Part shown: one piece after another, positions 1 to 64,000 of the stretch
How positions within the stretch are numbered: position 1 is the stretch's first letter
How the letters are laid out: every line of letters begins with the position of its first letter
Source of the DNA: an uncultured Acidobacteriota bacterium
GTDB lineage: Bacteria > Acidobacteriota > Thermoanaerobaculia > UBA5066 > DATFVB01
NCBI GenBank assembly: GCA_963813155.1
Contig: CAWEYG010000003.1
Coordinates: 480,001 to 544,000, forward strand
Direction of reading: 5' to 3'
Length of the DNA: 64,000 nt
Translations under genes and position numbers: made by a program
The notes under the pieces: model-generated
The model's input: the letters and a program-made list of their open reading frames with translations, nothing else
Database searches by the model: none
Told to the model about the DNA's origin: nothing

Positions 1-87
1 GATTCCCAGCATCGTCAGCGCCGAACGGAGCTTGTTCCGGAGGATCGCCTGCATGCCGACCTTCAGGATCATCGCGAAACGCTTCAT
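1..87 (-). CDS. ABC transporter permease (MacB/FtsX-like), N-terminal fragment running off the window edge
   Basis: Manual translation MKRFAMILKVGMQAILRNKLRSALTMLGI carries the 'NKLRSxLTMLGI' motif; ATGA overlap with the upstream ATPase. Confidence 0.9.
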   Translation of the reverse strand, partial: MKRFAMILKVGMQAILRNKLRSALTMLGI

Positions 88-827
88 GCGATCACCTCCG
101 CGGCCGGCGTCGCGGACTCCGCGGACGCCTTTTTCTGGCGCGCTGCCCCGTCGGAGAGCACGACTCCGTCCTTGAACATGACGATCCGCTTCGCGAACTG
201 GGCGATGTCGGGCTCGTGCGTGATGAGAACGACCGTCTTGCCGCTCGCGTTGAGATTCTGGAAGACCGCGATCACGTCTTCCGAGGTTCGCGAGTCGAGG
301 TTTCCCGTGGGCTCGTCCGCGAGGATGATGGCCGGATCGTTGATCATCGACCGGGCGATCGCGACGCGCTGCTGCTGCCCTCCCGAAAGCTGGTTCGGGT
401 AGTGGTCTTCCCTGCCCGCAAGCCCCACCATCGCGAGGCACCGCCGGGCCTTCTCGGCGCGATGATCGGCGGCGTGCGTGTCCCGGGCGTAGAGCAACGG
501 CAGCTCGACGTTCTCGAGCGCGGAGGTCCGGGAGAGCAGGTTGAAAGACTGGAACACGAACCCGATCTTCGCGTTCCGGATTTCGGCTCGCGCGTCGCGC
601 GACAACTCCGAAACGTCGTGCCCGTCGAGAAAATACTTTCCGGAGGTGGGCCGGTCGAGGCACCCGATGATGTTCATGAACGTCGATTTTCCGGAGCCCG
701 AAGCGCCCATCACGGCGACGAACTCCCCGGCCTCGACGGTCACGGAGACGCCGTTCAGCGCGCGCACCTCGACGTCTCCCATTCGATAGGTCTTGACGAG
801 GTCGGCGACGCGGATGACCTCGGGCAT
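84..827 (-). CDS. ABC transporter ATP-binding protein (MacB/LolD-like)
   Basis: Walker A GASGSGKS, signature LSGGQQQR, ILADEPTGNLD. Confidence 0.95.
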   Translation of the reverse strand: MPEVIRVADLVKTYRMGDVEVRALNGVSVTVEAGEFVAVMGASGSGKSTFMNIIGCLDRPTSGKYFLDGHDVSELSRDARAEIRNAKIGFVFQSFNLLSRTSALENVELPLLYARDTHAADHRAEKARRCLAMVGLAGREDHYPNQLSGGQQQRVAIARSMINDPAIILADEPTGNLDSRTSEDVIAVFQNLNASGKTVVLITHEPDIAQFAKRIVMFKDGVVLSDGAARQKKASAESATPAAEVIA

Positions 828-2059
828 CAGAACCTCATTCGGGGCGCGTTCTGCGTATCGGCCTTCACGGTCGCCAGGCCCGTGACGATCTTCTGGCCGG
901 GCTCGAGCTCCCCGTCGCGGATCTCCGTGAACTGACCGTCCGTGATTCCCGGGTGAACGTGAACGGCCGTGAGCGCGCCGGTGTCCGAGAGCACGTAGAC
1001 CGTGGGTCCCGCGTCGCGCTTGCCGGTGCGGGGAAGCGATCCCGCGAGCGTCGGGCGCGAAGGCGGCGCTCCCGGAGCGGCGGCCGGAGCCGGCGGACCT
1101 GCCGGCGAAGCTCCCGTCGGCGCGTTCCCGCGCGCCGATTCGGACGGGGCGGGCTTGAATCGGAGCGCCGCGTTCGGAATGCGAAGCACGTCGTGGTCGG
1201 TCGCGACGTCAATCGTGATGTTCGCGGTCATCGAGGGCCGGAGCTTCTCCTCGGCGTTGTCCACCGACACGATGACGGGATACGTGACGACATTCTGGTT
1301 GACGGTCGCGTTCAGCCGGATCTGGCTGACCTTCGCCTGGAAGACGCGGTCCGGAAACGCGTCCACGCTGAAGTGGACGGGCTCGCCGACCTTGACGCGC
1401 CCGATGTCCGACTCGTCCACGTCGGCCTGCACCTGCATTTTCGTCAGGTCCTGCGCGATCGTGAAAAGCGTGGGGGCCTGAAACGAAGCGGCGACCGTTT
1501 GCCCGACGTCGTACGCGCGGTTGACGACGACTCCGTCGATCGGCGACACGATCTTCGAATATTTCAGGTTCGTCTCCGCCTCGCCCAGAGCGGCCTGGGC
1601 CTGCGCGACCTGCGCGGCCGCCGAATCCGACGCCGCTTTCGCGTTGTCGTAGTCCGCCTGCGCCGCGAGCCCTTCGTCCTTGAGCCTTCCCTGCCGCTGG
1701 AACGCGATTTTCGCGTTGGCGGCGTCCACTTTCGTCTTGTCGACGTTCGCCTTCTGCTGGGCGATCGCCTGCTCGAACGGCGTCGGATCGAGCTCGGCGA
1801 GGAGCTGACCCTTCTTCACGCGGCTGTTGAAGTCGGCGTAGAGCTTCGCGATGATGCCGGAGACCTGGCTGCCCACCTGGACGGTCGTGACCGCCGAGAT
1901 CGCTCCCGTCGCCGATACCGACATCGTGATGTCGCCCCGGGAGACCGGCGCGGTCCTGTATTTCTGCGGCTTCTGGCCGCCCCGGCGGATGAGCACGACG
2001 CCGCCGGCGAGCGCGAGGACGACGATGGCGAGCCAGATGTACGACTTCTTCAACGACAC
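827..2059 (-). CDS. Efflux periplasmic adaptor subunit (MacA-like)
   Basis: N-terminal TM, 'VQVGSQVSG', 'SPIDGVV', 'GQTVAASFQAPTLF'; precedes the ABC ATPase and permease. Confidence 0.93.
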   Translation of the reverse strand: MSLKKSYIWLAIVVLALAGGVVLIRRGGQKPQKYRTAPVSRGDITMSVSATGAISAVTTVQVGSQVSGIIAKLYADFNSRVKKGQLLAELDPTPFEQAIAQQKANVDKTKVDAANAKIAFQRQGRLKDEGLAAQADYDNAKAASDSAAAQVAQAQAALGEAETNLKYSKIVSPIDGVVVNRAYDVGQTVAASFQAPTLFTIAQDLTKMQVQADVDESDIGRVKVGEPVHFSVDAFPDRVFQAKVSQIRLNATVNQNVVTYPVIVSVDNAEEKLRPSMTANITIDVATDHDVLRIPNAALRFKPAPSESARGNAPTGASPAGPPAPAAAPGAPPSRPTLAGSLPRTGKRDAGPTVYVLSDTGALTAVHVHPGITDGQFTEIRDGELEPGQKIVTGLATVKADTQNAPRMRF

Positions 2060-2165
2060 GACCTCCTTGCATCGTAACGCTTTAGCATCATGGATTGTTT
2101 CATGATTCGCGTTGCCCGCGCGCGCTCCAGCACCGGCGCCACCACTCGCGGGCCTTCTCTCGACG

Positions 2166-2882
2166 TTATGCTTTTTTCGCGGGGCGCGTGGGTCGCAACT
2201 CGATGCGGGACGGGATCGCGCGGTCGGGGTACCGCACGAGATCCAACACCGCCTGCGCGATATCGTCCGGCGCGAGCATCCACGATTCGGAGGACGCCTC
2301 GGCGCCCTGAAAATCCGTCGCGACGGAGCCGGGCATGACGATCGCGATTCGGATCCCGTCCTGCCGGAGATCCAGCATGGCGGCGTGCGAGAGGCCGAGC
2401 AGCCCGAATTTCGAGGCGTTGTAGGCGGCGCCCCCCGCGAATGCGTTGACCGAAGCGAGCGATCCGATGTTGACGATGAAGCCGCCGCCGTTTTTCTTCA
2501 TGATCGGCGCGGCGAAGCGGATTCCGTAGAAAGGTCCGAAAAGGTTCGTTTCGACGATCGAGCGAAAGTCCTTCGGGTCGATTTCCGCGGCGCTTCCGAA
2601 CTGCCCGACGCCCGCGTTGTTGACGAGAACGTCGATCTTGCCGAAACGTTCCGCGAAGAACTCGATGAGCGCGCGGACGTCGTCTTCCTTTCGCGAGTCG
2701 GCCGACTTGCCCTCGACGGCGAGGCCGTCTTTCTGGAACGCGGCGGTCGCGTTGCGCACGCCTTCCAGCGTCCGCCCGGAGATGGCCACGTTCCAGCCCT
2801 CGACCGCGAATCGGCGCGCGATCGCGTTTCCGATTCCGCGCGTTCCGCCCGTGACGACGACCGATCTTTTCTCTGAGCTCAT
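2166..2882 (-). CDS. SDR family oxidoreductase
   Basis: TGGTRGIG, NNAG and YNASK motifs; ATG at 2882 preceded by AAGGAG. Confidence 0.93.
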   Translation of the reverse strand: MSSEKRSVVVTGGTRGIGNAIARRFAVEGWNVAISGRTLEGVRNATAAFQKDGLAVEGKSADSRKEDDVRALIEFFAERFGKIDVLVNNAGVGQFGSAAEIDPKDFRSIVETNLFGPFYGIRFAAPIMKKNGGGFIVNIGSLASVNAFAGGAAYNASKFGLLGLSHAAMLDLRQDGIRIAIVMPGSVATDFQGAEASSESWMLAPDDIAQAVLDLVRYPDRAIPSRIELRPTRPAKKA

Positions 2883-2925
2883 GGCTCGACCCGTACTCCT
2901 TGCCTCAAATCCGGTCTCCCCCAAT

Positions 2926-2949
2926 AAAAAAACGGAAGCTTCCTTCCGC
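2926..2949 (-). terminator. Rho-independent terminator downstream of crcB-DUF190
   Basis: Minus strand GCGGAAG-GAAG-CTTCCGT followed by a T6 run. Confidence 0.6.
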
Positions 2950-2996
2950 GGGAGCGGGATTCTGTCATAAATCGGACGATTTGAACAGCGGCCCGA

Positions 2997-3356
2997 TCAG
3001 GCGCCGGAAACGGGCGGACGGCTCCCGGGCGAATACTTCACGACGCGGACCCTTTCGACCGTCACGAGCCCCTCCGTCACCATCTCGTCGAGGATCGGGA
3101 GGAGCCGTTCGACGTGCGCTTCGGTGTCCACGATCTCGATGACGACGGGCAGGTCTTCCGAAAGACGAAGCAGCTGCGTCGTGTGCAGGACGCTGCGGGC
3201 CCCGAACCCCGCGACCCCGCGGAAGACCGTCGCTCCGGCGAAGCCCTCTTTCCGGAGGCGCTCCACGAGGGCCGACGCGAGGGGATGATGATTCCAGCGA
3301 TCCGATTCCCCGATGAAGATCCGCACCAGCATCTGTTCGCCGTCGAGCGCGCGCAT
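2997..3356 (-). CDS. DUF190 (PII-like) protein
   Basis: 'RIFIGESD', 'GATVFRGVAGFG', 'LSEDLPVVIEIVD'; usual partner of crcB. Confidence 0.92.
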   Translation of the reverse strand: MRALDGEQMLVRIFIGESDRWNHHPLASALVERLRKEGFAGATVFRGVAGFGARSVLHTTQLLRLSEDLPVVIEIVDTEAHVERLLPILDEMVTEGLVTVERVRVVKYSPGSRPPVSGA

Positions 3357-3365
3357 GATTCCTCC

Positions 3366-3749
3366 TCAACCGCCCAGAAGGGACTTCCCGGCCGCCAGCC
3401 CCGCGAGACCGCAGACGAGGCACACGACGACCGTCGTTCCGAGGTTCGCGGCGGCGAGCGCCCAGGCGCCCTCGCGAACGTACTCGAGGGTCTCGTAGTT
3501 GAAAGTCGAATACGTCGTGAAGCCGCCGATCACGCCGGTCGCGAGGCTGATTCGCAGAGTCGGGCCGAGGAGGCCGCCGGAAGCCCCGATTTCCATGATG
3601 AACCCGAGCAGGAAGGAGCCGATCGTGTTCACGGCGAGGGTTCCGAACGGAAACCCGGGGCCCGCCTGGCGCTGGACCCAACCGGAGAGCCAGTAGCGCG
3701 CCCCGGTTCCGACCGCGCCGCCGAGGCAGATCCACAGGAAACGCGACAT
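3366..3749 (-). CDS. crcB: Fluoride efflux channel CrcB/Fluc
   Basis: GGAVGTGARY, FPFGTLAVN, GVIGGFTTYSTF. Confidence 0.95.
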   Translation of the reverse strand: MSRFLWICLGGAVGTGARYWLSGWVQRQAGPGFPFGTLAVNTIGSFLLGFIMEIGASGGLLGPTLRISLATGVIGGFTTYSTFNYETLEYVREGAWALAAANLGTTVVVCLVCGLAGLAAGKSLLGG

Positions 3750-3780
3750 CGGCCGCAGTCTATCTCCGGCGCCGGCCTAG

Positions 3781-4050
3781 CAGGCTGCTGAAAAACCCCG
3801 CGAGTCGCGCGCCAGCGGCTTGCGGAGGAGCTCAAGGCGCGAGGAGGGGACAGATGCCCAAGCGATCGGACCCGACGAGCAACGCCGAGATCGTCCGCAA
3901 TGCGCTGGCGCCCAACGGGTTCGGGCGGCGCCCGTCCGTCTGCTTCGTTGCCGCTCCTCAACGATGCCCCGGCATCGCCTGCGTCGCGGTCGCCTCGCAT
4001 CCGTCCAGGCGGCGCTCCGAACGTGACCCGTGCGGTTTTTCAGCAGCCTG
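3781..4050. mobile_element. MITE (non-autonomous element, IS5/IS1182-like ends)
   Basis: Perfect 17-bp terminal inverted repeats CAGGCTGCTGAAAAACC (3781-3797) / GGTTTTTCAGCAGCCTG (4034-4050); CTAG on both flanks (3777-3780, 4051-4054); no transposase. Confidence 0.85.
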
Positions 4051-4878
4051 CTAGTACTTCCCGCGCGCGCGTTCCTTCGCGGGGAGAATCTCGAGGCAGC
4101 TCGTCCACCAACCGGTTCGGATCGTCTCGACAAACTCGGCCGGAAGGCTCTCTTCTTCCATCTCGCGCGCGAGCCGCTCGTGTTCGTACGGGACCGGCAC
4201 GAACCGCGCCTCGACCCCGCAGCCGAACTCGCCGCCGAACTCGCCGCCGAATTCGCCGCCGAATTCGCTGCCGAATTCGAGCGTCGCGTACCAGACGTTC
4301 GTGCGGCCGTCGTTGGCGGGCCGCCCGAGCGCGCCGCAATTGACGACGAGCCTTCCGGACGGAAGGCGGCGCTGCCAGTGGAGGCCCGTGTGGGTGCAGA
4401 CGAGGACGTCGGCGTCGAAGTCCGAGAGCAGCTTCTCCAGGAACGCGACGGGCGAATTCGACTCCCAAAGGAATTCGTTGATCTTCCGGGGACTTCCGTG
4501 AACGAGCAGCACCTTTCGGCCGCCGACTTCGAGCCGCCGCGTTTTCGGCAGCGTTCCCATCCAGCGGCGGTGGTCGGGCGCGGTGTTTGCGAACGTGTAA
4601 TCGTACGAAAATTTCGCGAAGCGGTTGTCGCGCGGATCGGTGTAACCGCAGTGGCAGTCGTCGGCTTCCGAGGAGAGCGATTCCTCGTAGTTGCCCTGGA
4701 TGAGGCCGATCGGTTGGGAACGGAGGATCTCGATCGTCCGGTCGGGATGCGGGCCGAACGCCCCGAAATCGCCGAGCGCGAAGATCTCGTCGGCGCCTTC
4801 CCTTCGCGCGATCGAAATCGCCGACGCGAGAGCAAGGTGGTTGCTGTAGATTCCCCCGAAAAACGCAAGCCGGGTCAT
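4051..4878 (-). CDS. Metallophosphoesterase family protein with a non-canonical motif I
   Basis: LGD, GNYE, VHGSP and HTG motifs; GGIYSN replaces DxHxN; DCHCGY Cys motif. Confidence 0.88.
   Translation of the reverse strand: MTRLAFFGGIYSNHLALASAISIARREGADEIFALGDFGAFGPHPDRTIEILRSQPIGLIQGNYEESLSSEADDCHCGYTDPRDNRFAKFSYDYTFANTAPDHRRWMGTLPKTRRLEVGGRKVLLVHGSPRKINEFLWESNSPVAFLEKLLSDFDADVLVCTHTGLHWQRRLPSGRLVVNCGALGRPANDGRTNVWYATLEFGSEFGGEFGGEFGGEFGCGVEARFVPVPYEHERLAREMEEESLPAEFVETIRTGWWTSCLEILPAKERARGKY
4219..4279. repeat. In-frame 12-bp tandem repeat, about 5 copies, encoding EFG(S/G/C)
   Basis: GCCGCCGAA(C/T)TC units; protein reads EFGSEFGGEFGGEFGGEFGC. Confidence 0.85.
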
Positions 4879-6052
4879 GACGACCGCTTCCCGAGGCTCC
4901 CGAGCAGGAGCTCGAGCTGCGCCAGTCCCGTCTGGAGGAGGAACGTCCGGCGGCGGCCGTAGCTCTTCGCGCCGACGAAGAAGAAGTTCGGCTCCCCCGT
5001 CGCGAGGTCCTCGGACCGAACGCGCGGGACCGAGAGGCAGTCGGTCGAGCCCGCGAGAGCGCGGGACAGGGCGGCGGGGCCCTCCGTCGCGGCGGCGAGG
5101 TCGAGAGACAGCTCCGACAGGAACCGGTAGTCCGGTCGGAAGCCCGTGAGGGCGACGATCGCGTCGAAACTCTCATCCCCGTCCCTCGAGAACCGCACGC
5201 GGAGGCGGCCGTCCTCGGTTCGGATTTCCTCGATCGCGGTTCGCCTGCGGACCGAGAGCCAGCCGGGAGGCGACGCGGCGAGGTCGTTGGCCTCCGACAC
5301 GATCCGGCGGCGCTCCGGAAGGGGGTCCTCCGCAAACTCCTCGCACGGCCGCCGGTTCGCCGTTCGAACCGCCCAGGTCACGCGCGTCCCCGGAGAATTC
5401 GCCCGGCGCGCCGAGAGAACCCCGATCGCCGTCGCCGCGGAATGCCCGTGGCCGGCCATCAGAATCGACCCGCCCGAAAGGGAGTCGAGGCGCGCTTCCA
5501 GCGTCCCGAGGTCCCGAACCAGCCTTTCCCCGGCGTCCCGCTCGCCGAGCGCGGGGAGCCCGCCCGGTCCGGCCGCATTGGGGATGGCGAAACCTCCCGA
5601 AGCGTCGAAGACGACGTCGGCCTCCCAGAGCTCTTCGATCCCGTCCCGCTCCGTCAGAACGCGAAACGGCCGCTCGCTGCGAATCGGATGTCCCGCGAAT
5701 TCCGGCCGGGAAAGACCGGATCGGCCGATCGAAAGGACGCGCCGGCCGAGATGAACGCGGCCGCGAAGGAGCGGCGACGCCGCAAGCGGTACGAGCACGC
5801 GATCCGCCATCTCGGGGCCGGTCAACAGCGCGTCCTCCGGCGGAAGGGCCGCCGTCGAGGGCTCGCTTCGAAGAAGCGGAGAGATTCATCCGCAGCGGAG
5901 TGAAAAATCGCGTCGATACCCCACCGGCGCAGCGACTCGCCGATCGAGCCTTTCTCGAGGACGGCGACGTCGAAGCCCCTTTCTCGCGCGCCGAGAGCGG
6001 CGGCGAGCCCCATGGGGCCGGCGCCGACGACGATCAGGCGCTTCGATGCCAA
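4875..6052 (-). CDS. FAD/NAD(P)-dependent oxidoreductase of the ars-associated flavoprotein type; two frameshifts near 5830-5920
   Basis: N-terminal VVGAGPMGLAAA (5822-6052 ORF); GHGHSA, TGFRPD and 'EPNFFFVGAKSYGR..TFLL.TG' (4875-5825 ORF). Confidence 0.82.
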
Positions 6053-6056
6053 CGGA

Positions 6057-6386
6057 TCACGCTTTCCGGGAGAGCGTGTTGCAGGACTGGACCCAGTGCG
6101 CGATCGTTCCGCCGCCCCGAATCACGGCCGCGACGTTGACCGCTTCCGACATCTCCTCGGGGCTGATTCCCGCGTCCGTGCAGGCCGACGAGTAGGAGTC
6201 GATGCAGTACGGCTCCTGGATCGCGAACGCGACCGCCAGCGCGATCAGCTTCTTCGTCTTTTCGTCGAGCGCTCCCGCCTCCATCGTCGTCGAATACCAC
6301 TTCAGGAACAGGTCGAAGAGCTTCGGGTTGGTCTTCGCGATTTCGCCGAATCGCGCGAGGTCTTCGGACAGGTAATAGCTCGGCAT
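6057..6386 (-). CDS. AhpD/CMD-like protein resembling the arsenosugar biosynthesis-associated peroxidase-like family
   Basis: 'SYY..EDL.RFG.I', 'GALD.KTK.LIALAV', 'PYCID.Y', 'EAV.VAA.IRGG'. Confidence 0.85.
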   Translation of the reverse strand: MPSYYLSEDLARFGEIAKTNPKLFDLFLKWYSTTMEAGALDEKTKKLIALAVAFAIQEPYCIDSYSSACTDAGISPEEMSEAVNVAAVIRGGGTIAHWVQSCNTLSRKA

Positions 6387-6397
6387 TCACTTTCCTT

Positions 6398-7270
6398 TCA
6401 ATTGGTCTTGCACGTGACTCCGTATTCGTGACAGGTGAAGCAGGCCGGGAACCTCAGCTCGAACGGACGCAGCGTCTCGCCGATCGTCGATCCCATTCGC
6501 GCCTCCGGATGGTCGATGAGAATCGGGCACACGTAGACGCCTTCGGACGTGACCATCCGGCACGAGGAGCACTGGAGACTCTCCGCTTCCTCGTTCGTCA
6601 GCGCGCGGCCCCTCAGGGTTTCCCACGACTCGTACGCGCGCATCCGCGTCTCCTCGGCGCCGATGCGGAAGAGGGACAGGATCTTCAGTCGCGGGCGCGG
6701 GAGACCGATCGACCGGAGAAACGCCAGGAATCGCTCGCGCCCCTCCCCCGAAGCCGCTTCGTCGCAGGCCTCGGTGACGGTGATCACGGGATTCAACCCC
6801 GCCTTCGAGAGATTCCGTATCCCCTGGAGGATTCGATCGAACGTCCCCGCGCCCCGGATCGGGTCGTTGGTCGAGGCATCGTAGCCGTCGATCGAGACCC
6901 GCAGGTCGAACGAGTATTCCGATGCGTCGTCGAGCGCTTTCAGCTGCCGCGCGAGCTCCGGAGTGAGGAGCACGCCGTTCGTCAGCACGTGCGCCGGACC
7001 CTGCTTCAGCGTCGCTTCGAGAATCGGGAGAATCTCGCGATTGAGAAACGGCTCTCCGCCCGTGAAGTAGTACTCGCGGACGCCGAGGTCGGCCGCTTCG
7101 CGAAGCCTCTCCCGCACCGCGGACAGGGTGAGCATTCCGTGGGAATGATTCTCCGGCGAGCAGGAGATGAAGCAATGGGTGCACCGGAGGTTGCAGATCG
7201 TTCCCGCGACCTGGAACCACAGCGTGTCGACGGACGTCGAAGGTACGAAGGGAAATTCGGGATCCGGCAA
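6398..7270 (-). CDS. Radical SAM protein (ArsS-related subgroup)
   Basis: CNLRCTHC, YFTGGEPF, C-terminal Cys motifs (CSSCRM, CP, CFTC..C); TTG start after AAAGGAG. Confidence 0.9.
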   Translation of the reverse strand: MPDPEFPFVPSTSVDTLWFQVAGTICNLRCTHCFISCSPENHSHGMLTLSAVRERLREAADLGVREYYFTGGEPFLNREILPILEATLKQGPAHVLTNGVLLTPELARQLKALDDASEYSFDLRVSIDGYDASTNDPIRGAGTFDRILQGIRNLSKAGLNPVITVTEACDEAASGEGRERFLAFLRSIGLPRPRLKILSLFRIGAEETRMRAYESWETLRGRALTNEEAESLQCSSCRMVTSEGVYVCPILIDHPEARMGSTIGETLRPFELRFPACFTCHEYGVTCKTN

Positions 7271-7333
7271 GATGCTCCTTTCGAGACACGGCGCTTCGCC
7301 GCGCCGGCCGGGGGTTTGAACGGGACGGAGAGG

Positions 7334-8077
7334 TCAGGCGGAGGGAGGAGCGCGGGCGGGCAGCGCAAGCGCGGAGAGGAGAGCCGGCGCGTTCGCGAAT
7401 ACGACCCGCGCGGAGCGCCGCTGCCGGAGAGCGTCGGCGAGCAGGGGGCGAAATTCCGTCCAGGCCGCTGTCGATTCGCAATCTCGATACGCTCGCGCCA
7501 GGTCGTCGACCGAGTCGAGCTCGTCGCGGACTTCCAGCCTCACGACCTCGCGCCCCGTGCGCTCGAGGGCCGTCTCGAGCTTCGCGCAGAGTCGGGCGTC
7601 TCTCGGCGAGCAATTCTCGAGAAAGCGGAATCGGCTGTCGGACAGTCCGACGAGATAGACGCCCCCGTCGCGCGACGGTCCGAGAACGACCGTGGAGCGG
7701 GCCCCCTCGAGGGCCCGGAACGCGAGATCCAGGTCCCGGCCGGAAAGCGCGGGAGCGTCGCCCCCGACGACCGCGACGGAGGTGAATCCCAGGGCGAAGA
7801 CTTCGGCGACCGCGCTCGCCAGTCGCTCCCCGAACCGGCCGTCCGATTGGGCGAGGACCGGCGAAAGCCCGGGGCCGCGCCGGGAGCGGAAACGCTCCGC
7901 GCAGCGGGGTGGCGAGGAAATCACGAAGCGGGCTCCCGCCGCCTCGGCCGCCCGCTCCCACGAGGAGAGGAAGGCGGCAAAAAGCCGGGAGCCGGCCTCC
8001 GGGGAGAGGCCCTTCGCGCGCGCTTCCGCCTCGGGGGTACGCGTGAAGACGAGCAGCGCTCGACGAGACTCCGACAT
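7334..8077 (-). CDS. DUF2064/TIGR04282-like GT-A fold protein with C-terminal RAPP
   Basis: 'LLVFTRTP', 'Q..G.FGERL', 'VVGGDAP', 'VLGPSRDGGVYLVG', 'DELDSVDDL'; ends PARAPPSA*. Confidence 0.85.
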   Translation of the reverse strand: MSESRRALLVFTRTPEAEARAKGLSPEAGSRLFAAFLSSWERAAEAAGARFVISSPPRCAERFRSRRGPGLSPVLAQSDGRFGERLASAVAEVFALGFTSVAVVGGDAPALSGRDLDLAFRALEGARSTVVLGPSRDGGVYLVGLSDSRFRFLENCSPRDARLCAKLETALERTGREVVRLEVRDELDSVDDLARAYRDCESTAAWTEFRPLLADALRQRRSARVVFANAPALLSALALPARAPPSA

Positions 8078-8094
8078 CGGGGCGATCTTACCTC

Positions 8095-8847
8095 TCAGAA
8101 TCGGGTCAGGCGGATTCCGCGCGCCCGCAGCGACGCCTCGAGGTAGACGAGAAGAAGCGCGGTTCCGGCGATCGCCGCGATTTTCCACCCCGTCGCCCAC
8201 CGGACGAACGGAGACCCCTCGCGCCACTTTCCGTAATGGAGCAGGACGTTCTCGACGATGAAATAGGCCACGAGCGCCCCCGCGACGATCAGAAGGATCG
8301 TTTCCGACCGCTCGGCCCAGTGAAGGACGTCGCCGAGACGTCCGCCGAAGCGATATCCCAGAAAGACCCACACGATCGCGTTCGCGCCGGCCGCGATCGA
8401 GTCGGCCAGGAGAAACCTCCAGAGCGGCATTTTCGTGGCTCCGGACGTGAAGAAGAGCACGGGCCGCAGCCCGTACACGTAGCGCCCCGCGACGATCGCG
8501 CGGAACTGGTACCGCCCGAAGCTCTTCTTGACCCGCTCGATTCTTTTCGGCGGAAAGATCTTCCCCAGCCAGGGACGCTTCTTCAGGTCGCCGCCGAAGA
8601 ACCGCCCGATTCCGTACAGGGCCGTGTCGCCGAGGACCGCCGCGACGTAAGCGGACGCGACGATCGGCCAGAATCGCGCGAGGCCCTGGTACACGACGTA
8701 ACCGGCCAGCAGAAGGATCGTCTCTTCGGGAGGGCTCGGCCCGAACGCCCCGACGAAGAGCAGAACGAAAACCCCGACGACCGTCTCCTTCTCGAGGTAA
8801 TGCTCGACGGCCGCGATCGCATGCGTCGTCACCCAGAGATGACTCAA
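8095..8847 (-). CDS. DedA family membrane protein (start uncertain)
   Basis: 'PPEETILLLAG', 'GDTALYGIGR', 'GRYVYGLR'. Confidence 0.88.
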   Translation of the reverse strand: MSHLWVTTHAIAAVEHYLEKETVVGVFVLLFVGAFGPSPPEETILLLAGYVVYQGLARFWPIVASAYVAAVLGDTALYGIGRFFGGDLKKRPWLGKIFPPKRIERVKKSFGRYQFRAIVAGRYVYGLRPVLFFTSGATKMPLWRFLLADSIAAGANAIVWVFLGYRFGGRLGDVLHWAERSETILLIVAGALVAYFIVENVLLHYGKWREGSPFVRWATGWKIAAIAGTALLLVYLEASLRARGIRLTRF

Positions 8848-8863
8848 ATTCCCGGACAATAGC

Positions 8864-8888
8864 AAAATGCCCGCCGAGGCGGGCATTT
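8864..8888 (-). terminator. Terminator after trxA
   Basis: Minus strand AAATGCCCGCC-TC-GGCGGGCATTTT. Confidence 0.6.
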
Positions 8889-8915
8889 CCGGAAAAGTGC
8901 GAGGGACGGCGGTTC

Positions 8916-9242
8916 TTAGAGGTTCCGCTCGATGAACTGCTGGAACTGGCCCTTCGGCATCGCTCCCATTGTGCGATCGGCCGCCTGCCCGTTCTTGAAG
9001 AGGATGAACGTGGGGATCGACGTCACCATGAATTTCTGGGCGACTGCGGGCGAGTCGTCGACGTTCATCTTCGCGACCTTGAGCTTTCCCTGGTACTGGC
9101 TTGCGAGCTCCTCGACAATCGGCGCGACGGCGCGGCACGGACCGCACCAGGGCGCCCAGAAATCGACGAACACGGGGGTCTCGCTCTTCACGACGTCGTT
9201 CTCGAAGGAATCGTCGGAGATTTCGTGGACATTTTCGGACAT
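8916..9242 (-). CDS. trxA: Thioredoxin
   Basis: DFWAPWCGPC, SIPT. Confidence 0.96.
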   Translation of the reverse strand: MSENVHEISDDSFENDVVKSETPVFVDFWAPWCGPCRAVAPIVEELASQYQGKLKVAKMNVDDSPAVAQKFMVTSIPTFILFKNGQAADRTMGAMPKGQFQQFIERNL

Positions 9243-9348
9243 TCGGGTATCTCTCCTTTAGCTCGCGTGGCACGCACGCTTCGTTCGGGACATTGAGAAC
9301 ACCATTATCGCTCGAAATCTTCCCGGCGCCAAACGGCGCTGCGGCGCC

Positions 9349-10110
9349 TCAGCGAGAGGAGGCTTCGTTGAGAGTCCAGTCGTAGTCCAGGTATTCGATC
9401 CGAAAACCTCCCCTCGCGAGCCACTCCCGATAACGGAAAGGCGCGGAAGCGGAAAGGACCTTCGCGACGCCGGGATTCTCGAAGTCGGCCCGGTACCAGT
9501 CGAAATACATCGGAAGCTTCGCGAGGTTCTTCTCCGGCTCAAAGCGATAGAGGTCCGGGCGCGACATCCAGGCACGCAGGCGATCGTCCTCGCGCGCAGA
9601 GAGTCCTTCGGCCGCGTACGCCCGACGGTCGAGGGGCGGGCACGATTTCGAAGCGCACACGAGTATCGCGTGAATACGGTAGCCTCCCAGCGCCACCGCC
9701 GTGTGCTCGATCTCGTCCAGTGAGTATTTCTCGCCGCCGATCCCGTGCGATTCCGCCGTGAACGCGCCGGGGATCGACCGGATCCCCGCGACCGGATAGT
9801 GCTCCAGGATCGTCCGGACGATGAACGCGTTGTATGCGTTGGCGAGCAGGGCGATTTTCTCGTCGGCCGAAGGATTGCCGCCCGGGGCGTCGAATTTCGC
9901 GAGATAGGCGTCCAGGGCCCTCGAGTCGGCGGCGTTTTGCTTCCAGCTTGCATAGGAGACGAGACCCCGCTCGTCGACGTGCCTTTCCAGGAGGCGGGTC
10001 CAGGCGGAAGAGTCGAACGGCGCGGGAAACGACCTGACGGGCTTTTCCGCGGACGAGAGAGGCACCGTAAATGCGAGGACCAGGGCCAACGCGGCCGCTC
10101 GCGCGATCAA
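9349..10110 (-). CDS. DUF547 domain-containing secreted protein
   Basis: Signal peptide, 'W.RLL.RHV..G.V.Y', 'NAYNA', 'SLDEIEH', 'RIH..LVCASKSCPPL', 'YLDYDWTLN'; TTGA overlap with the greA stop. Confidence 0.9.
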   Translation of the reverse strand: MIARAAALALVLAFTVPLSSAEKPVRSFPAPFDSSAWTRLLERHVDERGLVSYASWKQNAADSRALDAYLAKFDAPGGNPSADEKIALLANAYNAFIVRTILEHYPVAGIRSIPGAFTAESHGIGGEKYSLDEIEHTAVALGGYRIHAILVCASKSCPPLDRRAYAAEGLSAREDDRLRAWMSRPDLYRFEPEKNLAKLPMYFDWYRADFENPGVAKVLSASAPFRYREWLARGGFRIEYLDYDWTLNEASSR

Positions 10111-12116
10111 TCCTTCCACGGCCGGATGTCGGCGATCTCCCACGCCCGCCCGTCGATCTCGACGGACTCCCCCGGTCTCTTGCCGATGAGTTTCTGCGCG
10201 AATTCCGACTGGTACGAGTAGACAGCCGCCTCGGGGTTCGAATCCCAGGGCCCGAGAATCGTCGCAAGCTTCGTTTCGCCATTCGAGAGAAGCTTCAGAC
10301 GGGTACCCACGCGCACGGCGGACGCATCCACCTTCGCGAGCTCGAGAGGCCGCGCGCGCGCCATTTCCTGTTGCAGCGCCGCCGCCCGGGAAGAGAGAAA
10401 TTCCTGCCGGGCCCGAGCCGCGTGGTACTCGAAATTCTCGCTCAGGTCGCCCATCGCGGCGGCCTCCTGGATCGCGCGCCCGTTCTTCGGGATTTCCACC
10501 GACAACAATTGCTCGAGCTCGGCGCGCCGCTGCGCGAGAGACTCGGGCGTCACATACAGGGGCTCGACCTTCGGGCCTCGCAGATCCGGAAACCTCCGAT
10601 GAAGCGCCTGCTTGAAATCCTCGCGACGGAAGTCTTCCAAACCGGGAGCCCGCTCGATCGCCGTCAGAATTCGCCTCGCCTCCTCCTCGTCCGGGATCTT
10701 CGCGACCAGTTCGAGAGCGAGGCCTCCCCGGTCGAACAGGGCTTTCACCTTCGCACGGTAGGGAGCGAACTCCGTCGCCCGAAGAGCCTCCGGAAGGGCC
10801 GAAACGAGGGCCTGCGCGTCCCAGAGCTCGCCTGCACCTTCGATCTCGGAGCGCTTTTCGGCGAGCCAGAGATACGCCCGGGGAGCCGTTTTCGGAGCGC
10901 GGACGATCCGCTCGAGGAGCCGCCGCCTCTCCGCCGGCGCCCGTTCCCGAAGGGCGTTGTCGAGAAAGGCGAGGACCCGCGAATCCTCTTCCTGACAGAA
11001 GAGGATCGAAAAAATCTCCGGCACGTCGCCGGGATCGCGTTCCTGGATGAGCCGGTAGGAGCGCATTCGAAGTCCGGGGTCCGGCAGCTCCCTCGCCCGC
11101 TCCACGCCCTTCGCCCCGGCGAGGAGCTCGGCGACGGACATCGGCGACGCGACGCCCGGACGGTTCTCTTCGAGAAAGAACGCGATCTCGAGCGAAGGGC
11201 TCTTTCCCCCGAGCCGGCCGAGCTCGCCGGAGAGCTGCTCGGAAAAGTGCTCCGAAAGCTCGGCTCGCCGCGAATGCTGGCGGGCGATCGCGAGCTTGCG
11301 GACCGCGTCCGCGCGGTCGAACTCCTCCCGGACGGAGTCGGTCGCCGCCTGCGTCGAGCCGGTCCACGAGTACAGGGCATTCTTGCCGGCTCCGGAAAGC
11401 ACGAGCTGCGGGTGCTTGCGCGACGCGTTCCAGAAAGACGTCCACTTTTCCGGCGCGACGACGCCCGTGAAAGCCTCTTTGATCTCGACGGCGGTGAGCG
11501 GGCGCCCCACGCTCTGCAGGAGATGTCGGACCGTCTCGGCAGGATCGGCCGAGGCGCGCGCCGCGAGACCGGCTCGGTCTTCGTACCGCTCGCGGCGGAA
11601 GTCGCCCTTCGGAAGCGGGATCAGGTTCTTCGCGGCCGCGCCCGGAGGAAGAGACAGCTTTTCTCCGCGTTCGAACTCGAACCGAACCGAATCGATCGCC
11701 GGGTTGAGGTCCACGACGCGCCCGGCGCCGTGCCCGGCGAAATAGAAGACGTCGCCCGGAGAGAAGGCCAGCCAGCGGCGGAGCTTCTCCGCGGCTTCCA
11801 CCACGGAGACCTTCGGCTTCAGGTAATGCGCGAGCAGGGCTTCCAGCGAGGGGTGCTTCGGGTACGCCTCCCGGAACGCCTCGGCCATTTCCTCGGCCGT
11901 TGCCGCCCGGGGCGGAAACGCGCGCGCAATCTCCAGGAGCGTTTCGAGCCTCGCCCCCGGAAGCCCCTTCTCGCGCTGCACTTCCGCGAGGCGCGCGAGC
12001 AGGGTCCTCGGTTTTTCCTTCTCTCCCCGCTTCTTGAGCTCGCGCGTGAATTCGAAGAGCGGGCCGACGTCCTCCGGCGAGCCTTCCATGGACTCCAGGA
12101 ACTCGTCTTCGGTCAT
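10107..12116 (-). CDS. greA: GreA/GreB family elongation factor with a large N-terminal extension
   Basis: C-terminal 'GDLSENFEYHAAR', 'TILGPWDS', 'YSY.S..A..LIGK.PG'. Confidence 0.88.
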   Translation of the reverse strand: MTEDEFLESMEGSPEDVGPLFEFTRELKKRGEKEKPRTLLARLAEVQREKGLPGARLETLLEIARAFPPRAATAEEMAEAFREAYPKHPSLEALLAHYLKPKVSVVEAAEKLRRWLAFSPGDVFYFAGHGAGRVVDLNPAIDSVRFEFERGEKLSLPPGAAAKNLIPLPKGDFRRERYEDRAGLAARASADPAETVRHLLQSVGRPLTAVEIKEAFTGVVAPEKWTSFWNASRKHPQLVLSGAGKNALYSWTGSTQAATDSVREEFDRADAVRKLAIARQHSRRAELSEHFSEQLSGELGRLGGKSPSLEIAFFLEENRPGVASPMSVAELLAGAKGVERARELPDPGLRMRSYRLIQERDPGDVPEIFSILFCQEEDSRVLAFLDNALRERAPAERRRLLERIVRAPKTAPRAYLWLAEKRSEIEGAGELWDAQALVSALPEALRATEFAPYRAKVKALFDRGGLALELVAKIPDEEEARRILTAIERAPGLEDFRREDFKQALHRRFPDLRGPKVEPLYVTPESLAQRRAELEQLLSVEIPKNGRAIQEAAAMGDLSENFEYHAARARQEFLSSRAAALQQEMARARPLELAKVDASAVRVGTRLKLLSNGETKLATILGPWDSNPEAAVYSYQSEFAQKLIGKRPGESVEIDGRAWEIADIRPWKD

Positions 12117-12191
12117 CCTTGGGCGCACCCCGTCTGCATCCGGTGATCATATCCCGCGAACTCGAATCGCGACATCGGCTAGGCTCTCCTC

Positions 12192-13073
12192 ATGACCGGC
12201 TCACGGGCGACGGCCCGACAGAGGCTCGCGGTGGCCCTCGGCATCTCGGCGACGATCGTCATCGCCGAGGTGACCGGCGGAATCGTGTCGAACAGTCTCG
12301 CTCTCCTCGCCGACGCCGGCCACGCTCTCACCGATTTCGCGGCGCTGCTCCTCTCCTACATCGCCGTGCGGTTCGCGGAACGGTCCGCCTCGCCGCGCCA
12401 CACCTTCGGGCTGTACCGGGCGGAGATCCTCGCCGCTTTCATCAACGCCCAGGTTCTCCTGCTCGCCTGCGGAGCGATTCTGTACGAGTCGTATCGCCGG
12501 ATCGCCCATCCCGCCGACGTCGCCCCGCTTCCGATGCTGCTGTTCGGCGTCTTCGCCCTCGTCGCGAACGGAATCTCGCTGCGGTTCCTCCATTCCCACC
12601 GCGAAGCCAGCCTGAACCTGAAGGGCGCGTATCTCGAAGTTGCCTCCGACACACTCGCCTCGGCGGCCGTCATCGCCGCGGCCGCCGTCATCGCGAAGAC
12701 CGGCCTCCGGTGGGTCGATCCGGCGCTTTCCGCGGCGATCGCCCTGTTCATCCTCCCCCGGACACTCTCGCTGCTGCGCCATTCCGCCCACATCCTGCTC
12801 GAAGGCGCCCCTTCCGACATCGACCAGGCGGATCTCCGCGGGCTGCTGTGCCGGCTTCCCGGCGTGCTCTCGATTCACGACCTCCACCTCTGGACACTGA
12901 CGTCGGGAGTCCATTACGCGAGCCTCCACGTAGCGATCACCCCGGATGCCGACGCCCCGGAGGTCCTTCTCCGCGTGCAGGACTGCCTTCGCCGGGAGAA
13001 GGGCATCGACCACGCTACGATCCAGATCGAAGTCTGCGAGACGTCGGAGTGCGACCCCGCTCCGACACACTGA
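12192..13073 (+). CDS. Cation diffusion facilitator (CzcD/ZitB-like)
   Basis: SLALLADAGHALTD, TFG..RAEILAAF, HDLHLWTLT, HATIQIE. Confidence 0.93.
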   Translation: MTGSRATARQRLAVALGISATIVIAEVTGGIVSNSLALLADAGHALTDFAALLLSYIAVRFAERSASPRHTFGLYRAEILAAFINAQVLLLACGAILYESYRRIAHPADVAPLPMLLFGVFALVANGISLRFLHSHREASLNLKGAYLEVASDTLASAAVIAAAAVIAKTGLRWVDPALSAAIALFILPRTLSLLRHSAHILLEGAPSDIDQADLRGLLCRLPGVLSIHDLHLWTLTSGVHYASLHVAITPDADAPEVLLRVQDCLRREKGIDHATIQIEVCETSECDPAPTH

Positions 13074-13090
13074 TTCTCAACCCCTCCGAT

Positions 13091-13117
13091 AAATCCGAAG
13101 TCGCGCCGGGTACGAGT
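13091..13117 (+). promoter_or_regulatory. Candidate SigK/ECF18-19-type promoter for the DUF4331 operon
   Basis: AAATCC-N16-CGAGT, about 50 nt upstream of the DUF4331 ATG; SigK/RskA-like pair in the same cluster. Confidence 0.35.
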
Positions 13118-13166
13118 GCAAGGCAGAAGAGTTTCCCTTTTGCTCAATACTCGGAAGGAGGACCCT

Positions 13167-14685
13167 ATGGTGACAAGTTGGAAGAGGCCCGGGGCAGCCG
13201 TTCTCGGGCTGGTCGCCGCGCTGGGCGTGTGCCTGGCGGCCGGCCGGGCCGGGGCGTCGAGCCACAGTGAAGCGCCCCTGATCTCCCTCGACCCGGCGGT
13301 CGACAACTGCGACGTCTACTTTTTCCTGGACCCGAACCGTCCCGGCATGGCGGTGATGCTCGCGACGTTCAACGGCCTGTCGAACCCTGCGTCCGGGCCG
13401 AACTACAAGAGTTTCGCCGAGAACGCCCGCTACGACCTGAAGATCGACAACGACGGCGACGGCGCTCACGACATCACGTACCGATTCCTGTTCACGAACC
13501 ACCGTCGCAGCGACGAGACCTTCCTCTACAACACCGGCCCGATCGCCAGCGTGAGCGACCCGAACCTGAACGTCTATCAGACCTTCGTCGTTCAGAAAAT
13601 CGTCGGCTCGCCGGGCAACCCCTCTCCCTCTCAGATCACGGTCGTCGGAGGCGGAGACGCGTCTCAACCCTTCTACACGGTTCCCTGGAACATCGGCCCG
13701 AAGTCGTACCCGAACAACGCGTACCACTCGATCACGGACGGCATCTATTCGACCACGGATGGCGGCACGGTGGCGTGCGGCCCCCGCGCCGATCCTTTCT
13801 TCGTCGATCTCCAGACGATTTTCGACCTCATCAACCTCGCGGGACCCACGAGCCGGCCCGGGATCGGCGTTGGAAACACGGGAGGCGGCAAGAACACGCT
13901 CAACGGGTTCAACGTGATGGCGATCATGCTCGAAGTCCCCGTTTCCGACATCACGAAGAACCACGACACTCCGACCGACGCCACGAATCCGGACGCGATC
14001 GTCGGGTCTCTGGTCGACGACGAGCCGTCCCGCGACCCGAGTCCTCAACGGGGATGGAACGACGACCGAGTCGGGCAACTACGTGCAGGTTTCGCGCCTG
14101 GGAGCGCCGCTCATCAACGAGGTCCTCATCGCGCTCGGCGACAAGGACCTCTGGAACGCCACCGCGCCGAAGGACGACCACGCCTTCGTCGACGAGTACT
14201 ACCGCCATTCCGAGGTCGCCGGGCTGCTCAAGGCGCTCTTCGGAATCGAATCCCCCGCGGAACCCCGCGAAGACATCGTGGAGGCCCTCGCGACGGGAAT
14301 CCCGGGCCTGAACCATCGCCCCGGCGAGGTCGAAGCCGACGAGCTGCGTCTCAACGTCGCCATTCCTCCGGTCCACATCGCCGACGCGAACTCGCTCGGC
14401 GTGATTGCAGGAACAACGCGGGCTTCCCGAACGGCAGGCGCACGTGCGACGACGTCGTTGACATCGAGCTCCGGGTCATCGCCGGCGGCACGGTCCTCAC
14501 GCCGGACTTCGACCACGCTCCGAACAACGAGCTCGGCGATGAGGTGGACGCGCCCGACTCCGCATGCTCGACCTCGTTCCCGTTCATGATCACTCCCTAC
14601 CAGGGTTTCGCCGACCCGCACGCCAGGAGCGCCCGCCCCGTCCACTCCGCGGGAGCGCTCGCCCCGGCGAAACTCCTCGAACTGA
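13167..14685 (+). CDS. DUF4331 domain-containing secreted protein (frameshifted near 14.0, 14.4 and 14.6 kb)
   Basis: Signal peptide, 'SSHSEAP', 'DPAVDNCDVY.F', 'GPRADPFFVDL', 'QVSRLGAPLINEV', 'AGFPNGRR..DDVVDIEL'. Confidence 0.88.
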
Positions 14686-14692
14686 CCGGCCG

Positions 14693-15963
14693 ATGGATTT
14701 CCTCGTCTCTCTTCTGGTTCTCGCCGCCGTGCCCGCGGGCACGGCGGCGCCCTCTTCCCCTTCGGCGGCGGACGCGGCCCGCGAGGCGTTTGCAGGCCCG
14801 GATCTCGTCCGCGAAGGACTCCTGCCGCCGCCGCCCGGACTCCCGCCGCGCTCGACGACTCGCGGGCGCCCTCCCGCGACACGCCTCACCCATGCCGCGG
14901 AAACGGTCGCAGTGGCACAGGAAGCGATCGAGAGGGCCCTCACTCTCGATCCCCGCGACTTCGACGCGCGCCGCATGGAGGCCTCGGTGCGGCTCACGAA
15001 TCACGAGTTCGCGCGGGTCGAACGCGACTGCCTCTCTCTCCTCGCGGAACGCCCGCGAGACGTCGACGTCCTCGGAATGCTGGCCGACTCCCGCATGGAA
15101 GCGGGCCGCTATCCCGAAGCCGTCGAGACGATGCCAGCGCATGGTCGACATCCGCCCGGGACTTCCGGCGTACAGCCGCGTTTCCTACGCCCGCGAAATC
15201 CACGGCGAACTGGACAGGCGCGCTGACGGCCATGGACATGGCGATCGCGGCCGGTGACGCGTCCGATCCGGAGTCGCTCGCCTGGTGCCTCTCCCGGTCG
15301 GGTCTCCTCGCGTGGAAGCTGGGGAGAATCGAAGAAGCCGGCCGGCGCGACCTCGAGGCGCTCGCCCTCTTTCCGGAGTGTTCCTACGCCCACGAAGGGC
15401 TCGGCCGCCTCGCGGCCGCCCGGGGAGACCTCGCCGAAGCGGCGCGCCGGTTCGAGAAGGCGTTCTCGCTCGTTCCGTGGCCGCAGTACGCGGTCGCGCG
15501 CTACGAGGTTGCAATCCGACAGAACGACGCTCGCGGCGCCGCGCGGTGGCGGGGTCTCGTGGAGGCCCTCGAGAAGCTCTCCACTTCCGCCGGTCTCTTC
15601 AACCGCGTGCTCGCCGGCTTCGAGGCCGACTACGGCGACGCCGAACTCTCAGTGCGGATGACCGCCGCCGAGTTGGCCGGCCGAAAGGACGTCTACGGCT
15701 GGGAAGCCTACGCCTGGGCGCTTCATCGCGCCGGACGAAGCGCGGACGCTGCCGAAGCGGAGTCTCGCGCGGTCGCGCTCGGAACGCAGGATCCGATCCT
15801 GGATCTCCATGCCGCCGAGGTCTTCGCCGCGGCCGGCGATCCCGCCCGAGCCCTGCGTCACGCGCAACGGGCGAACGAAGAGAATCCCGAACCTCTGATC
15901 TGCCGGGAGGGCGCTCCCGCAAAGCTGATCGCGCGGCTCTCCGCGGCGAAGGCGGGCGCGTGA
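14693..15963 (+). CDS. Secreted tetratricopeptide repeat protein (frameshifted)
   Basis: MDFLVSLLVLAAV signal; helical repeats; 'MVDIRPGLPAYSRVSYAREIHG', 'AYAWALHRAG', typical of DUF4331-linked TPRs. Confidence 0.8.
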
Positions 15964-17751
15964 GAAGCGTTCGAGCGCTTCTGGCGGCCTCCGTTCTCGG
16001 CCTCGCGGTTCCGGCCGTCTCCGGCCATCCGATGGGGAATTTCAGCGTGAACCGCTACGCGCGTCTGGAGCCGTCCGATCGCGGCGTCACTCTGCTTTAC
16101 CTGGTGGATTTCGCGGAAATTCCCTCCTTCCAGGAACTTTCGAAGTTCCCCGACCTCGCGGCAAATCTCGACCCCGCGTCGCTGAACCAGGCGCCACGCG
16201 GATCGCCCTGGCGAAGGACCTCGAGTCCGCCTGGCTGCCGGACTGACGCTCTCCAGGGACGCCGGACCGATCCGGTTCCATCGCGAAGGAAGCGTCGATT
16301 CGATTCTCGGCGGGAGCAGGCGGCCTTCCGACGATGAAGCTCGAGATCGAGGGGTCGGCGGCGTGGCCCAAGGATTTCGAAGTGAAGACCCTTCGCTATG
16401 CCGACGAGAACGCCCCGGACCGGCTCGGCTGGCGCGAAGTCGTGGTGCGTCCGGCGAGGGAGTGGTCGTCTCGGGCGACTTCACGACGATCGACCGAAGC
16501 CGCGAGCTGACCGACTACCCCGCGGACCCCACGGCGGACATTCCGCAGATCGTGACAACGACCATTGGCGTCTCCTTCGCGGTAGCCCGAGCCGAGTCCG
16601 CTCGCGACACCTTCTCGTCACGGCCGCGAAACTCGCGGCGGTTTGGATGGCCTCGCTCGATCCGCGGTTCCGCGACTCCGGCTCGGCCATATCAGGATCG
16701 CTCAGACGACGACGGCCGTGCGCCTCGAAGGATCGCTAGCGGACCCGGCTTCGGGCCGTCGAGCTTCGCTCGGTCCCTGGCCGCCGTTACCGCTTCCACG
16801 CCTTCTCAGCGGAGGCATGGGCGCGTCGCCAGTCGAGCGAAGCCGGCCGAGCGGCGCGGGCTGACGGCCGCCGCGCGGGCTGGTCTTGCGCGAGATCCCG
16901 AGGGAAAGCGAATCTGCGGCCGATGAGCGCGCGCAGAACGAGTACTTGCCGAGCGAAGCAGGGCGCGGGGCAGCAGTGTCCTCGAGCTCGGGATTGGCCG
17001 AGCGAACGTCATTCCCGGGCCGGAGACCGCTTCGCCGATCTCGTCGCGCGCAGGCAACTGACGCCAGGGGATCGTTCTACTCTCGCTCGTGATCGCGGCC
17101 AGTCTCGGGGGCCTGCACGCGCTCTCGCCCGGTCACGGCAAAACGATCGTCGCGGCCTATCTCGTCGGATCGCGAGGCACGGCGAAGCACGCTCTCCTCC
17201 TCGGCCTCGTCGTCACGGCTTCCCACACGATCGGTGTCTTCCTTCTCGGCATCGTCACCCTCGCGCTGTCGAAGGCCGTCGTGCCGGAGAAGCTCTACCC
17301 CGCGATCCAGTTCCTGTCCGGCGTCACGATCGTCGTCATTGGCGTGGCCCTGTTCGTTCGGCGGCTCGCGCGCCGCGGCCCTGAATCGCACGGCCACTCG
17401 CACGCCGTCGAGGTGCCCCGCGAGGCTCCCACAGCGTCCGCGCTGCTCGCCCTCGGGGTGTCGGGAGGAATCCTGCCGTGCCCTTCCGCGCTCGTCGTGC
17501 TCCTTTCGGCGATCGCGCTCCACCGAACCGGGTTCGGGCTCGTGCTCATCGTCTCGTTCTCGGCGGGTCTCGCCGCCGTCCTGTCCGCGATCGGCATCCT
17601 CGTCGTCCGTGCGGGAAGGCTCCTCGGAAAATTCGAATCCGCGGGCGTGTGGGCCCGAAGGCTGCCCGCGTTTTCCGCTCTGCTCATCGGCGCGCTGGGC
17701 CTCGCGATCGCCGCGCGCGCTTTCACGGATATCCAGAAGGCCTTCTTTTGA
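15960..17751 (+). CDS. RcnA/NiCoT-like nickel/cobalt transporter with N-terminal periplasmic domain (frameshifted, possible internal insertion)
   Basis: 'HPMGNFSVNRY', 'GGLHALSPGHGKT..AAYL.G', 'SHT.GV', 'G.SGGILPCPSAL'. Confidence 0.85.
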
Positions 17752-17767
17752 CGGCGGGAGGACGATC

Positions 17768-18473
17768 ATGAACGGATCTCTGCTGGGAACGCTCGCCCTG
17801 GGATTCGTGCTCGGGCTGAAGCACGCTCTCGACGCCGACCATCTCGTGGCCGTTTCCACGATCGTCGGCCGCGAAAAATCCGTCTGGAAGTCGTCGATCG
17901 TCGGGGCGGTCTGGGGCATGGGGCACACGGCTGTCGCTCTTCGTCGCCGCGGTGGGCGTGATCCTCTTGAAGCTGACGATTTCGGCGCGCGCATCCCTGA
18001 CTCTCGAGTTCGGCGTGGGACTCATGCTGATTCTCCTGGGGCTCGATCTTTTGCGCCGCGTCCTGAAGGGAGAGATCTCGATCCACTCCCACACCCACGA
18101 CGGCGAGGAGCGCGAGCACCTTCATCTCCACGCGGGAATCCCGGATCTCCACCGTTCTCACCACGCCGTCGGCAAACGCCCGTTCTTCGTCGGCCTCGTG
18201 CACGGCCTCGCGGGAAGCGCCGCCCTCATGCTCTTCGTTCTGACGACGATCACGAACCCCTGGATCGGCCTCGTCTACGTGCTCATCTTCGGCGCGGGAA
18301 CGATCGGCGGAATGCTCGTGATGTCCGCTGTCATCGGCCTTCCCTTCGCTCTCGCCAACAGGGTGTTCGCCGGCCTCGTCGGAAAGATCCAGTTCGCCGC
18401 GGGACTCGGTTCGCTCGGCTTCGGAATCTTCTACGCCTGGCGGATCGCGGTTCAATTGAAGATCGGTTCCTGA
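17768..18473 (+). CDS. UreH/HupN-like nickel transporter (one frameshift near 17940)
   Basis: 'GLKHALDADHLVAV', 'WGMGHT', His-rich loop, 'GLVHGLAGSA'. Confidence 0.88.
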
Positions 18474-18486
18474 AAGGAGGATCCCC

Positions 18487-18664
18487 ATGCTGCATCCCCG
18501 GTTTCGGCCCCTCGTACTCGCCCTGGTGTTTTTCGCCTCTCTCGCGCCGTTCGCGGCGTCCGGCAGCGGCGGCGCCCGCGGCCTCGGAAGGCCCGAGCCT
18601 CTACAAGCGGCTCGGCGGCTACGACGCCATCGCGGCGGTGACCGACGACTTCCTCGGCCGGCTG
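18487..18664 (+). pseudogene. N-terminal remnant of a secreted group 1 truncated hemoglobin
   Basis: Signal peptide, then after a frameshift SLYKRLGGYDAIAAVTDDFLGRL; similarity stops abruptly at about 18664. Confidence 0.7.
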
Positions 18665-19002
18665 CGGGGGTTTCCGGGGTCCGATCCGCGACGACTCGCT
18701 GGTCGCCGACGCCGCTTCCCGGCATCGAGGAGAAGTTCCTGGCGCACGACGACGCACGCGGCGTGACGACCCGCCTCCTGCGCTTCGCTCCCGGCACGCG
18801 CTACCCGAAACACCGGCACGCCGGCACCGAAGAGATCTTCGTCCTGGAGGGCTCCCTGACGATCAACGGACTGCTCCTCTCGGCCGGCGACTACTGCCGC
18901 TCGGAAACGGGCACGGAAGAGGAAGACACGTTCTCGGAAACCGGCGGCATGGCGATCGTGATTTCCTCCGATCGCGACGAGATTCGGGCCGCCGCCCCCT
19001 GA
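18665..19002 (+). CDS. ChrR-like cupin domain, 5' end missing or fused
   Basis: 'W.PTPLPGI..K.L', 'LLRFAPG..YP.HRH.G.EEIFVLEG', 'AGDYCRS'. Confidence 0.75.
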
Positions 19003-19023
19003 CCCGCGGCCGACGGACGAAGC

Positions 19024-19621
19024 ATGAAGGAGTCCTCGGGAGAAGCCCGGACCGACGACGCGCGAATCATGCGCCGGATCGCCGCGGGCGAAGGCGACGC
19101 CCTGGGAGACCTCTACGACCTTTACTTCGCCGCGCGTGCTCGGACTCACGACGCGAATTCTCGCGGACCCGGAGGAAGCGCAGGACGTTCTCCAGGACGT
19201 GTTTCTCCACGTCTGGAGGAACCCTTCTCACTACGCCCCCGACCGCGGAAGCCTGCTCACGTGGATCCTGATCCTCGCCAGGAGCCGCGCGATCGACCGT
19301 CTTCGTTCCCTGAGGAGACGAGGCCGCGACCGGCAGGTCGATCTGTCGGAGTGCCAGGTCCCGTCGGCGGAGGACCTCGAGCGGACGGCGGGCCTGCGCC
19401 AGGAGGGGCGGGCGGTTTACCGGGTGCTTTCCGAGCTCCCGCTCGACCAGCGACAGGCCCTGGAGCTCGCGTATTTCGGCGGATACACCCAGACCGAGAT
19501 CGCGACGCTGACGGGGGCTCCCCTGGGCACGGTCAAAACGCGGCTGCGCCAGGGGCTCATGAAACTGCGCGACGGGTATCGGGCGTACTTCAACCGTGAG
19601 GAGCCCTTTGGCGCACACTGA
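19024..19621 (+). CDS. ECF sigma-70 factor (SigK-like); frameshift near 19130
   Basis: 'GDALGDLYD', 'AQDVLQDVF..VW', 'RSRAIDRLR', 'LELAYFGGYTQTEIA...GAPLGTVKTRLR'. Confidence 0.88.
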
Positions 19622-20380
19622 GTTTCTGGGCGAGCTGGCGGGGATCAGCCGCGCTCGGAGCCCTCGACGGTTCCGATCGCGACGCGTTCGAAGGCCACCT
19701 TCAGGAGAGGTGCCCGGCGTGCGAGACCGCGCTCGCAGCCTGGCGACGCGACCTCTCCCTCGTCGCGCTCTCGGTTCCGGAGGTCGTCCCTCCCGCAGAG
19801 CTCCGCGCCCGGCTGCTCGAAACGCGCCGGGGGATTCCGGCGTCCGCGCCGCCGAGGAGACCCGCGGCCGCCGTCCGCTGGCTCGCGCTCGCGGCGGCAG
19901 TTCTGCTCGGCTTCCTCGCGATCGACGACGTCGCGCGCCGCCGTTCCGCTCGCGAATCGCAGAAACGCGCCGCGGTCCTGTCCGTACAGCTGGAGCGAAG
20001 CCGCGAGGATCTCGCGCGGAAGGATCTCCGCGCCCGCTTTCTCGAGGACCCCAACGTCCAGACGATCCTCCTTTCGGGCCAGGCCGCCGCGCCGGGCTCC
20101 CGCGGAAAAATCCTGTTCAGCTCCCGGGCGCGCCGGGCGATCCTCGTCGCGGCCAGGGCTTCCGGCGCTTCCGCCGGGCCGGCAATATGAGCTCTGGTTC
20201 ATCGCCGGCGGAAAGCCGATCGCCGCCGGCACCTTCGACCCGTCCGCCCTGGGCGCGACGATTTTCGAATCGACGCCGCTGCCCGAAAGCGCCGCTCCCG
20301 TCGAGAAGTTTGCGGTCACGATCGAGCCGCTCGGAGGCGTACCACAGCCGACGGGAGCGATGGTGCTCCTCGGCGGCTAG
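19608..20380 (+). CDS. Anti-sigma factor (RskA-like), frameshifted
   Basis: Pieces 'PPAELRARLL', TM segment, 'YELWFI..G.P..AG.F', 'FAVTIEPLGG.PQPTG.MVLLG'. Confidence 0.83.
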
Positions 20381-20412
20381 CGCACTCGAACCCGGCATAT
20401 GATCGCGAGCGA

Positions 20413-21135
20413 ATGGCGGTCGCTCTCGCGCTCCTGACGTTCTTCTCGACGATGGCCGGAGGCATCGTCGGCCGCCGCGCCGGCAAGCAACTCAACGTCT
20501 TTCTCGGCCTCGCGGCGGGAATGTTGCTCGGAGCCGCCCTTTTCGACCTGCTGCCGGAGGGCCTGCAACTCGCGCAGGCGATGGGCCGTCCCCCGGTCTT
20601 CGTCACGGGGTTCGCGGCGGCGGGCTTCCTGGCGTTTCACCTCCTCGAGAAATTTCTCGCCATCCATTCGCACCCCGAGCCCCACTATGGAGAGCCCGGC
20701 CACTCGCACGTGGGAGACCTCGGGGCGCTGGCCGTCACGATTCACTCATTCTTCGACGGCGCTGCGATCGGCGTGGGATTCCAGGTCTCCAACGCGGCCG
20801 GTTTCGCCGTCGCCGGAGCCGTCATCGCGCACGATTTCTCGGACGGCCTCAACACGGCCATGCTTCTCAAGGACTCGACGGACTCCCGGGCCCGCGCCTG
20901 GCTCGTCGCGGACGCCGCCGCCCCCTGTGTGGGAGCGCTGGCAACCCTCCTCTGGCGTTTTCCGCCCGCGCTCCTCGTCCCGGCCCTCGGGATCTTCGGG
21001 GGGTTCTTCCTCTATCTCGGCGCGGCTCACCTGCTTCCGGAAGCGCACCGAAGGAAGACGGGCATTCCGGTTCTCCTCGCGACGATCGGTGGATTCTCGA
21101 TCCTGTTCGTCGTCTCGGCCCTGGTCTCCCCGTAG
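20413..21135 (+). CDS. ZIP family metal transporter
   Basis: 'AAG.LLG.A.FDLLPE', 'HSFFDG', 'HDFSDG', 'LLPEAH'. Confidence 0.92.
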   Translation: MAVALALLTFFSTMAGGIVGRRAGKQLNVFLGLAAGMLLGAALFDLLPEGLQLAQAMGRPPVFVTGFAAAGFLAFHLLEKFLAIHSHPEPHYGEPGHSHVGDLGALAVTIHSFFDGAAIGVGFQVSNAAGFAVAGAVIAHDFSDGLNTAMLLKDSTDSRARAWLVADAAAPCVGALATLLWRFPPALLVPALGIFGGFFLYLGAAHLLPEAHRRKTGIPVLLATIGGFSILFVVSALVSP

Positions 21136-21299
21136 TGAGTCCGCTCGGGCGAACATGAAGATTTCCCGAAACGCCTCCGCCTCCCCGATTCTGCTAAAAT
21201 TCCGCCCATTGAGCCCCGAGGTTCCCTGAAGTTTCCCGGCTGGAATGGGCCACGAAGGAAATTTCAGAGATCCCCGGAGCCGGAAACGAGGAGGTCTTT

Positions 21300-22466
21300 A
21301 TGGAATCCCGGCCCCGGCACCCCGTCTGCCTTCGGTTCGCGCTTTTTCTCGCTCCCCTTCTTCTGGCTGCCGGCGCGTCCGCCATGCGGGCGAACTTCGA
21401 CTCTTTTTCCCCGCACCGCGCAGCCGCGTCGCTCTCCGGGATCGTCGTTCAAAACGGAGCGCCCGTCGGCGGCGCGATCGTGACCGAAGCGGTCACCGGC
21501 CAGAGCGTCGAGACGGACTCCCGCGGCCGATTCGTTCTGTCCGGCCTTCCGTCCGGTCCCTCGACGCTTTCGGTCGCGACCGGCGAGGCGACATTCGTCG
21601 TTCGATTTCAGAGCTCGCACGGCGGCCGGTCGCGCGGGGTCATCTCCATCGGGGGAATGGGAGTGCCGGGAGGCTCGGCGGCCGTCCTGCTTCCGATTAT
21701 GGCCGGAGGACATGAAGGAGCCGAGATCGAGGGCATCGTCACGGCGAACGACGGCACGACCCTGACCGTCACCGACGAAAGCCTCGGGGCCGTCACGGTC
21801 ACGACGGACGCGAACACGGTCATCCGTCACGGCAACACGATCCTCACCCTGGCCGACGTCACGGTCGGAATGACCGTTCACGCGAAGGCCGCGTTGCAGG
21901 CGGACGGCGTGACTTATCTCGCCGGGGAAATCCTGGTTCAGGACGAGAACAACGGGGACGGCTCGGAAGGGTCCGGCGACAACGAGACCGAGCTCTCCGG
22001 AACGGTCAAGGCCCTCGACTGCGGCGCCGGCACGATGGTCCTTTCGACCGACGGCGGCGACGTGAACGTCACGTTCGACGCGAATACCGCCTTCAAGTCG
22101 AAGGGAAAGGTCGTCACCTGCGGCGACCTGGCGGTCGGCGACGATGCCGAAGTCGATGGCACGCTCCAGGCCGACAGCTCCGTTCTCGCGGCAAAGGTCA
22201 GCTTCGAGGCGCCCGAGACCGAAGGGGTCGAGGTCGAGGGGACCGTCGCGTCGGTCGCCGCTCCGGATTTCGTCGTCACGACCGACTCGGGCGACGTGAC
22301 CGTTCACACGGACGGTTCGACTCAATTCTTTCTCAACGGGCACACTGCGGCGAGCTTTTCCGACGTCGTCGCTGGCGTCAAGGTGAGCGCCGAAGGGGCC
22401 CTGCTCGGCGACGGCAGCGTTCAAGCCTCGAAGGTCCAGATCAACGCCCACGGCGGCGGCCACTAA
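21300..22466 (+). CDS. Secreted DUF5666-repeat protein with N-terminal carboxypeptidase-regulatory-like domain
   Basis: 'TDSRGRFVLSGLP.G' followed by three '(E/S)G.V...T.F...L.VG..V...G...DG...A..I/V' repeats. Confidence 0.8.
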   Translation: MESRPRHPVCLRFALFLAPLLLAAGASAMRANFDSFSPHRAAASLSGIVVQNGAPVGGAIVTEAVTGQSVETDSRGRFVLSGLPSGPSTLSVATGEATFVVRFQSSHGGRSRGVISIGGMGVPGGSAAVLLPIMAGGHEGAEIEGIVTANDGTTLTVTDESLGAVTVTTDANTVIRHGNTILTLADVTVGMTVHAKAALQADGVTYLAGEILVQDENNGDGSEGSGDNETELSGTVKALDCGAGTMVLSTDGGDVNVTFDANTAFKSKGKVVTCGDLAVGDDAEVDGTLQADSSVLAAKVSFEAPETEGVEVEGTVASVAAPDFVVTTDSGDVTVHTDGSTQFFLNGHTAASFSDVVAGVKVSAEGALLGDGSVQASKVQINAHGGGH

Positions 22467-22492
22467 CTCGTCCCTCCTCTCGCGCAAGGCAT

Positions 22493-22521
22493 GCCCGGCC
22501 CCGACAGGGGCCGGGCTTTTT
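22493..22521 (+). terminator. Rho-independent terminator
   Basis: GCCCGGCCCC-GACA-GGGGCCGGGC-TTTTT. Confidence 0.85.
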
Positions 22522-22546
22522 CGATCCTCCTCAACGACCGCTCCGT

Positions 22547-22909
22547 TCAAGTCTTGCCGACCTCACGCGCCCTCAGGAACGCGAGGAACCTCAACAGCTC
22601 CGCCTCCTCTTCCGAAGTCAGGTCCTCAATACGCAGGAGCAGGCCGCCACCACGTCTTGGCACCTCGTGGCCGCCGGATGCCGCGATAACGTAACCGGCC
22701 TTCTCCATCAGCTCCGCGTAGGAAATGGCATAGACCTCGGACAAGCTCCACAGAACGTTGGGCGAAGGCCTGCGGATTCGATCGTGTTCCAGCTGGCTCA
22801 GGTACGAGTTCGAAACTCCCTGCCCGGTCGCCCTCTCGACCCCGCGAAGGGTGAGGCGCCTGACTTTCCTGACGTGGAACAGATAACTGCCAAGGGTCTG
22901 CTCCTTCAT
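22547..22909 (-). CDS. XRE-family HTH transcriptional regulator
   Basis: 'LTLRGVERAT..VSNSYLSQLE..RI.RPSP.VL..LS.VY...Y.ELM..AGY'. Confidence 0.88.
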   Translation of the reverse strand: MKEQTLGSYLFHVRKVRRLTLRGVERATGQGVSNSYLSQLEHDRIRRPSPNVLWSLSEVYAISYAELMEKAGYVIAASGGHEVPRRGGGLLLRIEDLTSEEEAELLRFLAFLRAREVGKT

Positions 22910-22962
22910 TCGCGACTTTCTTGACGAGAACACTCCCGGAGGGTTCGGACCTCCCGGCTGTC

Positions 22963-25400
22963 TCAGAACGTGTACTTCACCCTTGCCGCGAGCGTGCGCG
23001 GGGGAATGACGTGCGTTCCTCCGAACGTCGAGAGCACGTTGTAAACGCCCTTCTTGTCGAACGCGTTTAAGAGATCGGCCTGAAGACTCAACGGTACGCC
23101 GATACCTTGCGAGATCCGCGCCGAGGGAGAAATTCCAGATCGTCCGGGGCTTGATCCGGTTCGGATCGAGGTTCGTGTTCGACGTGAAATTGATGTACGG
23201 ATATGCAAACGCGTTGTCCGGGTCCTGGAGGATCGTCTGATCGGCGCCCGTCACGAGGCCGGAGTCATACCGAACCACTATCCCCGCCCACACGCCGGAT
23301 TTCCCGAAGTCGTAGTTGAGGCCGCTCTGGATCTGGAGATTCTCATCATGATCGATGATGAAGGGTCCGCTGTTAATCGCGTCGAGAGCGCTCGGATCGA
23401 GGAACAAGGCCCGCCGGCCAGAGGCGGAATGTAGATGGCCCGAGTGTGTCCCACCGATGCGTAGCCGCGGAAACCGTCGACCGGTGCGAGATCCAGCCGA
23501 ACGTTCCAGCCGTGGAGCTTGCCGTGTTCGAACGCCAGCGGAAAGACAATCCCCGTGTTCTGAAACTGATCCTGATCCCCGGCGAAGTCCGACGTCTCGC
23601 CGCCAGAAATCGATATCCAACCGAAGGGAAGAGCCTACCTGTTGCTGAAGGCCGACGTCGTAGGCGTTCTGGCGCTCGGAAGGAACGAACAAGAGACCGT
23701 CCCCGAGAGCGCGCGACTGCTGAACGTCGGGTGGGGCAAGCGCGGCGGCCTCCGCCGAGGACGAAAAGAGAATGTTTTCGTACTCCGGTGTTTCGAAAAT
23801 CCTGTTGTACGAGGCACGAAGAACTGTTTTCGTCGATGGAATGTAATAGGACGATCCCCACCCGCGGCTGAAGCTGCGACTCCGTCAGTGGAAAACTGTT
23901 GTGGTCGTAGCGCAGGCCGACCTGAGCCGTGAAGTTCGAGAGGCGAATCGTGTCCTCGACAAATCCCGCGAGGTACGTGATCGTCTTCGACTCGTCGAAC
24001 TGGAAGAACGTTCCGCCGCGCGTCAGGTCGTACGGGGCGAGGTTCGGGTTGTAGGTGTCGGAGCCTGGGTCGTTGAGCGCCGGATCGGTGAGCCCGAAGG
24101 AAAACCGCTCCTGAATCGGGTAGCTCTTGAAGACCGCGCCGAACTTGAGCTCGTTCACGGCTCCGGCCTGGATCGAGAGCGTGGGCTGGACTCCGTAGTT
24201 GTCCAGGGACCGCTTCGAGTTCGTGATGACCGATGGATCGTTCGGGGAGCCGCGGTAAGTGAATCGATTGTTTCGGGCGAAGAGAGTGGTGTCGAGCACG
24301 GCGCTCGAGCCGAAGACATGCTGCCACCCCGCGTTCGCGTTCCAGTCGTTCGTTTCGACCGTGTTGTCGGTATTCGTGGCTTCCTCTGTGAACGTGTTGG
24401 TCACGTCCCGGTTGGTTCTGCCGATCAGGCCCGAGAGCCGGAAGCTGTCGCTGCCCTGGGGCGTCGTGCCGTCGAGACGGAGAAAAGCTCGTTCCGTGTC
24501 GCCGTGGTTGTGAAAGTTGTCGAAGTTGACGGGATCGAGGAAGCGGTCGGACTTCGATGCGTCCACAGATCCGAAATAGCCGAACGTCGAAGTGCCTCCT
24601 CCGACCGACGCGCCCGCATCGTATGTCTTGAACTGTGCTCCCCCCGCATGAACATCGCCGTGCGGCCCGCCAGTCCCGAGGCCGGATTTGGTCGTCAGGT
24701 TGATGACAGCCGCGATCTTCTCGCCGTATTCCGCCGGAACGTTCCCGTAGATGACCTCGGCGGACTGCAGGATTCCGGGATCGATCGAGTTCGAGAACGT
24801 CGTCCCGATCTGGTCCGAGATCGGCTGCCCGTCCACGACGTAGCTCTGCTGGCTGTGCGCGCCCTGAAAGTGATAGCGGCCGTTCTCGTCCTGAGAGAAA
24901 CCGGGAGCCTGAATGATCAGGGATTCCATCCCCCGGGACGGAGAGGCAGCCGGAGCGCGCTGAATCGACGATTTGTCGATGTCGACGTGCGACTGAGAGG
25001 AATCCGTCTCGAGGACGGCCGCCGGCTTTTCCGCCTCGACCTTGACGCTCGCCGAGACCGATTCGAGCTTCAGCGCTACCGGCTGCTCCACCGGGGACGT
25101 GCTCCGAACGTCGATCGCAAGGTGCTGGGTCGCGAAGCCCTGAACCTCGACGTGCAGCTCGTAGGGATTGAAAGGCACGTTGAAGAAAGAGTATCGGCCG
25201 TTGGCATCCGTCACGGCTTGCGCCTTGAACCCGGTGATGTCGTTGCGAAGGATGAGCGGTACGCCGGGCATCGGCTGCCCGTCGGGACCCGTGACGACAC
25301 CCCGCAGCGTGCCCGCAGAAATGGCTGCGTGAAGAGGAATCGCGAATGACCCGAGAGCGACCGTCAGCGTGAAAACGGTGACTAAAATACGAGTGTTCAA
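22963..25400 (-). CDS. TonB-dependent receptor with N-terminal carboxypeptidase-regulatory-like domain (several frameshifts in the 3' third)
   Basis: Signal peptide, plug 'PAEYG...AAVINLTTKSG', 'QLQPRVG', terminal 'RVKYTF'; TTG start after GGAGGAG. Confidence 0.88.
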
Positions 25401-25491
25401 GAGAACTCCTCCATTAATCCGAAATGGGACGATGCGCTCTCGCGGCGTAAAGTGCCGCGAGGCGATCCCGCGTTCGTGGATTTCGCTTCGG

Positions 25492-25875
25492 TTAGAGGAG
25501 GGTGGGAGGACCGCGAGGGAATGACTCGAGACGGAGACCCTCGACGGGAGGCTGATCGCTCGTCTGAAGGACAGCGTTCGTGGTGGCAAGCACGGGACGC
25601 AGGGGTGCGTGAAGCTGAAGGCCGACGAGGTGCTGACGCAGGCACGCGAGGCACGGCTCGACCTCGACAATCCGATCCTTGTGCCAGTGTGAAGCGGTTG
25701 GCTGGGCGCAGTCGACCTCATGGACCTGCTGGGGCGAGGCCGAGTCGTCCCCATTGAACCCTTCGAGAACGTTCGACGCGTGATGATGAATGGAGGTCCC
25801 GAGTGCCAGCTGCGCTGCCAGCAGGAGCAGCGCCGCGGCGGTCTCCAAAAGACGTGAAAACAGTCTCCGTCTCAT
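25492..25875 (-). CDS. DUF2946/CruR-like leader protein (signal, His-rich segment, CxxC, RGPP)
   Basis: Hydrophobic N-terminus, HHH/HWH, CLAC, C-terminal PRGPPTLL; directly upstream of the TonB-dependent receptor. Confidence 0.8.
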   Translation of the reverse strand: MRRRLFSRLLETAAALLLLAAQLALGTSIHHHASNVLEGFNGDDSASPQQVHEVDCAQPTASHWHKDRIVEVEPCLACLRQHLVGLQLHAPLRPVLATTNAVLQTSDQPPVEGLRLESFPRGPPTLL

Positions 25876-25883
25876 CGGCGTTC

Positions 25884-25936
25884 ACTATATCCCCTCGAGA
25901 CATTCCCCGCCTACGGACTGCGAATTTTGCTATGCT
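25884..25936. promoter_or_regulatory. Divergent -10 elements for the two leader ORFs
   Basis: TATAGT (minus, 25884-25889) 8 nt before ATG 25875; TGcTATGCT (plus, -10 at 25931-25936) 9 nt before ATG 25946. Confidence 0.55.
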
Positions 25937-25945
25937 AGCGTGCTC

Positions 25946-26272
25946 ATGAACGCATCCGCTCGAACCGGGAAAGCCTTTGCGCTCCTTGCCGCAACCCTTT
26001 TCCTGCTCGTCGTGGCTTCGTTCCATTCGGCCGCGGACAACGATCTCGGCCGTATCAATCCGGGGCATCGAGTAGCGCTCTTTTCGAGCGCCTCCCCGGC
26101 CGACACCTGCGCGGCCTGCACGCTCGACGGAATCTTGAGTGCGCGGCTCTCGCTGACCGTTCCCGTCGTCCCGCCGCAGGCAGTCGAGATCGTCACCCCG
26201 TCCATTCCCTCCGCACCCTTCGTTTCTCCCCGGGCTTCCGTCGAGAGCCGCCCCCCTCCGTCGATCGCCTGA
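25946..26272 (+). CDS. DUF2946/CzcI-like leader protein (signal, CxxC, RPPP)
   Basis: MNASARTGKAFALLAATLFLLVVASFH..., CAAC, C-terminal SRPPPSIA; directly upstream of the TolC-MFP-RND operon. Confidence 0.75.
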   Translation: MNASARTGKAFALLAATLFLLVVASFHSAADNDLGRINPGHRVALFSSASPADTCAACTLDGILSARLSLTVPVVPPQAVEIVTPSIPSAPFVSPRASVESRPPPSIA

Positions 26273-26321
26273 CGATTTTCCCCCGCGTCCTATTCGTTCT
26301 CGGATCGAGAGGAGGTTGGTT

Positions 26322-27604
26322 TTGCGATCGGGTTACATCCCGAGATTTTCATGGATTTTTCTGGCGATCTCGTCGGCTACCAGCATCGCCGCCGCACAGG
26401 AGGCGGTCCGCCTCACCCGTGCGCAGGCGCTCGCCGAGGCGCTCGCGAAAAATCCGCAGCTCGGGGCGATCCGGGCGCAGGTGGACGAAGCCCGGGCGGG
26501 AATCGCGCAGACGACGGCGTTTCCCGACCCGTCGTTCGCCTTCACCTCCGAACAGCAGAAAAGCCTCGGGAACCTGCGGTCGGCCCAGTCCCGCGACGTG
26601 GGCGCCAGTTTCACGATTCCCTTCCCCGATAAGTTCCGCCTGAATCGCCGGATCTCCGAGGCGGCCCTGCGGGCGGCGGAGTTCTCACTGACGCAGACCC
26701 AGCAGCAGATCGCGTCGGATACCGAAGCCGCCTTCGACGCGGTCCTGGTCGCCGAAGCCCAGCTCGAAAACGACACGGCATCGGAACATCTTTCGGAGGA
26801 CATCGTCCGGAAGACGCAGGCTCGTTACGACGCCGGCACCGTGGCCCGTCTCGATGTGCTCCAGGCCCGGGTCAACTTCTCCCAGGCGAGGAATCAGACG
26901 ATCGCCGATGACCGCGCGCTCATGACGGCCCGAGCATCCTTCGCCCGCGCGCTCGGCCTCCCGTCGGGAACCATTGTCGAGCCCGCCGAGAAGCTCGACG
27001 TGCCGCCGGCTCCGCCGGACCTCGGCGCGCTGGTCAAGATCGCGGAGGATCATCGTCCGGAACTGGCTTCCGCTGTTGCCCTGCGCGAAGGCGCCCGCTT
27101 CGCGGTCACGCTCGCAAAGGAGTTCTGGTTTCCGGACCTGAACATTTCGCTGTTCCGAAACTTCACGGCCGGGGCTCCGGCGGCGTATTCGACGGCCGGG
27201 AGCTTCGCCGTTCCGCTTTTCTTCTGGCAACACGAAAAGGGAGACGTTGCCGCCGCCGAAGCGAAACAGGTGGAGCTCGCGGCCGACGAAAGCGTCACCC
27301 GGGCGCAGGTGGATCTCGAAGTCCGCACCGCCTACGCGTCCGCCGACACCGCGCGCCGTCAGGCCCTCTGGATCCGCGACGAACTTACTCCCCCAGGCGC
27401 GCGAAGAGTACGAGGTGGCGTCGAAGAGCTACGCGCTCGGCGGATCCTCGGCCCTCGATCTCATCAACGCCAAGACGGCCCTGCTCGGCGGCCCAGACCC
27501 AGTACGTCCAGGCCCTCGGAGCGGTCAACGACGCGCAGGCGCAGCTCGAGCTGGCGGTCGGCGCCCCTTTGCCTCCCGCCTTCAACCGAAGGAGCTCCTC
27601 ATGA
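26322..27604 (+). CDS. TolC family outer-membrane factor (CzcC-like), frameshifted near the 3' end
   Basis: Signal, 'AL..NP.L', 'RY.AG.V.RLDVLQA', 'RPEL', 'Y.LG..S.LDL'. Confidence 0.88.
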
Positions 27605-28758
27605 ACCCTGACCCGCTCCGAATTGCGCGCGCCGTCTTGATCGCGACGAGTGCTCTCCTCCTCTGTTCGGCGTGCTCGTCCAAGCGCCAGGACGGTGGCT
27701 CTCCCGCGACTTCCAGCGACGCGCCTTCGGGCCTCCGCCTTTCCGCGGACCAACGTCAGAAGGTCACGGTCGCGGAAGTCCGGGCCACGACCTTCCGCCG
27801 CACTCTCGAGACGACCGGAACCGTGACCTTCGACCAAAACGCCTCCACTCAGGTGATCGCGGGAATATCGGGCCCGGTTTCCCGCATCCTCGTTCCCCTG
27901 GGGGAGAACGTCGCGGCCGGACAGCCGCTGGCGGAGGTGACTTCGCCCGATTTCGCGTCCTCTCTCTCGGGCTACCGAAAGGCGGTCGCGACCGCCGGGA
28001 ACCTCCGGCGAATCGCCGATCTCGACCAGAAACTCTTCGACGCCGGAGGAATCCCGCGCCGTGACCTTCAACAGGCGGAGACCGATGCGCTGACCGCGGA
28101 GGCGGACCGAGACTCAGCGCTTGCCCAACTCCACTCGATCGGGATTCCCGACGCCGCGATTCACACGCTCCAGCAGGGAAAGGCCGTTACGGAAGTCAAG
28201 GCGGTCATCCGCGCTCCCATCGCAGGCACGGTCGTCGAAAAGCTCATCTCGCCCGGGCAACTTGTGGCCGCGGGAACGACGCCCTGCTTCACCGTTGCGA
28301 ATCTCTCGACGGTCTGGATCCTCGCCAACGTTTTCGAGAAGGACATTCCCTTTGTCGACCGAGGAGACCCGGCCGACATATCAACGGGCCTGGGAACCAC
28401 GCTTCCGGGCCGGGTCGACTACATTTCGGCCCTCGTGGATCCCTCGACTCGAGCGATCTCCGTCCGCATCGTCGCGCAGAATCCGCGAGGAGCTCTTCGG
28501 AAGGATCTGTACGTCAGCGTCGCAATTCACTCGAGCCGCGACATCCGCGGACTCCTCGTGCCGGCTTCGTCCATCCTTCGGAACGACGAAAACCTGCCGT
28601 TTGTTTTCGCCGAGCAGCCTGACGGTTCGTTCGGGCGCCGACGGGTCGAAATTGCGAACCGAATCGGCGATGCCTACCAGATTGCCTCGGGCCTGCGCGA
28701 GGGCGAACGAATCATCGTGGAGGGCGGACTGTTTCTCCAGTTTGCCGAGAGCCAGTGA
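27601..28758 (+). CDS. RND periplasmic adaptor (CzcB/CusB-like lipoprotein)
   Basis: Lipobox-like CSAC, 'IRAPIAGTVVE', 'VANLSTVWILANVFEKD', 'VDPSTR'. Confidence 0.9.
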   Translation: MNPDPLRIARAVLIATSALLLCSACSSKRQDGGSPATSSDAPSGLRLSADQRQKVTVAEVRATTFRRTLETTGTVTFDQNASTQVIAGISGPVSRILVPLGENVAAGQPLAEVTSPDFASSLSGYRKAVATAGNLRRIADLDQKLFDAGGIPRRDLQQAETDALTAEADRDSALAQLHSIGIPDAAIHTLQQGKAVTEVKAVIRAPIAGTVVEKLISPGQLVAAGTTPCFTVANLSTVWILANVFEKDIPFVDRGDPADISTGLGTTLPGRVDYISALVDPSTRAISVRIVAQNPRGALRKDLYVSVAIHSSRDIRGLLVPASSILRNDENLPFVFAEQPDGSFGRRRVEIANRIGDAYQIASGLREGERIIVEGGLFLQFAESQ

Positions 28759-28806
28759 GCGAATCCTCTCACCCGCCGCCCGGGGACCGAGCCCAGAAAG
28801 GGCTCG

Positions 28807-31800
28807 GTGATCAACCGGGTCGTTTCTTCGGCCCTGCGGCAGCCCTTCCTGGTAGTCCTCCTCGCGGTCATGCTCGTCGGAGCAGGCATCTGGTCCTTCT
28901 CGCGGCTTCCGGTCGACGCCTACCCCGACCTTTCGCCGCCGATGGTCGAGATCGTCACACAGTGGCCGGGCAAGGCCGCCGAAGAGGTCGAGCGGCTCAT
29001 CACGGTTCCGGTCGAGGTGGAGATGAACGGGATACCTCGGATGACGGCCATTCGCTCCATCTCGCTCTACGGCCTCTCCGACGTCCGGCTCACGTTCGAG
29101 GACCGCACCGACAGCTATTTTGCCCGCCAGCGGGTGTTCGAACGAATCCCGGATCTCGCGCTGCCGGACGGAGTGGCTCCTTCCGTCGCTCCGCTCTTCT
29201 CCCCTTCCGGACTCATCTATCGGTACGTGCTCGACAGTCCGGACCGCTCTCCGATGGAGCTCAAGACGATCGAAGACTGGATCGTCGAACGCCAATTCAA
29301 ATCGGTACCCGGCGTGGCGGACGATTCCGGGTTCGGTGGCCAGACGATGCAGTACCAGGTGGTACTGGACCCAGCGAAAATCGCCGGCGCCGGCCTCTCC
29401 GTTCCCGCGGTCGTCGCGGCCCTCGCCGCGAATAATGGGAACGCCGGAGGCGGGTTTTACTCGCAGGGCGGCCAGTTCTATTACGTCCGCGGCCTCGGCC
29501 GACTTCAGACACCGGACGACATCGGCGACGTCGTGCTCACGGTTCACAACGGCGTGCCCGTGCTCGTCAAGGACGTCGCGCGCGTGGAGATCGGCCACGC
29601 GCCAAGGCTCGGCGAGTTCGGCTACGAGAAACGTGACGACGCCGTCGAAGGCGTGATGCTGATGCGCAAGGGGGAACAGGCGCAGGTCGTCTTGCGATCC
29701 ATTGAAGAGAAAACCAAAGAACTCAACCGCTCGATTCTTCCGAAAGACGTGAAAATCCATCCCTACTACGACAGAAGCGACCTGATCGCGCTCACGACGC
29801 GAACGGTCGAGGACAACCTGCTTCGGGGAATGGTTCTCGTCGTGATCATCCTGATCTTTTTTCTGTACGACATCCGCACGGGGATGGTCGTCGCGATCAC
29901 CATCCCGCTCGCGCTGCTTTTTTGCTTTCATCTGCCTCGACTTGCAGCACGTCCCCGCGAACCTCCTCTCGATCGGGGCGATCGACTTTGGAATCCTCGT
30001 CGATGGAGCGGTCGTGATGGTGGAGAACATCTACCGGCAGGTCGCACTTCGCGGGAACGCTCCATTTCGAATCCGTGAAGTGATCGCGGACGCGGCGGCG
30101 GAAGTGGACCGCCCCATCTTCTACGCCGTCGCGGTGATCGTCGCCGGCTTCCTTCCGATCTACGTGTTGTCCGGACCATCGGGGTTGCTCTTCAAGCCGA
30201 TGGCAGACACGATGATTTTCGCTTTGCTCGGCGCCCTGGTGCTGACCCTCACGCTGATTCCCGTTCTCTGCTCCTGGGCGCTTCGCAAAGGCGTTCGCGA
30301 GCGCCAGAATCGCCCGTTCGAATGGGTCAAAGGCATGTATGCCCGGGGACTCGACGGGTGTCTCGCCCATCCCTGGGCGACGACGGGGTTATCGGCCGCG
30401 ATCCTCGGGAGTCTCCCTTCTGTCTGATTCCCGCGATCGGAGCCGAGTTCATGCCCCACCTCGACGAAGGGGCGATCTGGGTCCGCGCGACCATGCCCTA
30501 CACGATCTCCTTCGAAGAGGCGGCCAAGGTCTCGCCTCAGGTCCGCGACATCCTTCGCTCGTTCCCTCAGGTCACCGTGGTCGCATCCGAGCTCGGCCGG
30601 CCGGACGACGGCACCGATCCGACCGGGTTTCTTCAACGACGAGTTCTACGTCGGCTTGAAGCCTTATCGTGAATGGACGGGGCCCTACCGGACGAAACAG
30701 CAGTTGATCGCGGCAATCGACAAGAAGCTGAAGGTTTTCCCGGGAATCATCTTCAACTATACGCAACCCGCCGAGGACGCCGTCGACGAGGCGGAGACCG
30801 GACTGAAGAGCGCGCTCGCAGTGAAGGTCTTCGGCCCCGATCTCTCCACTCTGGAATCGAAAGGGAAAGAGATCAAACGGGTGTTGGAGGGCGTCCACGG
30901 TATCGGCGGGCTCAGCCTCGTGCAGGAGCTCGGCCAGCCCAGCCTGACCGTGACGATCGATCGCGGCCAAATCGCCCGCTACGGCGTGAACGTCGCCGAC
31001 GTCAACGGCCTGATCGAGGCCGCAGTCGGCGGAACGGTGGCCACGCAGGTCGTTCAGGGGGAAGAGCTGTTCGACCTGGTGGTCCGCCTCGAGCCGAGGT
31101 TCCGGGAGAGCGCCGACGAGATCGGAAACATCCTGGTCGCGACACCGGGCGGTGCGCAGATCCCGCTCAAAGAGCTCGCGGACATCCGGATCGTCAACGG
31201 CGCCTCGTTCATCTATCGCGAGGACAACTCGCGCTACATCGGAGTCCAGTATTCCGTCGCCGGCCGGGACCTCGCCGGAGCGGTCGAGGATGCTCAACGA
31301 CAGATCGCGGCGAAGGTCAGGCTGCCCGAAGGCTACCGGATCGTCTGGGGGGGTGAATACAAGGAATACACCTCGTCGCGACGACAACTCAGGTTCGTCC
31401 TCCCGCTGACGCTGTTCCTCATCTTTCTGCTCCTTTTCGCCCTGTACAGCAACTTCAAGTTCCCCGTGATCACGGTGTCGCGGTCATCCTGTCCTCGCCG
31501 GTCGGCGGGCTCGTCGGCCCTATGGATCACCGGAACGCCGTTCTCCGTCTCCTCCGGAATCGGGTTTCTCGCGCTCTTCGGGGTCTCGGTGCAGACCGCC
31601 GTCATCTACATCTCGTATGCGAACGAGCTGCGGCGCGATTCCGGGCTGGGTATTCGCGAAGCAACGAGGGAGGCGGCGCTCCTCCGGCTGCGGCCGATCA
31701 TGATGACGGCCCTCGTGGCGGCCTTCGGATTGCTTCCGGCCGCTCTTTCAACAGGCATCGGCTCCGACTCCCAGCGACCGTTTGCCCTCGTCATTGTCGG

Positions 31801-31891
31801 CGGTCTCTTTTCCCGGCTTCTGATCAGCGTCTTCCTGATGCCCGCCCTCTATTCGATCGTCGCCCGGCCGGGAGACCGGCTCGAGGTCTGA
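28807..31891 (+). CDS. CusA/CzcA family heavy-metal efflux RND transporter (at least 4 frameshifts; start may be 28755)
   Basis: 'LPVDAYPDLS', 'ANLLSIGAIDFGILVDGAVVMVEN', 'EFMPHLDEG', 'RLRPIMMTALVA..GLLPAA...GIGSDSQRP.A'. Confidence 0.9.
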
Positions 31892-31900
31892 GCGCGCCCG

Positions 31901-32272
31901 TCAGGCGGACGGATCCGGCGCGCCGTCTCTCCGGGTCGCGTGCATCTGGCGAAGGCGCGTCCGCAGGGTGAGGACCTGCACCTGCAGCAGGCGGCCCCTT
32001 TCCCCGGAAGCGCGCTTCTGGGACTCCTTCGCCCGCGCGAGTCTTCCCGCGATGCGTGAAAAGGCGCGCCTCTCGCGCGATCCCGAAAGCCACGACCGTC
32101 GAAAGCGCTTCCACCCTCGCAGCGCCTCGAAATCTCCGCTCGAAAGGATGCCGAGCGCGACCTCCGACTGCAGCTCCGAGGCGATCCGACGGCGCCAGCG
32201 GAGCTCGCGAAGGCCCATCAGCGCGACGACGGCCGCGATCCCGGCCCCGATCCCGAGGTACACGCCGTTCAC
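31901..32272 (-). CDS. Hypothetical membrane-anchored protein
   Basis: GTGA overlap with the ribF stop; N-terminal TM followed by a basic helical domain. Confidence 0.65.
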   Translation of the reverse strand: MNGVYLGIGAGIAAVVALMGLRELRWRRRIASELQSEVALGILSSGDFEALRGWKRFRRSWLSGSRERRAFSRIAGRLARAKESQKRASGERGRLLQVQVLTLRTRLRQMHATRRDGAPDPSA

Positions 32273-33210
32273 GGCGCGGCCTTCGCGAAATACGCGCGTG
32301 TCGCGTCGATGTCCCTTCGGATCTGGGCCGTCAGCTCCAGCATGGACGCGAATCGCCGCTCCTCGCGAACGCGGTCGTGAAAGAAGAGCCGGATCCTTTC
32401 CCCGTAGACGTCCGAGGAGAAGTCCAGAACGTAGGACTCGATCGTCGTCTCGTAATCCTCGTAGACCGTTGGACGGCGGCCGATGTTCGTGACGCAATCG
32501 AACTCTCTGCCGAACGACTTGAAGAACACACGCGAAAAGTAGACGCCGTCCGCCGGGTAGAGCTCGTTTTCCGGCTTGAGGTTGATCGTCGGAAAACCGA
32601 TCTTGCGCCCCATCCGGTCCCCGCGGGCGATCAGCCCGTCGAGCACGTGGGGCCTGCCGAGCATCGAGTTCGCGTCGGCGATGTCTCCCTCCAGAATCGC
32701 CTCGCGGATGCGGGTCGACGAAACCGGCGCGTCCGCGCGCAGGACCTCCGGCACCCCCTCGGCCGCAAACCCCAGCGAGGGCCCCATCGTCTGCAGGAGC
32801 TCCAGGTTTCCGCGCTTCCCCCGCCCGAACGCGAAGTGGGCCCCGAGGAGGATCTCCGACGTGCCGAGGCGTCCCGCCAGGAACTCCTTCACGAATATCT
32901 CCGGCTCCGTCAGCGAGAAATCGCGCGTGAACGGAATCACGAGAAGAGCGTCGATGCCGAGGGACTCGAGGGATTCCTCCTTTTGTGCGAGCGTCTGGAT
33001 CATCTTCGGCGCGAGCTCCGGATGAAGCACTTTCAACGGATGCGGCTCGAACGTGATCGCGACGGCGGGCCGTCCCTGCTCCCGGGCGCGGTGAACGACG
33101 CTGGCAACGATTTTCTGATGGCCGAGATGCACGCCGTCGAAATTTCCGATCGTCGTGACGGCGCCGCGGGGTAGATCGGTCGAGTCGAGCGCGTCGCGGA
33201 AGACCTGCAT
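32269..33210 (-). CDS. ribF: Bifunctional riboflavin kinase/FAD synthetase
   Basis: GNFDGVHLGH, VSSTRIR, GFPTIN, NIGRRPT. Confidence 0.96.
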   Translation of the reverse strand: MQVFRDALDSTDLPRGAVTTIGNFDGVHLGHQKIVASVVHRAREQGRPAVAITFEPHPLKVLHPELAPKMIQTLAQKEESLESLGIDALLVIPFTRDFSLTEPEIFVKEFLAGRLGTSEILLGAHFAFGRGKRGNLELLQTMGPSLGFAAEGVPEVLRADAPVSSTRIREAILEGDIADANSMLGRPHVLDGLIARGDRMGRKIGFPTINLKPENELYPADGVYFSRVFFKSFGREFDCVTNIGRRPTVYEDYETTIESYVLDFSSDVYGERIRLFFHDRVREERRFASMLELTAQIRRDIDATRAYFAKAAP

Positions 33211-33228
33211 CAGGAGGTTAGCGAGAAC

Positions 33229-34608
33229 TCATTCTGCCGCAGGGAATTCGCCGGCGCGCCCCACCACTTTCGCGACCAGATCGTACGTGTGCGCTTCGGT
33301 GACTCTGGCCATCACGAAGTCCCCCGGGCGAACCGGGAAATCCGCCAGCTCGTTGATCAGAACCCGGCCGTCGATTTCCGGCGCCATTGCGCTCGTGCGC
33401 CCCTCGAGAAGATGCTCGGTCTCCCGGCATTCTCCCTCCACGAGCACTTCGATCGTTTTCCCCTTCATTGCCCGGGATTTCTTCCGCGCGATCGGCTGCT
33501 GGAGCGACAGGAGAAAATCCCGGCGTTCCTCCTTCACTTCGGCGGCCACCGGGTCGCCGAGCGGCTCGGCGCCCGACGACGGCTCGGGTGAATACATGAA
33601 AGCGCCCAGGTTGTCGAATTCCGCTTCCCGGACGAACTCGCAGAGCTCCCGGAAATGCGCGTCGGTCTCGCCCGGAAACCCCACGATGAAGGTCGTGCGA
33701 ATCGCGATCCCCGGCACCCGGAGTCGCATCTTTTCGATCATCGCGAGGTAGCTCTTCGGATCGCCGCCGCGGCGCATCTTCGAGAGAATCTCGCGAGAGA
33801 CGTGCTGCAGCGGAATATCGACGTAGGGCACGAATCGCGGCTCCCTCGCCATCAACTCGAGAACCGAATCGTCGAGGGTTTTCGGATACGCGTACAGGAA
33901 GCGAAGCCAGTGGATCGATGTCCGCTCGAGCAGCCCCGCGACGAGCTTCGCGAGGCCGTCGCGACCCATCCCGAGGTCCTCGCCGTAACGCGTCGTGTCC
34001 TGGGCGATCAGGCAGAGCTCTCGAACGCCTTTCGACTCCAGCCATCTCGCCTCTTCGGCGAGCGAATCGATCGTCCGGCTCCTCTGGAGACCGCGCATCT
34101 GGGGAATGACGCAGAACGTGCACGGGTTGTTGCACCCCTCGGCGACCTTCAGGAACGAATATCCCCGGCCGTTCGTCAGGACGCGCGGCGAGAGCTCGTC
34201 GTAAACGCGTGTCGCGAGCGGCTTCGGCGAGAAGCGCGGCAGCGAGGGCAGGCCGCCCACCGCGGCAGGAGCGTTCTCCAGCTCGTCGAGACCCAGGAAC
34301 GAGTCGACTTCGGGGATCTCGGCCGCCAGCTCGGCCCCGTACTTCTGTACCATGCAGCCCGCGACGACGATCCGGTCGATCTCGCCGCGCTTTTTCCTCT
34401 CGACCTGCTCGAGAATCGCCCCGATCGACTCCTCTTTCGCCTTGTCGATGAAACCGCAGGTGTTCACGAGCACGACGCGCGCATCGCCGTCCGGCACGAT
34501 CCGGTGGCCCGCCCGGTCCAGGTGTCCAAGCATGATCTCCGTGTCGACGAGGTTCTTCGGGCAGCCGAGAGACACGACACCGACCGTGGGAAGAGCCGGC
34601 TTGCTCAG
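33229..34608 (-). CDS. rimO: Ribosomal protein S12 methylthiotransferase
   Basis: [32 protein letters not shown]; start codon uncertain (CTG or GTG). Confidence 0.95.
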
Positions 34609-35921
34609 GGGTAAATCCTGTTCAGGGTGCGCGGGTAAGGAATCGCCTCGCGCAGGTGATGGATGCCGCAAATCCACGCGACCGTGCGCTCGACTCCCAT
34701 CCCGAACCCCGAATGCGGAAACGTCCCGTATTTCCGAACGTCGAGGTACCACTGGTAGGCCTCGACCGGAAGGTTGTTCTCCTGGATACGGCGCAACAGC
34801 AGATCGTGGTCGTGGATGCGCTGCGACCCGCCGATGATCTCGCCGTACCCTTCCGGGGCGATCATGTCGAGGCCGAGAACCACCTCCGGATCGAGGGGAT
34901 CGGGCTGCATGTAGAACGACTTGATCGCCGCGGGGTACCGCGTGATCATCACGGGCCGGTCGAATTCCTTCGAAATCTCCGTCTCTTCGTCGCCGCCGAG
35001 GTCGTCGCCGAACTTGACGGGCAACCCGCGGGCCGCCAGTTTGTCGACCGCCTCGCGGTACGTGATCCGGGGAAACGGCGTTGTCGCCTTCTCGAGGCCC
35101 GAAGTGTCGCGTTCCAGGCGCTTCAGATCCTCCTTGCAGCGGTCCAGCGCCCGGGCCACGAGGTAGGAGACGAAGTCCTCCGCGAGCTTCTCGAGACCGG
35201 GAAGCTCCAGGAACGCAACCTCCGGCTCGACCATCCAGAACTCCGTGAGGTGGCGGCGCGTCTTCGACTTTTCGGCGCGAAAGGTCGGGCCGAAACAGTA
35301 AACCTTTCCAAAAGCGGCCGCAGCGGGCTCCAGGTAGAGCTGGCCGGACTGGGAGAGATAGGCCTTTTCGCCGAAATAGTCGGTCTCGAAAAGCGTCGAG
35401 GTCCCCTCGCACGCCGCGGGAGTCAGGATCGGCGAGTCGATCAGCGTGAACTCGCGCTCGTAGAAGAAGTCTCGGATCGCCTGGGAGACTTCCGAACGCA
35501 CCCGCAAAACCGCGTGCTGGCGCGAAGAGCGCATCCAGAGGTGGCGCTGCGAGAGGAGGAAGTCGATCCCGTGCTCTTTCGGCGTGATCGGGTACTCGGG
35601 AGAGTCTCCGAGGATCTGGAGGTCCGTCACCGTGAGCTCGTATCCGCCGGGCGCCCTCGCGTCCTCCCGCACCCGGCCGCGAACAACGAGAGAGGTTTCC
35701 TGGGCCGCCCGCTCGGCCTCCTCCCAGACGGAGGCCTGGACTTCGGTTTTCGCGACGACGCACTGACAATAGCCGGACCCGTCACGGACGATCAGGAACT
35801 GGATCTTGCCGGAAGACCGCCGGTTGTACAGCCAGCCCGCGAGCACGGCGTCGCCCCCCGATCGCGAACCCAGTTTCGAGATCGGCGTCGCATCGTCCGG
35901 AGAGATCCGCGGTTTCTCCAT
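34605..35921 (-). CDS. asnS: Asparagine--tRNA ligase
   Basis: [38 protein letters not shown]. Confidence 0.95.
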
Positions 35922-35931
35922 AAAGCCCCGC

Positions 35932-35939
35932 ATTATACT
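35932..35939. promoter_or_regulatory. Bidirectional promoter with overlapping -10 boxes
   Basis: ATTATACT gives TATAAT (minus) and TATACT (plus) within a 27-bp gap between divergent ATGs. Confidence 0.6.
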
Positions 35940-35948
35940 GTTTACCGC

Positions 35949-36515
35949 ATGGAGCTCACCTGGCAAAACCAGCTCCCTGAGAACGCCTACGAGGACTTCT
36001 TTTCCCGCCTCCGAAAAAAGGAGAATCACCGGCTCCTGGACCTCTCGGCCGGCTACGACCTGGTGACATTTTTCGCGGGCAAGGGGTTTTCTCCCTGCTC
36101 GCTCGACACCCGGAAGGAGGTCCTCGATGCCGCCAAGAACAATCGCCGCGTCGCGATCGAGCAGGCAGCGGCCTCGTTCGAGGGCATCCTCTGCCTGGGA
36201 ACCTACGACTACCTGCCGCGCGAGGCGGCCCCGAGCTTCACTGCCGAGATCGAGAGGATCCTCGTCCCCACCGGGATCGCGTTCGTCTCGTTCGCGCCCG
36301 TCTGGGCGACGCAATCCCTGCACAGCAGCCCTCTTCGGACGTTCTTCGACCGCCGGGCGACGGCATACCGATGGGACCACGGCCGGTTCGGCACGTTCGT
36401 CGTCTACCAGAACCGGGAGATCGAGCACCTCTTCCGAAAGTTCAAGATCGCCTCGCTCGTCACGCAGACGAACGGAGCCCGGCGTCTCATCGCGATGAAA
36501 AAGGGGCTCGGATGA
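35949..36515 (+). CDS. Class I SAM-dependent methyltransferase-like protein
   Basis: 'LLDLSAG', '[13 protein letters not shown]', '[10 protein letters not shown]'. Confidence 0.7.
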
Positions 36516-37225
36516 AATGGCTCTCCGCTCTCCGGCCCCGGCGCGCGCCCGCCCCCCCGGGGCAGCGATCGAACACGTACAAGATCATCTGGGATCACTA
36601 TGCGCGGCATGACGCGAAGGACTGGATCTTCACGAACGCGACCGACGAGTCTTTTGAATCGTCGGGTCGGGCGGACGCGGACCGAATCGGCCGTTTCGTC
36701 TCGAGCGATTCCGTCGTTCTGAACATCGGCTGCGGAATCGGCCGCGTCGAGAAGTACCTCGCGCCGAAAGTCCAGGAGCTGCACGCCGTCGACATCAGCG
36801 GGGAGATGATCGCGCTCGCGAGACAGCGTCTCGAAGGTCTGTCGAATGTCCGGCTCCGGGAAGTCGCTCTCGACGAATACCTTTCCTCGTATGCGGACGA
36901 GACTTTCGACCTCGTCTTTTCTCTTCTCGTCCTCCAGCACATGGAAAGAGAGCACGCGTACACATATCTCCAACATGCGCACCGCGTGCTGAAGCCGGGC
37001 GCCCTCCTGTTCGTGCAGTTCCCGAATTTCCTCTCGCCCGAATACACGGAAGCCTTCCTTGAGCCGGTCCGTCAGCGCCACCTGAGCGCGAGCCGCGTCC
37101 GTGCCTACACCGTCGACGAAGTGCGTCACCTGATGTCGATGCTCGGTTTCGAGGTCCGCGACCTCACGCTCGAAGCGGGTCGGGAGGGGAACGCGGAAAT
37201 CTACGTGACGGGAATTCGAGCTTGA
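36512..37225 (+). CDS. Class I SAM-dependent methyltransferase
   Basis: [30 protein letters not shown]. Confidence 0.92.
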
Positions 37226-39570
37226 TCGGCCGCCGCCGGACCCTGACTGCGCCGGCGGCGGCAATCTTCTTCCTCGTCCTCACGGCGGCGATGACGTGGC
37301 CTCTCGCAACCGACCTCACGCATCTCCTTCCGGACAACGGAGATCCTTATCTCACGACATGGATCCTTCACTGGGACTGGATACAAATGTTTCGCGATCC
37401 GGTCCACCTCTTCGACGCCGGCATCTTTTTTCCCTGCCGATTGGCGCTGGCGTTCTCCGAGAACCTCGTCGGAGTCGCGGTTTTCGGGTTCCCCCTTTAC
37501 GCCTCCGGGGTCCATCCCGTGGCCGTCTACAACGTCGTGTTCCTCGGCGGGATGGCCCTGTCCGGGTTCGGTTGCTGGGCGCTGGCGCGCGAACTGATCG
37601 GCGAAGCGGGACCTGCCCTGGCCGCGGGCATCTTCTACGAGTTCGTTCCCTTTCGGTTCGACCAGGTCTCCCATCTCCAGATGCAATGGGGGGGGTTCTT
37701 GCCTCTCTTTCTCCTCTTTCTAATTCGGTATTTTCAGAGGGGACGGGTGAAGGACCTCGTTGCTTTCGCGCTGTTCTTTTCCTGGAACGCGCTCGCGTGC
37801 GTTCACTACGGGGTCTTCGGTGCAATGGCGCTCGCACTCTTCCTGATTTTCTCGCGCAGCATCGCCGACGCCCCGCCCGGCCCGCGCCGGTACATTGGAC
37901 TGGGCATCGCGCTGCTCGCCAGCGCCATCGTCATCGCTCCGTTCTATCTTCCGTATGCGGCCGCCGCGAAGATCTACCAGTTTCAGCGCTCGATCAACGA
38001 GATGAAGTTCTTCAGCGCCGAACCGAAGAACTTCCTGAGCGCCGGCTCGCACAACAAACTCTACGCGGCGATCACCGCTCGATTCCAGGGACCCGAGCGG
38101 CAGATGTTTCCGGGATTGATCGGCCCGATTCTGGCCTTGTTCGCCGGGATCGGGCTCGGAGGCCGAAAGGATGACCTGCCGCTCTCGGAACGACCCCGAT
38201 CCGGGGCGCGAGAGACCTTCTTGCGGGTGCTCGACTCGTCGTTGGCGGTTCTTCTCCTGCTCCGCGTGGTCCTCGCCGTCACCGGAGGAATCCGGATCGG
38301 CCGCCTGCTCCGAATTCACGAAACCCACCGGCTCTCGATGATGCTTTTTCTCCTTCTCCTCACCCGGTTAGCGCTCGCGTTCCCGCGCCGTTGGAAGTCC
38401 GCGAACCTCGCCGAGTTCCTTCGCCGACACGATGGTCCTCCCTGGCTCCCTTGGGCCGCGGGGATGACGGCCCTCGGCGTCGGGGTCGCGCTCGGCGTCC
38501 ACACTTTCTTCTATCGCGCGCTCCTTGACGCGTTTCCCTTCGTACTGAAATCCATTCGAGCACCGTCCCGGGGCATCGTGCTCTGTCACGTGGGGATCGC
38601 CGTGTTGGCCGCTCGGGGACTCGCCCTCGGGATGTCGCGCCTGGGCAAGTTCGCCCGGCCTGCGGCGACGGCCTGCATCCTCGCCCTGCTCTGCTTCGAG
38701 CTGAGGGCCGCACCGCTCGACTGGCGACGCTACGATACGTCGCCGACCGCGACCGATCGCTGGCTGGCAGGCCAGAAATTCGCGGGCGGGCTCCTCGAGC
38801 TTCCGATCTCCACGGAGAACGACACGGGATACCTGTTCCACACGATGTTCCACGGACACCCGATCCTCAACGGCTCAAGCGGCTTCTTTCCGAAGAGCTA
38901 CCTGGACCTGAAAGCGGCGTTCGATGCCCGGCCCATCGCGCCTGAAGCCTTCGATCGGGCGCGTTCGTCGCTCGCCCGAGTCGTCGTCTATCACGCCGGG
39001 CTCGCTACCGCCGAGGAGATCCCTCCCCTCGCGAGCTTCCTCCAGTCGGAAGTCCGTTCGGGACATCTGCGCGTCCTTGCGCAATTCGCAGGAAAGGAAG
39101 CGCGCGACCTGGCGTTTGAACTGACCGAACCCGTGGACGGCGCTCGCGGCGCCCCTCTGTCCGCGCAGCCCGACGCCCGGGAGCGATTCGAAAACTATCT
39201 CCGTGCCCCGGATGTCCCTGCGGTTCCGCCGTACGGCTGGTTCGACGGACCCGGGAACGGCGAGGTCTGCGCCGGCGGCGAAATCCGGGGCTCGGGCTGG
39301 GCGGCTGCCGAGGGCGGCATCGCAAGCGTCGACATTCTGCTCGACGATATTCCGGTCGGACGGGCGACCTACGGATTCCCGAGACCCGACGTGCTGGCCG
39401 CGAAACCGCGCGTTCCCTGCGCAGGCTCCTGCGGCTACCGATACCGCATCGCCCATGTTCCCCGCGGGCGTCACGTGCTGACGACGAGATTTCTCGGCCG
39501 AAACGGAAAATCGATCGACCTGCCTTCCGTCGAGATCTGGGTGCTTCGGTCCGACGCCGCGAATAAATGA
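37222..39570 (+). CDS. Multi-pass GT-C/YfhO-like membrane glycosyltransferase with C-terminal Ig-like domain
   Basis: 'GDP....W...W', 'L.FSE', 'HLQ', 'IRAPSR', 'LLELP', 'NG.SGFFP'. Confidence 0.7.
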   Translation: MIGRRRTLTAPAAAIFFLVLTAAMTWPLATDLTHLLPDNGDPYLTTWILHWDWIQMFRDPVHLFDAGIFFPCRLALAFSENLVGVAVFGFPLYASGVHPVAVYNVVFLGGMALSGFGCWALARELIGEAGPALAAGIFYEFVPFRFDQVSHLQMQWGGFLPLFLLFLIRYFQRGRVKDLVAFALFFSWNALACVHYGVFGAMALALFLIFSRSIADAPPGPRRYIGLGIALLASAIVIAPFYLPYAAAAKIYQFQRSINEMKFFSAEPKNFLSAGSHNKLYAAITARFQGPERQMFPGLIGPILALFAGIGLGGRKDDLPLSERPRSGARETFLRVLDSSLAVLLLLRVVLAVTGGIRIGRLLRIHETHRLSMMLFLLLLTRLALAFPRRWKSANLAEFLRRHDGPPWLPWAAGMTALGVGVALGVHTFFYRALLDAFPFVLKSIRAPSRGIVLCHVGIAVLAARGLALGMSRLGKFARPAATACILALLCFELRAAPLDWRRYDTSPTATDRWLAGQKFAGGLLELPISTENDTGYLFHTMFHGHPILNGSSGFFPKSYLDLKAAFDARPIAPEAFDRARSSLARVVVYHAGLATAEEIPPLASFLQSEVRSGHLRVLAQFAGKEARDLAFELTEPVDGARGAPLSAQPDARERFENYLRAPDVPAVPPYGWFDGPGNGEVCAGGEIRGSGWAAAEGGIASVDILLDDIPVGRATYGFPRPDVLAAKPRVPCAGSCGYRYRIAHVPRGRHVLTTRFLGRNGKSIDLPSVEIWVLRSDAANK

Positions 39571-41237
39571 CCGCCGCGAGAACGAAATGGGCGGCCTGGA
39601 TCGCCTTCTTCCTTCCGCTCGTCGTCTACATCGCGCCGCACCGCTACAACCCAAGCGGCGACACCGCCCCCGCCGAGTTGCTGCCGGTCTCGATCCTCCG
39701 AGAGCACAACCTGGATTTCGACGAATTCGTGGACCACTCTCAGGAGCTCCCGTACTACTTCACGCTCGTCAAGGGACACGCCGTTTCCAGTTACCCAATT
39801 CTTCCCGGCATCCTCAACGTCCCAATCTTTGCGGCCGCAGACGCCGCCGGCGTGGACATCGTCGCCCGCAGACATCGCCTGTCGCTCCTCACCGCCGCCT
39901 GGATCACCTCCCTTTCAACGTTGTTTCTCTTTCTGGCGCTCCGGGAGGTTCTCGCGGAGGACCGGGCGGCCCTTGGATTCGCTCTCGCCTACGCGCTCGG
40001 AACCACCGCGTGGTCGATTGGCGGAATTACGCTGTTCCAGCACGGGGCGTCGCTGCTGTTTCTCTCGTTTTCGTTCTTTGCCCTGATTCGCAAGCGGGAC
40101 GCCATGGTCCCATGGGCGGGTCTCGCCCTGGGCCTCGCGGTGGCCGACCGGCCCACGAACATCGTCTTCGCGCTTCCCCTGGCGGTCTTCGTGGCGATCC
40201 ATCGGCGACGCCGGTTCCCGTGGTTTGCTCTTCTGGCGGGCGTACCCGCCGCGTTGGTCGGCGCTTATTCGCTTCGCTACTGGGGAACCCTTCGCACGTT
40301 CGGCCAACAGCAGGGCGGGTGGGGTTTCACGGGCAACCCGCTCCAGACGCTCCCCGGCCTTCTGATCAGTCCCGCTCGCGGGCTACTCCTCTTCAGCCCT
40401 TTCCTGGCCGTCGGACTCGCCTACGGCGCGAAGATCCTCTTTCGACGGCAGGAAGAGCCCGTCTACCGGTGGCTCTTCGCGTGCGTCGTCTCCCTTCTGC
40501 TGCTGTATTCCTGGTGGGGCACGTGGTGGGGCGGAAACTGCTATGGGTATCGCCTCATCACCGAGGCGGCGCCGGCGCTCGTCCTGCTCTCGGCCCTCGG
40601 CTGGCAGCGCTGGCTCGAGCCGTCGAAGTTCCTGCGGCTCGCCTTCCTCGCCCTCGTGGCTTTCTCCGTCTATGCCGAGAGCCTCGCGGTCTGGGCTTAT
40701 CCGGTCGAGTTCGAAGAAAACATCGATCGGGAGCCCGCCCGCCTGTGGGACCTGAGGGCCAGCCCGATTACGATCGGAAGCGCGCACCTGGCAAGGCGAC
40801 TCGGCATCGATGCGTCAGTACCTCGCGTGCAGCACACATCTCCCCCCGCCCCTCCGGCAACTCGGGTCCGCGCGTACAGCGTGTGGTGGTCACCCTGGAA
40901 AAACGACGACGCGATTCCGGGTTGGTATGACAGCCCGTTACCGAGGTCCGTCGTCCACGGACCCCTCGTTGTCGATGGGTGGGCCCGAGCGGAGAGTGGA
41001 AACGTTGACGTGCGCGTCATTCTCGATGACGGCGAACGGGTTGCGACCCCGGAACGGTATCCCAGGCCCGATGCCGGACGAGCGAATCCACGGCTCGGGG
41101 ATTGCAGTACGGCGGGCTTCCGAACGACATTCGCGCCGCCCAGGAAAGCCGGCCTTCACACCATCGATATCGAATTCCGATCGCCGGAAGGGCGAGCACG
41201 TCGCCTTCCGACGCTTAGGGTGATCTGGGGGCCTTGA
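39567..41237 (+). CDS. GT-C-like membrane protein with C-terminal Ig-like domain
   Basis: 'GDT.PA.LLP.SIL', 'S.YP', 'GLL.SP.RGLL.FSP', 'WWGG.CYGYR'. Confidence 0.7.
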   Translation: MTAARTKWAAWIAFFLPLVVYIAPHRYNPSGDTAPAELLPVSILREHNLDFDEFVDHSQELPYYFTLVKGHAVSSYPILPGILNVPIFAAADAAGVDIVARRHRLSLLTAAWITSLSTLFLFLALREVLAEDRAALGFALAYALGTTAWSIGGITLFQHGASLLFLSFSFFALIRKRDAMVPWAGLALGLAVADRPTNIVFALPLAVFVAIHRRRRFPWFALLAGVPAALVGAYSLRYWGTLRTFGQQQGGWGFTGNPLQTLPGLLISPARGLLLFSPFLAVGLAYGAKILFRRQEEPVYRWLFACVVSLLLLYSWWGTWWGGNCYGYRLITEAAPALVLLSALGWQRWLEPSKFLRLAFLALVAFSVYAESLAVWAYPVEFEENIDREPARLWDLRASPITIGSAHLARRLGIDASVPRVQHTSPPAPPATRVRAYSVWWSPWKNDDAIPGWYDSPLPRSVVHGPLVVDGWARAESGNVDVRVILDDGERVATPERYPRPDAGRANPRLGDCSTAGFRTTFAPPRKAGLHTIDIEFRSPEGRARRLPTLRVIWGP

Positions 41238-41442
41238 TTCCATCCGGTTCTCACGAACAACGGTGACAGGTTCGAAACCGGCCGTGAACGTTTCGGCTGG
41301 AAAGCATATTCTTGCCGAACGTTTCAAGGGACAGAACGAAAGGAAATTCGTGTTGCCAGAGGCCGACACAGGGACGCAGGGGTGAAATGACCCGCCGGTT
41401 CGAACTCTCAGGGGCCCTTCGTTTCGACTGGGAGTCCGGGCG

Positions 41443-42546
41443 ATGACCGCGAAGGAGATCTCCCGACTCCTCGCGTTCGCCTCCGTCTGGGCGGCCGGGC
41501 TCTTCCTGCTCGCATTCACGGCGATCCGAACCCTGCCCGACGTCAACGGTTTCGGCCGGCTGTGGGCCGGAAAGCCGGTCGAGATCTCGTCGCGCTATCC
41601 CCTCGCCCGATGGGATTCCTTCTGGTACGCCGGCATCGTGAAAAACGGTTACGAGGGCCGAGACGACGGCAACCTGCACAACGTCGTGTTCTATCCCCTG
41701 TACCCGCTGATCGTCGGCGCCGTCTCGGCGGCCTTCCATTGCGATCCCTTCGCGGCGGGTTCCGCCGTCTCGCTCGCGGCGCTCCTGGCTGCCGTCGTTC
41801 TCCTGGGTTCCCTCGCCCGGGAGGAGGGATTCGACGCGGACGCCACGGCGCGAGCCCTGCTCTGGTTTCCCACGGCATTTTTCTTCGCTTCCGTTTATAC
41901 GGAGTCCCTCTTTCTCCTCGTCACGGTCGCTTCCCTCCTGGCCGCCCGCCGGCGCCGGTACGTGATGGCCGCCCTGTGCGGCCTCCTCGCCGGGCTCTGC
42001 CGGCCCACCGGGTTCCTGCTGGCGATCCCGATCGCGTGGCCCCTTCTCGAGAAGCGGCCCCTTCGGCTCGACCGGCGCAGCGTTGCGATTCTCTTCGCCG
42101 CGCTCTCTCCACTTCTCGGCCTCGGGGCTTTTCTCGTTTTCGTTCGACTCCGCCTCGGCGACGCGATGCTCCCGTTCGAGATCCAGAAGTCGGGATGGCA
42201 CCACCATCTCTCCTGGCCGTGGCGGCCGATCCTCCGGGGATGGTTCTGGGCTCCCCGCCTTCGATTTCAGGTCGCCGCGACCCTGGCCTTCTTCGCGCTC
42301 GCCGCGCTTCTCTGGAAACGCCACAAGGGGTACTCGCTCTATGTCGCCGGGACGCTCCTGCTGGCCTGCACGTCCGGCACGGTCATGAGCGTGCCGCGCT
42401 TCGTTCTCGACCTCTTTCCCGCGTTTTTCCTGCTCGGAGAGCTCCTACGGAGGTCCCGCTTCGCCGAGTCCGTTTACGCGACCGCCGGGATTCTCGGGCT
42501 GGCGTATTGCACTTGCCGGTTCGTGGCCGGGCTGTGGATCGCGTGA
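41443..42546 (+). CDS. Mannosyltransferase family protein (PIG-V-like GT-C), copy 1
   Basis: RWDSFWY..I...GY, FYPLYP, FPTAFFF..VYTESLF, RPTG. Confidence 0.88.
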   Translation: MTAKEISRLLAFASVWAAGLFLLAFTAIRTLPDVNGFGRLWAGKPVEISSRYPLARWDSFWYAGIVKNGYEGRDDGNLHNVVFYPLYPLIVGAVSAAFHCDPFAAGSAVSLAALLAAVVLLGSLAREEGFDADATARALLWFPTAFFFASVYTESLFLLVTVASLLAARRRRYVMAALCGLLAGLCRPTGFLLAIPIAWPLLEKRPLRLDRRSVAILFAALSPLLGLGAFLVFVRLRLGDAMLPFEIQKSGWHHHLSWPWRPILRGWFWAPRLRFQVAATLAFFALAALLWKRHKGYSLYVAGTLLLACTSGTVMSVPRFVLDLFPAFFLLGELLRRSRFAESVYATAGILGLAYCTCRFVAGLWIA

Positions 42547-42556
42547 GAGCCATCCG

Positions 42557-43630
42557 ATGAGCCGCCCGACCCTTCTCTCGATCCTCGTGCTCGCGGCGGT
42601 CTGGGCCGCGGCCCTGTATCTGCTCGCCGATTTCGCTCCAACGACCTTTTCCGGCCGGCCCCCGATCCGGCAGCCGTCGACCGCATTTGCCCGCTGGGAT
42701 TCTCCCTGGTATGCGCGAATCGCGACGAGCGGTTACGAGGGCAGCTCGGACGGCCGGATGCACGACATCGCGTTTTTCCCGCTCTACCCTCTCGCGATCG
42801 CCGCGCTGTCCCGGTCGACCGGGCTCGCTCCCCTGCTCGCAGGCCAGATCGTCTCCCTGGCCGCGCTTGTCGGCGCCCTGGTTGTCCTGGCCCTTCTGGC
42901 TCGCGAGGAAGGATTCGACGAGCTCGCCACGGTTCGGGCGCTTCTCGCGTTCCCCACGGCGTTCTTCTTCCTCGCCGTTTACACCGAGGCTCTCTACCTC
43001 TTCGTGTCGGTGGCCTGCCTGCTCGCTGTCCGGCGCCGGAAATATGCGATTGCCGCACTGGCCGGATTCCTCGCCGGGATCTGCCGGCCGAACGGGTTTC
43101 TCCTGACCGTTCCCGTCGCCTGGGCGCTCTTCGAAGAGCGTTCTCCGTCTCCGGATCGCTCTCGCGCGGGGCCGTGGCTCGCGGCTGCGGCTCCGAGTGT
43201 CGGCCTTGCGGCCTTCCTTGCCTACAGCTGGGCGAAGCTGGGCGATCCCCTGCTTCCCGTCTCGATCCAGCGGAGCGGCTGGCACCATTCCCTCACATGG
43301 CCGTGGCGAACGCTGATCGGAGGCTGGTTCTGGAAGCCGCATCTCCGATTCGAAGTCATCCTGGTGCTGTTATTTTTCGCCGCAGCGGCGTTCTTGTGGA
43401 AGCGTTTCAAGGGATATTCGGCGTATTTAACCCTCGCGCTCCTCATGCTCTGTCTGTCCGGCCAGCTCTTCAGCGCCTCGCGGTACGTCCTCGTGCTCTT
43501 TCCCGCGTTCTTCTTGCTCGGAGATCTCTTCCGGAGGTTTCCCTGGGTCGAGTGGGCTTACGCGACCTGCTCCCTGCTCGGCCTCGGGTACCTCACGATC
43601 CGGTTCGCGCTCGGGTTCTGGGTCGCCTAG
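42557..43630 (+). CDS. Mannosyltransferase family protein (PIG-V-like GT-C), copy 2
   Basis: RWDSPWY..IA..GY, FFPLYP, FPTAFFF..VYTEALY, RPNG. Confidence 0.88.
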   Translation: MSRPTLLSILVLAAVWAAALYLLADFAPTTFSGRPPIRQPSTAFARWDSPWYARIATSGYEGSSDGRMHDIAFFPLYPLAIAALSRSTGLAPLLAGQIVSLAALVGALVVLALLAREEGFDELATVRALLAFPTAFFFLAVYTEALYLFVSVACLLAVRRRKYAIAALAGFLAGICRPNGFLLTVPVAWALFEERSPSPDRSRAGPWLAAAAPSVGLAAFLAYSWAKLGDPLLPVSIQRSGWHHSLTWPWRTLIGGWFWKPHLRFEVILVLLFFAAAAFLWKRFKGYSAYLTLALLMLCLSGQLFSASRYVLVLFPAFFLLGDLFRRFPWVEWAYATCSLLGLGYLTIRFALGFWVA

Positions 43631-43656
43631 CTCCCGAACACGACACGCGCCGAGGG

Positions 43657-43929
43657 TTAGCCGCGGCGGCGGCGGGCCAGCACTGCATTGAGGATTTGCT
43701 GCACCTGATAGAGCCGCTGGAGCTTCCGGTTGCGCTTCTGAACGGCTTCGATGTCGTTGGGCGGCGCGGCCGTGCCCCGGACCTCGCGGGTGAACTTCTC
43801 GAGCTCCGCGGAGAAGCCCTGGAGGTCGGCGACCTGAAATTTTTTGAAAGTGTGCTCCGACACGATGATGTATCCCTCGGCGACATCCTTGACCATCGCC
43901 ATCGCGGACCCGCCGACGAAAACGCTCAT
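43657..43929 (-). CDS. Small hypothetical protein
   Basis: Protein-like composition; TAAGAT -10 box 6 nt before the ATG. Confidence 0.7.
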   Translation of the reverse strand: MSVFVGGSAMAMVKDVAEGYIIVSEHTFKKFQVADLQGFSAELEKFTREVRGTAAPPNDIEAVQKRNRKLQRLYQVQQILNAVLARRRRG

Positions 43930-44021
43930 CCCGGAATCTTAACCGACCCCCGAAGGCCGCGCGGCCCCATGCTAAACTTCTGCAAAGTAAATTCGTACAA
44001 GAGGATGGAGGGATTGTCCTG

Positions 44022-44612
44022 ATGCTCGCATGCGGCCTCATTCCCCTCGGCCTGGCCCTGGTCCTGGTCTTCTGGGTGATCGGGAAGTACAACGGCCTCG
44101 TCACCCTAAGAAACCAGGTCGCCAACGCCTGGAAGCAGATCGACATCCAGCTCAAGCGTCGATACGACCTCATCCCGAACCTCGTTTCCGCCGTCAAGGG
44201 GGAGATGAAGTTCGAGCAGGACACCCTGGAGAAAGTGATCGCGGCGCGGAACCAGGCGGTCGCGGCATCGCAGAACCCGGGCGTCGGGGTCGCCGCCCAG
44301 GCCCAGTCGGAAAATGCGCTCTCGGCCACCCTCTCCCGCTTCATCGGCCTGGTCGAGAACTACCCGAACCTCAAGGCGAACGAACAGGTCCGAGCCCTCA
44401 TGGAGGAGCTGACCTCGACTGAGAACAAGATCGGGTTCGCCCGCCAGTTCTACAACGACCTCGCGACGAACTACAACATCTCTCAGCAGGTCTTCCCGGC
44501 GAGCTTCATCGCGAGCACGTTCCACTTCACCCCGGTCGAACTGTTCCAGATTCCCGAGGGAGAAGCGGCGCAGCGGGAAGTCCCGAAGGTCGATCTCAAC
44601 CTGGGATCGTGA
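44022..44612 (+). CDS. lemA: LemA family protein
   Basis: 'YN.LV.LRN.V.NAW.QID.QLKRR.DLIPNLV', 'ENYPNLKAN', 'TENKI.FARQFYN'. Confidence 0.95.
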   Translation: MLACGLIPLGLALVLVFWVIGKYNGLVTLRNQVANAWKQIDIQLKRRYDLIPNLVSAVKGEMKFEQDTLEKVIAARNQAVAASQNPGVGVAAQAQSENALSATLSRFIGLVENYPNLKANEQVRALMEELTSTENKIGFARQFYNDLATNYNISQQVFPASFIASTFHFTPVELFQIPEGEAAQREVPKVDLNLGS

Positions 44613-45556
44613 TCTCCAAGACCCTTTACGACCGCCAGAAGGAGAACCGGTCCAGGACGTTCGTCCTGATCGGCTTCTTCATCGTCTTCCTCGGATTCCT
44701 GGGCGCCGGCCTCGATTTCGCGTTCGTCGGCCGCCAGACCGGCCTCCCCATCGCCACGCTCGGCGCGATCGCGATCGGCGCGTTCTCCGCCTACTGGAGC
44801 CTCCACGGCGGAGACCAGGCGATTCTCGCGTCCACCCGCGCGCGGCCCCTCGACCCCTCGAATGGCCCGGAGAAAGCCTTCGACGACGTTCTGGAGGAGA
44901 TGTCGATCGCGTCCGGGATGCCGAAGCCGAAAGGCTACGTGATTCCCGATCCCGATCCCAACGCGTTTGCGACCGGCGCCGACCCGGAGCACGCTTCGAT
45001 CGCGGTGACGGAGGGTCTCCTCGCGCTCATGAACCGGGAAGAGCTTCAGGGCGTCGTCTCCCACGAAATGTCCCACGTCAAGGACTACGACACCCGCTAC
45101 ATGACCGTTCTCGCCGCGCTGGCCGGGGCGGTCCTGCTCCTGTCCGCATGGAGCCGCAGCGCCCTGTGGTGGGGCGGCGGACGGCGGCGCAGCGACGACC
45201 GCGAAGGCGGAGGGGGCGGTATCCTCGTGTTGCTCGTGTGGATCGTCGCGGCCGTCCTCGCGCCCCTGATCGCGCAACTCGTCACGCTCGCCGTCTCGAG
45301 GCAGCGCGAATATCTCGCCGATGCGACCGGCGCGGAGCTCACGCGCAACCCTCTGGCCCTCGCCTCGGCGCTCCAGAAAATCGGATCCGCGTCCGAGCCC
45401 ACCCGAACCATCACGGAAGGAGTCGGCCACCTCTGCATCGAAGATCCCCGCGGCCGCCCATTGAACGGCAGCGAATCCTCCCTCGCGAGCTGGTTCTCGA
45501 CGCACCCGCCGATTCAGAAGAGAATCGAGATCCTGCGGGCGATGGCACACGCGTAG
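44609..45556 (+). CDS. htpX: M48 family metallopeptidase (HtpX-like)
   Basis: PNAFATG, HEMSH, SRQREYLADA, STHPP. Confidence 0.9.
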   Translation: MISKTLYDRQKENRSRTFVLIGFFIVFLGFLGAGLDFAFVGRQTGLPIATLGAIAIGAFSAYWSLHGGDQAILASTRARPLDPSNGPEKAFDDVLEEMSIASGMPKPKGYVIPDPDPNAFATGADPEHASIAVTEGLLALMNREELQGVVSHEMSHVKDYDTRYMTVLAALAGAVLLLSAWSRSALWWGGGRRRSDDREGGGGGILVLLVWIVAAVLAPLIAQLVTLAVSRQREYLADATGAELTRNPLALASALQKIGSASEPTRTITEGVGHLCIEDPRGRPLNGSESSLASWFSTHPPIQKRIEILRAMAHA

Positions 45557-45611
45557 GGCCTCGCCCCGGCTCACGCAGCGGCCGCAGCCTTTCGGGTAGA
45601 ATCGACGCCGA

Positions 45612-46223
45612 ATGAGCACGCAACTCAAGAACGGACAGCCCGTTCCGGGCCTGAACGACGCAGCAAAGGTCGACGAGATCCGCGGCCACGTCCGCTCGAT
45701 CATCGAGATTCTCGGCCTCGATCCGGAGACCGATCCCAACCTCCGCGAGACGGACCGGCGCGTCGCGAAGATGTACCTGGAGATGTTTTCCGGGCTCTCG
45801 GAGGGCGCCGAGCCGGACATCACGTGTTTTCCGAACGAGGAGAACTACAGCTCCATGGTGATGGAGAAGGAGATCCCGTTCTACTCGCTGTGCTCGCACC
45901 ACTTCGTCCCGTTCTACGGCCACGCCCACATCGCCTACATTCCAAACGAGCGAATCGTCGGACTGTCGAAGATGCCCCGGATCCTCGAGTTCTACGCAAA
46001 GCGCCCGCAGCTCCAGGAGAGGCTGACCGAACAGATCGCCGGATACCTCGAGAGCCGGCTGAAACCCCAGGGAACCATGGTCGTTCTCGAAGCCCGTCAT
46101 CTCTGCGTCGAGATGCGCGGAGTCAAGAAGCCGGGAGCCGTCACCGTCACGTCCGCGATCCGCGGGATCTTCCTGAACAAGCCGGTCCGCGAGGAGTTCC
46201 TCGACCTCCTGAAGCGCCGCTAG
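45612..46223 (+). CDS. folE: GTP cyclohydrolase I
   Basis: SLCSHHFVPFYG, GLSK, RPQLQERLT, HLCVEMRGV. Confidence 0.96.
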   Translation: MSTQLKNGQPVPGLNDAAKVDEIRGHVRSIIEILGLDPETDPNLRETDRRVAKMYLEMFSGLSEGAEPDITCFPNEENYSSMVMEKEIPFYSLCSHHFVPFYGHAHIAYIPNERIVGLSKMPRILEFYAKRPQLQERLTEQIAGYLESRLKPQGTMVVLEARHLCVEMRGVKKPGAVTVTSAIRGIFLNKPVREEFLDLLKRR

Positions 46224-46969
46224 GGCGCGAACCGCTCGCGCAGCTCCCCCATCAGCTTCAGCCCTTGCCGCGTCCGCGCGCCGTGCCAGCAGCAGTCGTC
46301 GCCGTCCACGAGCTCGATCCGCATGGACTTCCCGAACGCCGCCTCGATCGCAGGGATGTGCTTTTCCGTGAAGGGGTACGGCTCGGATGAAAAGAACATC
46401 ACGTCGGGCCGTGCGGCAAGCACCCCTGCAGGAGTCACTTCGGGATAGCGGGACGTCGATTCCGCAAAGACGTTGACGCCGCCCGCGTACCGAAACAGGT
46501 CGCTGATGTACGTATCCCCGGAGACGGACATCCAGGGGTCCTTCCATATGAAATACGCGTATCGAAACCGCGGCGCGAGCTCGGCGGCGAGACGCCGTCG
46601 CGCCGATTCGATCTCGTCCGCCATCGCGTCGCCCGCTCCCGGTTCCCCGGCGTGAACGGCCAGCTCACGAACGTGGGGGGGAACTTCGGCGACGGTTCGC
46701 GGGAGGGAGACGTGCACCTGAAACCGCTCCGCCAGCGCTTCCACGTCCTCTTTCCGGTTCTCTTCCCCGTTCGCGAAGATCGCATCGGGGGCGAGGCGTT
46801 CGATCGCCGGGAGATCGATCGTCTTGGTTCCTCCAACCTTCGTCAGCGAACGGACGAGGTCCCGGGGCCGCGTGCAGTAACGCGTCGCTCCGACGAGACG
46901 GCCGCCGAGGCCGATCCCGGCGAGCGTTTCCGTCAGGGACGGACAAAGCGAAATCAAACGGGACGCCAT
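46220..46969 (-). CDS. Helical-backbone metal receptor (BtuF-like), no signal peptide
   Basis: 'R.ISLCPSLTE', 'T.YC..P', 'VGGTK', 'EEN', 'SSEPYPF', 'VDG...W.G.R'. Confidence 0.85.
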   Translation of the reverse strand: MASRLISLCPSLTETLAGIGLGGRLVGATRYCTRPRDLVRSLTKVGGTKTIDLPAIERLAPDAIFANGEENRKEDVEALAERFQVHVSLPRTVAEVPPHVRELAVHAGEPGAGDAMADEIESARRRLAAELAPRFRYAYFIWKDPWMSVSGDTYISDLFRYAGGVNVFAESTSRYPEVTPAGVLAARPDVMFFSSEPYPFTEKHIPAIEAAFGKSMRIELVDGDDCCWHGARTRQGLKLMGELRERFAP

Positions 46970-46979
46970 CGGTCCCGGC

Positions 46980-48492
46980 TCAGGAGAACGTCGTCGGGAG
47001 GCCGGCGTTGCGGAACATTCCCAGAAGCCCGCTCTTGTCCGTTGCCTTGATCCACGCTTCTTTCGGTTCCACGACCTTATCCCTCACGAGGGCAAAGAGC
47101 GAGTCGTTCATTGTGACCATGCCGGCGGCCTTCGACGTCTGCATGACCGACGCAATCTGGAACGTTTTCGCCTCGCGGATGAGACTCGAGACCGCATGGT
47201 TTGAAAGCAGGATCTCCAGCGCCGCCACGCGCCCGCCCCCGATCCGGCGACACAGGACCTGGGCAATGACACCCTTGAGCGCCTCGGCGAGCATCGTCCG
47301 GATTTGCTCCTGCTGGTTCGTCGGAAACTGGTCGATGATCCGGTCGACGGTCGAGATTGCCGTCGTCGTGTGCAGCGTGCCCAACACGAGGTGTCCGGTC
47401 TCCGCCGTTTCGATCGCGATCGCGATCGTCTCGAGGTCTCTCATCTCCCCGACCAGAACAATGTCCGGGTCCTCGCGCAGCGCGGCCCGGAGGGCGCTCT
47501 TGAACGACTGCGTGTGCGAGCCGACCTCGCGCTGGTTGACGAGACACCGCTGGTTCGAATGCACGAACTCGATGGGATCTTCGATCGTGATGATGTGGTC
47601 GGACCGGTTCTGGTTGATGTGATTCACCATCGACGCGAGCGTCGTCGACTTTCCCGACCCCGTCGGCCCGGTCACCAGAACGAGGCCCTTCGAAAGAAAA
47701 CAGAGATCCAGCACCGCCTTCGGGAGGCCGAGCTGCTCGACGGACTGGATGTCGAGCGGGATCTGGCGGAATACCGCGCCCACTCCGCCCCGGTCGCGGA
47801 AGGCGTTCACCCGGAATCTCGCGAGACCCTGGACCTCGTAGGCAAAGTCCGCGTCGTTCGATGCCTCGTAATCGCCCCGCGAGGCCTCCGAAAAGATCGG
47901 ATCGATCAGGGCGTGAACCGCCTCGGAGGTCAGCACTCCCCTTTCCTCGAGGAACATCATCTCGCCGTGGACGCGCAGAACAGGAACCGATCCGGCGGTC
48001 AGGTGGAGGTCCGAGGCCGCGCGTCCGATCATGATCGCGAGCAGCTCGTCGATCGGGTGGACGTTCGCGGAACGCGGCACCGAGGGAGGCGGCACGGCCG
48101 CGGGACGCGCCGTCGCGGCTGAAGGAGGCGGCGCGCCGCGGGAGGCCGGCCGCGCGGGCGCGGTCGCCGGATCGCCGCGAGGCGCTTCCGCAGCCGTTCT
48201 TCCGGAGATCCTCCGGACGCGGATCGACGGTCCCGGCCGCCTTTCGGGAGATCTCAATTTCGAAGTCTTCGCCCCCCGCGGACCACCGGACGGGGCTGGC
48301 CCCTCCCGCGCCGGCAGGAGAGGCCAGGACCTCCGAAGCGACGCCCTCGACCGCCGTGACGGAGAGGGCCTCGCGCCCGAGGTCGAGGCGCTGTCCCTGT
48401 CGCTGGACGAAGATCTTCTCGCCCGGAACGAGAAACATGTCGTCGCCGCCGGAACGGACGAGAGCATCCAGCAGCGGCACGAGCAGCGACAT
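46980..48492 (-). CDS. pilT: PilT/PilU-family ATPase with extra N-terminal domain (frameshift near 48200-48250)
   Basis: ASDLHL, GPTGSGKSTT, TIEDPIEF, LREDPD, GHLVLGTLHT, LIRE. Confidence 0.9.
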
Positions 48493-48959
48493 CAGACTTC
48501 GATCCGCGTCACGCGGTCCTTCCGAACGAGATAGACGGCATCGGAGCTTTCGATCGGGACGAATCTGCCGGCCTGATTGAACGCATCCGAAACGCGAGAC
48601 GACCCGGCGGGCAGGTTGGAAGAGAGTGCGCCCTCGACGCAGGCTCCGTTTTCCAGATACACCCGAACGACATAGACGTTCGCGATCACGTGGCCGGGAA
48701 GCCGGGAGAGCAGCGGCGCCTCCGGCGAGGCCTTCGCGACGAGGATCGAGTCGGAGCCCAGGAGCAGGAACGATCCCCCGCTGCGCACCGGCAGAAACGA
48801 GCGCGCGGCATTCAGGAACTCATCCAGGGTCTCCGGGCCGTCATGCCGCGGCGAGTTCGGCGCCAGAAACACCGTGCCCTCCAGGCGGCTGCCGTCCGAG
48901 ACCGTGAAGTCGACTTCGAGCGGAAGGATCGGAACGCGGATTTCGTCTTCGTCGGACAT
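48492..48959 (-). CDS. Hypothetical protein with two tandem DUF6812-like beta domains
   Basis: Two 'V....(D/N)G..(L/V)EG ... (L/V).(E/D).(L/F)N....F(L/V)P(V/I)' units. Confidence 0.7.
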   Translation of the reverse strand: MSDEDEIRVPILPLEVDFTVSDGSRLEGTVFLAPNSPRHDGPETLDEFLNAARSFLPVRSGGSFLLLGSDSILVAKASPEAPLLSRLPGHVIANVYVVRVYLENGACVEGALSSNLPAGSSRVSDAFNQAGRFVPIESSDAVYLVRKDRVTRIEV

Positions 48960-49043
48960 GTCTCGTTTTCCGACATCATACCGAAACGAAAACGCCCGGC
49001 CGGAGCCGGGCGCGAAATTCTCGGATTGGCCGACCCGCAACCC

Positions 49044-49664
49044 CTACTGGCCGCGGTTCGCACCCTTCTTGACGGGCTTGGAGCCCTTCGCCTTCGACTG
49101 CTTCGCCGGAGCGCCCTTCGACTTGGGCTCCGGACCCTTTTTGCCCTTCGCGGCGTGCGCCGCGGGAGCCCTCTTCGCCTCGGCCGCCGGAGCTTCCCCG
49201 CCGGCCTCCTCTTTTTCCTTCCGAATCGTCTCGACCTTCGAGGAAACGGATCGCCGCGCGCGTTCCATCGTCGACTCCCGCTTCGGGCCCCGCTCCTTCG
49301 CGGTGAATTTGTAATCGACGAACTCCAGGATCGCCTCCTCGGAATTGTCGCCCCGACGCCGGCCGAGATGAAGGATCCGCGTGTATCCCCCGGGCCGGTC
49401 CGTGAAGCGCGGCCCGAGCGTGTCGAAAACCTTCTTGACGAGCGGACGGCTCGGGACCCACCGGAAGACCTTGCGCCGCGACGGAACGGAATCCGTCTTC
49501 CCCATCGTGACGACCTTCTCCACCAGGGGCCGAAGCTCCTTGGCCTTTTCCAGGGTCGTCGCGATGCGCTCGTGCTCGACGATCGACATCAGCTGGTTGC
49601 GGAACATCGCAATGCGATGCGAGGTCGTCCGCCGGAGCTTTCGACCGAATCGATTGTGCTGCAT
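49044..49664 (-). CDS. rplQ: 50S ribosomal protein L17 with C-terminal extension
   Basis: RKL.RTTSHR, TT..KAKELR, RPGGYTRI. Confidence 0.97.
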   Translation of the reverse strand: MQHNRFGRKLRRTTSHRIAMFRNQLMSIVEHERIATTLEKAKELRPLVEKVVTMGKTDSVPSRRKVFRWVPSRPLVKKVFDTLGPRFTDRPGGYTRILHLGRRRGDNSEEAILEFVDYKFTAKERGPKRESTMERARRSVSSKVETIRKEKEEAGGEAPAAEAKRAPAAHAAKGKKGPEPKSKGAPAKQSKAKGSKPVKKGANRGQ

Positions 49665-49673
49665 GGGTGCCTC

Positions 49674-50657
49674 TTACTTCTCGATTCCCGCCGGGACGTT
49701 GTTCAGGTCCATCCCCAGCGAAAGCCCCATCGAACGCAGCAGGTCCTTGATCTCGTTCAACGACTTGCGCCCGAAATTCTTCGTCTCGAGCATTTCCTTT
49801 TCGGTCTTCTGGACCAGCTCCCGGATCGTCTTGATGTCGGCGTTCTTCAGGCAGTTCGAGGAACGAACCGAAAGCTCCAGCTCGTCGACCGATTTGTTGA
49901 GCACTTCATTCAGGTTTTCCGGAAGCTCCCGCTCCGCCGCGTGGTCGAAAGCGGTGTCGTGCTCCGCGTTGATGAAGATTGTCAGGTGCTCCGTCAACAG
50001 AGTCGCCGCCATTCCGACGGCGTCCTCGGGCGAGACCGTGCCGTCGGTCCAGACCTCCAGAACGAGCCGGTCGAAATCGGTTTCCTGGCCGATTCGCGCC
50101 GCTTCAATGTGGTAATTGACTCTTCGGACGGGCGAATGGACGGAATCGATCGGGATGTAGCCGATCCCCATGTCCTCGTCGAAGTTCTTGTCCGCCGAGA
50201 CGTAACCGCGGCCGCGGGAAAGCCTCATCTCCATGCTGAGATGGCCGCCCTCCGAGAGCGTCGCGACGTGCGCCTTCGGGTCGAGAATCTCCACGTCGGC
50301 CGACTCCTCGATGTCCGCCGCCGTGACCTTCCCCTTGCGCTCCACGTCGAGGCGAAGGATCTTTTCCTCTTCCGCCATCAGCTTGAACGGAATCTGCTTC
50401 AGGTTCAGGATGATGTCGGTCACGTCTTCCACGACGCCGGGGATCGAGGAAAACTCGTGGAGCACTCCCTCGATCTTGACGGCCGTGATCGCCGCGCCTT
50501 CGATCGAAGAAAGCAGGGCTCGACGCAGCGCGTTGCCCACCGTCGTTCCGAAGCCGCGCTCGAAAGGCTGCGCGTAGAAGCGGCCGTAGGTCGACGTCAG
50601 GGTTTCCTGGTCGACTTCCAGTCTCTTCGGTTTCTGAAATCCCTTCCAAAGTCTCAT
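49674..50657 (-). CDS. rpoA: RNA polymerase subunit alpha
   Basis: [42 protein letters not shown]. Confidence 0.98.
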
Positions 50658-50672
50658 GTGTCTCCTCCGCCG

Positions 50673-51299
50673 CTACTTCGAATAAAGTTCGACGATGAGC
50701 TGCTCCTGGATCGGCAGCTTGATGTCTTCTCGTTTGGGCAGATCCAGGACCTGCCCCTTGAAATTCTCGGGATCGAGCTCGAGCCACACGGGAACTCCCC
50801 GCGCCTTCGCCGTTTCGACGGACGACTTGATCAGCTCGTTGGCGCGGCTCTTGTCCTTCACCGCGACGCTCTGACCCTTTTGAACCTGGAACGACGGAAT
50901 GTTCACCTTGCGGGCGTTCACCGTGATGTGCCCGTGCCGGATCAGCTGGCGCGCCTGCGCGCGCGAGGCCGCGAATCCGAGCGAAAAGACCACGTTGTCG
51001 AGGCGCCGCTCGAGCTGCTGCAGCAGGTTTTCGCCCGTGATGCCCTTCATCCGCTCCGCACGCTCGAAAGCGAGACGGAACTGCGACTCGAGCAGGCCGT
51101 AAATCCGTTTGACCTTCTGCTTCTCCCGCAGCTGGATGCCGTAGCCGAGCAGCTTGCTGCGCCGCTTGCCGTGCTGGCCGGGCGGGAAATTCCGCCTCTC
51201 CACCGCGCACTTGTCCTTGAAACAGCGGTCGCCCTTCAGGAAGAGCTTCATCCCCTCACGCCGGCAGAGCCGGCAGACCGATTCTCGATATCGAGCCAA
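50673..51299 (-). CDS. rpsD: 30S ribosomal protein S4
   Basis: [31 protein letters not shown]. Confidence 0.98.
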
Positions 51300-51405
51300 T
51301 GGACACAACCTCCGTGCGGACCACCTTGTTCGTTTCCGTCCTTCCTCCCGATCGGTGGTCCCGAATCGGTTTACAGACGATGCGCCGGCCGAAGCCGGAC
51401 GCTCT

Positions 51406-51822
51406 TTAGACCCGCCGCCGCTTGCGCGGACGGCAACCGTTGTGCGGAATCGGCGTCACGTCCTTGATCGACTTGATGTCGATGCCGCTTGCCTGAATCG
51501 CCCGAATCGCCGACTCGCGGCCGGCCCCGGGACCCGTGACTCGAACGTCCACCGTGCGCACCCCGTGCTCGCGCGCGATCGTCGCGGCGTTGGTGGCAGC
51601 GAGCTGCGCCGCGAAGGGCGTTCCCTTCCTGGACCCCTTGAACCCGATGCGCCCGGCCGAAGACCAGGAGAGCACGCCGCCCTCGTGGTCCGCGATCGTG
51701 ATGATCGTGTTGTTGAACGAGGCCTGGACGAGAACCGTCCCGTGCGGAACGCTCTTCTTCTCTTTTTTTCCGCCCTTGAATTTCTTCCCGGGCTTCTTCG
51801 CGGTCGTCGTGGCTTCGGCCAT
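51406..51822 (-). CDS. rpsK: 30S ribosomal protein S11
   Basis: [30 protein letters not shown]. Confidence 0.98.
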
Positions 51823-51831
51823 CTTTCTTCC

Positions 51832-52215
51832 TTACTTCTTCGTCGCTTTTTTCTTGCCGGCGATCGTCTGTTTGCGCGGCCCTTTTCGGGTCCGGGCGTT
51901 CGTGTGCGTCCGTTGTCCCCGGACCGGGAGGTTCCGGCGGTGCCGCTGCCCTCGATAAGATCCGATGTCCATCAATCGCTTGATGTCCATGGAGACTTCC
52001 TTGCGGAGATCGCCCTCCACCTTGTGCGTGTCCTGAATCACCTTCCGGATCCGAGACACTTCCTCTTCGGAGAGGTCCTTGACGCGCGTGTTCGCGTTCA
52101 CGTCCGCCGACGTGAGGATCGAATTGGAAATCGACCGGCCGATCCCGAAGATGTAGGTCAGCCCGATCTCGACGCGCTTGTTCAGGGGAAGATCGACCCC
52201 GGCGATACGTGCCAT
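51832..52215 (-). CDS. rpsM: 30S ribosomal protein S13
   Basis: [27 protein letters not shown]. Confidence 0.98.
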
Positions 52216-52216
52216 G

Positions 52217-52330
52217 TTATCCCTGCCTCTGTTTGTGCTTCGGATTTTCGCAGATCACCCGCAGAACGCCCTGCCGGCGGATCATCTTGCACTTCGCGCA
52301 AATCTTCTTGACGGATGCCCGAACTTTCAT
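52217..52330 (-). CDS. rpmJ: 50S ribosomal protein L36 (below the ORF-track cutoff)
   Basis: Manual translation [37 protein letters not shown]. Confidence 0.97.
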
Positions 52331-52337
52331 TTCGTTC

Positions 52338-52556
52338 TCACTTGTACCGGTAGATGATCCGCCCCCGGGTCAAATCGTAGGGGGACAGCTCCACCAAAAC
52401 CTTGTCGCCCGGCAGGATTCGGATGAAATTCTTCCGCATCTTACCGGAAATGTGCGCCAGAACCTGGTGCTGGTTCTCCAGCTCCACCTTGAACATCGCG
52501 TTGGGCAGGGGCTCCAGAACGGTCGCCATGACCTCGATCGCTTCTTCCTTCGTCAT
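52338..52556 (-). CDS. infA: Translation initiation factor IF-1
   Basis: KEEAIEV...LPNAMF.VEL, HISGKMR, GRIIYR. Confidence 0.97.
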
Positions 52557-53350
52557 GCGCGAAGCGCCTCCGCCCGGCTTTCGGGCTGCGAGGCGCGCTC
52601 GAACTGCCCGGCTCCGAGCACGATCGCCCCCTCGGGGCCGACCGCGACGGTGTCTTCGAAATGGGCGGACCATCGGCCGTCGCCGGTTTTGACGGTCCAG
52701 CCGTCCTTCTGAACGGACACCCGGGCCGTTCCGAGGTTCAACATCGGTTCGATTGCGATCGCCATTCCTTCTTTCAAGACCGGCCCGCGGCCCCCGGGGC
52801 CGTAATTCGGGACCTGAGGCTCTTCGTGCAGGGCCGTGCCCACCCCGTGCCCGACGAACTCCCGAACAACACCATAACCGCGAACGGCCGCGAAACCTTC
52901 CACGGCGGCCCCGATGTCCGAAACGTGGGCCCCGGGCCGGACGGCCGCGATCCCGAGGGCGAGAGCCTGCCGCGTGTCCTCGACCAGCTGCTGGACCTCC
53001 GGGCGGACCTTGCCCACCGGAAGCGTCCTCGCCGCGTCGCCGTAATACCCCTCGAAAATCGCTCCGCAATCGACGCCCACGATGTCCCCCGCCGCCAGCT
53101 TTCGCTTGCCGGGGATCCCGTGCACGACCTCGTCGTTGATCGACGTGCAGAGGGTCTTCGGGTACCCGCGATAGCCGACGAAAGCCGGCTTCGCCCCGTC
53201 GGCCCGAATGCTCTTTTCGGCGATCTGATCGAGCTCCTCCGTCGTCACGCCCGGCGCGACGGCCTTCGCGACCGCGGCGATCGCGCGGTGGACGATCTCG
53301 CAGGCGCGGTCCATCCGGCGAAGCTCGTCGCGGCTGCGCACCGTGATCAC
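52553..53350 (-). CDS. map: Type I methionyl aminopeptidase
   Basis: [41 protein letters not shown]. Confidence 0.96.
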
Positions 53351-53931
53351 GCGCGGCCCCCGGTCCGGGCGGCCGCCAGCGACTCGTCGATCCGGCGCGC
53401 CACGTCGTCGACCGATCCCATTCCGTCGACGTCGACGAGGGAACCCCGTTTGTCGAACCAGGAAATGAGCGGCTCCGTCTTCTCGCGGTAGACGCGCAGC
53501 CGTTCGCGGATCGTCGCCGGGTTGTCGTCCGACCGCCCCTCGGCCGCGGCGCGGCCGGCCATTCGCCCGGTCACTTCCTGCTCGTCCGCCTTCAGGTTGA
53601 GGACCGCGTCCACCCGGCGGCCCGTCTCCCGGAGGAGGTTCTCGAGCGCCTCGGCCTGGGCGACCGTCCGGGGAAAACCGTCGAGAATGAAGCCGTCGCG
53701 GCAATCGGGAGCCGCGATGCGATCCTTCATCAGGCCGATGATGACTTCGTCGGGCAGCAGATCGCCCTTGTCCATGATCGCCTTCGCCTTCAGCCCGAGA
53801 GGGGACCCCTCCTTGACCGCCTGCCGAAGCATGTCGCCGGTCGAAAGCTGGGGAATTCCGGCGCGGGCCGCGAGGCTCGAGGCCTGCGTTCCCTTGCCGG
53901 AGCCCGGGGGACCGAAGAACACGACGATCAC
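53347..53931 (-). CDS. adk: Adenylate kinase (short-LID type)
   Basis: [30 protein letters not shown]. Confidence 0.96.
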
Positions 53932-55316
53932 GACCGGCGACCTCGCAGCCGCGACTTCTTCAGGAATCCGTCGTAATGCCGCATGACGAGCTGCGACTCG
54001 ATCTGGTTGACGGTGTCCATCGCGACGCCCACGACGATCAGCAGAGACGTTCCGCCGAAGTAGAAATTGAAGCCGAAGCCTTCCGTCACGAACTTCGGAA
54101 GCGCGGCTTCGAGCGCCGGGCCGATCCCCGGAATTCCCCCGACTTTGAACCCCTGGTTCAGGAAGTCCGGAAGGATCGCGATCGCGATCAGGTAGACCGT
54201 CGCGACCGCCGTGATCCGGGTCAGGGAATTGTCGATGTACTCCGCGGTCTTCTTGCCGGGGCGGATTCCCGGGATGAACCCGCCGTACTTGCGGATGTTG
54301 TCCGCCGTGTCGTCGGGGTTGAACACGATCGAAATGTAGAAGTACGTGAAGAACACGATCGCGACCGCGTAGAAGAGGACGTAGAGCGGATGGCCGAGGG
54401 CGAGCGAGCCCGCGAGCTTGTTCGACCATTCCGTGTTGATCAGCCTTCCGATGTACTGGGGAAACTGAATGATCGAGATCGCGAAAATGATGGCCATGAC
54501 GCCGCCCGTGTTGACCCGGAGGGGCAGGTAGGTGTTCTGGCCCCCGTAGACCTTCCGGCCGACGACCCGTTTCGCGTACTGGACGGGAATCCGCCGCTGG
54601 CCGCTTTCGACGAACACGATCAGGGCGACGACGGCGAACATGAAGACCAGGATCGCGAGAATCGTGAACAGCGACAGGGTGCCGAGGGTGATCTGCTGAT
54701 ACAGCCCGTGCATGCCTCGCGGAAGGCCGACGACGATTCCGGCGTAGATGATGAGCGAGATCCCGTTGCCCACGCCGCGTTCGGAGATCTGCTCTCCGAG
54801 CCACATGATGAACGCGCTTCCCGTCGTCAGGGAGAGCACCGTCAGCATGATGAATCCCGTACCCTGCATTTCCGGCCGAACCAGGAACTGCCCCGAGGGA
54901 AGTTGCTGCTTCTGAAGGAAGAGCGCGATTCCCGAGCCCTGAATGATGGAGAGGAGAATCGTCCCGTACCGGGTGTACTGGGTGATCTTCTTGCGCCCGA
55001 TCTCGCCTTCCTTGGAGAGCTTCTCCAGGTACGGCCAGACGACCGTGAGGAGCTGCAGGATGATCGACGCCGAAATGTACGGCATGATCCCGAGCGCGAA
55101 CACCGAGAACCGGCGGAGCGCTCCGCCGGAGAAGATGTCGAGCAGCCCGAGGGCGCCCCCCGCCTGCGACGAGAAAAACTCCGCCATCGCCTTGGGGTTG
55201 ACTCCCGGCGTGGGGATGTGCGACCCGAGGCGATAGACCGCGAGCATCGCGAACGTGAACAGGATCCGTTTCCGGAGGTCCGGAATCGAAAAAATGTTGC
55301 GAATCGATTCCAGCAT
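53928..55316 (-). CDS. secY: Preprotein translocase subunit SecY
   Basis: ALGIMPYISASII, GVGNGISL, IPGIRPG, GGTSLLIVVGV. Confidence 0.98.
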   Translation of the reverse strand: MLESIRNIFSIPDLRKRILFTFAMLAVYRLGSHIPTPGVNPKAMAEFFSSQAGGALGLLDIFSGGALRRFSVFALGIMPYISASIILQLLTVVWPYLEKLSKEGEIGRKKITQYTRYGTILLSIIQGSGIALFLQKQQLPSGQFLVRPEMQGTGFIMLTVLSLTTGSAFIMWLGEQISERGVGNGISLIIYAGIVVGLPRGMHGLYQQITLGTLSLFTILAILVFMFAVVALIVFVESGQRRIPVQYAKRVVGRKVYGGQNTYLPLRVNTGGVMAIIFAISIIQFPQYIGRLINTEWSNKLAGSLALGHPLYVLFYAVAIVFFTYFYISIVFNPDDTADNIRKYGGFIPGIRPGKKTAEYIDNSLTRITAVATVYLIAIAILPDFLNQGFKVGGIPGIGPALEAALPKFVTEGFGFNFYFGGTSLLIVVGVAMDTVNQIESQLVMRHYDGFLKKSRLRGRRS

Positions 55317-55937
55317 TACTGCGCGACCTTCTCCTGAACGACGATCTCACACCGCCCGCCGGCCTTCTCGATCTTCTCCTTCGCCGACGCGGAGAACTTG
55401 TGCGCCCGGACGACGAGAGCTTTCGAGATCTCTCCCCCTCCCAGGATCTTCACGAGCGCTCCCTTGCCCGTCATGCCGTGCGAGTGGAGAACCTCGGGCG
55501 TGATTTCCTGCCCGGCGTCGAATCGTCCCAGGTTCGAGAGGTTCACCGGATCGTAGGGGCGGCGGAAGATGTTCGTGAAGCCGCGCTTCGGCAGCCGCCG
55601 GTGGAGCGGCATCTGCCCGCCCTCGAACCCGCGCATGTGCGAATACCCCGATCTCGATTTCTGCCCCTTGCTTCCCCGGCCGGCCGTCTTGCCGTGCCCG
55701 GAACCCGGGCCGCGGCCCACCCGCTTGCGCGAATGCGTCGACCCGCTCGCAGGGCGGAGGCTGTGAACGCCCGTTCCCGGAGGCAGCTGGGCCGCCGGAG
55801 GCGCCGCGCGGCGAGCCTTCGGCTGGGGCTGAGGACGCGCCGCCGGAGCCTTCGGCGCCGCGACCTTCTTCGCCGCCGGTTTCGCGGCCGGCTTGCGAAC
55901 GGTCTTCTTCTTCACTGCGAGTCTTGGTCTTGGCCAT
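55316..55937 (-). CDS. rplO: 50S ribosomal protein L15 with N-terminal K/A/P-rich extension (ATG 55937 needs a 1-nt correction; GTG 55915 is in frame)
   Basis: [35 protein letters not shown]. Confidence 0.95.
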
Positions 55938-55958
55938 CGTGCTGGTCCTCTGCGCTCT

Positions 55959-56324
55959 CTAGGTGGCCGGAGCCACTTCCACGAGGTGGCGCACCTTGTG
56001 GAGCATTCCGCGCAGCGACGGCGTGTCGCTGCGAACGACTTCCTGGCGAATCCTCCGCAACCCGAGGCCCAGAAGCGTGGCCTTCTGGTCTCTCGGCGTG
56101 CAGATTCCGCTGCGAACGAGGCGGATCCGGACGCTTCCGGAAGCCTTCGCCGCGCGGGTGGCGGGGCTCTTCGAGTCCCGGGTCGCCTCCCGGGCGGCGG
56201 CCGGGGAAGCCGGCGCCGCGGCGACCGGGGCGGCTTTCGCCTTCTTCGGCCGGGCGACCGCCTTCTCGATCTCCTCGAGCGAGGCGACGGGGTCCTTTTT
56301 CTTTTCGTCCTTCTTCGACGCCAT
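55959..56324 (-). CDS. rpmD: 50S ribosomal protein L30 with N-terminal extension
   Basis: 'IRLVRSGI....[14 protein letters not shown]...DTP..RGM..KV.HLV'. Confidence 0.93.
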
Positions 56325-56326
56325 TT

Positions 56327-56860
56327 TCAAGCCTTCTCCGCGCCCATGCCGCGCCGGCGTTCCATGTGTTCCGCCTTGCGGAGCTGCGACAGCGCGTCAA
56401 AAGTCGCCTTGACCACGTTGCCCGGGTTCGTCGTGCCGAGCGACTTCGTCAGAATGTTCGCGATCCCCACCGATTCGAGCACCGCGCGGACCGGCCCTCC
56501 CGCGATGACGCCCGTTCCGTCGGCCGCCGGCTTCAGAAGAACCCGCCCGGCGCCGAAGCGACCGAGCACCTGGTGCGGAATCGTCGTTCCCGTCAGGATG
56601 ACGTGGACCATGTTCTTCTTCGCGAGCTCGATTCCCTTGCGAATCGCCTGCGGAACTTCCTTGGCCTTTCCGGACCCGTAACCGACCCGCCCCTTCCCGT
56701 CGCCGACGACGACGAGAGCGGAGAACGAGAAGTTCTTGCCGCCCTTGACGACCTTCGTGACGCGGTTGATGTGGACGACGCGGTCGACGAACTCCGACGA
56801 CTCGCCGTCCCGGTCGCGGCGGTCGCGCCGATCCCGGTTGCCCGGCTGTTGATTGGCCAT
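56327..56860 (-). CDS. rpsE: 30S ribosomal protein S5
   Basis: [23 protein letters not shown]. Confidence 0.98.
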
Positions 56861-57229
56861 CTAAAACTCCAACCCATTCTCGCGGGCGGAATCCGCCAGC
56901 GCTTTGACCTTCCCGTGGTAGGGGTATCCGCCACGGTCGAACACGACGCGGGTGACGCCCTTCGCCTTCGCGCGGCGGGCCACCAGCTCGCCGACTTTCT
57001 TCGCGGCCGCGAGGTTTCCGCCGGTCTTGAGATCGGCGCGAAAATCCGAATCCAGCGAAGAGGCGGCGACGATGGTCGCGCCCTGGCGATCGTCGATGAC
57101 CTGGGCGTAGCAGTGCTTGAGGCTCTTGTAGACCGCGAGCCGCGGACGCTCCTGGGTTCCCGAGACACGCGACCGAACCCGGCGACGCACTTTGCCGCGA
57201 GCCTCGCGGCGCGTTGAAGAGTTCGACAT
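56861..57229 (-). CDS. rplR: 50S ribosomal protein L18
   Basis: [20 protein letters not shown]. Confidence 0.98.
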
Positions 57230-57230
57230 G

Positions 57231-57773
57231 TTACTTGCCTCCGGCCTTTCCGACCTTGCGCCGAATGACCTCGTCGCTGTACTTGATTCCCTTCGCCTTG
57301 TAGGGGTCGGGGATTCGAAGCGCGCGGATCTCCGCGGCGGTCTGGCCCACCTTCTGCTTGTCGATCCCGGTGATCGTCATGTGGTTCGTTTTGCCGTCGA
57401 TCGCGATCGCGATCCCCTCGGGAATCGGAAAGTTGATCGGGTGCGAATAACCGAGGGCGAACGCGACGCTCTTCCCGCGGACTTCGGCCTTGAAGCCGAC
57501 CCCCACGATGTCGAGCTCGCGGACGAAGCCCTTCGTGACTCCCTGGACGGCGTTCGCCGCGAGAGCGCGGGCCAGGCCGTGCAGAGCACGCTGCGTCGGC
57601 TCCTCGCCGTCCCGCGTGAATTCCAGCCGGCCGTCCAGCACCTTCGCCTGGACCGAGACCGGCACGGGGCTGCTGACCTCTCCCTTCGGGCCCTTGACCC
57701 GAACGACGTTTCCCTCGACGTGGATCTCGACCCCTTTCGGGATCTGCACGGGGTTCTTTCCGATTCGCGACAC
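57231..57773 (-). CDS. rplF: 50S ribosomal protein L6
   Basis: [22 protein letters not shown]. Confidence 0.98.
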
Positions 57774-57784
57774 GACTTCTCCTC

Positions 57785-58183
57785 CTACCAGATGTTGAAA
57801 AGGACTTCGCCGCCGAGCTTGCTCTCCCGAGCCTTCTTGTCGGACATCAGTCCCCGTGAAGTCGAAACGACCGACATGCCCATCCCGCCGAGGACGGGAA
57901 CGATGTCCGCCGCGCCGCGGTACACCCGGCGCCCGGGCTTCGACACGCGCTTGAGGCCGCCGATGACCGGCTCCCCTTCGTGGTCGTACTTCAGCCGGAC
58001 CTGCAGCCTCGCGTGGTTCTCCACGGTCAGCGCCTTGTAGCTCCCGACGTATCCCTCGTCGGAAAGGAGCTTGAGGATCGCCTCCCGCTGACGCGACGCG
58101 GGAAACTCCGTCTTGTCGTGCCCGGCGCGAATCGCGTTGCGAATTCCCGTGAGCAGGTCCGCGATGGAATCGGTCGTATTCAT
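57785..58183 (-). CDS. rpsH: 30S ribosomal protein S8
   Basis: D.IADLLT.IRN, RVSKPGRRVY, STSRG. Confidence 0.97.
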   Translation of the reverse strand: MNTTDSIADLLTGIRNAIRAGHDKTEFPASRQREAILKLLSDEGYVGSYKALTVENHARLQVRLKYDHEGEPVIGGLKRVSKPGRRVYRGAADIVPVLGGMGMSVVSTSRGLMSDKKARESKLGGEVLFNIW

Positions 58184-58187
58184 GGTC

Positions 58188-58373
58188 TCACCACGTCGCC
58201 TTGATGACACCCGGGATGTAGCCCGCGAGGGCGCGCTCCCGGAAACAAATCCGGCAGAGGCCGAACTTTCGGAGGACGCTGCGCGGCCTCCCGCAAGTCC
58301 GGCATCGCCGGACCTTTCGGCTCGAAAATTTCGGCTTCCGCTCCGCCTTGATGATCATGGCCCGTCTTGCCAT
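58188..58373 (-). CDS. rpsN: 30S ribosomal protein S14, Zn-binding type Z
   Basis: RCRTCGR...[16 protein letters not shown]. Confidence 0.97.
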
Positions 58374-58385
58374 TTGTCGCCCTTC

Positions 58386-58928
58386 CTACTTCGCGAAGGG
58401 CATGCCGAACTCGCGCAGAAGACTCTGCGCCCTGTCGTCCCGCCCCGCCGTCGTCACGATGGTCACGTTCAAGCCCTTCGACTTGTCGACCTTCGAATAA
58501 TCGATTTCCTGGAAGATCAGGTGATCCTTCACTCCCAGGGTGTAATTGCCCCGTCCGTCGAACGCCTTCGTCGAGACCCCCCGAAAATCGCGAACGCGAG
58601 GCAGCGCGATCGAGATCAGCCGGTCGAGGAATTCGTACATCCGCTCGCCGCGCAGGGTCACCCGGCAGCCGATCGGCATCCCGGCGCGAAGCTTGAAGGA
58701 AGCGATCGACTTTTTCGCGCGCGTGATCACCGCCTTCTGCCCCGCGATCGCCGTCAGCTCCTCGACCGCCGTGTCGAGCAGTTTCACGTTCGAGGTCGCC
58801 TCGCCCATTCCCATGTTGAGAACGATGCGCGAGAGCTTGGGCACGGCCATCTTGTTCTCGATGCCGAACTCCTTCGTGAGCTTGCCCACGATCTCTTTTT
58901 CGTACTGTTCCTTCAATCGCGCAGCCAT
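58386..58928 (-). CDS. rplE: 50S ribosomal protein L5
   Basis: [27 protein letters not shown]. Confidence 0.98.
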
Positions 58929-58944
58929 CGCCACTCCCAACTTT

Positions 58945-59268
58945 CTATCCGATCACCGCGCCGCTCTTCTTCGCGACGCGCTCCGGCCGGCCATCCGCCG
59001 TCCGGCGGCGGCCAATCCGGGTTCCCGTGTGCTGCTCGGGGTCCACGAGCATCACGTTCGAGATATGGATGTTCGCCTCCCGCTCCGAAATCCCGCCCGC
59101 GATGTTCTTCGAGGGATTCGGCCGGAGGTGTTTCTTGATCTGATTGACGCGCTCGACGAGCACCCGGTCTTTGCCCGGGAAAACGCGAAGGACCTTTCCC
59201 TCGCGGCCCTTGTCCTTGCCCGCGATGACGACAACGATGTCGTTCTTCTTCAGTCTGACTTTCTTCAT
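58945..59268 (-). CDS. rplX: 50S ribosomal protein L24
   Basis: [20 protein letters not shown]. Confidence 0.97.
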
Positions 59269-59281
59269 TTGCCTGATTCCC

Positions 59282-59659
59282 TCAAAGAACTTCCGGGGCC
59301 AGGGAGATGATCTTCATGAATTTCTTCTCGCGCAGCTCGCGGGCGACGGGCCCGAATACGCGCGTTCCAACGGGCTCGTTCTCCGCATTGACGAGCACCG
59401 CCGCGTTGTCGTCGAACCGGATGTACGAGCCGTCCTTCCGGCGCTGCTGCCGGCGAGTGCGGACGATCACCGCCTTGACGACTCGCTTGCCGTGTTTTTC
59501 CACGAAAGGCGAGTCGGGGGCGCACTCCTTGACCGACGCCGTGATCACGTCGCCGAGATACGCGTACCGGGAGTTCGATCCGCCCTTCTTCTTGATGCAC
59601 GCGATCTTTCGGGCGCCGGAGTTGTCGGCGACTTCCAGAACCGTTCCCATCTGAATCAT
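59282..59659 (-). CDS. rplN: 50S ribosomal protein L14
   Basis: [35 protein letters not shown]. Confidence 0.98.
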
Positions 59660-59662
59660 GGC

Positions 59663-59935
59663 CTAAGCCTGCGCTTTCCTGAGAACTTCACGGAGCGACC
59701 AGCGTTTCCGCTTCGAAAGCGGGCGCGTCTCTTCGATGGAAACCCGATCGCCGATCGAGGCGATCTCCTTTTCGTCGTGCGCCATGAACCGCGACCGGCG
59801 CTTGATGTAGCGCTGATAACGCGGGTGCAGAACGGTGCGCTCCACCTCGACGACGACGCTCTTGTCCATCTTGTCGGAGATCACCTTGCCGACTTTGATC
59901 TGGCGCTTCTTCTGAGTATCGGCCGTCTGAGTCAC
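59663..59935 (-). CDS. rpsQ: 30S ribosomal protein S17
   Basis: [27 protein letters not shown]. Confidence 0.97.
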
Positions 59936-60135
59936 GCTTTTTCTCCGTTTGCCCGCGCGAAGGTCTTCACGCGCGCGATGTCCCGGCGAACGTTCCGCAG
60001 CCTCGCCGGATTCTCCAACTGCCCCGTCGTCTTCTGCAGGCGCAGTTTCCACAGCGCGTCCCGCAGCTCTCGCTCTTTCGCATGGAGGGCGTCCACCGCC
60101 TCTCCCCTCAACTGGTCGAGATCCTTCTTCTTCAT
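59932..60135 (-). CDS. rpmC: 50S ribosomal protein L29
   Basis: LRLQ..TGQLENP.RLR.VRRDIAR.KT. Confidence 0.95.
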
Positions 60136-60139
60136 CGCC

Positions 60140-60562
60140 TCAAGCCACCTTTCCTTCGTGGCGCGAGATGAACCGCGTCTTGATTCCGATCTTGTCGCCG
60201 GCGAGCCGCATCGCGGCCTTTGCCGTCGCATCATCGACGCCTTCCATCTCGAACAGGATGCGAGCCGGCTTCACGACGGCGACCCATCCTTCGGGAGCTC
60301 CTTTTCCCTTGCCCATTCGGGTTTCGGCGGGCTTCTTCGTGTAGGGCTTGTCGGGAAAGATCCGGATCCAGATCTTCCCGCCGCGCTTGATGTGGCGCGT
60401 CATCGCGATTCGCGCCGCCTCGATCTGTCGCGCGGTCACCCACCCCGGCTCCAGAGCCTGGAGCCCGTAGTCCCCGAACGACAGCTCGCCGCCGCGCAGC
60501 GCCTTGCCGCGCATGCGGCCGCGCTGCTGCTTTCGAAACTTGACCTTGCTGGGCATCAACAT
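60140..60562 (-). CDS. rplP: 50S ribosomal protein L16
   Basis: [26 protein letters not shown]. Confidence 0.98.
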
Positions 60563-60574
60563 GACGGTTCTTCC

Positions 60575-61240
60575 CTATGCCGTTTTCTTCGTCTCGCGGC
60601 GGCGGTTCTTCATCTTGTGCTGCTCGCCGCGGTAGATCCACGCCTTGACCCCGATCTTGCCGTAGGTCGTCTGCGCCTCCGCAAACCCGTAGTCGATGTC
60701 CGCCTTGAGGGTGTGGAGCGGAAGACGCCCCTCCTGGTACCACTCGGAACGAGCGATCTCGGCGCCGTTCAGGCGGCCGGCGCACCGGATCTTGATCCCC
60801 TGAGCCCCGAACCGCTGCGCGGATTCGATCGCCTTCTTCATGGCCCTCCGAAACGCGACGCGGCGCTCGAGCTGCATCGCGATCGACTCCGCGACGAGCT
60901 GCGCGTCGGTCTCGGGCCGCTGGATTTCAATGATGTTGATGTGGACTTCGTTCTTCGTCTTGCGCTGCAGCTCGTCGCGCAGCTTGTCGACTTCCGCCCC
61001 GCGCTTGCCGATGATGACGCCGGGCCGGGACGTCTGCACGTTGACCTTCAACTTGTTCGCGTACCGCTCGACGTCGATTTCCGAAACGCCCGCGTGCGAG
61101 AGACGGTTCTTGAGCTCGCGACGGAGCTTCATGTCCTCGTGCAGGTGCTCGAGATACTGGCCGCGCTCGGCGTACCAGCGCGAATGCCACGTCCGGTTGA
61201 AGCCGAGACGAAATCCGTAGGGGTGAACCTTTTGACCCAT
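60575..61240 (-). CDS. rpsC: 30S ribosomal protein S3
   Basis: [30 protein letters not shown]. Confidence 0.98.
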
Positions 61241-61241
61241 C

Positions 61242-61586
61242 TTAACCTCTCGCCTCGTCCGAAACTTCGAGGGTGACGTGGCTTTTTCGTTTCTGAATCC
61301 TGTAGGCCCGGCCCATCGGAGCCGGACGAATTCGCTTTTCGATCGGGCCGCCGTCGACATGAATCTTCCGGACGACCAACGTGTCGACGTCCACGCCGGA
61401 CTCCTTCTGTTCCGCATTCGCGATCGCCGATTTCAGGAGCTTCAGGATGTCGCGGGACGCGTATTTCGGCGTCGCGCGGAGAATCGCGGCGGCGTCGTTG
61501 ACCTTTTTTCCCCGGATCAGGTCCGCGACGAGGCGCACCTTCTGGGCGGAGCCTTTCATGAAGCGAAGCTTGGCGACGGCGTTCAT
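61242..61586 (-). CDS. rplV: 50S ribosomal protein L22
   Basis: [29 protein letters not shown]. Confidence 0.97.
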
Positions 61587-61598
61587 CGAATCTTCTCC

Positions 61599-61943
61599 TT
61601 AACCCTTCGGAGCCGGAGCCGCCGGCGCCGCGCCCGGCGCCGACACCGGAGCTCCGCCCGGCTTGGCTCCCGCCGCGTCCGCCTTCTTGCCCCCGTGGCC
61701 CTTGAAGATGCGCGTCGGCGAGAACTCCCCGAGCTTGTGCCCGACCATGTTCTCCGCGATGTAGACGGGAATGAATTTTCTTCCGTTGTGAACGGCGATC
61801 GTGTGGCCCACCATGTCGGGAATGACCGTCGAACGCCGCGACCACGTCTTGACGACCTTCTTTTCCCGCGTTTCGTTCAGGGCGTCCACCTTCTTCTTGA
61901 GGTGGTCGTCCACGAACGCGCCCTTCTTGATCGATCTCGACAT
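61599..61943 (-). CDS. rpsS: 30S ribosomal protein S19
   Basis: [20 protein letters not shown]. Confidence 0.98.
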
Positions 61944-61949
61944 GGTTGC

Positions 61950-62771
61950 CTACTTCCTCCGGCGGACGATCATCGCGTCCGTCCGCTTGTTGTTGCGGGT
62001 CTTGAAGCCCTTCGTTTTCCAGCCCCACGGCGAAACCGGGTGCCGGCCGCCCGAGGTCTTGCCTTCGCCGCCGCCCATCGGATGGTCGACGGGATTCATC
62101 GAAACGCCGCGGTTGTGCGGCTTCCAACCGAGCCAGCGCGACCGGCCGGCTTTGCCGATCGAGAGGTTCTCGTGCTCGATGTTGCCGACCTGCCCGATCG
62201 TCGCGTAGCAGTCGATGAAGACCTTGCGGGTTTCCCCCGAGGGCAGTCGCACCTGCGCGTAGTCCCCCTCCTTGGCCATCAACTGCGCCGCGGCGCCCGC
62301 CGAGCGGACCATCTGGCCGCCCTTGCCGCGCTTCAACTCGATGTTGTGGATCGTCGTGCCGACCGGGATTCCCCGCAGCGGAAGCGCGTTCCCCGGAAGG
62401 ATGTCGGCCTTGGGTCCGGAGACGACGCGCGCGCCCACTTCGAGGCCGACCGGCGCCAGGATGTAGCGTTTTTCGCCGTCCGCGTAGTGAAGGAGCGCGA
62501 TGTTCGCGGTGCGATTCGGGTCGTACTCGATCGAGGCCACGCTCGCGGGCACGTCCATTTTCTCCCGGCGAAAGTCGATGACGCGATACTGGCGCTTGTG
62601 GCCTCCGCCCATGAAGCGCGACGTGATCTGGCCGCTGCTGTTACGGCCGCCCGTGCGGCGTTTGGGCGTGACGAGGCTCTTCTCCGGGCGGTCCGACGTG
62701 ATCTCCGAGAACGTCATCGACGTCTGGAAACGGCGGCCGGCCGAAGTGGGTTTGAACGACTTTACGGGCAT
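61950..62771 (-). CDS. rplB: 50S ribosomal protein L2
   Basis: [19 protein letters not shown]. Confidence 0.98.
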
Positions 62772-62779
62772 CGATTCAC

Positions 62780-63070
62780 CTACACGCCTTCGAAGAATTC
62801 AATGGGCTTTTCGCCTGCGGCCAGGCGAACGTAAGCCTTCTTCCAGTCGCGACGGTTCCCGACGAACCGCCCCATCCGCTTCATCTTGCCGGCGCGGTTG
62901 GCGACCCGGACGGACGCCACCTTCACCTTGAACAGCATCTCGACCGCCGCCTTCACTTCGATCTTGTTCGCGGCCGGGTCGACCTCGAAGCAAACCGTTT
63001 TGGCCGAGTCCTTGAGCCGGGTCGACGCTTCCGTGATCAACGGCCGCCGGATCACCTGGTGCAGGTTCAT
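62780..63070 (-). CDS. rplW: 50S ribosomal protein L23
   Basis: PLITE, ANK.EVK.AVE.LF.VKV, WKKAYV.L. Confidence 0.97.
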
Positions 63071-63699
63071 GACTTGGCCCCCAGGTTCCGCGTGACTCGC
63101 GTCAGCGCGTCGCGCGTGATCAGAACGTAGCCGTGACTCAGCACGTCGTAGCAGTTCACCGCGAGAGGATCGACGTGCTTCAAGCCTCGGATGTTTCGCG
63201 AGGCGCGAGTCAGGTTCTCATTGTCCCGGGATTCCACGAGCAGGGCCTTGCCCTCGATTCCGAGCGTCGAGAGGTTTCCCACGAGCTCCTTCGTCCGGTA
63301 GGAGTCGAGGCCCAGGCGGTCGAGGACGACGAGGCGGGACTCCTTCGCCTTGCGCGAGAGGACCGACCGCAGGGCGTTCTTCTTTTCGTTGATCGACACC
63401 TTTTGCTCGTAAGAGCGCGGCACGGGGCCGAAGACCGTTCCGCCGTGGCGGTGAATCGGGGGCCGTCCGCCGCCCTGCCGGGCCCGGCCCGTCCCCTTCT
63501 GCTTGAACGGCTTCCGACCCGACCCGGAGACTTCCGCGCGCGTCTTCGTCTTGTGCGTGCCGCTGCGCTGTCCCGCGAGATAGGCCTTCACGACGGTCCA
63601 CACGAGGTGGCGCCGGTAAGGCTGCTCGAACACGTCGGCAGGCAGGTCGATCGAGCCGACCTTTTCTTTCTTCCAGTTCCAGACTTCCACGTTGGCCAT
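63067..63699 (-). CDS. rplD: 50S ribosomal protein L4
   Basis: KTRAEVSG.GRKP.KQKGTGRARQG, GG..FGP.PR. Confidence 0.98.
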   Translation of the reverse strand: MANVEVWNWKKEKVGSIDLPADVFEQPYRRHLVWTVVKAYLAGQRSGTHKTKTRAEVSGSGRKPFKQKGTGRARQGGGRPPIHRHGGTVFGPVPRSYEQKVSINEKKNALRSVLSRKAKESRLVVLDRLGLDSYRTKELVGNLSTLGIEGKALLVESRDNENLTRASRNIRGLKHVDPLAVNCYDVLSHGYVLITRDALTRVTRNLGAKS

Positions 63700-63705
63700 C
63701 GCTTC

Positions 63706-64000
63706 TTACTCCGGCTTCGGCGCGAACGTCGACCGCACGATGCGAACGTACGCGTTGCGGGCGCCCGGAACGGGGCCGCTCAAATACAGCAAATGATTCT
63801 CCGGATCGACCTTCGCGACGACGACGTTCTTGCTCGTGGCATGCCGGCCGCCGAGCCGTCCCGAGGAACGCGTGCCCGGATAGACGCGCGAGGGAAACGC
63901 CGACGGCCCGATCGAGCCCGGAGCGCGGTGAAACATCGAACCGTGCGTCGCGCGGCCGCCCGCGAAATGGTGCCGCCGGACGACTCCGGCGAAACCCTTG
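63706..64000 (-). CDS. rplC: 50S ribosomal protein L3, C-terminal part (5' end outside the window)
   Basis: KGFAGVVRRHHF.GG.ATHGS, HRAPGSIG. Confidence 0.96.
   Translation of the reverse strand, partial: KGFAGVVRRHHFAGGRATHGSMFHRAPGSIGPSAFPSRVYPGTRSSGRLGGRHATSKNVVVAKVDPENHLLYLSGPVPGARNAYVRIVRSTFAPKPE

Follow-up and report, generated by a model that had tools for sequence, protein, structure and literature searches.

A conserved C-terminal RxPP tail on a predicted cytosolic DUF2064 protein as a candidate RAPP-class translation-arrest module ahead of radical SAM genes

RAPP and RGPP are the best-understood stalling cores of bacteria, and to our knowledge they are carried in nature by small secreted or membrane peptides, on which the translocation machinery ends the stall. 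The C-termini of ApdA and ApdP hold such a core (RAPP, in homologues RGPP), separated from the stop by a few codons, with a variable sequence in front of it and a co-directional gene behind. Both are small secreted proteins with a signal sequence, encoded upstream of secDF-type genes, and their arrest, for which PMC10951233 gives cryo-EM, is thought to be released by translocation. Section 15 of PMC12992588 describes a strict core joined to a free N-terminal part, and the same paper reports that RAPP by itself often does not suffice and that the neighbouring region must be suitable. C-terminal RAPP or RGPP on ORFs of <300 aa upstream of secretion-unrelated genes has already been published (Fujiwara et al. 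2025, PMC12992588), and CruR, a RAPP/RGPP-type ORF, precedes the gene of a TonB-dependent receptor (Roy et al. 2022, cited in PMC12992588). In the available parts of PMC12992588, the stress lies on small secretory or membrane proteins and on metal-binding Cys/His, and its Discussion asks whether force-dependent release occurs outside protein localisation, and from what source of force.

The window, a 64,000-nt stretch of DNA, encodes a DUF2064 protein with the same type of ending (Table 1). Its C-terminal Arg-(Ala/Gly)-Pro-Pro core, of a class in which Ser, Asp and Pro are partly tolerated at position 2, sits two residues ahead of the stop, and a co-directional gene follows after a 63-nt gap; among motif-selected relatives a conserved core is likewise preceded by a variable N-terminal region. 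In contrast to ApdA and ApdP, the core terminates a predicted cytoplasmic fold of 247 aa without a hydrophobic N-terminus, a length within the size limit of the ORFs in PMC12992588. The hallmarks of localisation monitors (SecM, MifM, VemP, ApdA and ApdP) appear to be absent: no signal sequence or transmembrane segment that Sec/YidC could pull is evident in the globular model, in which a β-strand of the Rossmann-like fold begins at residue 6, and the genes downstream encode radical SAM, AhpD-like, ArsM-like and other proteins rather than a Sec/YidC component. On balance, we slightly favour the reading that a cytosolic enzyme with a nucleotidyltransferase fold carries, in this tail, a RAPP-class arrest module that precedes radical SAM, AhpD-like or ArsM-like genes; arrest itself we infer from the four-residue motif.

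Table 1 Features of the tailed DUF2064 locus and its neighbours (positions in the window).
Feature	Coordinates	Strand	Basis
Metallophosphoesterase, last co-directional gene of the run	4051..4878	-	Metallophos_2 40 bits
FAD/NAD(P) oxidoreductase, two frames in the window (5822-6052, 4875-5825)	4875..6052	-	Family-model matches
AhpD-like protein, 109 aa	6057..6386	-	TIGR04169 114.9 bits (cut-off 120); CMD family 52.9 bits
Radical SAM gene, 290 aa, TTG start, directly downstream of the DUF2064 gene	6398..7270	-	PF04055 81.7 bits
63-nt C-rich spacer with 6-bp hairpin (7289-7306) and SD AGGAGC (7274-7279)	7271..7333	-	Sequence
Tailed DUF2064 gene (CofC-like nucleotidyltransferase fold), product of 247 aa	7334..8077 (stop included)	-	ORF; Pfam, NCBIfam, AF2
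C-terminal extension, residues 223-247: variable spacer, RAPP, Ser-Ala	7337..7411	-	AF2 coil
Arg242-Ala243-Pro244-Pro245 core, codons CGC GCT CCT CCC	7343..7354	-	Sequence; kept in relatives
Last helices of the fold (H204-207, H210-222, conserved Trp206)	7412..7468	-	AF2 secondary structure
DedA/VTT-domain membrane protein, ends 17 nt upstream of the DUF2064 start	8095..8799	-	VTT_dom 69.6 bits; UptA/DedA below cut-offs
Thioredoxin	8916..9242	-	TIGR01068 128.9 bits

The 247-aa protein scored 71.4 bits against Pfam DUF2064 (PF09837, gathering threshold 25.8) and belongs to that family. Against TIGR04282, an NCBIfam hypothetical equivalog named 'arsenosugar biosynthesis glycosyltransferase', it reached 85.6 bits and stays below the curated cut-off of 134. 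The AF2 model is globular (mean pLDDT 92.9), and the nearest solved structure is 3cgx (sequence E = 2.4e-33; Foldseek E = 7.6e-16, TM 0.70). Fold and invariant residues are common to DUF2064/TIGR04282 proteins (3cgx) and to the CofC/FbiD guanylyltransferases (7p97, 6bwh). By these models the protein is a cytoplasmic, globular enzyme fold of the CofC/MobA-like nucleotidyltransferase type, in agreement with the enzyme-like cytoplasmic domain proposed in a preliminary description of this DNA. As first described, the hexamer TAAGAT ends 7 nt upstream of the ATG (8077) and the protein ends in ...ALPARAPPSA; its stop codon lies at 7334-7336. The tail had been put at about 55 aa; the C-terminus does hold an unstructured part, but the helices that close the fold run to residue 222 in the AF2 model and only the residues behind them are coil (block pLDDT 72/64/74).

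Canonical DUF2064/TIGR04282 proteins end soon after the last helix, whereas the tailed paralogue adds a spacer and RxPP and falls below the TIGR04282 cut-off. A tail-less paralogue in the same genome (132.8 bits to TIGR04282) lies in an unrelated gene context, and tail-less homologues stop shortly past the helix that precedes the spacer. Because of these two observations, the RxPP tail is best described, from sequence comparison, as a module added onto the DUF2064 fold, with a gain of ~25 residues over the canonical family.

The motif is widely kept in relatives. Among the best 150 representatives of clusters at 50% identity, 98 have R[AG]PP starting within the final 20 residues; in 1000 trials in which the last 40 residues of each protein were shuffled, the number averaged 1.6 and never exceeded 7. 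[RK]xPP occurs in 113 of the 123 representatives with >=40 residues past the invariant Asp188 column, and RxPP in 97 of the 98 loci that reach the profile end (98 of 117 unique published loci); as the queries included the tail, and some loci were picked because the profile match ran to the end, these fractions describe tailed relatives, not all DUF2064 proteins. Nearly all tail-bearing homologues, including those with identities as low as about 30%, retain R(A/G)PP or an arrest-permissive variant at a fixed spacing. From Asp188 to the Arg of the motif the median distance is 52 residues (IQR 50-54, 5-95% range 42-57, n=215), from Trp206 it is 35 (IQR 32-36, n=87 sequences with Trp at that column), and 1-11 residues (mode 3) separate the motif from the stop. 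Thus the geometry is fixed in these sequences although the spacers are unalignable, and tail length is constrained. Conservation of the motif across the sampled relatives is overwhelmingly beyond chance, because the observed count far exceeds the shuffled one, nearly every full-length tail has RxPP and the spacing is fixed. R(A/G)PP at a fixed spacing, which the preliminary description had proposed to look for in homologues that stand first in an operon, is present, and the loss of RAPP from close homologues, which it had named as a counter-indication, was not found. A single-protein locus search returned 3 loci, and an Atlas search with the homologue P0002 returned general DUF2064 clusters only.

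Variation within the core is narrow. RAPP is found in 59 representatives, RGPP in 39, RPPP in 9, KAPP in 8 and RDPP in 1. In this motif-selected set (the unselected count being 98 of 150), Arg makes up 93% and Lys 7%, Pro-Pro is present in 100%, and no residue exceeds 25% at positions -12 to -1, an unconserved flank that matches the two-module arrangement described for arrest peptides. At position 2, the 99 loci have A (65), G (25), P (7), S (1) and D (1). In the systematic mutagenesis of ApdA and ApdP (section 7 of PMC12992588), G was fully permissive, P, S and D were partially so, other residues were not, and both prolines were essential. The natural spectrum at position 2, as sampled by these loci, is the experimental arrest-permissive set. 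The same section reports that the Arg of the motif was irreplaceable in every tested peptide and that Lys gave no arrest. The eight KAPP representatives conflict with this and count against arrest. As a separate observation, no adjacent region is conserved in the DUF2064 tails, which also counts against it.

The gene had been taken for the first of its operon. However, the co-directional DedA/VTT gene lies just upstream, and a promoter scan found the only promoter-like site of the (-) strand at 9332-9304, just upstream of the thioredoxin gene; because of these two features, the DUF2064 gene is probably not the first. The radical SAM gene does lie directly behind it, as first described. Its product had its best NCBIfam match to the Rv1681 family (102 bits, cut-off 380) and scored 47.5 bits against ArsS (TIGR04167, cut-off 300); with the AhpD-like protein just under its own cut-off, the genes do not qualify as an ArsS-type arsenosugar cluster. 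In the oxidoreductase gene, contigs of other soil runs are without one base near 5850 and one near 5916.

Similar arrangements recur elsewhere. A co-directional ORF starts within 135 nt behind the tailed gene in 84 of 98 loci (median gap 64), with a strong SD in most. The next gene encodes a radical SAM protein in 46 (+1) of the 98 tailed loci, an ArsM-like protein in 17 (332.6 bits in the ArsM-like case, cut-off 500) and an AhpD-like protein in 16, while solute-binding proteins, TonB-receptor-like proteins and flavoproteins occur at others. The downstream gene varies by locus, so that no single partner or target is implied. NCBIfam models link the DUF2064, radical SAM, AhpD-like and ArsM-like set to organoarsenical metabolism.

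We also examined the RNA between the two genes. The RAPP codons lie at 7354-7343 and include GCTCCT (7351-7346), the exact complement of AGGAGC (7279-7274), which stands 3 nt ahead of the TTG start (7270); between them, CGGCGC (7306-7301) and GCGCCG (7294-7289) can form a 6-bp stem with a 6-nt loop. All these elements had been pointed out before and are in place, but the layout does not exceed chance. Folding of 7255-7375 (-) gave z = +0.37, with 119 of 200 shuffles folding at least as well, and the minimum free energy structure of this segment lacks the GCUCCU-AGGAGC pairing. Intergenic spacers did not fold better than their shuffled versions (mean z = -0.18, p = 0.30), Pro codons did not covary with the SD in a between-locus permutation (-12.0 vs -11.7 +/- 0.27 kcal/mol, p = 0.14), and Rfam gave no match in the spacer at E up to 1. 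The pairing probability of the SD is highest on the Pro-Pro codons (0.2-0.27 vs about 0.05 elsewhere). When a stalled-ribosome footprint was imposed, mean predicted SD accessibility rose from 0.291 to 0.322 across loci, and at this locus it fell from 0.446 to 0.416, with no unmasking. Because folding is not above chance, covariation is missing and almost no SD unmasking is predicted, the layout is unsupported as first proposed and an RNA switch is doubtful, which counts against the favoured reading. The GCTCCT/AGGAGC pairing is generic complementarity between Pro codons and an SD; that a 6-bp match from Pro/Ala codons may arise by chance had been cautioned at the outset. C is more abundant than G in 89% of the 71 homologous spacers, as opposed to 55% of 381 background spacers.

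If the tail acts as the motif suggests, the codon of Pro244 (7348-7346) would occupy the P site and that of Pro245 the A site, by analogy with ApdA and ApdP (section 7 of PMC12992588), and peptide-bond formation would be blocked or slowed. Helices 204-222 lie 22-40 residues from the presumed P-site proline (AF2 and sequence). Because of the conserved spacing, the fold up to about residue 200 would be outside the ribosome at the stall, with these helices in or at the exit tunnel. The stall could end when the fold is completed, possibly aided by a nucleotide, substrate or partner, and so exerts a pull on the nascent chain. The ribosome would wait with 12 nt left to the stop and about 75 nt to the next start, and its dwell time would set expression of the radical SAM, AhpD-like or flavoprotein genes. 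Coupling might occur if the SD were released from the CCUCC of the Pro-Pro codons with which it can pair, a route that the modelling supports weakly, or the stalled ribosome might shield the C-rich tail and spacer RNA from Rho, for which there is a compositional hint. In the tna leader, tryptophan is sensed by TnaC within the tunnel, the stall occurs at termination, and the ribosome is held near the leader stop beside C-rich RNA. The C-over-G spacers of the DUF2064 loci resemble this leader in that they could accommodate a Rho-loading site; any dependence on Rho at these loci is wholly conjectural. In the descriptions available to us, SecM shares the Arg-x-x-Pro core with the tailed protein; in SecM this core acts at the peptidyl-transferase centre, its release is force-sensitive and the next gene is regulated through the mRNA. 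SecM differs in that its core reads RAGP, the motif upstream of the core is defined and a stem-loop masks the SD, and no comparable conserved stem-loop was found at DUF2064 loci. The full sensor model, in which a complete cytoplasmic enzyme domain folds around a ligand or partner, releases the ribosome and so gates an organoarsenical-type radical SAM/ArsM/AhpD set, is a tentative proposal that we regard as possible but rather doubtful.

Alternatively, RxPP may pause the ribosome and act only in cis, allowing the nascent protein to fold, take up a cofactor or assemble in the time gained, or tuning its own yield, with the downstream genes unregulated. Motif, position-2 spectrum, spacing and codon choice (below) fit this reading equally well. 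A complete enzyme fold is useful only once finished, no conserved mRNA switch was found and the downstream gene is not constant, all of which would be in keeping with a pause in cis. However, most tailed loci have a closely spaced co-directional gene behind a strong SD, the spacers are unusually C-rich, tail-less paralogues of the same fold need no pause, and the characterised RAPP-class peptides in the available parts of PMC12992588 all regulate the downstream gene. We consider an effect restricted to cis unlikely.

RxPP could also work at the level of the protein once the enzyme is complete, for example in docking to a partner or as a turnover signal, and stalling would then be irrelevant. 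The tail is exposed and unstructured in the AF2 model, and Ala-Ala forms the last two residues in 33 of the 116 representatives and in 31 of the 99 loci, vs 1.4% of the genome's crude ORFs; terminal Ala-Ala recalls C-terminal degradation tags. The existence of KAPP variants, although Lys failed to support arrest in the peptides tested, fits a protein-level role as well. On the other hand, the position-2 residues are exactly the arrest-permissive ones, a docking peptide would usually need conserved flanks, the neighbouring gene products vary, and RAPP and RGPP are reported to be among the most avoided tetrapeptides in bacteria. Codon choice points in the same direction, since a synonymous bias at one proline is unexpected for a protein-level motif. 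CCT, which makes up 9.8% of the remaining Pro codons of these genes and 31% at the first proline of their other PP pairs, encodes the presumed P-site proline in 57 of 99 loci (Fisher p = 1.5e-4, a value that, like our other p-values, overstates significance because related sequences are not independent), and the fraction stays about 0.5 when one locus is sampled per cluster. Use of this rare codon suggests selection at the codon level, and part of the bias is a general context bias. The ApdA template in the Methods of PMC10951233 (CGC GCT CCT CCT) also has CCT at the P-site proline. A bias towards the Ala codon GCT (19 of 65 vs 19.8% in other Ala-Pro pairs, p = 0.10) was dropped. We consider a purely protein-level role decidedly unlikely. 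The idea that RxPP is a compositional by-product of a Pro/Ala/Arg-rich tail in a 66% G+C genome, which the C-rich tail-coding region and the chance-level number of C-terminal RAPP in this genome would allow, is rejected at the family level and can be given almost no weight, as shuffled tails so rarely yield the motif, full-length tails almost always have it and its distances to fold and stop are fixed.

A complete enzyme domain as the N-terminal part of a RAPP ORF is not described in the available parts of PMC12992588, whose main text there contains no DUF2064, radical SAM, glycosyltransferase or arsen-, while its source-data ORF list may already include the family. PMC10987492 has no mention of DUF2064, radical SAM, cytosolic, Acidobacteri-, enzyme or nucleotidyltransferase. 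Our literature search found no paper joining RAPP translation arrest and radical SAM, and the DUF2064/TIGR04282 papers among the matches listed are, by title and abstract, not about arrest. The tailed family offers a concrete test case for force release outside localisation, with about a hundred divergent sequences, a well-predicted cytoplasmic fold of ~220 residues, a length-conserved spacer and a core in which the variants found in nature parallel those tolerated in mutagenesis. If the sensor model is true, this would be a natural arrest peptide released by the force of cytosolic folding or binding rather than translocation. The tail is also a candidate regulatory device for a poorly understood set of DUF2064, radical SAM, AhpD-like and ArsM-like genes. 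Even without arrest, a strictly conserved tetrapeptide at the C-terminus of an enzyme would remain as a feature of the family.

Within this genome alone, C-terminal RAPP is no more frequent than chance: among 3119 crude ORFs, only the DUF2064 gene has RAPP starting in the last 12 residues, vs 1.2-1.6 expected. RAPP occurs 22 times in the same crude set vs 43.8 expected from composition; that the genome is rather tolerant of RAPP and RGPP counts against arrest. The window contains two further ORFs with CxxC at 25.5-26.3 kb, which had been noted before as uORFs and which both end in RxPP (RGPP and RPPP). They are signal-peptide-like, precede a TonB-receptor-like gene and an outer-membrane gene, and fit the published class of RAPP-type arrest ORFs (section 13 of PMC12992588). 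Both have CCT at the same proline as the DUF2064 gene.

The product of the DUF2064 gene (Table) scored 71.4 bits against Pfam DUF2064, above the threshold of 25.8, and 85.6 bits against NCBIfam TIGR04282, below the curated cut-off of 134. Its AlphaFold2 model, built from a 60-row alignment (mean pLDDT 92.9, pTM 0.87), adopts a Rossmann-like α/β fold from residue 6 on, with the last helices at residues 190–199, 204–207 and 210–222, whereas residues 223–247 form a coil (block pLDDT 72, 64 and 74). The preliminary description had the protein as a glycosyltransferase-like DUF2064 member with a tail of about 55 residues. The family assignment stands; because its closest match among solved structures is 3cgx, also a DUF2064 protein (profile E = 2.4e-33; Foldseek E = 7.6e-16, TM 0.70) and the next nearest are CofC/FbiD-type guanylyltransferases, "nucleotidyltransferase-like" fits better. 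Likewise, the modeled tail is the coil at 223–247, and about 30 of the supposed tail residues belong to the fold. The nearest relatives with a name that the searches recovered are two metagenome-assembled genomes, labeled Acidobacteriota and Thermoanaerobaculia. A second DUF2064 paralog of the same genome (G000 C3:599032-599736, +; locus L136, 4533-5237) is tail-less, that is, without a spacer and RxPP end. It scored 132.8 bits against TIGR04282 and is flanked by genes for a VWA-domain protein and for NAD(P)HX repair, an unrelated context with no radical SAM or AhpD-like neighbor.

Features of the DUF2064 neighborhood and of the other RxPP-ending ORFs in the window
Feature	Position	Strand	Details
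Sigma-70-like site	9332-9304	-	promoter scan
Thioredoxin	8916-9242	-	
DedA/VTT membrane protein	ends 8095	-	17 nt ahead of DUF2064 ATG
DUF2064 CDS	7334-8077	-	247 aa, end ...ALPARAPPSA
Spacer, DUF2064 to radical SAM	7271-7333	-	63 nt
Radical SAM gene	6398-7270	-	290 aa, TTG start; ArsS model just 47.5/300 bits
AhpD-like gene	6057-6386	-	TIGR04169 114.9/120 bits
Flavoprotein, two frames	4875-6052	-	5822-6052 + 4875-5825, 4-nt overlap
Metallophosphoesterase	4051-4878	-	
RGPP-ending ORF	25492-25875	-	127 aa (longest start), end ...FPRGPPTLL
RPPP-ending ORF	25790-26272	+	160 aa, end ...ESRPPPSIA
Outer-membrane-efflux-like ORF	26316-27611		

Searched with phmmer, 1.84 billion cluster representatives yielded 7598 matches at E ≤ 0.001 and 664 at E ≤ 1e-10. 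Among the best 150, 98 carry R[AG]PP starting in the last 20 residues and 116 carry any [RK]xPP (RAPP 59, RGPP 39, RPPP 9, KAPP 8, RDPP 1). The motif is present in 113 of the 123 that extend at least 40 residues past the invariant Asp188 column and in 3 of the 27 shorter ones. At the DNA level, 120 unique loci of relatives were reduced to 117 by leaving out three from unpublished genomes (no count given here rests on the unpublished genomes G002, G008, G088, G190, G417, G452 and G456). The end of the family profile is reached by 98 of the 117, and 97 of these have RxPP; since query and profile included the tail and 56 loci were picked for a profile match reaching the end without a stop, the motif fractions describe the tailed subfamily and not DUF2064 as a whole. 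Tail-less genes are common (18/117 loci). In total, 99 loci bear the motif (RAPP 65, RGPP 25, RPPP 7, RSPP 1, RDPP 1). The comparison of homologs proposed earlier thus came out in favor of a conserved C-terminal R(A/G)PP, and RAPP, whose absence from close homologs would have spoken against the arrest-sensor idea, is widespread in tailed relatives. The sole full-length tail without the motif, at locus L029 (G201), ends in ...PGNRAAPVCA and looks like a decayed RAPP with Pro replaced by Ala at the P-site position.

Position 2 of RxPP is limited to A, G, P, S and D across the 99 motif-bearing loci and 116 representatives. The systematic mutagenesis of ApdA/ApdP in PMC12992588 describes Arg and both prolines as essential, Gly at position 2 as fully permissive or better, Pro, Ser and Asp as partially permissive and the rest as not permissive, a map that the natural residues match. 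No residue exceeds 25% at any of positions −12 to −1 in the 116 motif-bearing representatives, resembling the strict core and free adjacent region in the Discussion of that paper. The distance from Asp188 to the motif Arg has a median of 52 residues (IQR 50–54, 5–95% range 42–57; n = 215, the 99 loci plus the 116 representatives, sets that overlap in origin), that from the conserved Trp206 a median of 35 (IQR 32–36, n = 87), and 1–11 residues, most often 3, follow the motif. The spacers defy alignment, yet the geometry is fixed. About 30–40 residues of a nascent chain lie inside the ribosome tunnel, so with the P-site proline at 244 the core fold would be outside the ribosome and helices 204–222 in or at the tunnel.

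Codon usage in the motif is also skewed. The P-site proline is encoded by CCT in 57/99 loci, compared with 9.8% of the remaining Pro codons of these genes and 31% of first prolines in their other Pro-Pro pairs (odds ratio against the latter 3.0, p = 1.5e-4, with kinship of loci ignored); sampling one locus per cluster still gave a CCT fraction of 0.48–0.54. The A-site proline is CCC in 55/99 loci (background 35%) and the motif Arg is CGC in 77/99 (background 46%); GCT for Ala (19/65) was not significantly above other Ala-Pro pairs (19.8%, p = 0.10). CCT, which makes up 9.2% of the genome's Pro codons, also occupies the P-site-equivalent position in both other RxPP ORFs of the window. This usage argues for selection on synonymous sites of the motif. 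For comparison, PMC10951233 (Methods) prints an ApdA template with CGC GCT CCT CCT.

The established RAPP-class arrest peptides are ApdA, ApdP and ApcA (PMC10951233; PMC12992588), and RAGP of SecM takes the same conformation (PMC10951233). Fujiwara et al. 2025 (PMC12992588) describe RAPP and RGPP as the most robust cores, resistant to EF-P, and count them among the tetrapeptides that are avoided most; in proteins <300 aa, mainly secretory or membrane proteins, both are enriched toward the C-terminus, and the ORFs that carry them lie upstream of functionally diverse genes. Judged by its sequences, the tailed DUF2064 family has the characters of this class. It falls within the <300-aa limit and may figure in the source data of that paper, whose main text has no mention of DUF2064, radical SAM, glycosyltransferase or arsen-. 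PMC10987492 mentions neither DUF2064 nor radical SAM, and our literature search found nothing connecting DUF2064 with translation arrest. Unlike localization-monitoring substrates, the family lacks a signal or membrane segment, and its downstream genes include none for a Sec/YidC component.

The listed genes around the DUF2064 gene all share its strand. The preliminary description had placed this gene first in its operon; given the co-directional DedA/VTT gene just upstream and a sole sigma-70-like site of that strand upstream of the thioredoxin gene, it is probably not first in the transcript, though it lies ahead of the radical SAM gene. At two sites, near 5849–5851 and near 5915–5918, contigs from three further soil runs are one base short, so the flavoprotein frame split may reflect an indel error in the assembly or decay specific to the strain. 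In soil runs X1 and X2, the contigs lack one base at spacer position 7329, 5 nt past the DUF2064 stop, a difference that leaves the coding tail unaffected.

Of 98 tailed loci, 84 have a co-directional ORF whose start lies no more than 135 nt away (median gap 64 nt), and most downstream ORFs are preceded by a strong SD. The downstream proteins comprise radical SAM (46, plus 1 divergent), ArsM-like methyltransferase (17), AhpD-like (16), phosphonate-type solute-binding (6), TonB-receptor-like (5) and other (7) groups, names for which every match is below the equivalog cut-off. Tailed genes therefore precede a recurring gene set, tied by NCBIfam models to organoarsenical metabolism, in which the next gene is not constant.

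One way in which a stall might be read out is unmasking of the downstream SD, the idea behind the layout proposed earlier. The sequence details of that layout are all present: TAAGAT 7 nt ahead of the ATG, GCTCCT at 7346–7351, the SD AGGAGC at 7274–7279 and a 6-bp hairpin between them at 7289–7306. As a structure, the layout did not hold up. Positions 7255–7375 (121 nt) do not fold more stably than shuffles (z = +0.37; 119/200 at least as stable), and their minimum-energy structure lacks the GCUCCU–SD pairing. Over 71 loci, the Pro-Pro codons have the highest predicted probability of pairing with the SD window (0.2–0.27 per nucleotide versus ~0.05 elsewhere) and the best 9-nt SD partner overlaps the Ala-Pro-Pro codons in 18; this preference is inherent to CCNCCN against GGAGG. 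Swapping partners between loci shifted the mean duplex energy from −12.0 to −11.7 ± 0.27 kcal/mol (p = 0.14). Forcing a ribosome footprint onto the motif raised mean predicted SD accessibility from 0.291 to 0.322 in the 71 loci, against 0.289 and 0.294 with control footprints 30 and 60 nt upstream. Gains >0.15 appeared in 10/71 loci versus 2 and 2 in the controls; at the window's own locus, accessibility drops from 0.446 to 0.416. Compared with shuffles, the spacers show no excess of structure (mean z = −0.18, p = 0.30; this locus −0.18), and Rfam gave no family match for the spacer. Spacers after a tailed gene are C-rich and G-poor (C 41%, G 27%; C > G in 89% of 71 loci) relative to 381 co-directional spacers of this genome (C 33%, G 30%; C > G in 55%). 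The final 150 nt of the tailed ORF are C-rich too (C 45%, G 29%). In the tna leader, a ribosome held near the stop shields a Rho-loading region, and the composition hints that these spacers could suit such an arrangement; they may carry a Rho-loading feature or simply be pyrimidine-rich leaders.

Residue spectrum, spacing and codon usage lend support to the central idea of the preliminary description, a RAPP arrest with the enzyme-like domain as a possible sensor, and we consider it somewhat more probable than not that the RxPP tail is an arrest module with a regulatory role. An arrest or pause that acts only in cis seems unlikely, and a motif working at the protein level slightly more so, the tail looking like an arrest core, more than merely a conserved peptide, in its spectrum, unconserved flanks, geometry and codons. 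Chance has a negligible probability: within this genome alone the motif is unremarkable (in a crude set of 3119 ORFs, RAPP is seen 22 times versus 43.8 expected from composition and starts in the last 12 residues of exactly one, this DUF2064 protein, versus 1.2–1.6 expected), but 98 of the best 150 representatives have R[AG]PP, whereas 1000 rounds of shuffling the last 40 residues of each of the 150 gave it in 1.6 proteins on average and in 7 at most.

The chain ends show two further peculiarities. Ala-Ala terminates 33/116 representatives and 31/99 loci versus 1.4% of this genome's crude ORFs, and the last residue is Ala in 52/116 and 55/99 versus 10.7%; Ala-Ala ends recall C-terminal degradation tags. 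The KAPP representatives (P0032, P0057, P0070, P0077, P0084, P0112, P0137, P0142) share a longer conserved end, [R/L]-R-[F/Y/Q/H]-Q-K-A-P-P, with Lys instead of Arg although Arg is irreplaceable in tested RAPP peptides; this end may serve as another kind of stalling sequence or have another function.

The two other RxPP ORFs of the window both carry the motif 3 residues from the stop. The RGPP ORF has a hydrophobic N-terminal segment, an HHH run and CLAC, and encodes its motif as CGC GGT CCT CCC. On the same strand, 92 nt downstream, comes a TonB-receptor-like gene with a strong SD, and the RGPP ORF looks like a published CruR-type RAPP/RGPP arrest ORF. The divergent RPPP ORF has a hydrophobic segment and CAAC, its P-site-equivalent codon is CCT, and an SD with the outer-membrane-efflux-like ORF follows. 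Outside the window, a 104-aa crude-set ORF of the same genome (G000 contig C22:6554-6868, -) ends in ...KRSVIRGPPSASV and is possibly another RGPP arrest ORF.

Follow-up and report, generated by a model that had tools for sequence, protein, structure and literature searches.

[quoted passage not shown] CutF is an exported protein of fewer than 150 aa with a CxxxC motif 45 residues before the PPP, its stem-loop is intergenic, and it precedes, after a short gap, a gene for a multicopper oxidase (PMC9973294). The same source reports that the proline motif of CutF alone gives no stall in a LepB reporter, that the outer-membrane efflux protein (OEP) of RND systems is the commonest published gene 3' of CutF-like proteins, and that CzcI, a small protein encoded directly 5' of the heavy-metal RND operon czcCBA in Cupriavidus metallidurans, is grouped with CutF-like proteins; CzcI is without a C-terminal proline motif, so stalling is not expected for it.

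In cruR-bfrG of Bordetella pertussis, the leader protein carries an export signal, a CXXC motif and, at a conserved spacing of 45 residues, a near-C-terminal RAPP three residues before its end, and it stands first in a metal-related operon; the arrest is EF-P-independent and relieved by copper, with Rho-dependent termination acting over a 162-nt gap (PMC9426467), and toeprinting shows the arrested ribosome with motif codon 3 in its P site and motif codon 4 in its A site (PMC12992588). SecM-secA, ApdA and ApdP likewise have an N-terminal signal for localisation, a motif resembling R-x-P-P a few codons from the stop and a downstream SD that is buried in RNA structure until the arrested ribosome opens it, but they report on the activity of Sec or YidC and lie ahead of sec or yidC genes, and RPPP is not among their proven arrest motifs (PMC10987492, PMC12992588). 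RPPP is the strongest XPPP stall context in E. coli without EF-P (PMC4176338), and in E. coli reporters most RAPP-like motifs of ordinary proteins gave no arrest, in a study whose motif search included RPPP (PMC10987492).

We find that an uncultured Acidobacteriota bacterium has a locus of the CutF/CruR design. The window, the whole stretch of DNA analysed, comprises 64,000 nt (GCA_963813155.1, contig CAWEYG010000003.1, 480,001-544,000, forward strand), and its ORF at 25946-26272 on the plus strand encodes a putative CutF/CruR-like small exported protein of 108 aa, identified from its homologues and their alignment A1. We read this ORF, by analogy and with a probability of roughly 0.6, as a regulatory leader gene that acts in cis, of the CutF/CruR (DUF2946-like) kind, ahead of a Cus/Czc-type metal efflux operon. 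The kind is already known, as the CutF/CruR architecture has been published, and the window locus adds one member. What we computed for this locus is family conservation, motif spacing, synteny, predicted SD occlusion and the relief that a ribosome footprint is predicted to bring; by analogy with the published leaders, we infer stalling, metal binding and the sign of regulation.

The leader protein has two basic residues, R6 and K9, ahead of a hydrophobic segment at residues 10-24 (AFALLAATLFLLVVA, codons 25973-26017, plus strand), which is a putative Sec signal or signal anchor judged by hydropathy alone (Kyte-Doolittle 15-residue mean of 2.75 from residue 10); the residue preceding S25 is not always small. 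A putative metal-binding CxxC motif, C55-A-A-C58, is encoded at 26108-26119, and R102-P-P-P105, a putative programmed stall site, at 26249-26260 (CGC CCC CCT CCG), followed by the TGA stop codon at 26270-26272, all on the plus strand. The genes that follow on that strand are neither secA, secDF nor yidC. They encode a TolC/CusC/CzcC-like OEP with a TTG start (26322-27600; Pfam OEP PF02321, E 5.3e-36), a CusB/CzcB-like membrane-fusion protein (27601-28758; Pfam HlyD_D23, E 2.8e-45, with NCBIfam TIGR01730 above cut-off) and a heavy-metal RND pump of the CusA/CzcA family (28807-31891; Pfam ACR_tran, with NCBIfam TIGR00914 as best match). In tblastn with the L003 protein, the OEP gene seems to shift frame twice, near 27382-27392 and near 27473-27492, and the frame of the pump gene is interrupted between about 30078 and 30656.

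The RPPP at which the earlier note supposes a stall is part of a nearly invariant R-x-P-P that lies 2-3 codons from the stop in close relatives and belongs to a conserved small-protein family. We find 29 homologues of 86-111 aa, with RPPP in 29 of the 30 rows of A1 and RSPP in the other; a profile search of 1.84 billion representatives returns 9 matches only, and seven distant relatives carry RPPP (three), RAPP (three) or RGPP (one). R-x-P-P is thus present in 37/37 family proteins, exactly 43 residues past CxxC in 36 of them, and 2-3 residues from the stop in 35/36 (five residues in P0037). C55, A57 and C58 are invariant in alignments A1, A3 and A5, and H27, C55, A57, C58, R102, P104 and P105 remain invariant even when the distant relatives and a divergent paralogue are included; A1 also contains conserved SFHS, DNDL and DxCxACxLDG blocks away from the C-terminus. 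The CxxC-to-RxPP distance is kept among relatives at 31-40% identity while the intervening residues vary, and its exact persistence as the motif switches between RPPP, RAPP and RGPP suggests a molecular ruler that would span the tunnel plus the translocon. At the codon level, the rare CCT is the middle proline codon of the motif in 3/4 loci, against 6.9% background use, and accounts for 4/13 motif proline codons versus 16/232 in neighbouring genes (binomial 0.0098, ignoring shared ancestry); this CCT generates the CCUCC anti-SD considered below.

Set against the published rules for CutF-like proteins (PMC9973294), the leader falls within the limit of 150 aa (relatives span 86-128 aa) and within the allowed gap, with 49 nt to the OEP gene, and it ends in a proline motif. 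Against the description of DUF2946/CruR proteins (PMC9426467), it has the CXXC, with both cysteines invariant, the fixed spacing (43 residues) and a C-terminal motif at the matching position, the motif itself being RPPP in the window protein. The leader family carries the hallmarks of the CutF/CruR class. Profile evidence for DUF2946 (PF11162) stays below threshold: the window protein gives no match at E ≤ 10 and does not reach the gathering score, five of the 30 A1 members match sub-threshold (best E 0.27), as does the plus-family relative P0036 (E 0.075), and P0061, a relative of the divergent paralogue, scores 15.7 bits against a cut-off of 23.7. In the atlas a single cluster with DUF2946 (in 12% of its members) appears, at rank 23. 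A word-indexed search with the mixed profile A5 yields 53 proteins; none of them carries a precomputed Pfam domain, and this search gives no transitive DUF2946 link. Neither small leader protein of the window has an above-threshold match in Pfam or NCBIfam.

The likeness to CutF extends to the cysteine motif at a similar distance from the C-terminal PPP, the short gap, the SD predicted to be shielded by a stem-loop and the proposed logic, in which metal would lengthen a stall and expose the SD. The leader differs from CutF in having CxxC rather than CxxxC, in preceding an efflux-pump OEP rather than a multicopper oxidase, in an anti-SD that lies, in the window and in one related locus, within the stall codons rather than between genes, and in its host, Acidobacteriota, a phylum without an entry in the accessible supplementary text of PMC9973294. 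It also has no significant DUF2946 match. Relative to CruR, with its RAPP and long gap before bfrG, the plus-strand leader carries RPPP and stands 49 nt ahead of an efflux operon, a combination that fits regulation of the opposite sign.

We then consider how the SD of the OEP gene might be hidden. The complementarity claimed by the earlier note holds base for base: the 5' arm at 26255-26266 (CCTCCGTCGATC, anti-SD CCUCC plus UCGAUC), which corresponds to codons CCT CCG TCG ATC (P104, P105, S106, I107) of the leader, can pair with the 3' arm at 26303-26315 (GATCGAGAGGAGG), which includes the SD GGAGG at 26311-26315, both on the plus strand, through 5 bp, a 1x2 internal loop and 6 bp, 11 bp in all. 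The TTG start at 26322 lies 6 nt past GGAGG, in the frame of the TolC-like ORF. Folding of 26240-26330 places the helix in the minimum free energy structure (-31.5 kcal/mol), as does folding of 26180-26400, with ensemble pair probabilities of 0.93-1.0 for UCGAUC/GAUCGA and 0.71-0.73 for CCUCC/GGAGG. The predicted opening energy of the SD, 9.53 kcal/mol, falls in the top 5.7% of the 244 GGAGG sites in the window (median 5.0 kcal/mol), and this SD and that of a divergent leader described below are the two most occluded of 16 sites that combine GGAGG, a start codon and an ORF of at least 150 aa. A consensus scan of 25350-26450 reveals no sigma-70-like promoter, and an Rfam scan of 25200-26600 at E ≤ 1 returns only three matches, all far sub-threshold, so no known RNA family is found in this segment.

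The further claim, that the added TCGATC/GATCGA pairing beats chance, fails against composition-matched or dinucleotide shuffles of the upstream RNA, synonymous recoding and whole-segment shuffles. Paired with the 100 nt upstream, the SD arm gives a duplex of -18.4 kcal/mol, against a dinucleotide-shuffle mean of -19.27; the real value is equalled or bettered by 64.6% of 2000 shuffles and by 28% of 2000 synonymous recodings. Shuffling the upstream 106 nt gives a mean SD opening energy of 8.11 kcal/mol and reaches the real value in 23% of 200 cases. Whole segments have z-scores of only -1.51 for 26240-26330 (16/200 shuffles fold equally well) and -0.65 for 26180-26400 (49/200). The helix exists, but at a strength that chance alone gives in RNA this rich in C, and the strong occlusion is largely compositional, owing mainly to an upstream RNA with 45% C and 72% pyrimidine. 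The genomic context is the stronger result of the two, in our assessment.

The comparison of RNA covers four loci, namely the window and L001, L002 and L003, the three that a scan of genome contigs yielded from 17 pattern matches; it covers the DNA of three of the 29 close homologues and of none of the distant relatives. Synteny of the leader and efflux genes is found in 3/3 related loci, the TTG start and GAGAGGAGGT are kept in 4/4, and the leader-OEP gap is 49 nt in the window, 51 in L001, 46 in L002 and 43 in L003. The SD is predicted to be paired in 4/4 loci (in a 110/45-nt context, each of the four G is paired with a probability of 0.92-1.0 and the central A with one of 0.68-1.0), with opening energies of 9.5, 7.0, 12.6 and 10.4 kcal/mol for the window, L001, L002 and L003, respectively; shuffles of the upstream sequence give 7.2-8.8 kcal/mol and exceed the real value in 23%, 50.5%, 2% and 23% of cases. 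The partner of the SD is not conserved, contrary to the role given to the proline codons in the earlier note: the anti-SD lies within the stall codons themselves in the window and L003, and the best partner is a C/U stretch directly 3' of the stop in L001 and L002. In the four-sequence alignment the helix of the earlier note retains 87% of cells paired, but 133 of 500 shuffles equal this, and covariation is not significant; with only four sequences the test is underpowered. RNAalifold offers an alternative helix on which we do not rely, CGAUCGC (26262-26268, last leader codons) with GCGAUCG (26324-26330, start codon), which shows one compensatory change of U-A to C-G and is broken in L001; its ensemble probability is close to 0 in the window, 0.05-0.06 in L003 and 0.42 in L002. 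We propose that the helix at 26255-26315 is the window's version of an SD-occluding structure that is itself predicted, and we infer that it may be the one at work in vivo in preference to its neighbours.

If the ribosome stalled as on CruR, the 5' arm would lie at positions +1 to +12 relative to it. With this footprint masked, the opening energy of the SD in the window drops from 9.5 to 5.4-5.6 kcal/mol, the background level of the window; the masked SD nonetheless stays mostly paired (mean unpaired probability 0.15), and relief is slight in L001 (7.0 to 5.3-5.7 kcal/mol) and L002 (12.6 to 8.5-12.3). A terminating-ribosome mask gives 5.4, 2.7, 4.4 and 4.2 kcal/mol in the window, L001, L002 and L003. 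Under these masks, clear SD relief is predicted in 2/4 loci for the stalled footprint and in 4/4 for the terminating one. Overall, the interpretation in the earlier note is partly supported.

The mechanism that we envisage begins with the N-terminal hydrophobic segment, which would direct the nascent leader chain to the membrane. With the ribosome at R-P-P-P, CxxC, 43 residues back, would be just out of the tunnel and translocon and able to bind metal, probably copper, and bound metal would lengthen the polyproline pause. First while paused, and later while terminating 9-12 nt downstream, the ribosome would occupy the pyrimidine-rich end of the leader, a stretch that is otherwise paired to the GGAGG ahead of the TTG start of the outer-membrane gene; the SD would be exposed and the efflux genes translated.

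A rival account is plain, unregulated translational coupling, in which any ribosome that finishes the leader opens the SD structure, translation of the OEP gene depends on that of the leader and nothing more, and RPPP and CxxC are needed for what the protein itself does. The terminating ribosome relieves the SD no less than the stalled one in 4/4 loci, the stop lies 4 nt past the 5' arm and the best anti-SD of L001 and L002 follows the stop, yet coupling leaves unexplained the invariance of R-x-P-P, the swap among RPPP, RAPP and RGPP at an exact 43-residue distance from CxxC and the constant 2-3 codons between motif and stop in 35/36 proteins, and the published CutF and CruR data make such motifs regulatory; we consider it improbable. 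Another rival is a small protein that acts in trans, a periplasmic or membrane metal-binding pump accessory of the CusF or CzcI type whose proline motif is structural or mediates interaction, with the helix a by-product of C-rich codons. The conserved SFHS, DNDL and DxCxACxLDG blocks would suit such a role, as would the chance-level helix and the precedent of CzcI, grouped with CutF-like proteins without a proline motif (PMC9973294), but an exact CxxC-to-RxPP ruler in relatives of 31-40% identity, a motif at the extreme C-terminus, the enrichment of rare CCT codons in it and the failure of cutF to complement in trans all speak against it, and we regard it as unlikely.

Control of the CruR type would instead be transcriptional: a ribosome arrested at RxPP would shield the transcript from Rho, metal would release the arrest and bring premature termination, and the SD helix would be incidental. 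CruR indeed has a CxxC, a near-C-terminal R-x-P-P and a spacing of about 45 residues, and RAPP and RGPP variants occur within the leader family. The sign is wrong for an efflux pump, since metal would turn the pump off; the gap is 49 nt against 162 nt in cruR-bfrG, CruR homologues being mostly long-gapped; and the consensus scan of 25350-26450, which covers intrinsic terminators, finds no such site between the leader and OEP genes. We hold this account to be very unlikely. A terminator reading of a U-rich run 3' of the SD arm was dropped because the run is missing from L001-L003. The reading of a cis-acting leader that acts on translation is the one that we retain.

The context of CruR is matched directly on the other strand, where a second, divergent leader gene (25492-25875, minus strand; alignments A3 and A4) mirror-images the plus-strand leader, head-to-head and 70 bp apart, and precedes a gene for a TonB-dependent receptor (Pfam CarboxypepD_reg, with Plug slightly below cut-off), the context known from bfrG. 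Like the OEP and pump genes, the receptor gene has an apparent break in its frame. Its 127-aa protein has HHH, HWH and CLAC motifs and ends RGPPTLL*, and the distance from CxxC to RGPP or RAPP is 42 residues in 24/24 proteins of the divergent family. The RGPP codons lie at 25515-25504, and an anti-SD CCUCC at 25501-25497 is predicted to pair (p 0.97-0.99) with the SD of the receptor gene, GGAGG at 25412-25408 before a TTG start at 25400-25398 (25398-25412, minus strand), whose opening energy of 9.64 kcal/mol is the highest of the 16 sites. A speculative reading, doubtful but worth stating, is that of a copper homeostat in the window that needs no transcription factor: two head-to-head nascent-chain metal sensors, an RGPP-type before a TonB-dependent importer, likened to EF-P-refractory CruR, and an RPPP-type before a Cus/Czc exporter, likened to EF-P-sensitive CutF, with a rare-codon CCUCC in or just after each stall site serving as anti-SD for a TTG-initiated gene, so that import and export would respond oppositely to a single metal signal. 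If this were true, the exact 43/42-residue ruler together with the RPPP/RAPP/RGPP exchange would demonstrate that evolution can swap polyproline arrests and RAPP-type arrests as modules.

If the leader assignment is right, metal sensing of the CutF/CruR type by a nascent exported peptide would reach the Acidobacteriota and a lineage beyond the Pfam DUF2946 model. The natural importer/exporter pair would make both known modes of the mechanism comparable at one locus, and small ORFs ahead of metal pumps or receptors would be better named leader genes than hypothetical proteins.

The leader ORF (ATG 25946, stop TGA 26270-26272, plus strand) encodes 108 residues and has 29 homologues of 86-111 aa (E down to 2.8e-18), one assigned to Thermoanaerobaculia by its source name, while the three related loci, L001-L003, derive from Acidobacteriota MAGs. 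A basic N-terminus precedes a 15-residue hydrophobic stretch (Kyte-Doolittle mean 2.75), and in the 30-row family alignment an SFHS block and a D-x-C-x-A-C-x-L-D-G block are invariant, a DND block is near-invariant (at least 90%), and the C-terminus reads almost invariably P-F-V-x-P-R-A-S-V-[DE]-S-R-P-P-P, with just 2-3 residues more ahead of the stop; RPPP occurs in 29 rows and RSPP in one. Seven more distant small relatives (31-44% identity) have lost the PFVxPRASV block and kept R-x-P-P (RPPP in three, RAPP in three, RGPP in one). We find that the second Cys and the Arg lie exactly 43 residues apart in all but one of the 37 family proteins, the exception being the RSPP variant, which falls outside the spacing pattern counted; of these 36 proteins, 35 have the motif 2-3 residues from the stop, and the family protein P0037 has it 5 residues away. 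A profile search of 1.84 billion representative proteins returned only nine matches at E ≤ 0.001, and a 573-aa protein is among the profile matches (E 5.2e-4). The invariant S25-F26-H27 (26018-26026) directly follows the hydrophobic segment. A mature N-terminus of the form X-X-His is the classic ATCUN motif, which binds Cu(II) or Ni(II), and the mature leader would carry one if signal peptidase cut before S25; such cleavage appears doubtful, since the preceding residue is not always small.

These features are the hallmarks of the DUF2946/CutF/CruR class, and we place the probability that the leader is a CutF/CruR-type regulator at roughly 85%. In CutF, copper-dependent, EF-P-sensitive stalling at PPP melts a stem-loop that shields the Shine-Dalgarno of the next gene (PMC9973294; preprint 10.1101/2025.02.05.636593). 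What most often lies downstream of CutF-like proteins is an RND-system outer-membrane efflux protein, TonB-like proteins coming next (PMC9973294); the window has that commonest arrangement. Of the XPPP contexts, RPPP gave the strongest stalling in E. coli without EF-P (PMC4176338), and RSPP is described as partly arrest-permissive (PMC12992588). R-P-P-P here is probably a programmed pause. As a prediction for this locus, the stalling interpretation of the earlier note matches the experimentally established CutF mechanism and has strong comparative backing at the protein level.

The leader itself matches no Pfam or NCBIfam model, and DUF2946 is reached only below threshold, by 5 of the 30 aligned members (best E 0.27), by the relative P0036 (E 0.075), and by P0061, a relative of the divergent paralogue (15.7 bits against a cut-off of 23.7, profile positions 8-117 of 117). 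In the ESM Atlas a single cluster, at rank 23, includes DUF2946 proteins (12% of its members), and the last word-indexed protein search gave no match carrying a Pfam domain. As the DUF2946 matches are all sub-threshold, we file the leader as CutF/CruR-like by architecture and treat its homology to DUF2946 by sequence as putative. Our literature search found no paper joining DUF2946 with Acidobacteria, and the accessible parts of the supplementary text of two key papers contain no Acidobacteria entry.

Downstream lie an outer-membrane efflux (OEP) gene (PF02321, E 5.3e-36), a membrane-fusion gene (HlyD_D23, E 2.8e-45) and a pump gene (ACR_tran; best NCBIfam model CusA/CzcA TIGR00914), in an order kept after the leader in all three related loci, with leader-OEP gaps of 49 nt in the window and 51, 46 and 43 nt in L001-L003. 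Apparent frameshifts occur in the OEP (27382-27392 and 27473-27492), RND (~30078-30656) and receptor (23373-25400, minus strand) genes, with similar breaks in the L001 and L002 copies; they look like long-read homopolymer errors, and may also reflect gene decay. A ZIP-family metal transporter gene (20413-21132, plus strand) lies ~5 kb from the locus and suggests that the surroundings serve metal homeostasis; a scan of eight neighbouring ORFs showed no regulator of the CusRS or CueR type.

The earlier note proposed that the RPPP codons pair with the OEP Shine-Dalgarno (SD) sequence, and both complementary arms are indeed present: 26255-26266, CCTCCGTCGATC, which comprises the codons CCT CCG TCG ATC for the last two Pro and the Ser-Ile of the leader, and 26303-26315, GATCGAGAGGAGG, whose GGAGG is followed 6 nt downstream by TTG 26322, the start of the TolC-like ORF. 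The resulting helix, in which a 1x2 internal loop separates 5 bp from 6 bp, lies within the minimum-energy folds of 26240-26330 (-31.5 kcal/mol) and 26180-26400. Ensemble pair probabilities are 0.93-1.0 for the UCGAUC/GAUCGA stem and 0.71-0.73 for the CCUCC/GGAGG stem in 155-nt and 300-nt contexts, the latter stem shifting register to an adjacent C-run in a 90-nt context. Two further structures touch this region. The (U)CGAUCGC of the last leader codons (26261-26268) could base-pair with GCGAUCG(G) at the start codon of the OEP gene (26324-26331), a pairing broken in L001 and kept in L002 and L003 through a U-A to C-G double change; RNAalifold prefers this last-codon/start-codon helix as its outer helix, with one compensatory change, and its ensemble probability is ~0 in the window and 0.42 in L002. 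A hairpin flagged as terminator-like, UCGGG-UUACAU-CCCGA followed by GAUUUUCAUG (26328-26343), lies 4 nt past the TTG; 4-bp hairpins like it also follow the TTG in L002 and L003 and are absent from L001.

Whether this pairing exceeds chance, as had been claimed for TCGATC/GATCGA, was asked of composition-matched controls, which lend that claim no support. Fold z-scores are -1.51 for 26240-26330 (16 of 200 shuffles as good) and -0.65 for 26180-26400 (49 of 200). The best duplex of the SD arm (26300-26318) with the upstream 100 nt, at -18.4 kcal/mol, is equalled or beaten by 64.6% of 2000 dinucleotide shuffles of those 100 nt (mean -19.27) and matched or beaten by 28% of 2000 synonymous recodings of the last 23 leader codons. 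When the upstream 106 nt were shuffled (n = 200) with the SD and downstream sequence held fixed, the SD opening energy of 9.53 kcal/mol (shuffle mean 8.11) was reached by 23% of shuffles, and those of L001-L003 by 50.5%, 2% and 23%. C makes up 44-55% of the upstream RNA at each of the four loci, and nearly any arrangement of such RNA occludes GGAGG. Occlusion of the OEP SD does stand out against other sites within the window: 244 GGAGG sites on both strands have a median opening energy of 5.0 kcal/mol (95th percentile 9.55), the fractions of background at least as high as the orthologous values of 9.53, 7.04, 12.61 and 10.42 being 0.057, 0.197, 0.004 and 0.029. Sixteen GGAGG sites have a start codon and an ORF of 150 aa or more behind them, and of these the two highest are the OEP SD (9.53) and the divergent receptor SD (9.64), with the third at 7.08. 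The helix is one of several near-equivalent ways for a C-rich leader end to hide the SD, and alone is no evidence of selection.

GAGAGGAGGT, the TTG and the following CGN TCG GG are kept in all four loci, and the SD is predicted to be paired in each, with changing partners; in the 110/45-nt context the four G have per-base paired probabilities of 0.92-1.0 and the central A has 0.68-1.0. The Pro codons are the main predicted partner in the window (0.71-0.73) and, in 70- and 200-nt-upstream contexts, in L003 (~0.9-0.99), where the 110-nt context favours a C-rich stretch just past the stop (~0.5); in L001 the partner is UCUCC directly 3' of the stop (0.77), the Pro codons being an alternative (~0.4), and in L002 it is CCUUCC directly 3' of the stop (0.99), the Pro codons there, CCG CCC CCG, lacking CCUCC. 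Covariation failed to distinguish the proposed helix in the four-sequence alignment, with 87.2% of 39 cells paired, one double change, and 133 of 500 shuffles equal. Use of the Pro codons as anti-SD is not conserved, and that this exact helix is the operative one we consider possible, with the odds somewhat against it. Codon choice at the motif can be read in two ways. In the four loci, the OEP, membrane-fusion and RND genes next to the leader use CCT for 6.9% of their Pro codons (16 of 232). In the RPPP(P) motifs CCT fills 4 of 13 Pro positions and is the middle Pro codon in three of four loci (window, 26255-26257); binomial values for these RPPP(P) counts are 0.0098 and 0.0012, or 0.014 with the window and L001 taken as a single lineage. 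In the four RGPP motifs it fills 4 of 8 (window, 25509-25507, minus strand). With CC after it, CCT gives CCUCC, and a rare CCT could also slow decoding at the stall site itself; the data fit both readings alike.

On an mRNA the ribosome occupies roughly -15 to +15 nt, and its unwinding begins near +11. We modelled the stalled footprint as forced unpaired from -15 to +12 or +15 with the P site on the third motif codon, where the CruR toeprint places it (PMC12992588); for ribosomal helicase activity, preprint 10.1101/2025.02.05.636593 cites Takyar et al. 2005. Opening energies (kcal/mol) for free, RxPP-stalled and terminating states are 9.5, 5.5-5.6 and 5.4 in the window, 10.4, 5.4-6.7 and 4.2 in L003, 7.0, 5.2-6.0 and 2.7 in L001, and 12.6, 8.5-12.3 and 4.4 in L002. 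The proposal that a stalled ribosome frees the SD thus holds in silico in part, background level being clearly reached in two of four loci, the window included; even in the window the SD stays mostly paired under the stalled footprint (mean unpaired probability 0.15). A ribosome at the leader's very end gives background accessibility in all four, as the terminating energies indicate. That a pause or termination would open the SD-occluding structure and so turn on the efflux genes we regard as close to an even bet, leaning slightly in favour.

A second leader, of 127 aa, runs divergently (25875-25492, minus strand), 70 bp from the first leader's ATG, with a hydrophobic N-terminus, HHH, HWH and CLAC motifs, and a C-terminus of R-G-P-P-T-L-L-stop. 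In its family the CxxC-to-motif spacing is 42 residues in all 24 proteins (23 RGPP, one RAPP), and in 22 of them 3 residues separate the motif from the stop. After 91 nt comes a TonB-dependent receptor gene that starts with TTG (CarboxypepD_reg; Plug slightly below cut-off), the CruR-bfrG context; its SD (25412-25408, minus strand) pairs with CCUCC 25501-25497 (0.97-0.99), which would occupy positions +9 to +13 relative to a ribosome halted at RGPP, and under the footprint mask the SD opening energy falls from 9.6 to 4.7-4.8. The receptor SD of L002 and L003 pairs partially (~0.5) with CCUCC-type sequence in or beside the RGPP codons; no such pairing was found in L001. Between the two start codons (25876-25945) there is no GGAGG-type SD before ATG 25946, and a consensus promoter scan found nothing; TATGCT lies ~10 nt upstream of that ATG, with similar -10-like hexamers in L001-L003, and the mRNA of the first leader may have little or no 5' untranslated region.

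The divergent pair is found in all three related loci. Proteins P0002 and P0058 lie on contigs of the same size (946,771), as do P0057 and L002 (335,960), each pair combining the plus- and minus-strand families, which suggests that further genomes carry both leaders. Both published prototypes adjoin in the window, the PPP type heading a detoxification system and the RGPP/RAPP type heading a TonB-dependent transporter. Small additions to the known class are a leader lineage beyond the reach of the DUF2946 model, a fixed spacing ruler on which RPPP, RAPP and RGPP replace one another, and the head-to-head importer/exporter leader pair.
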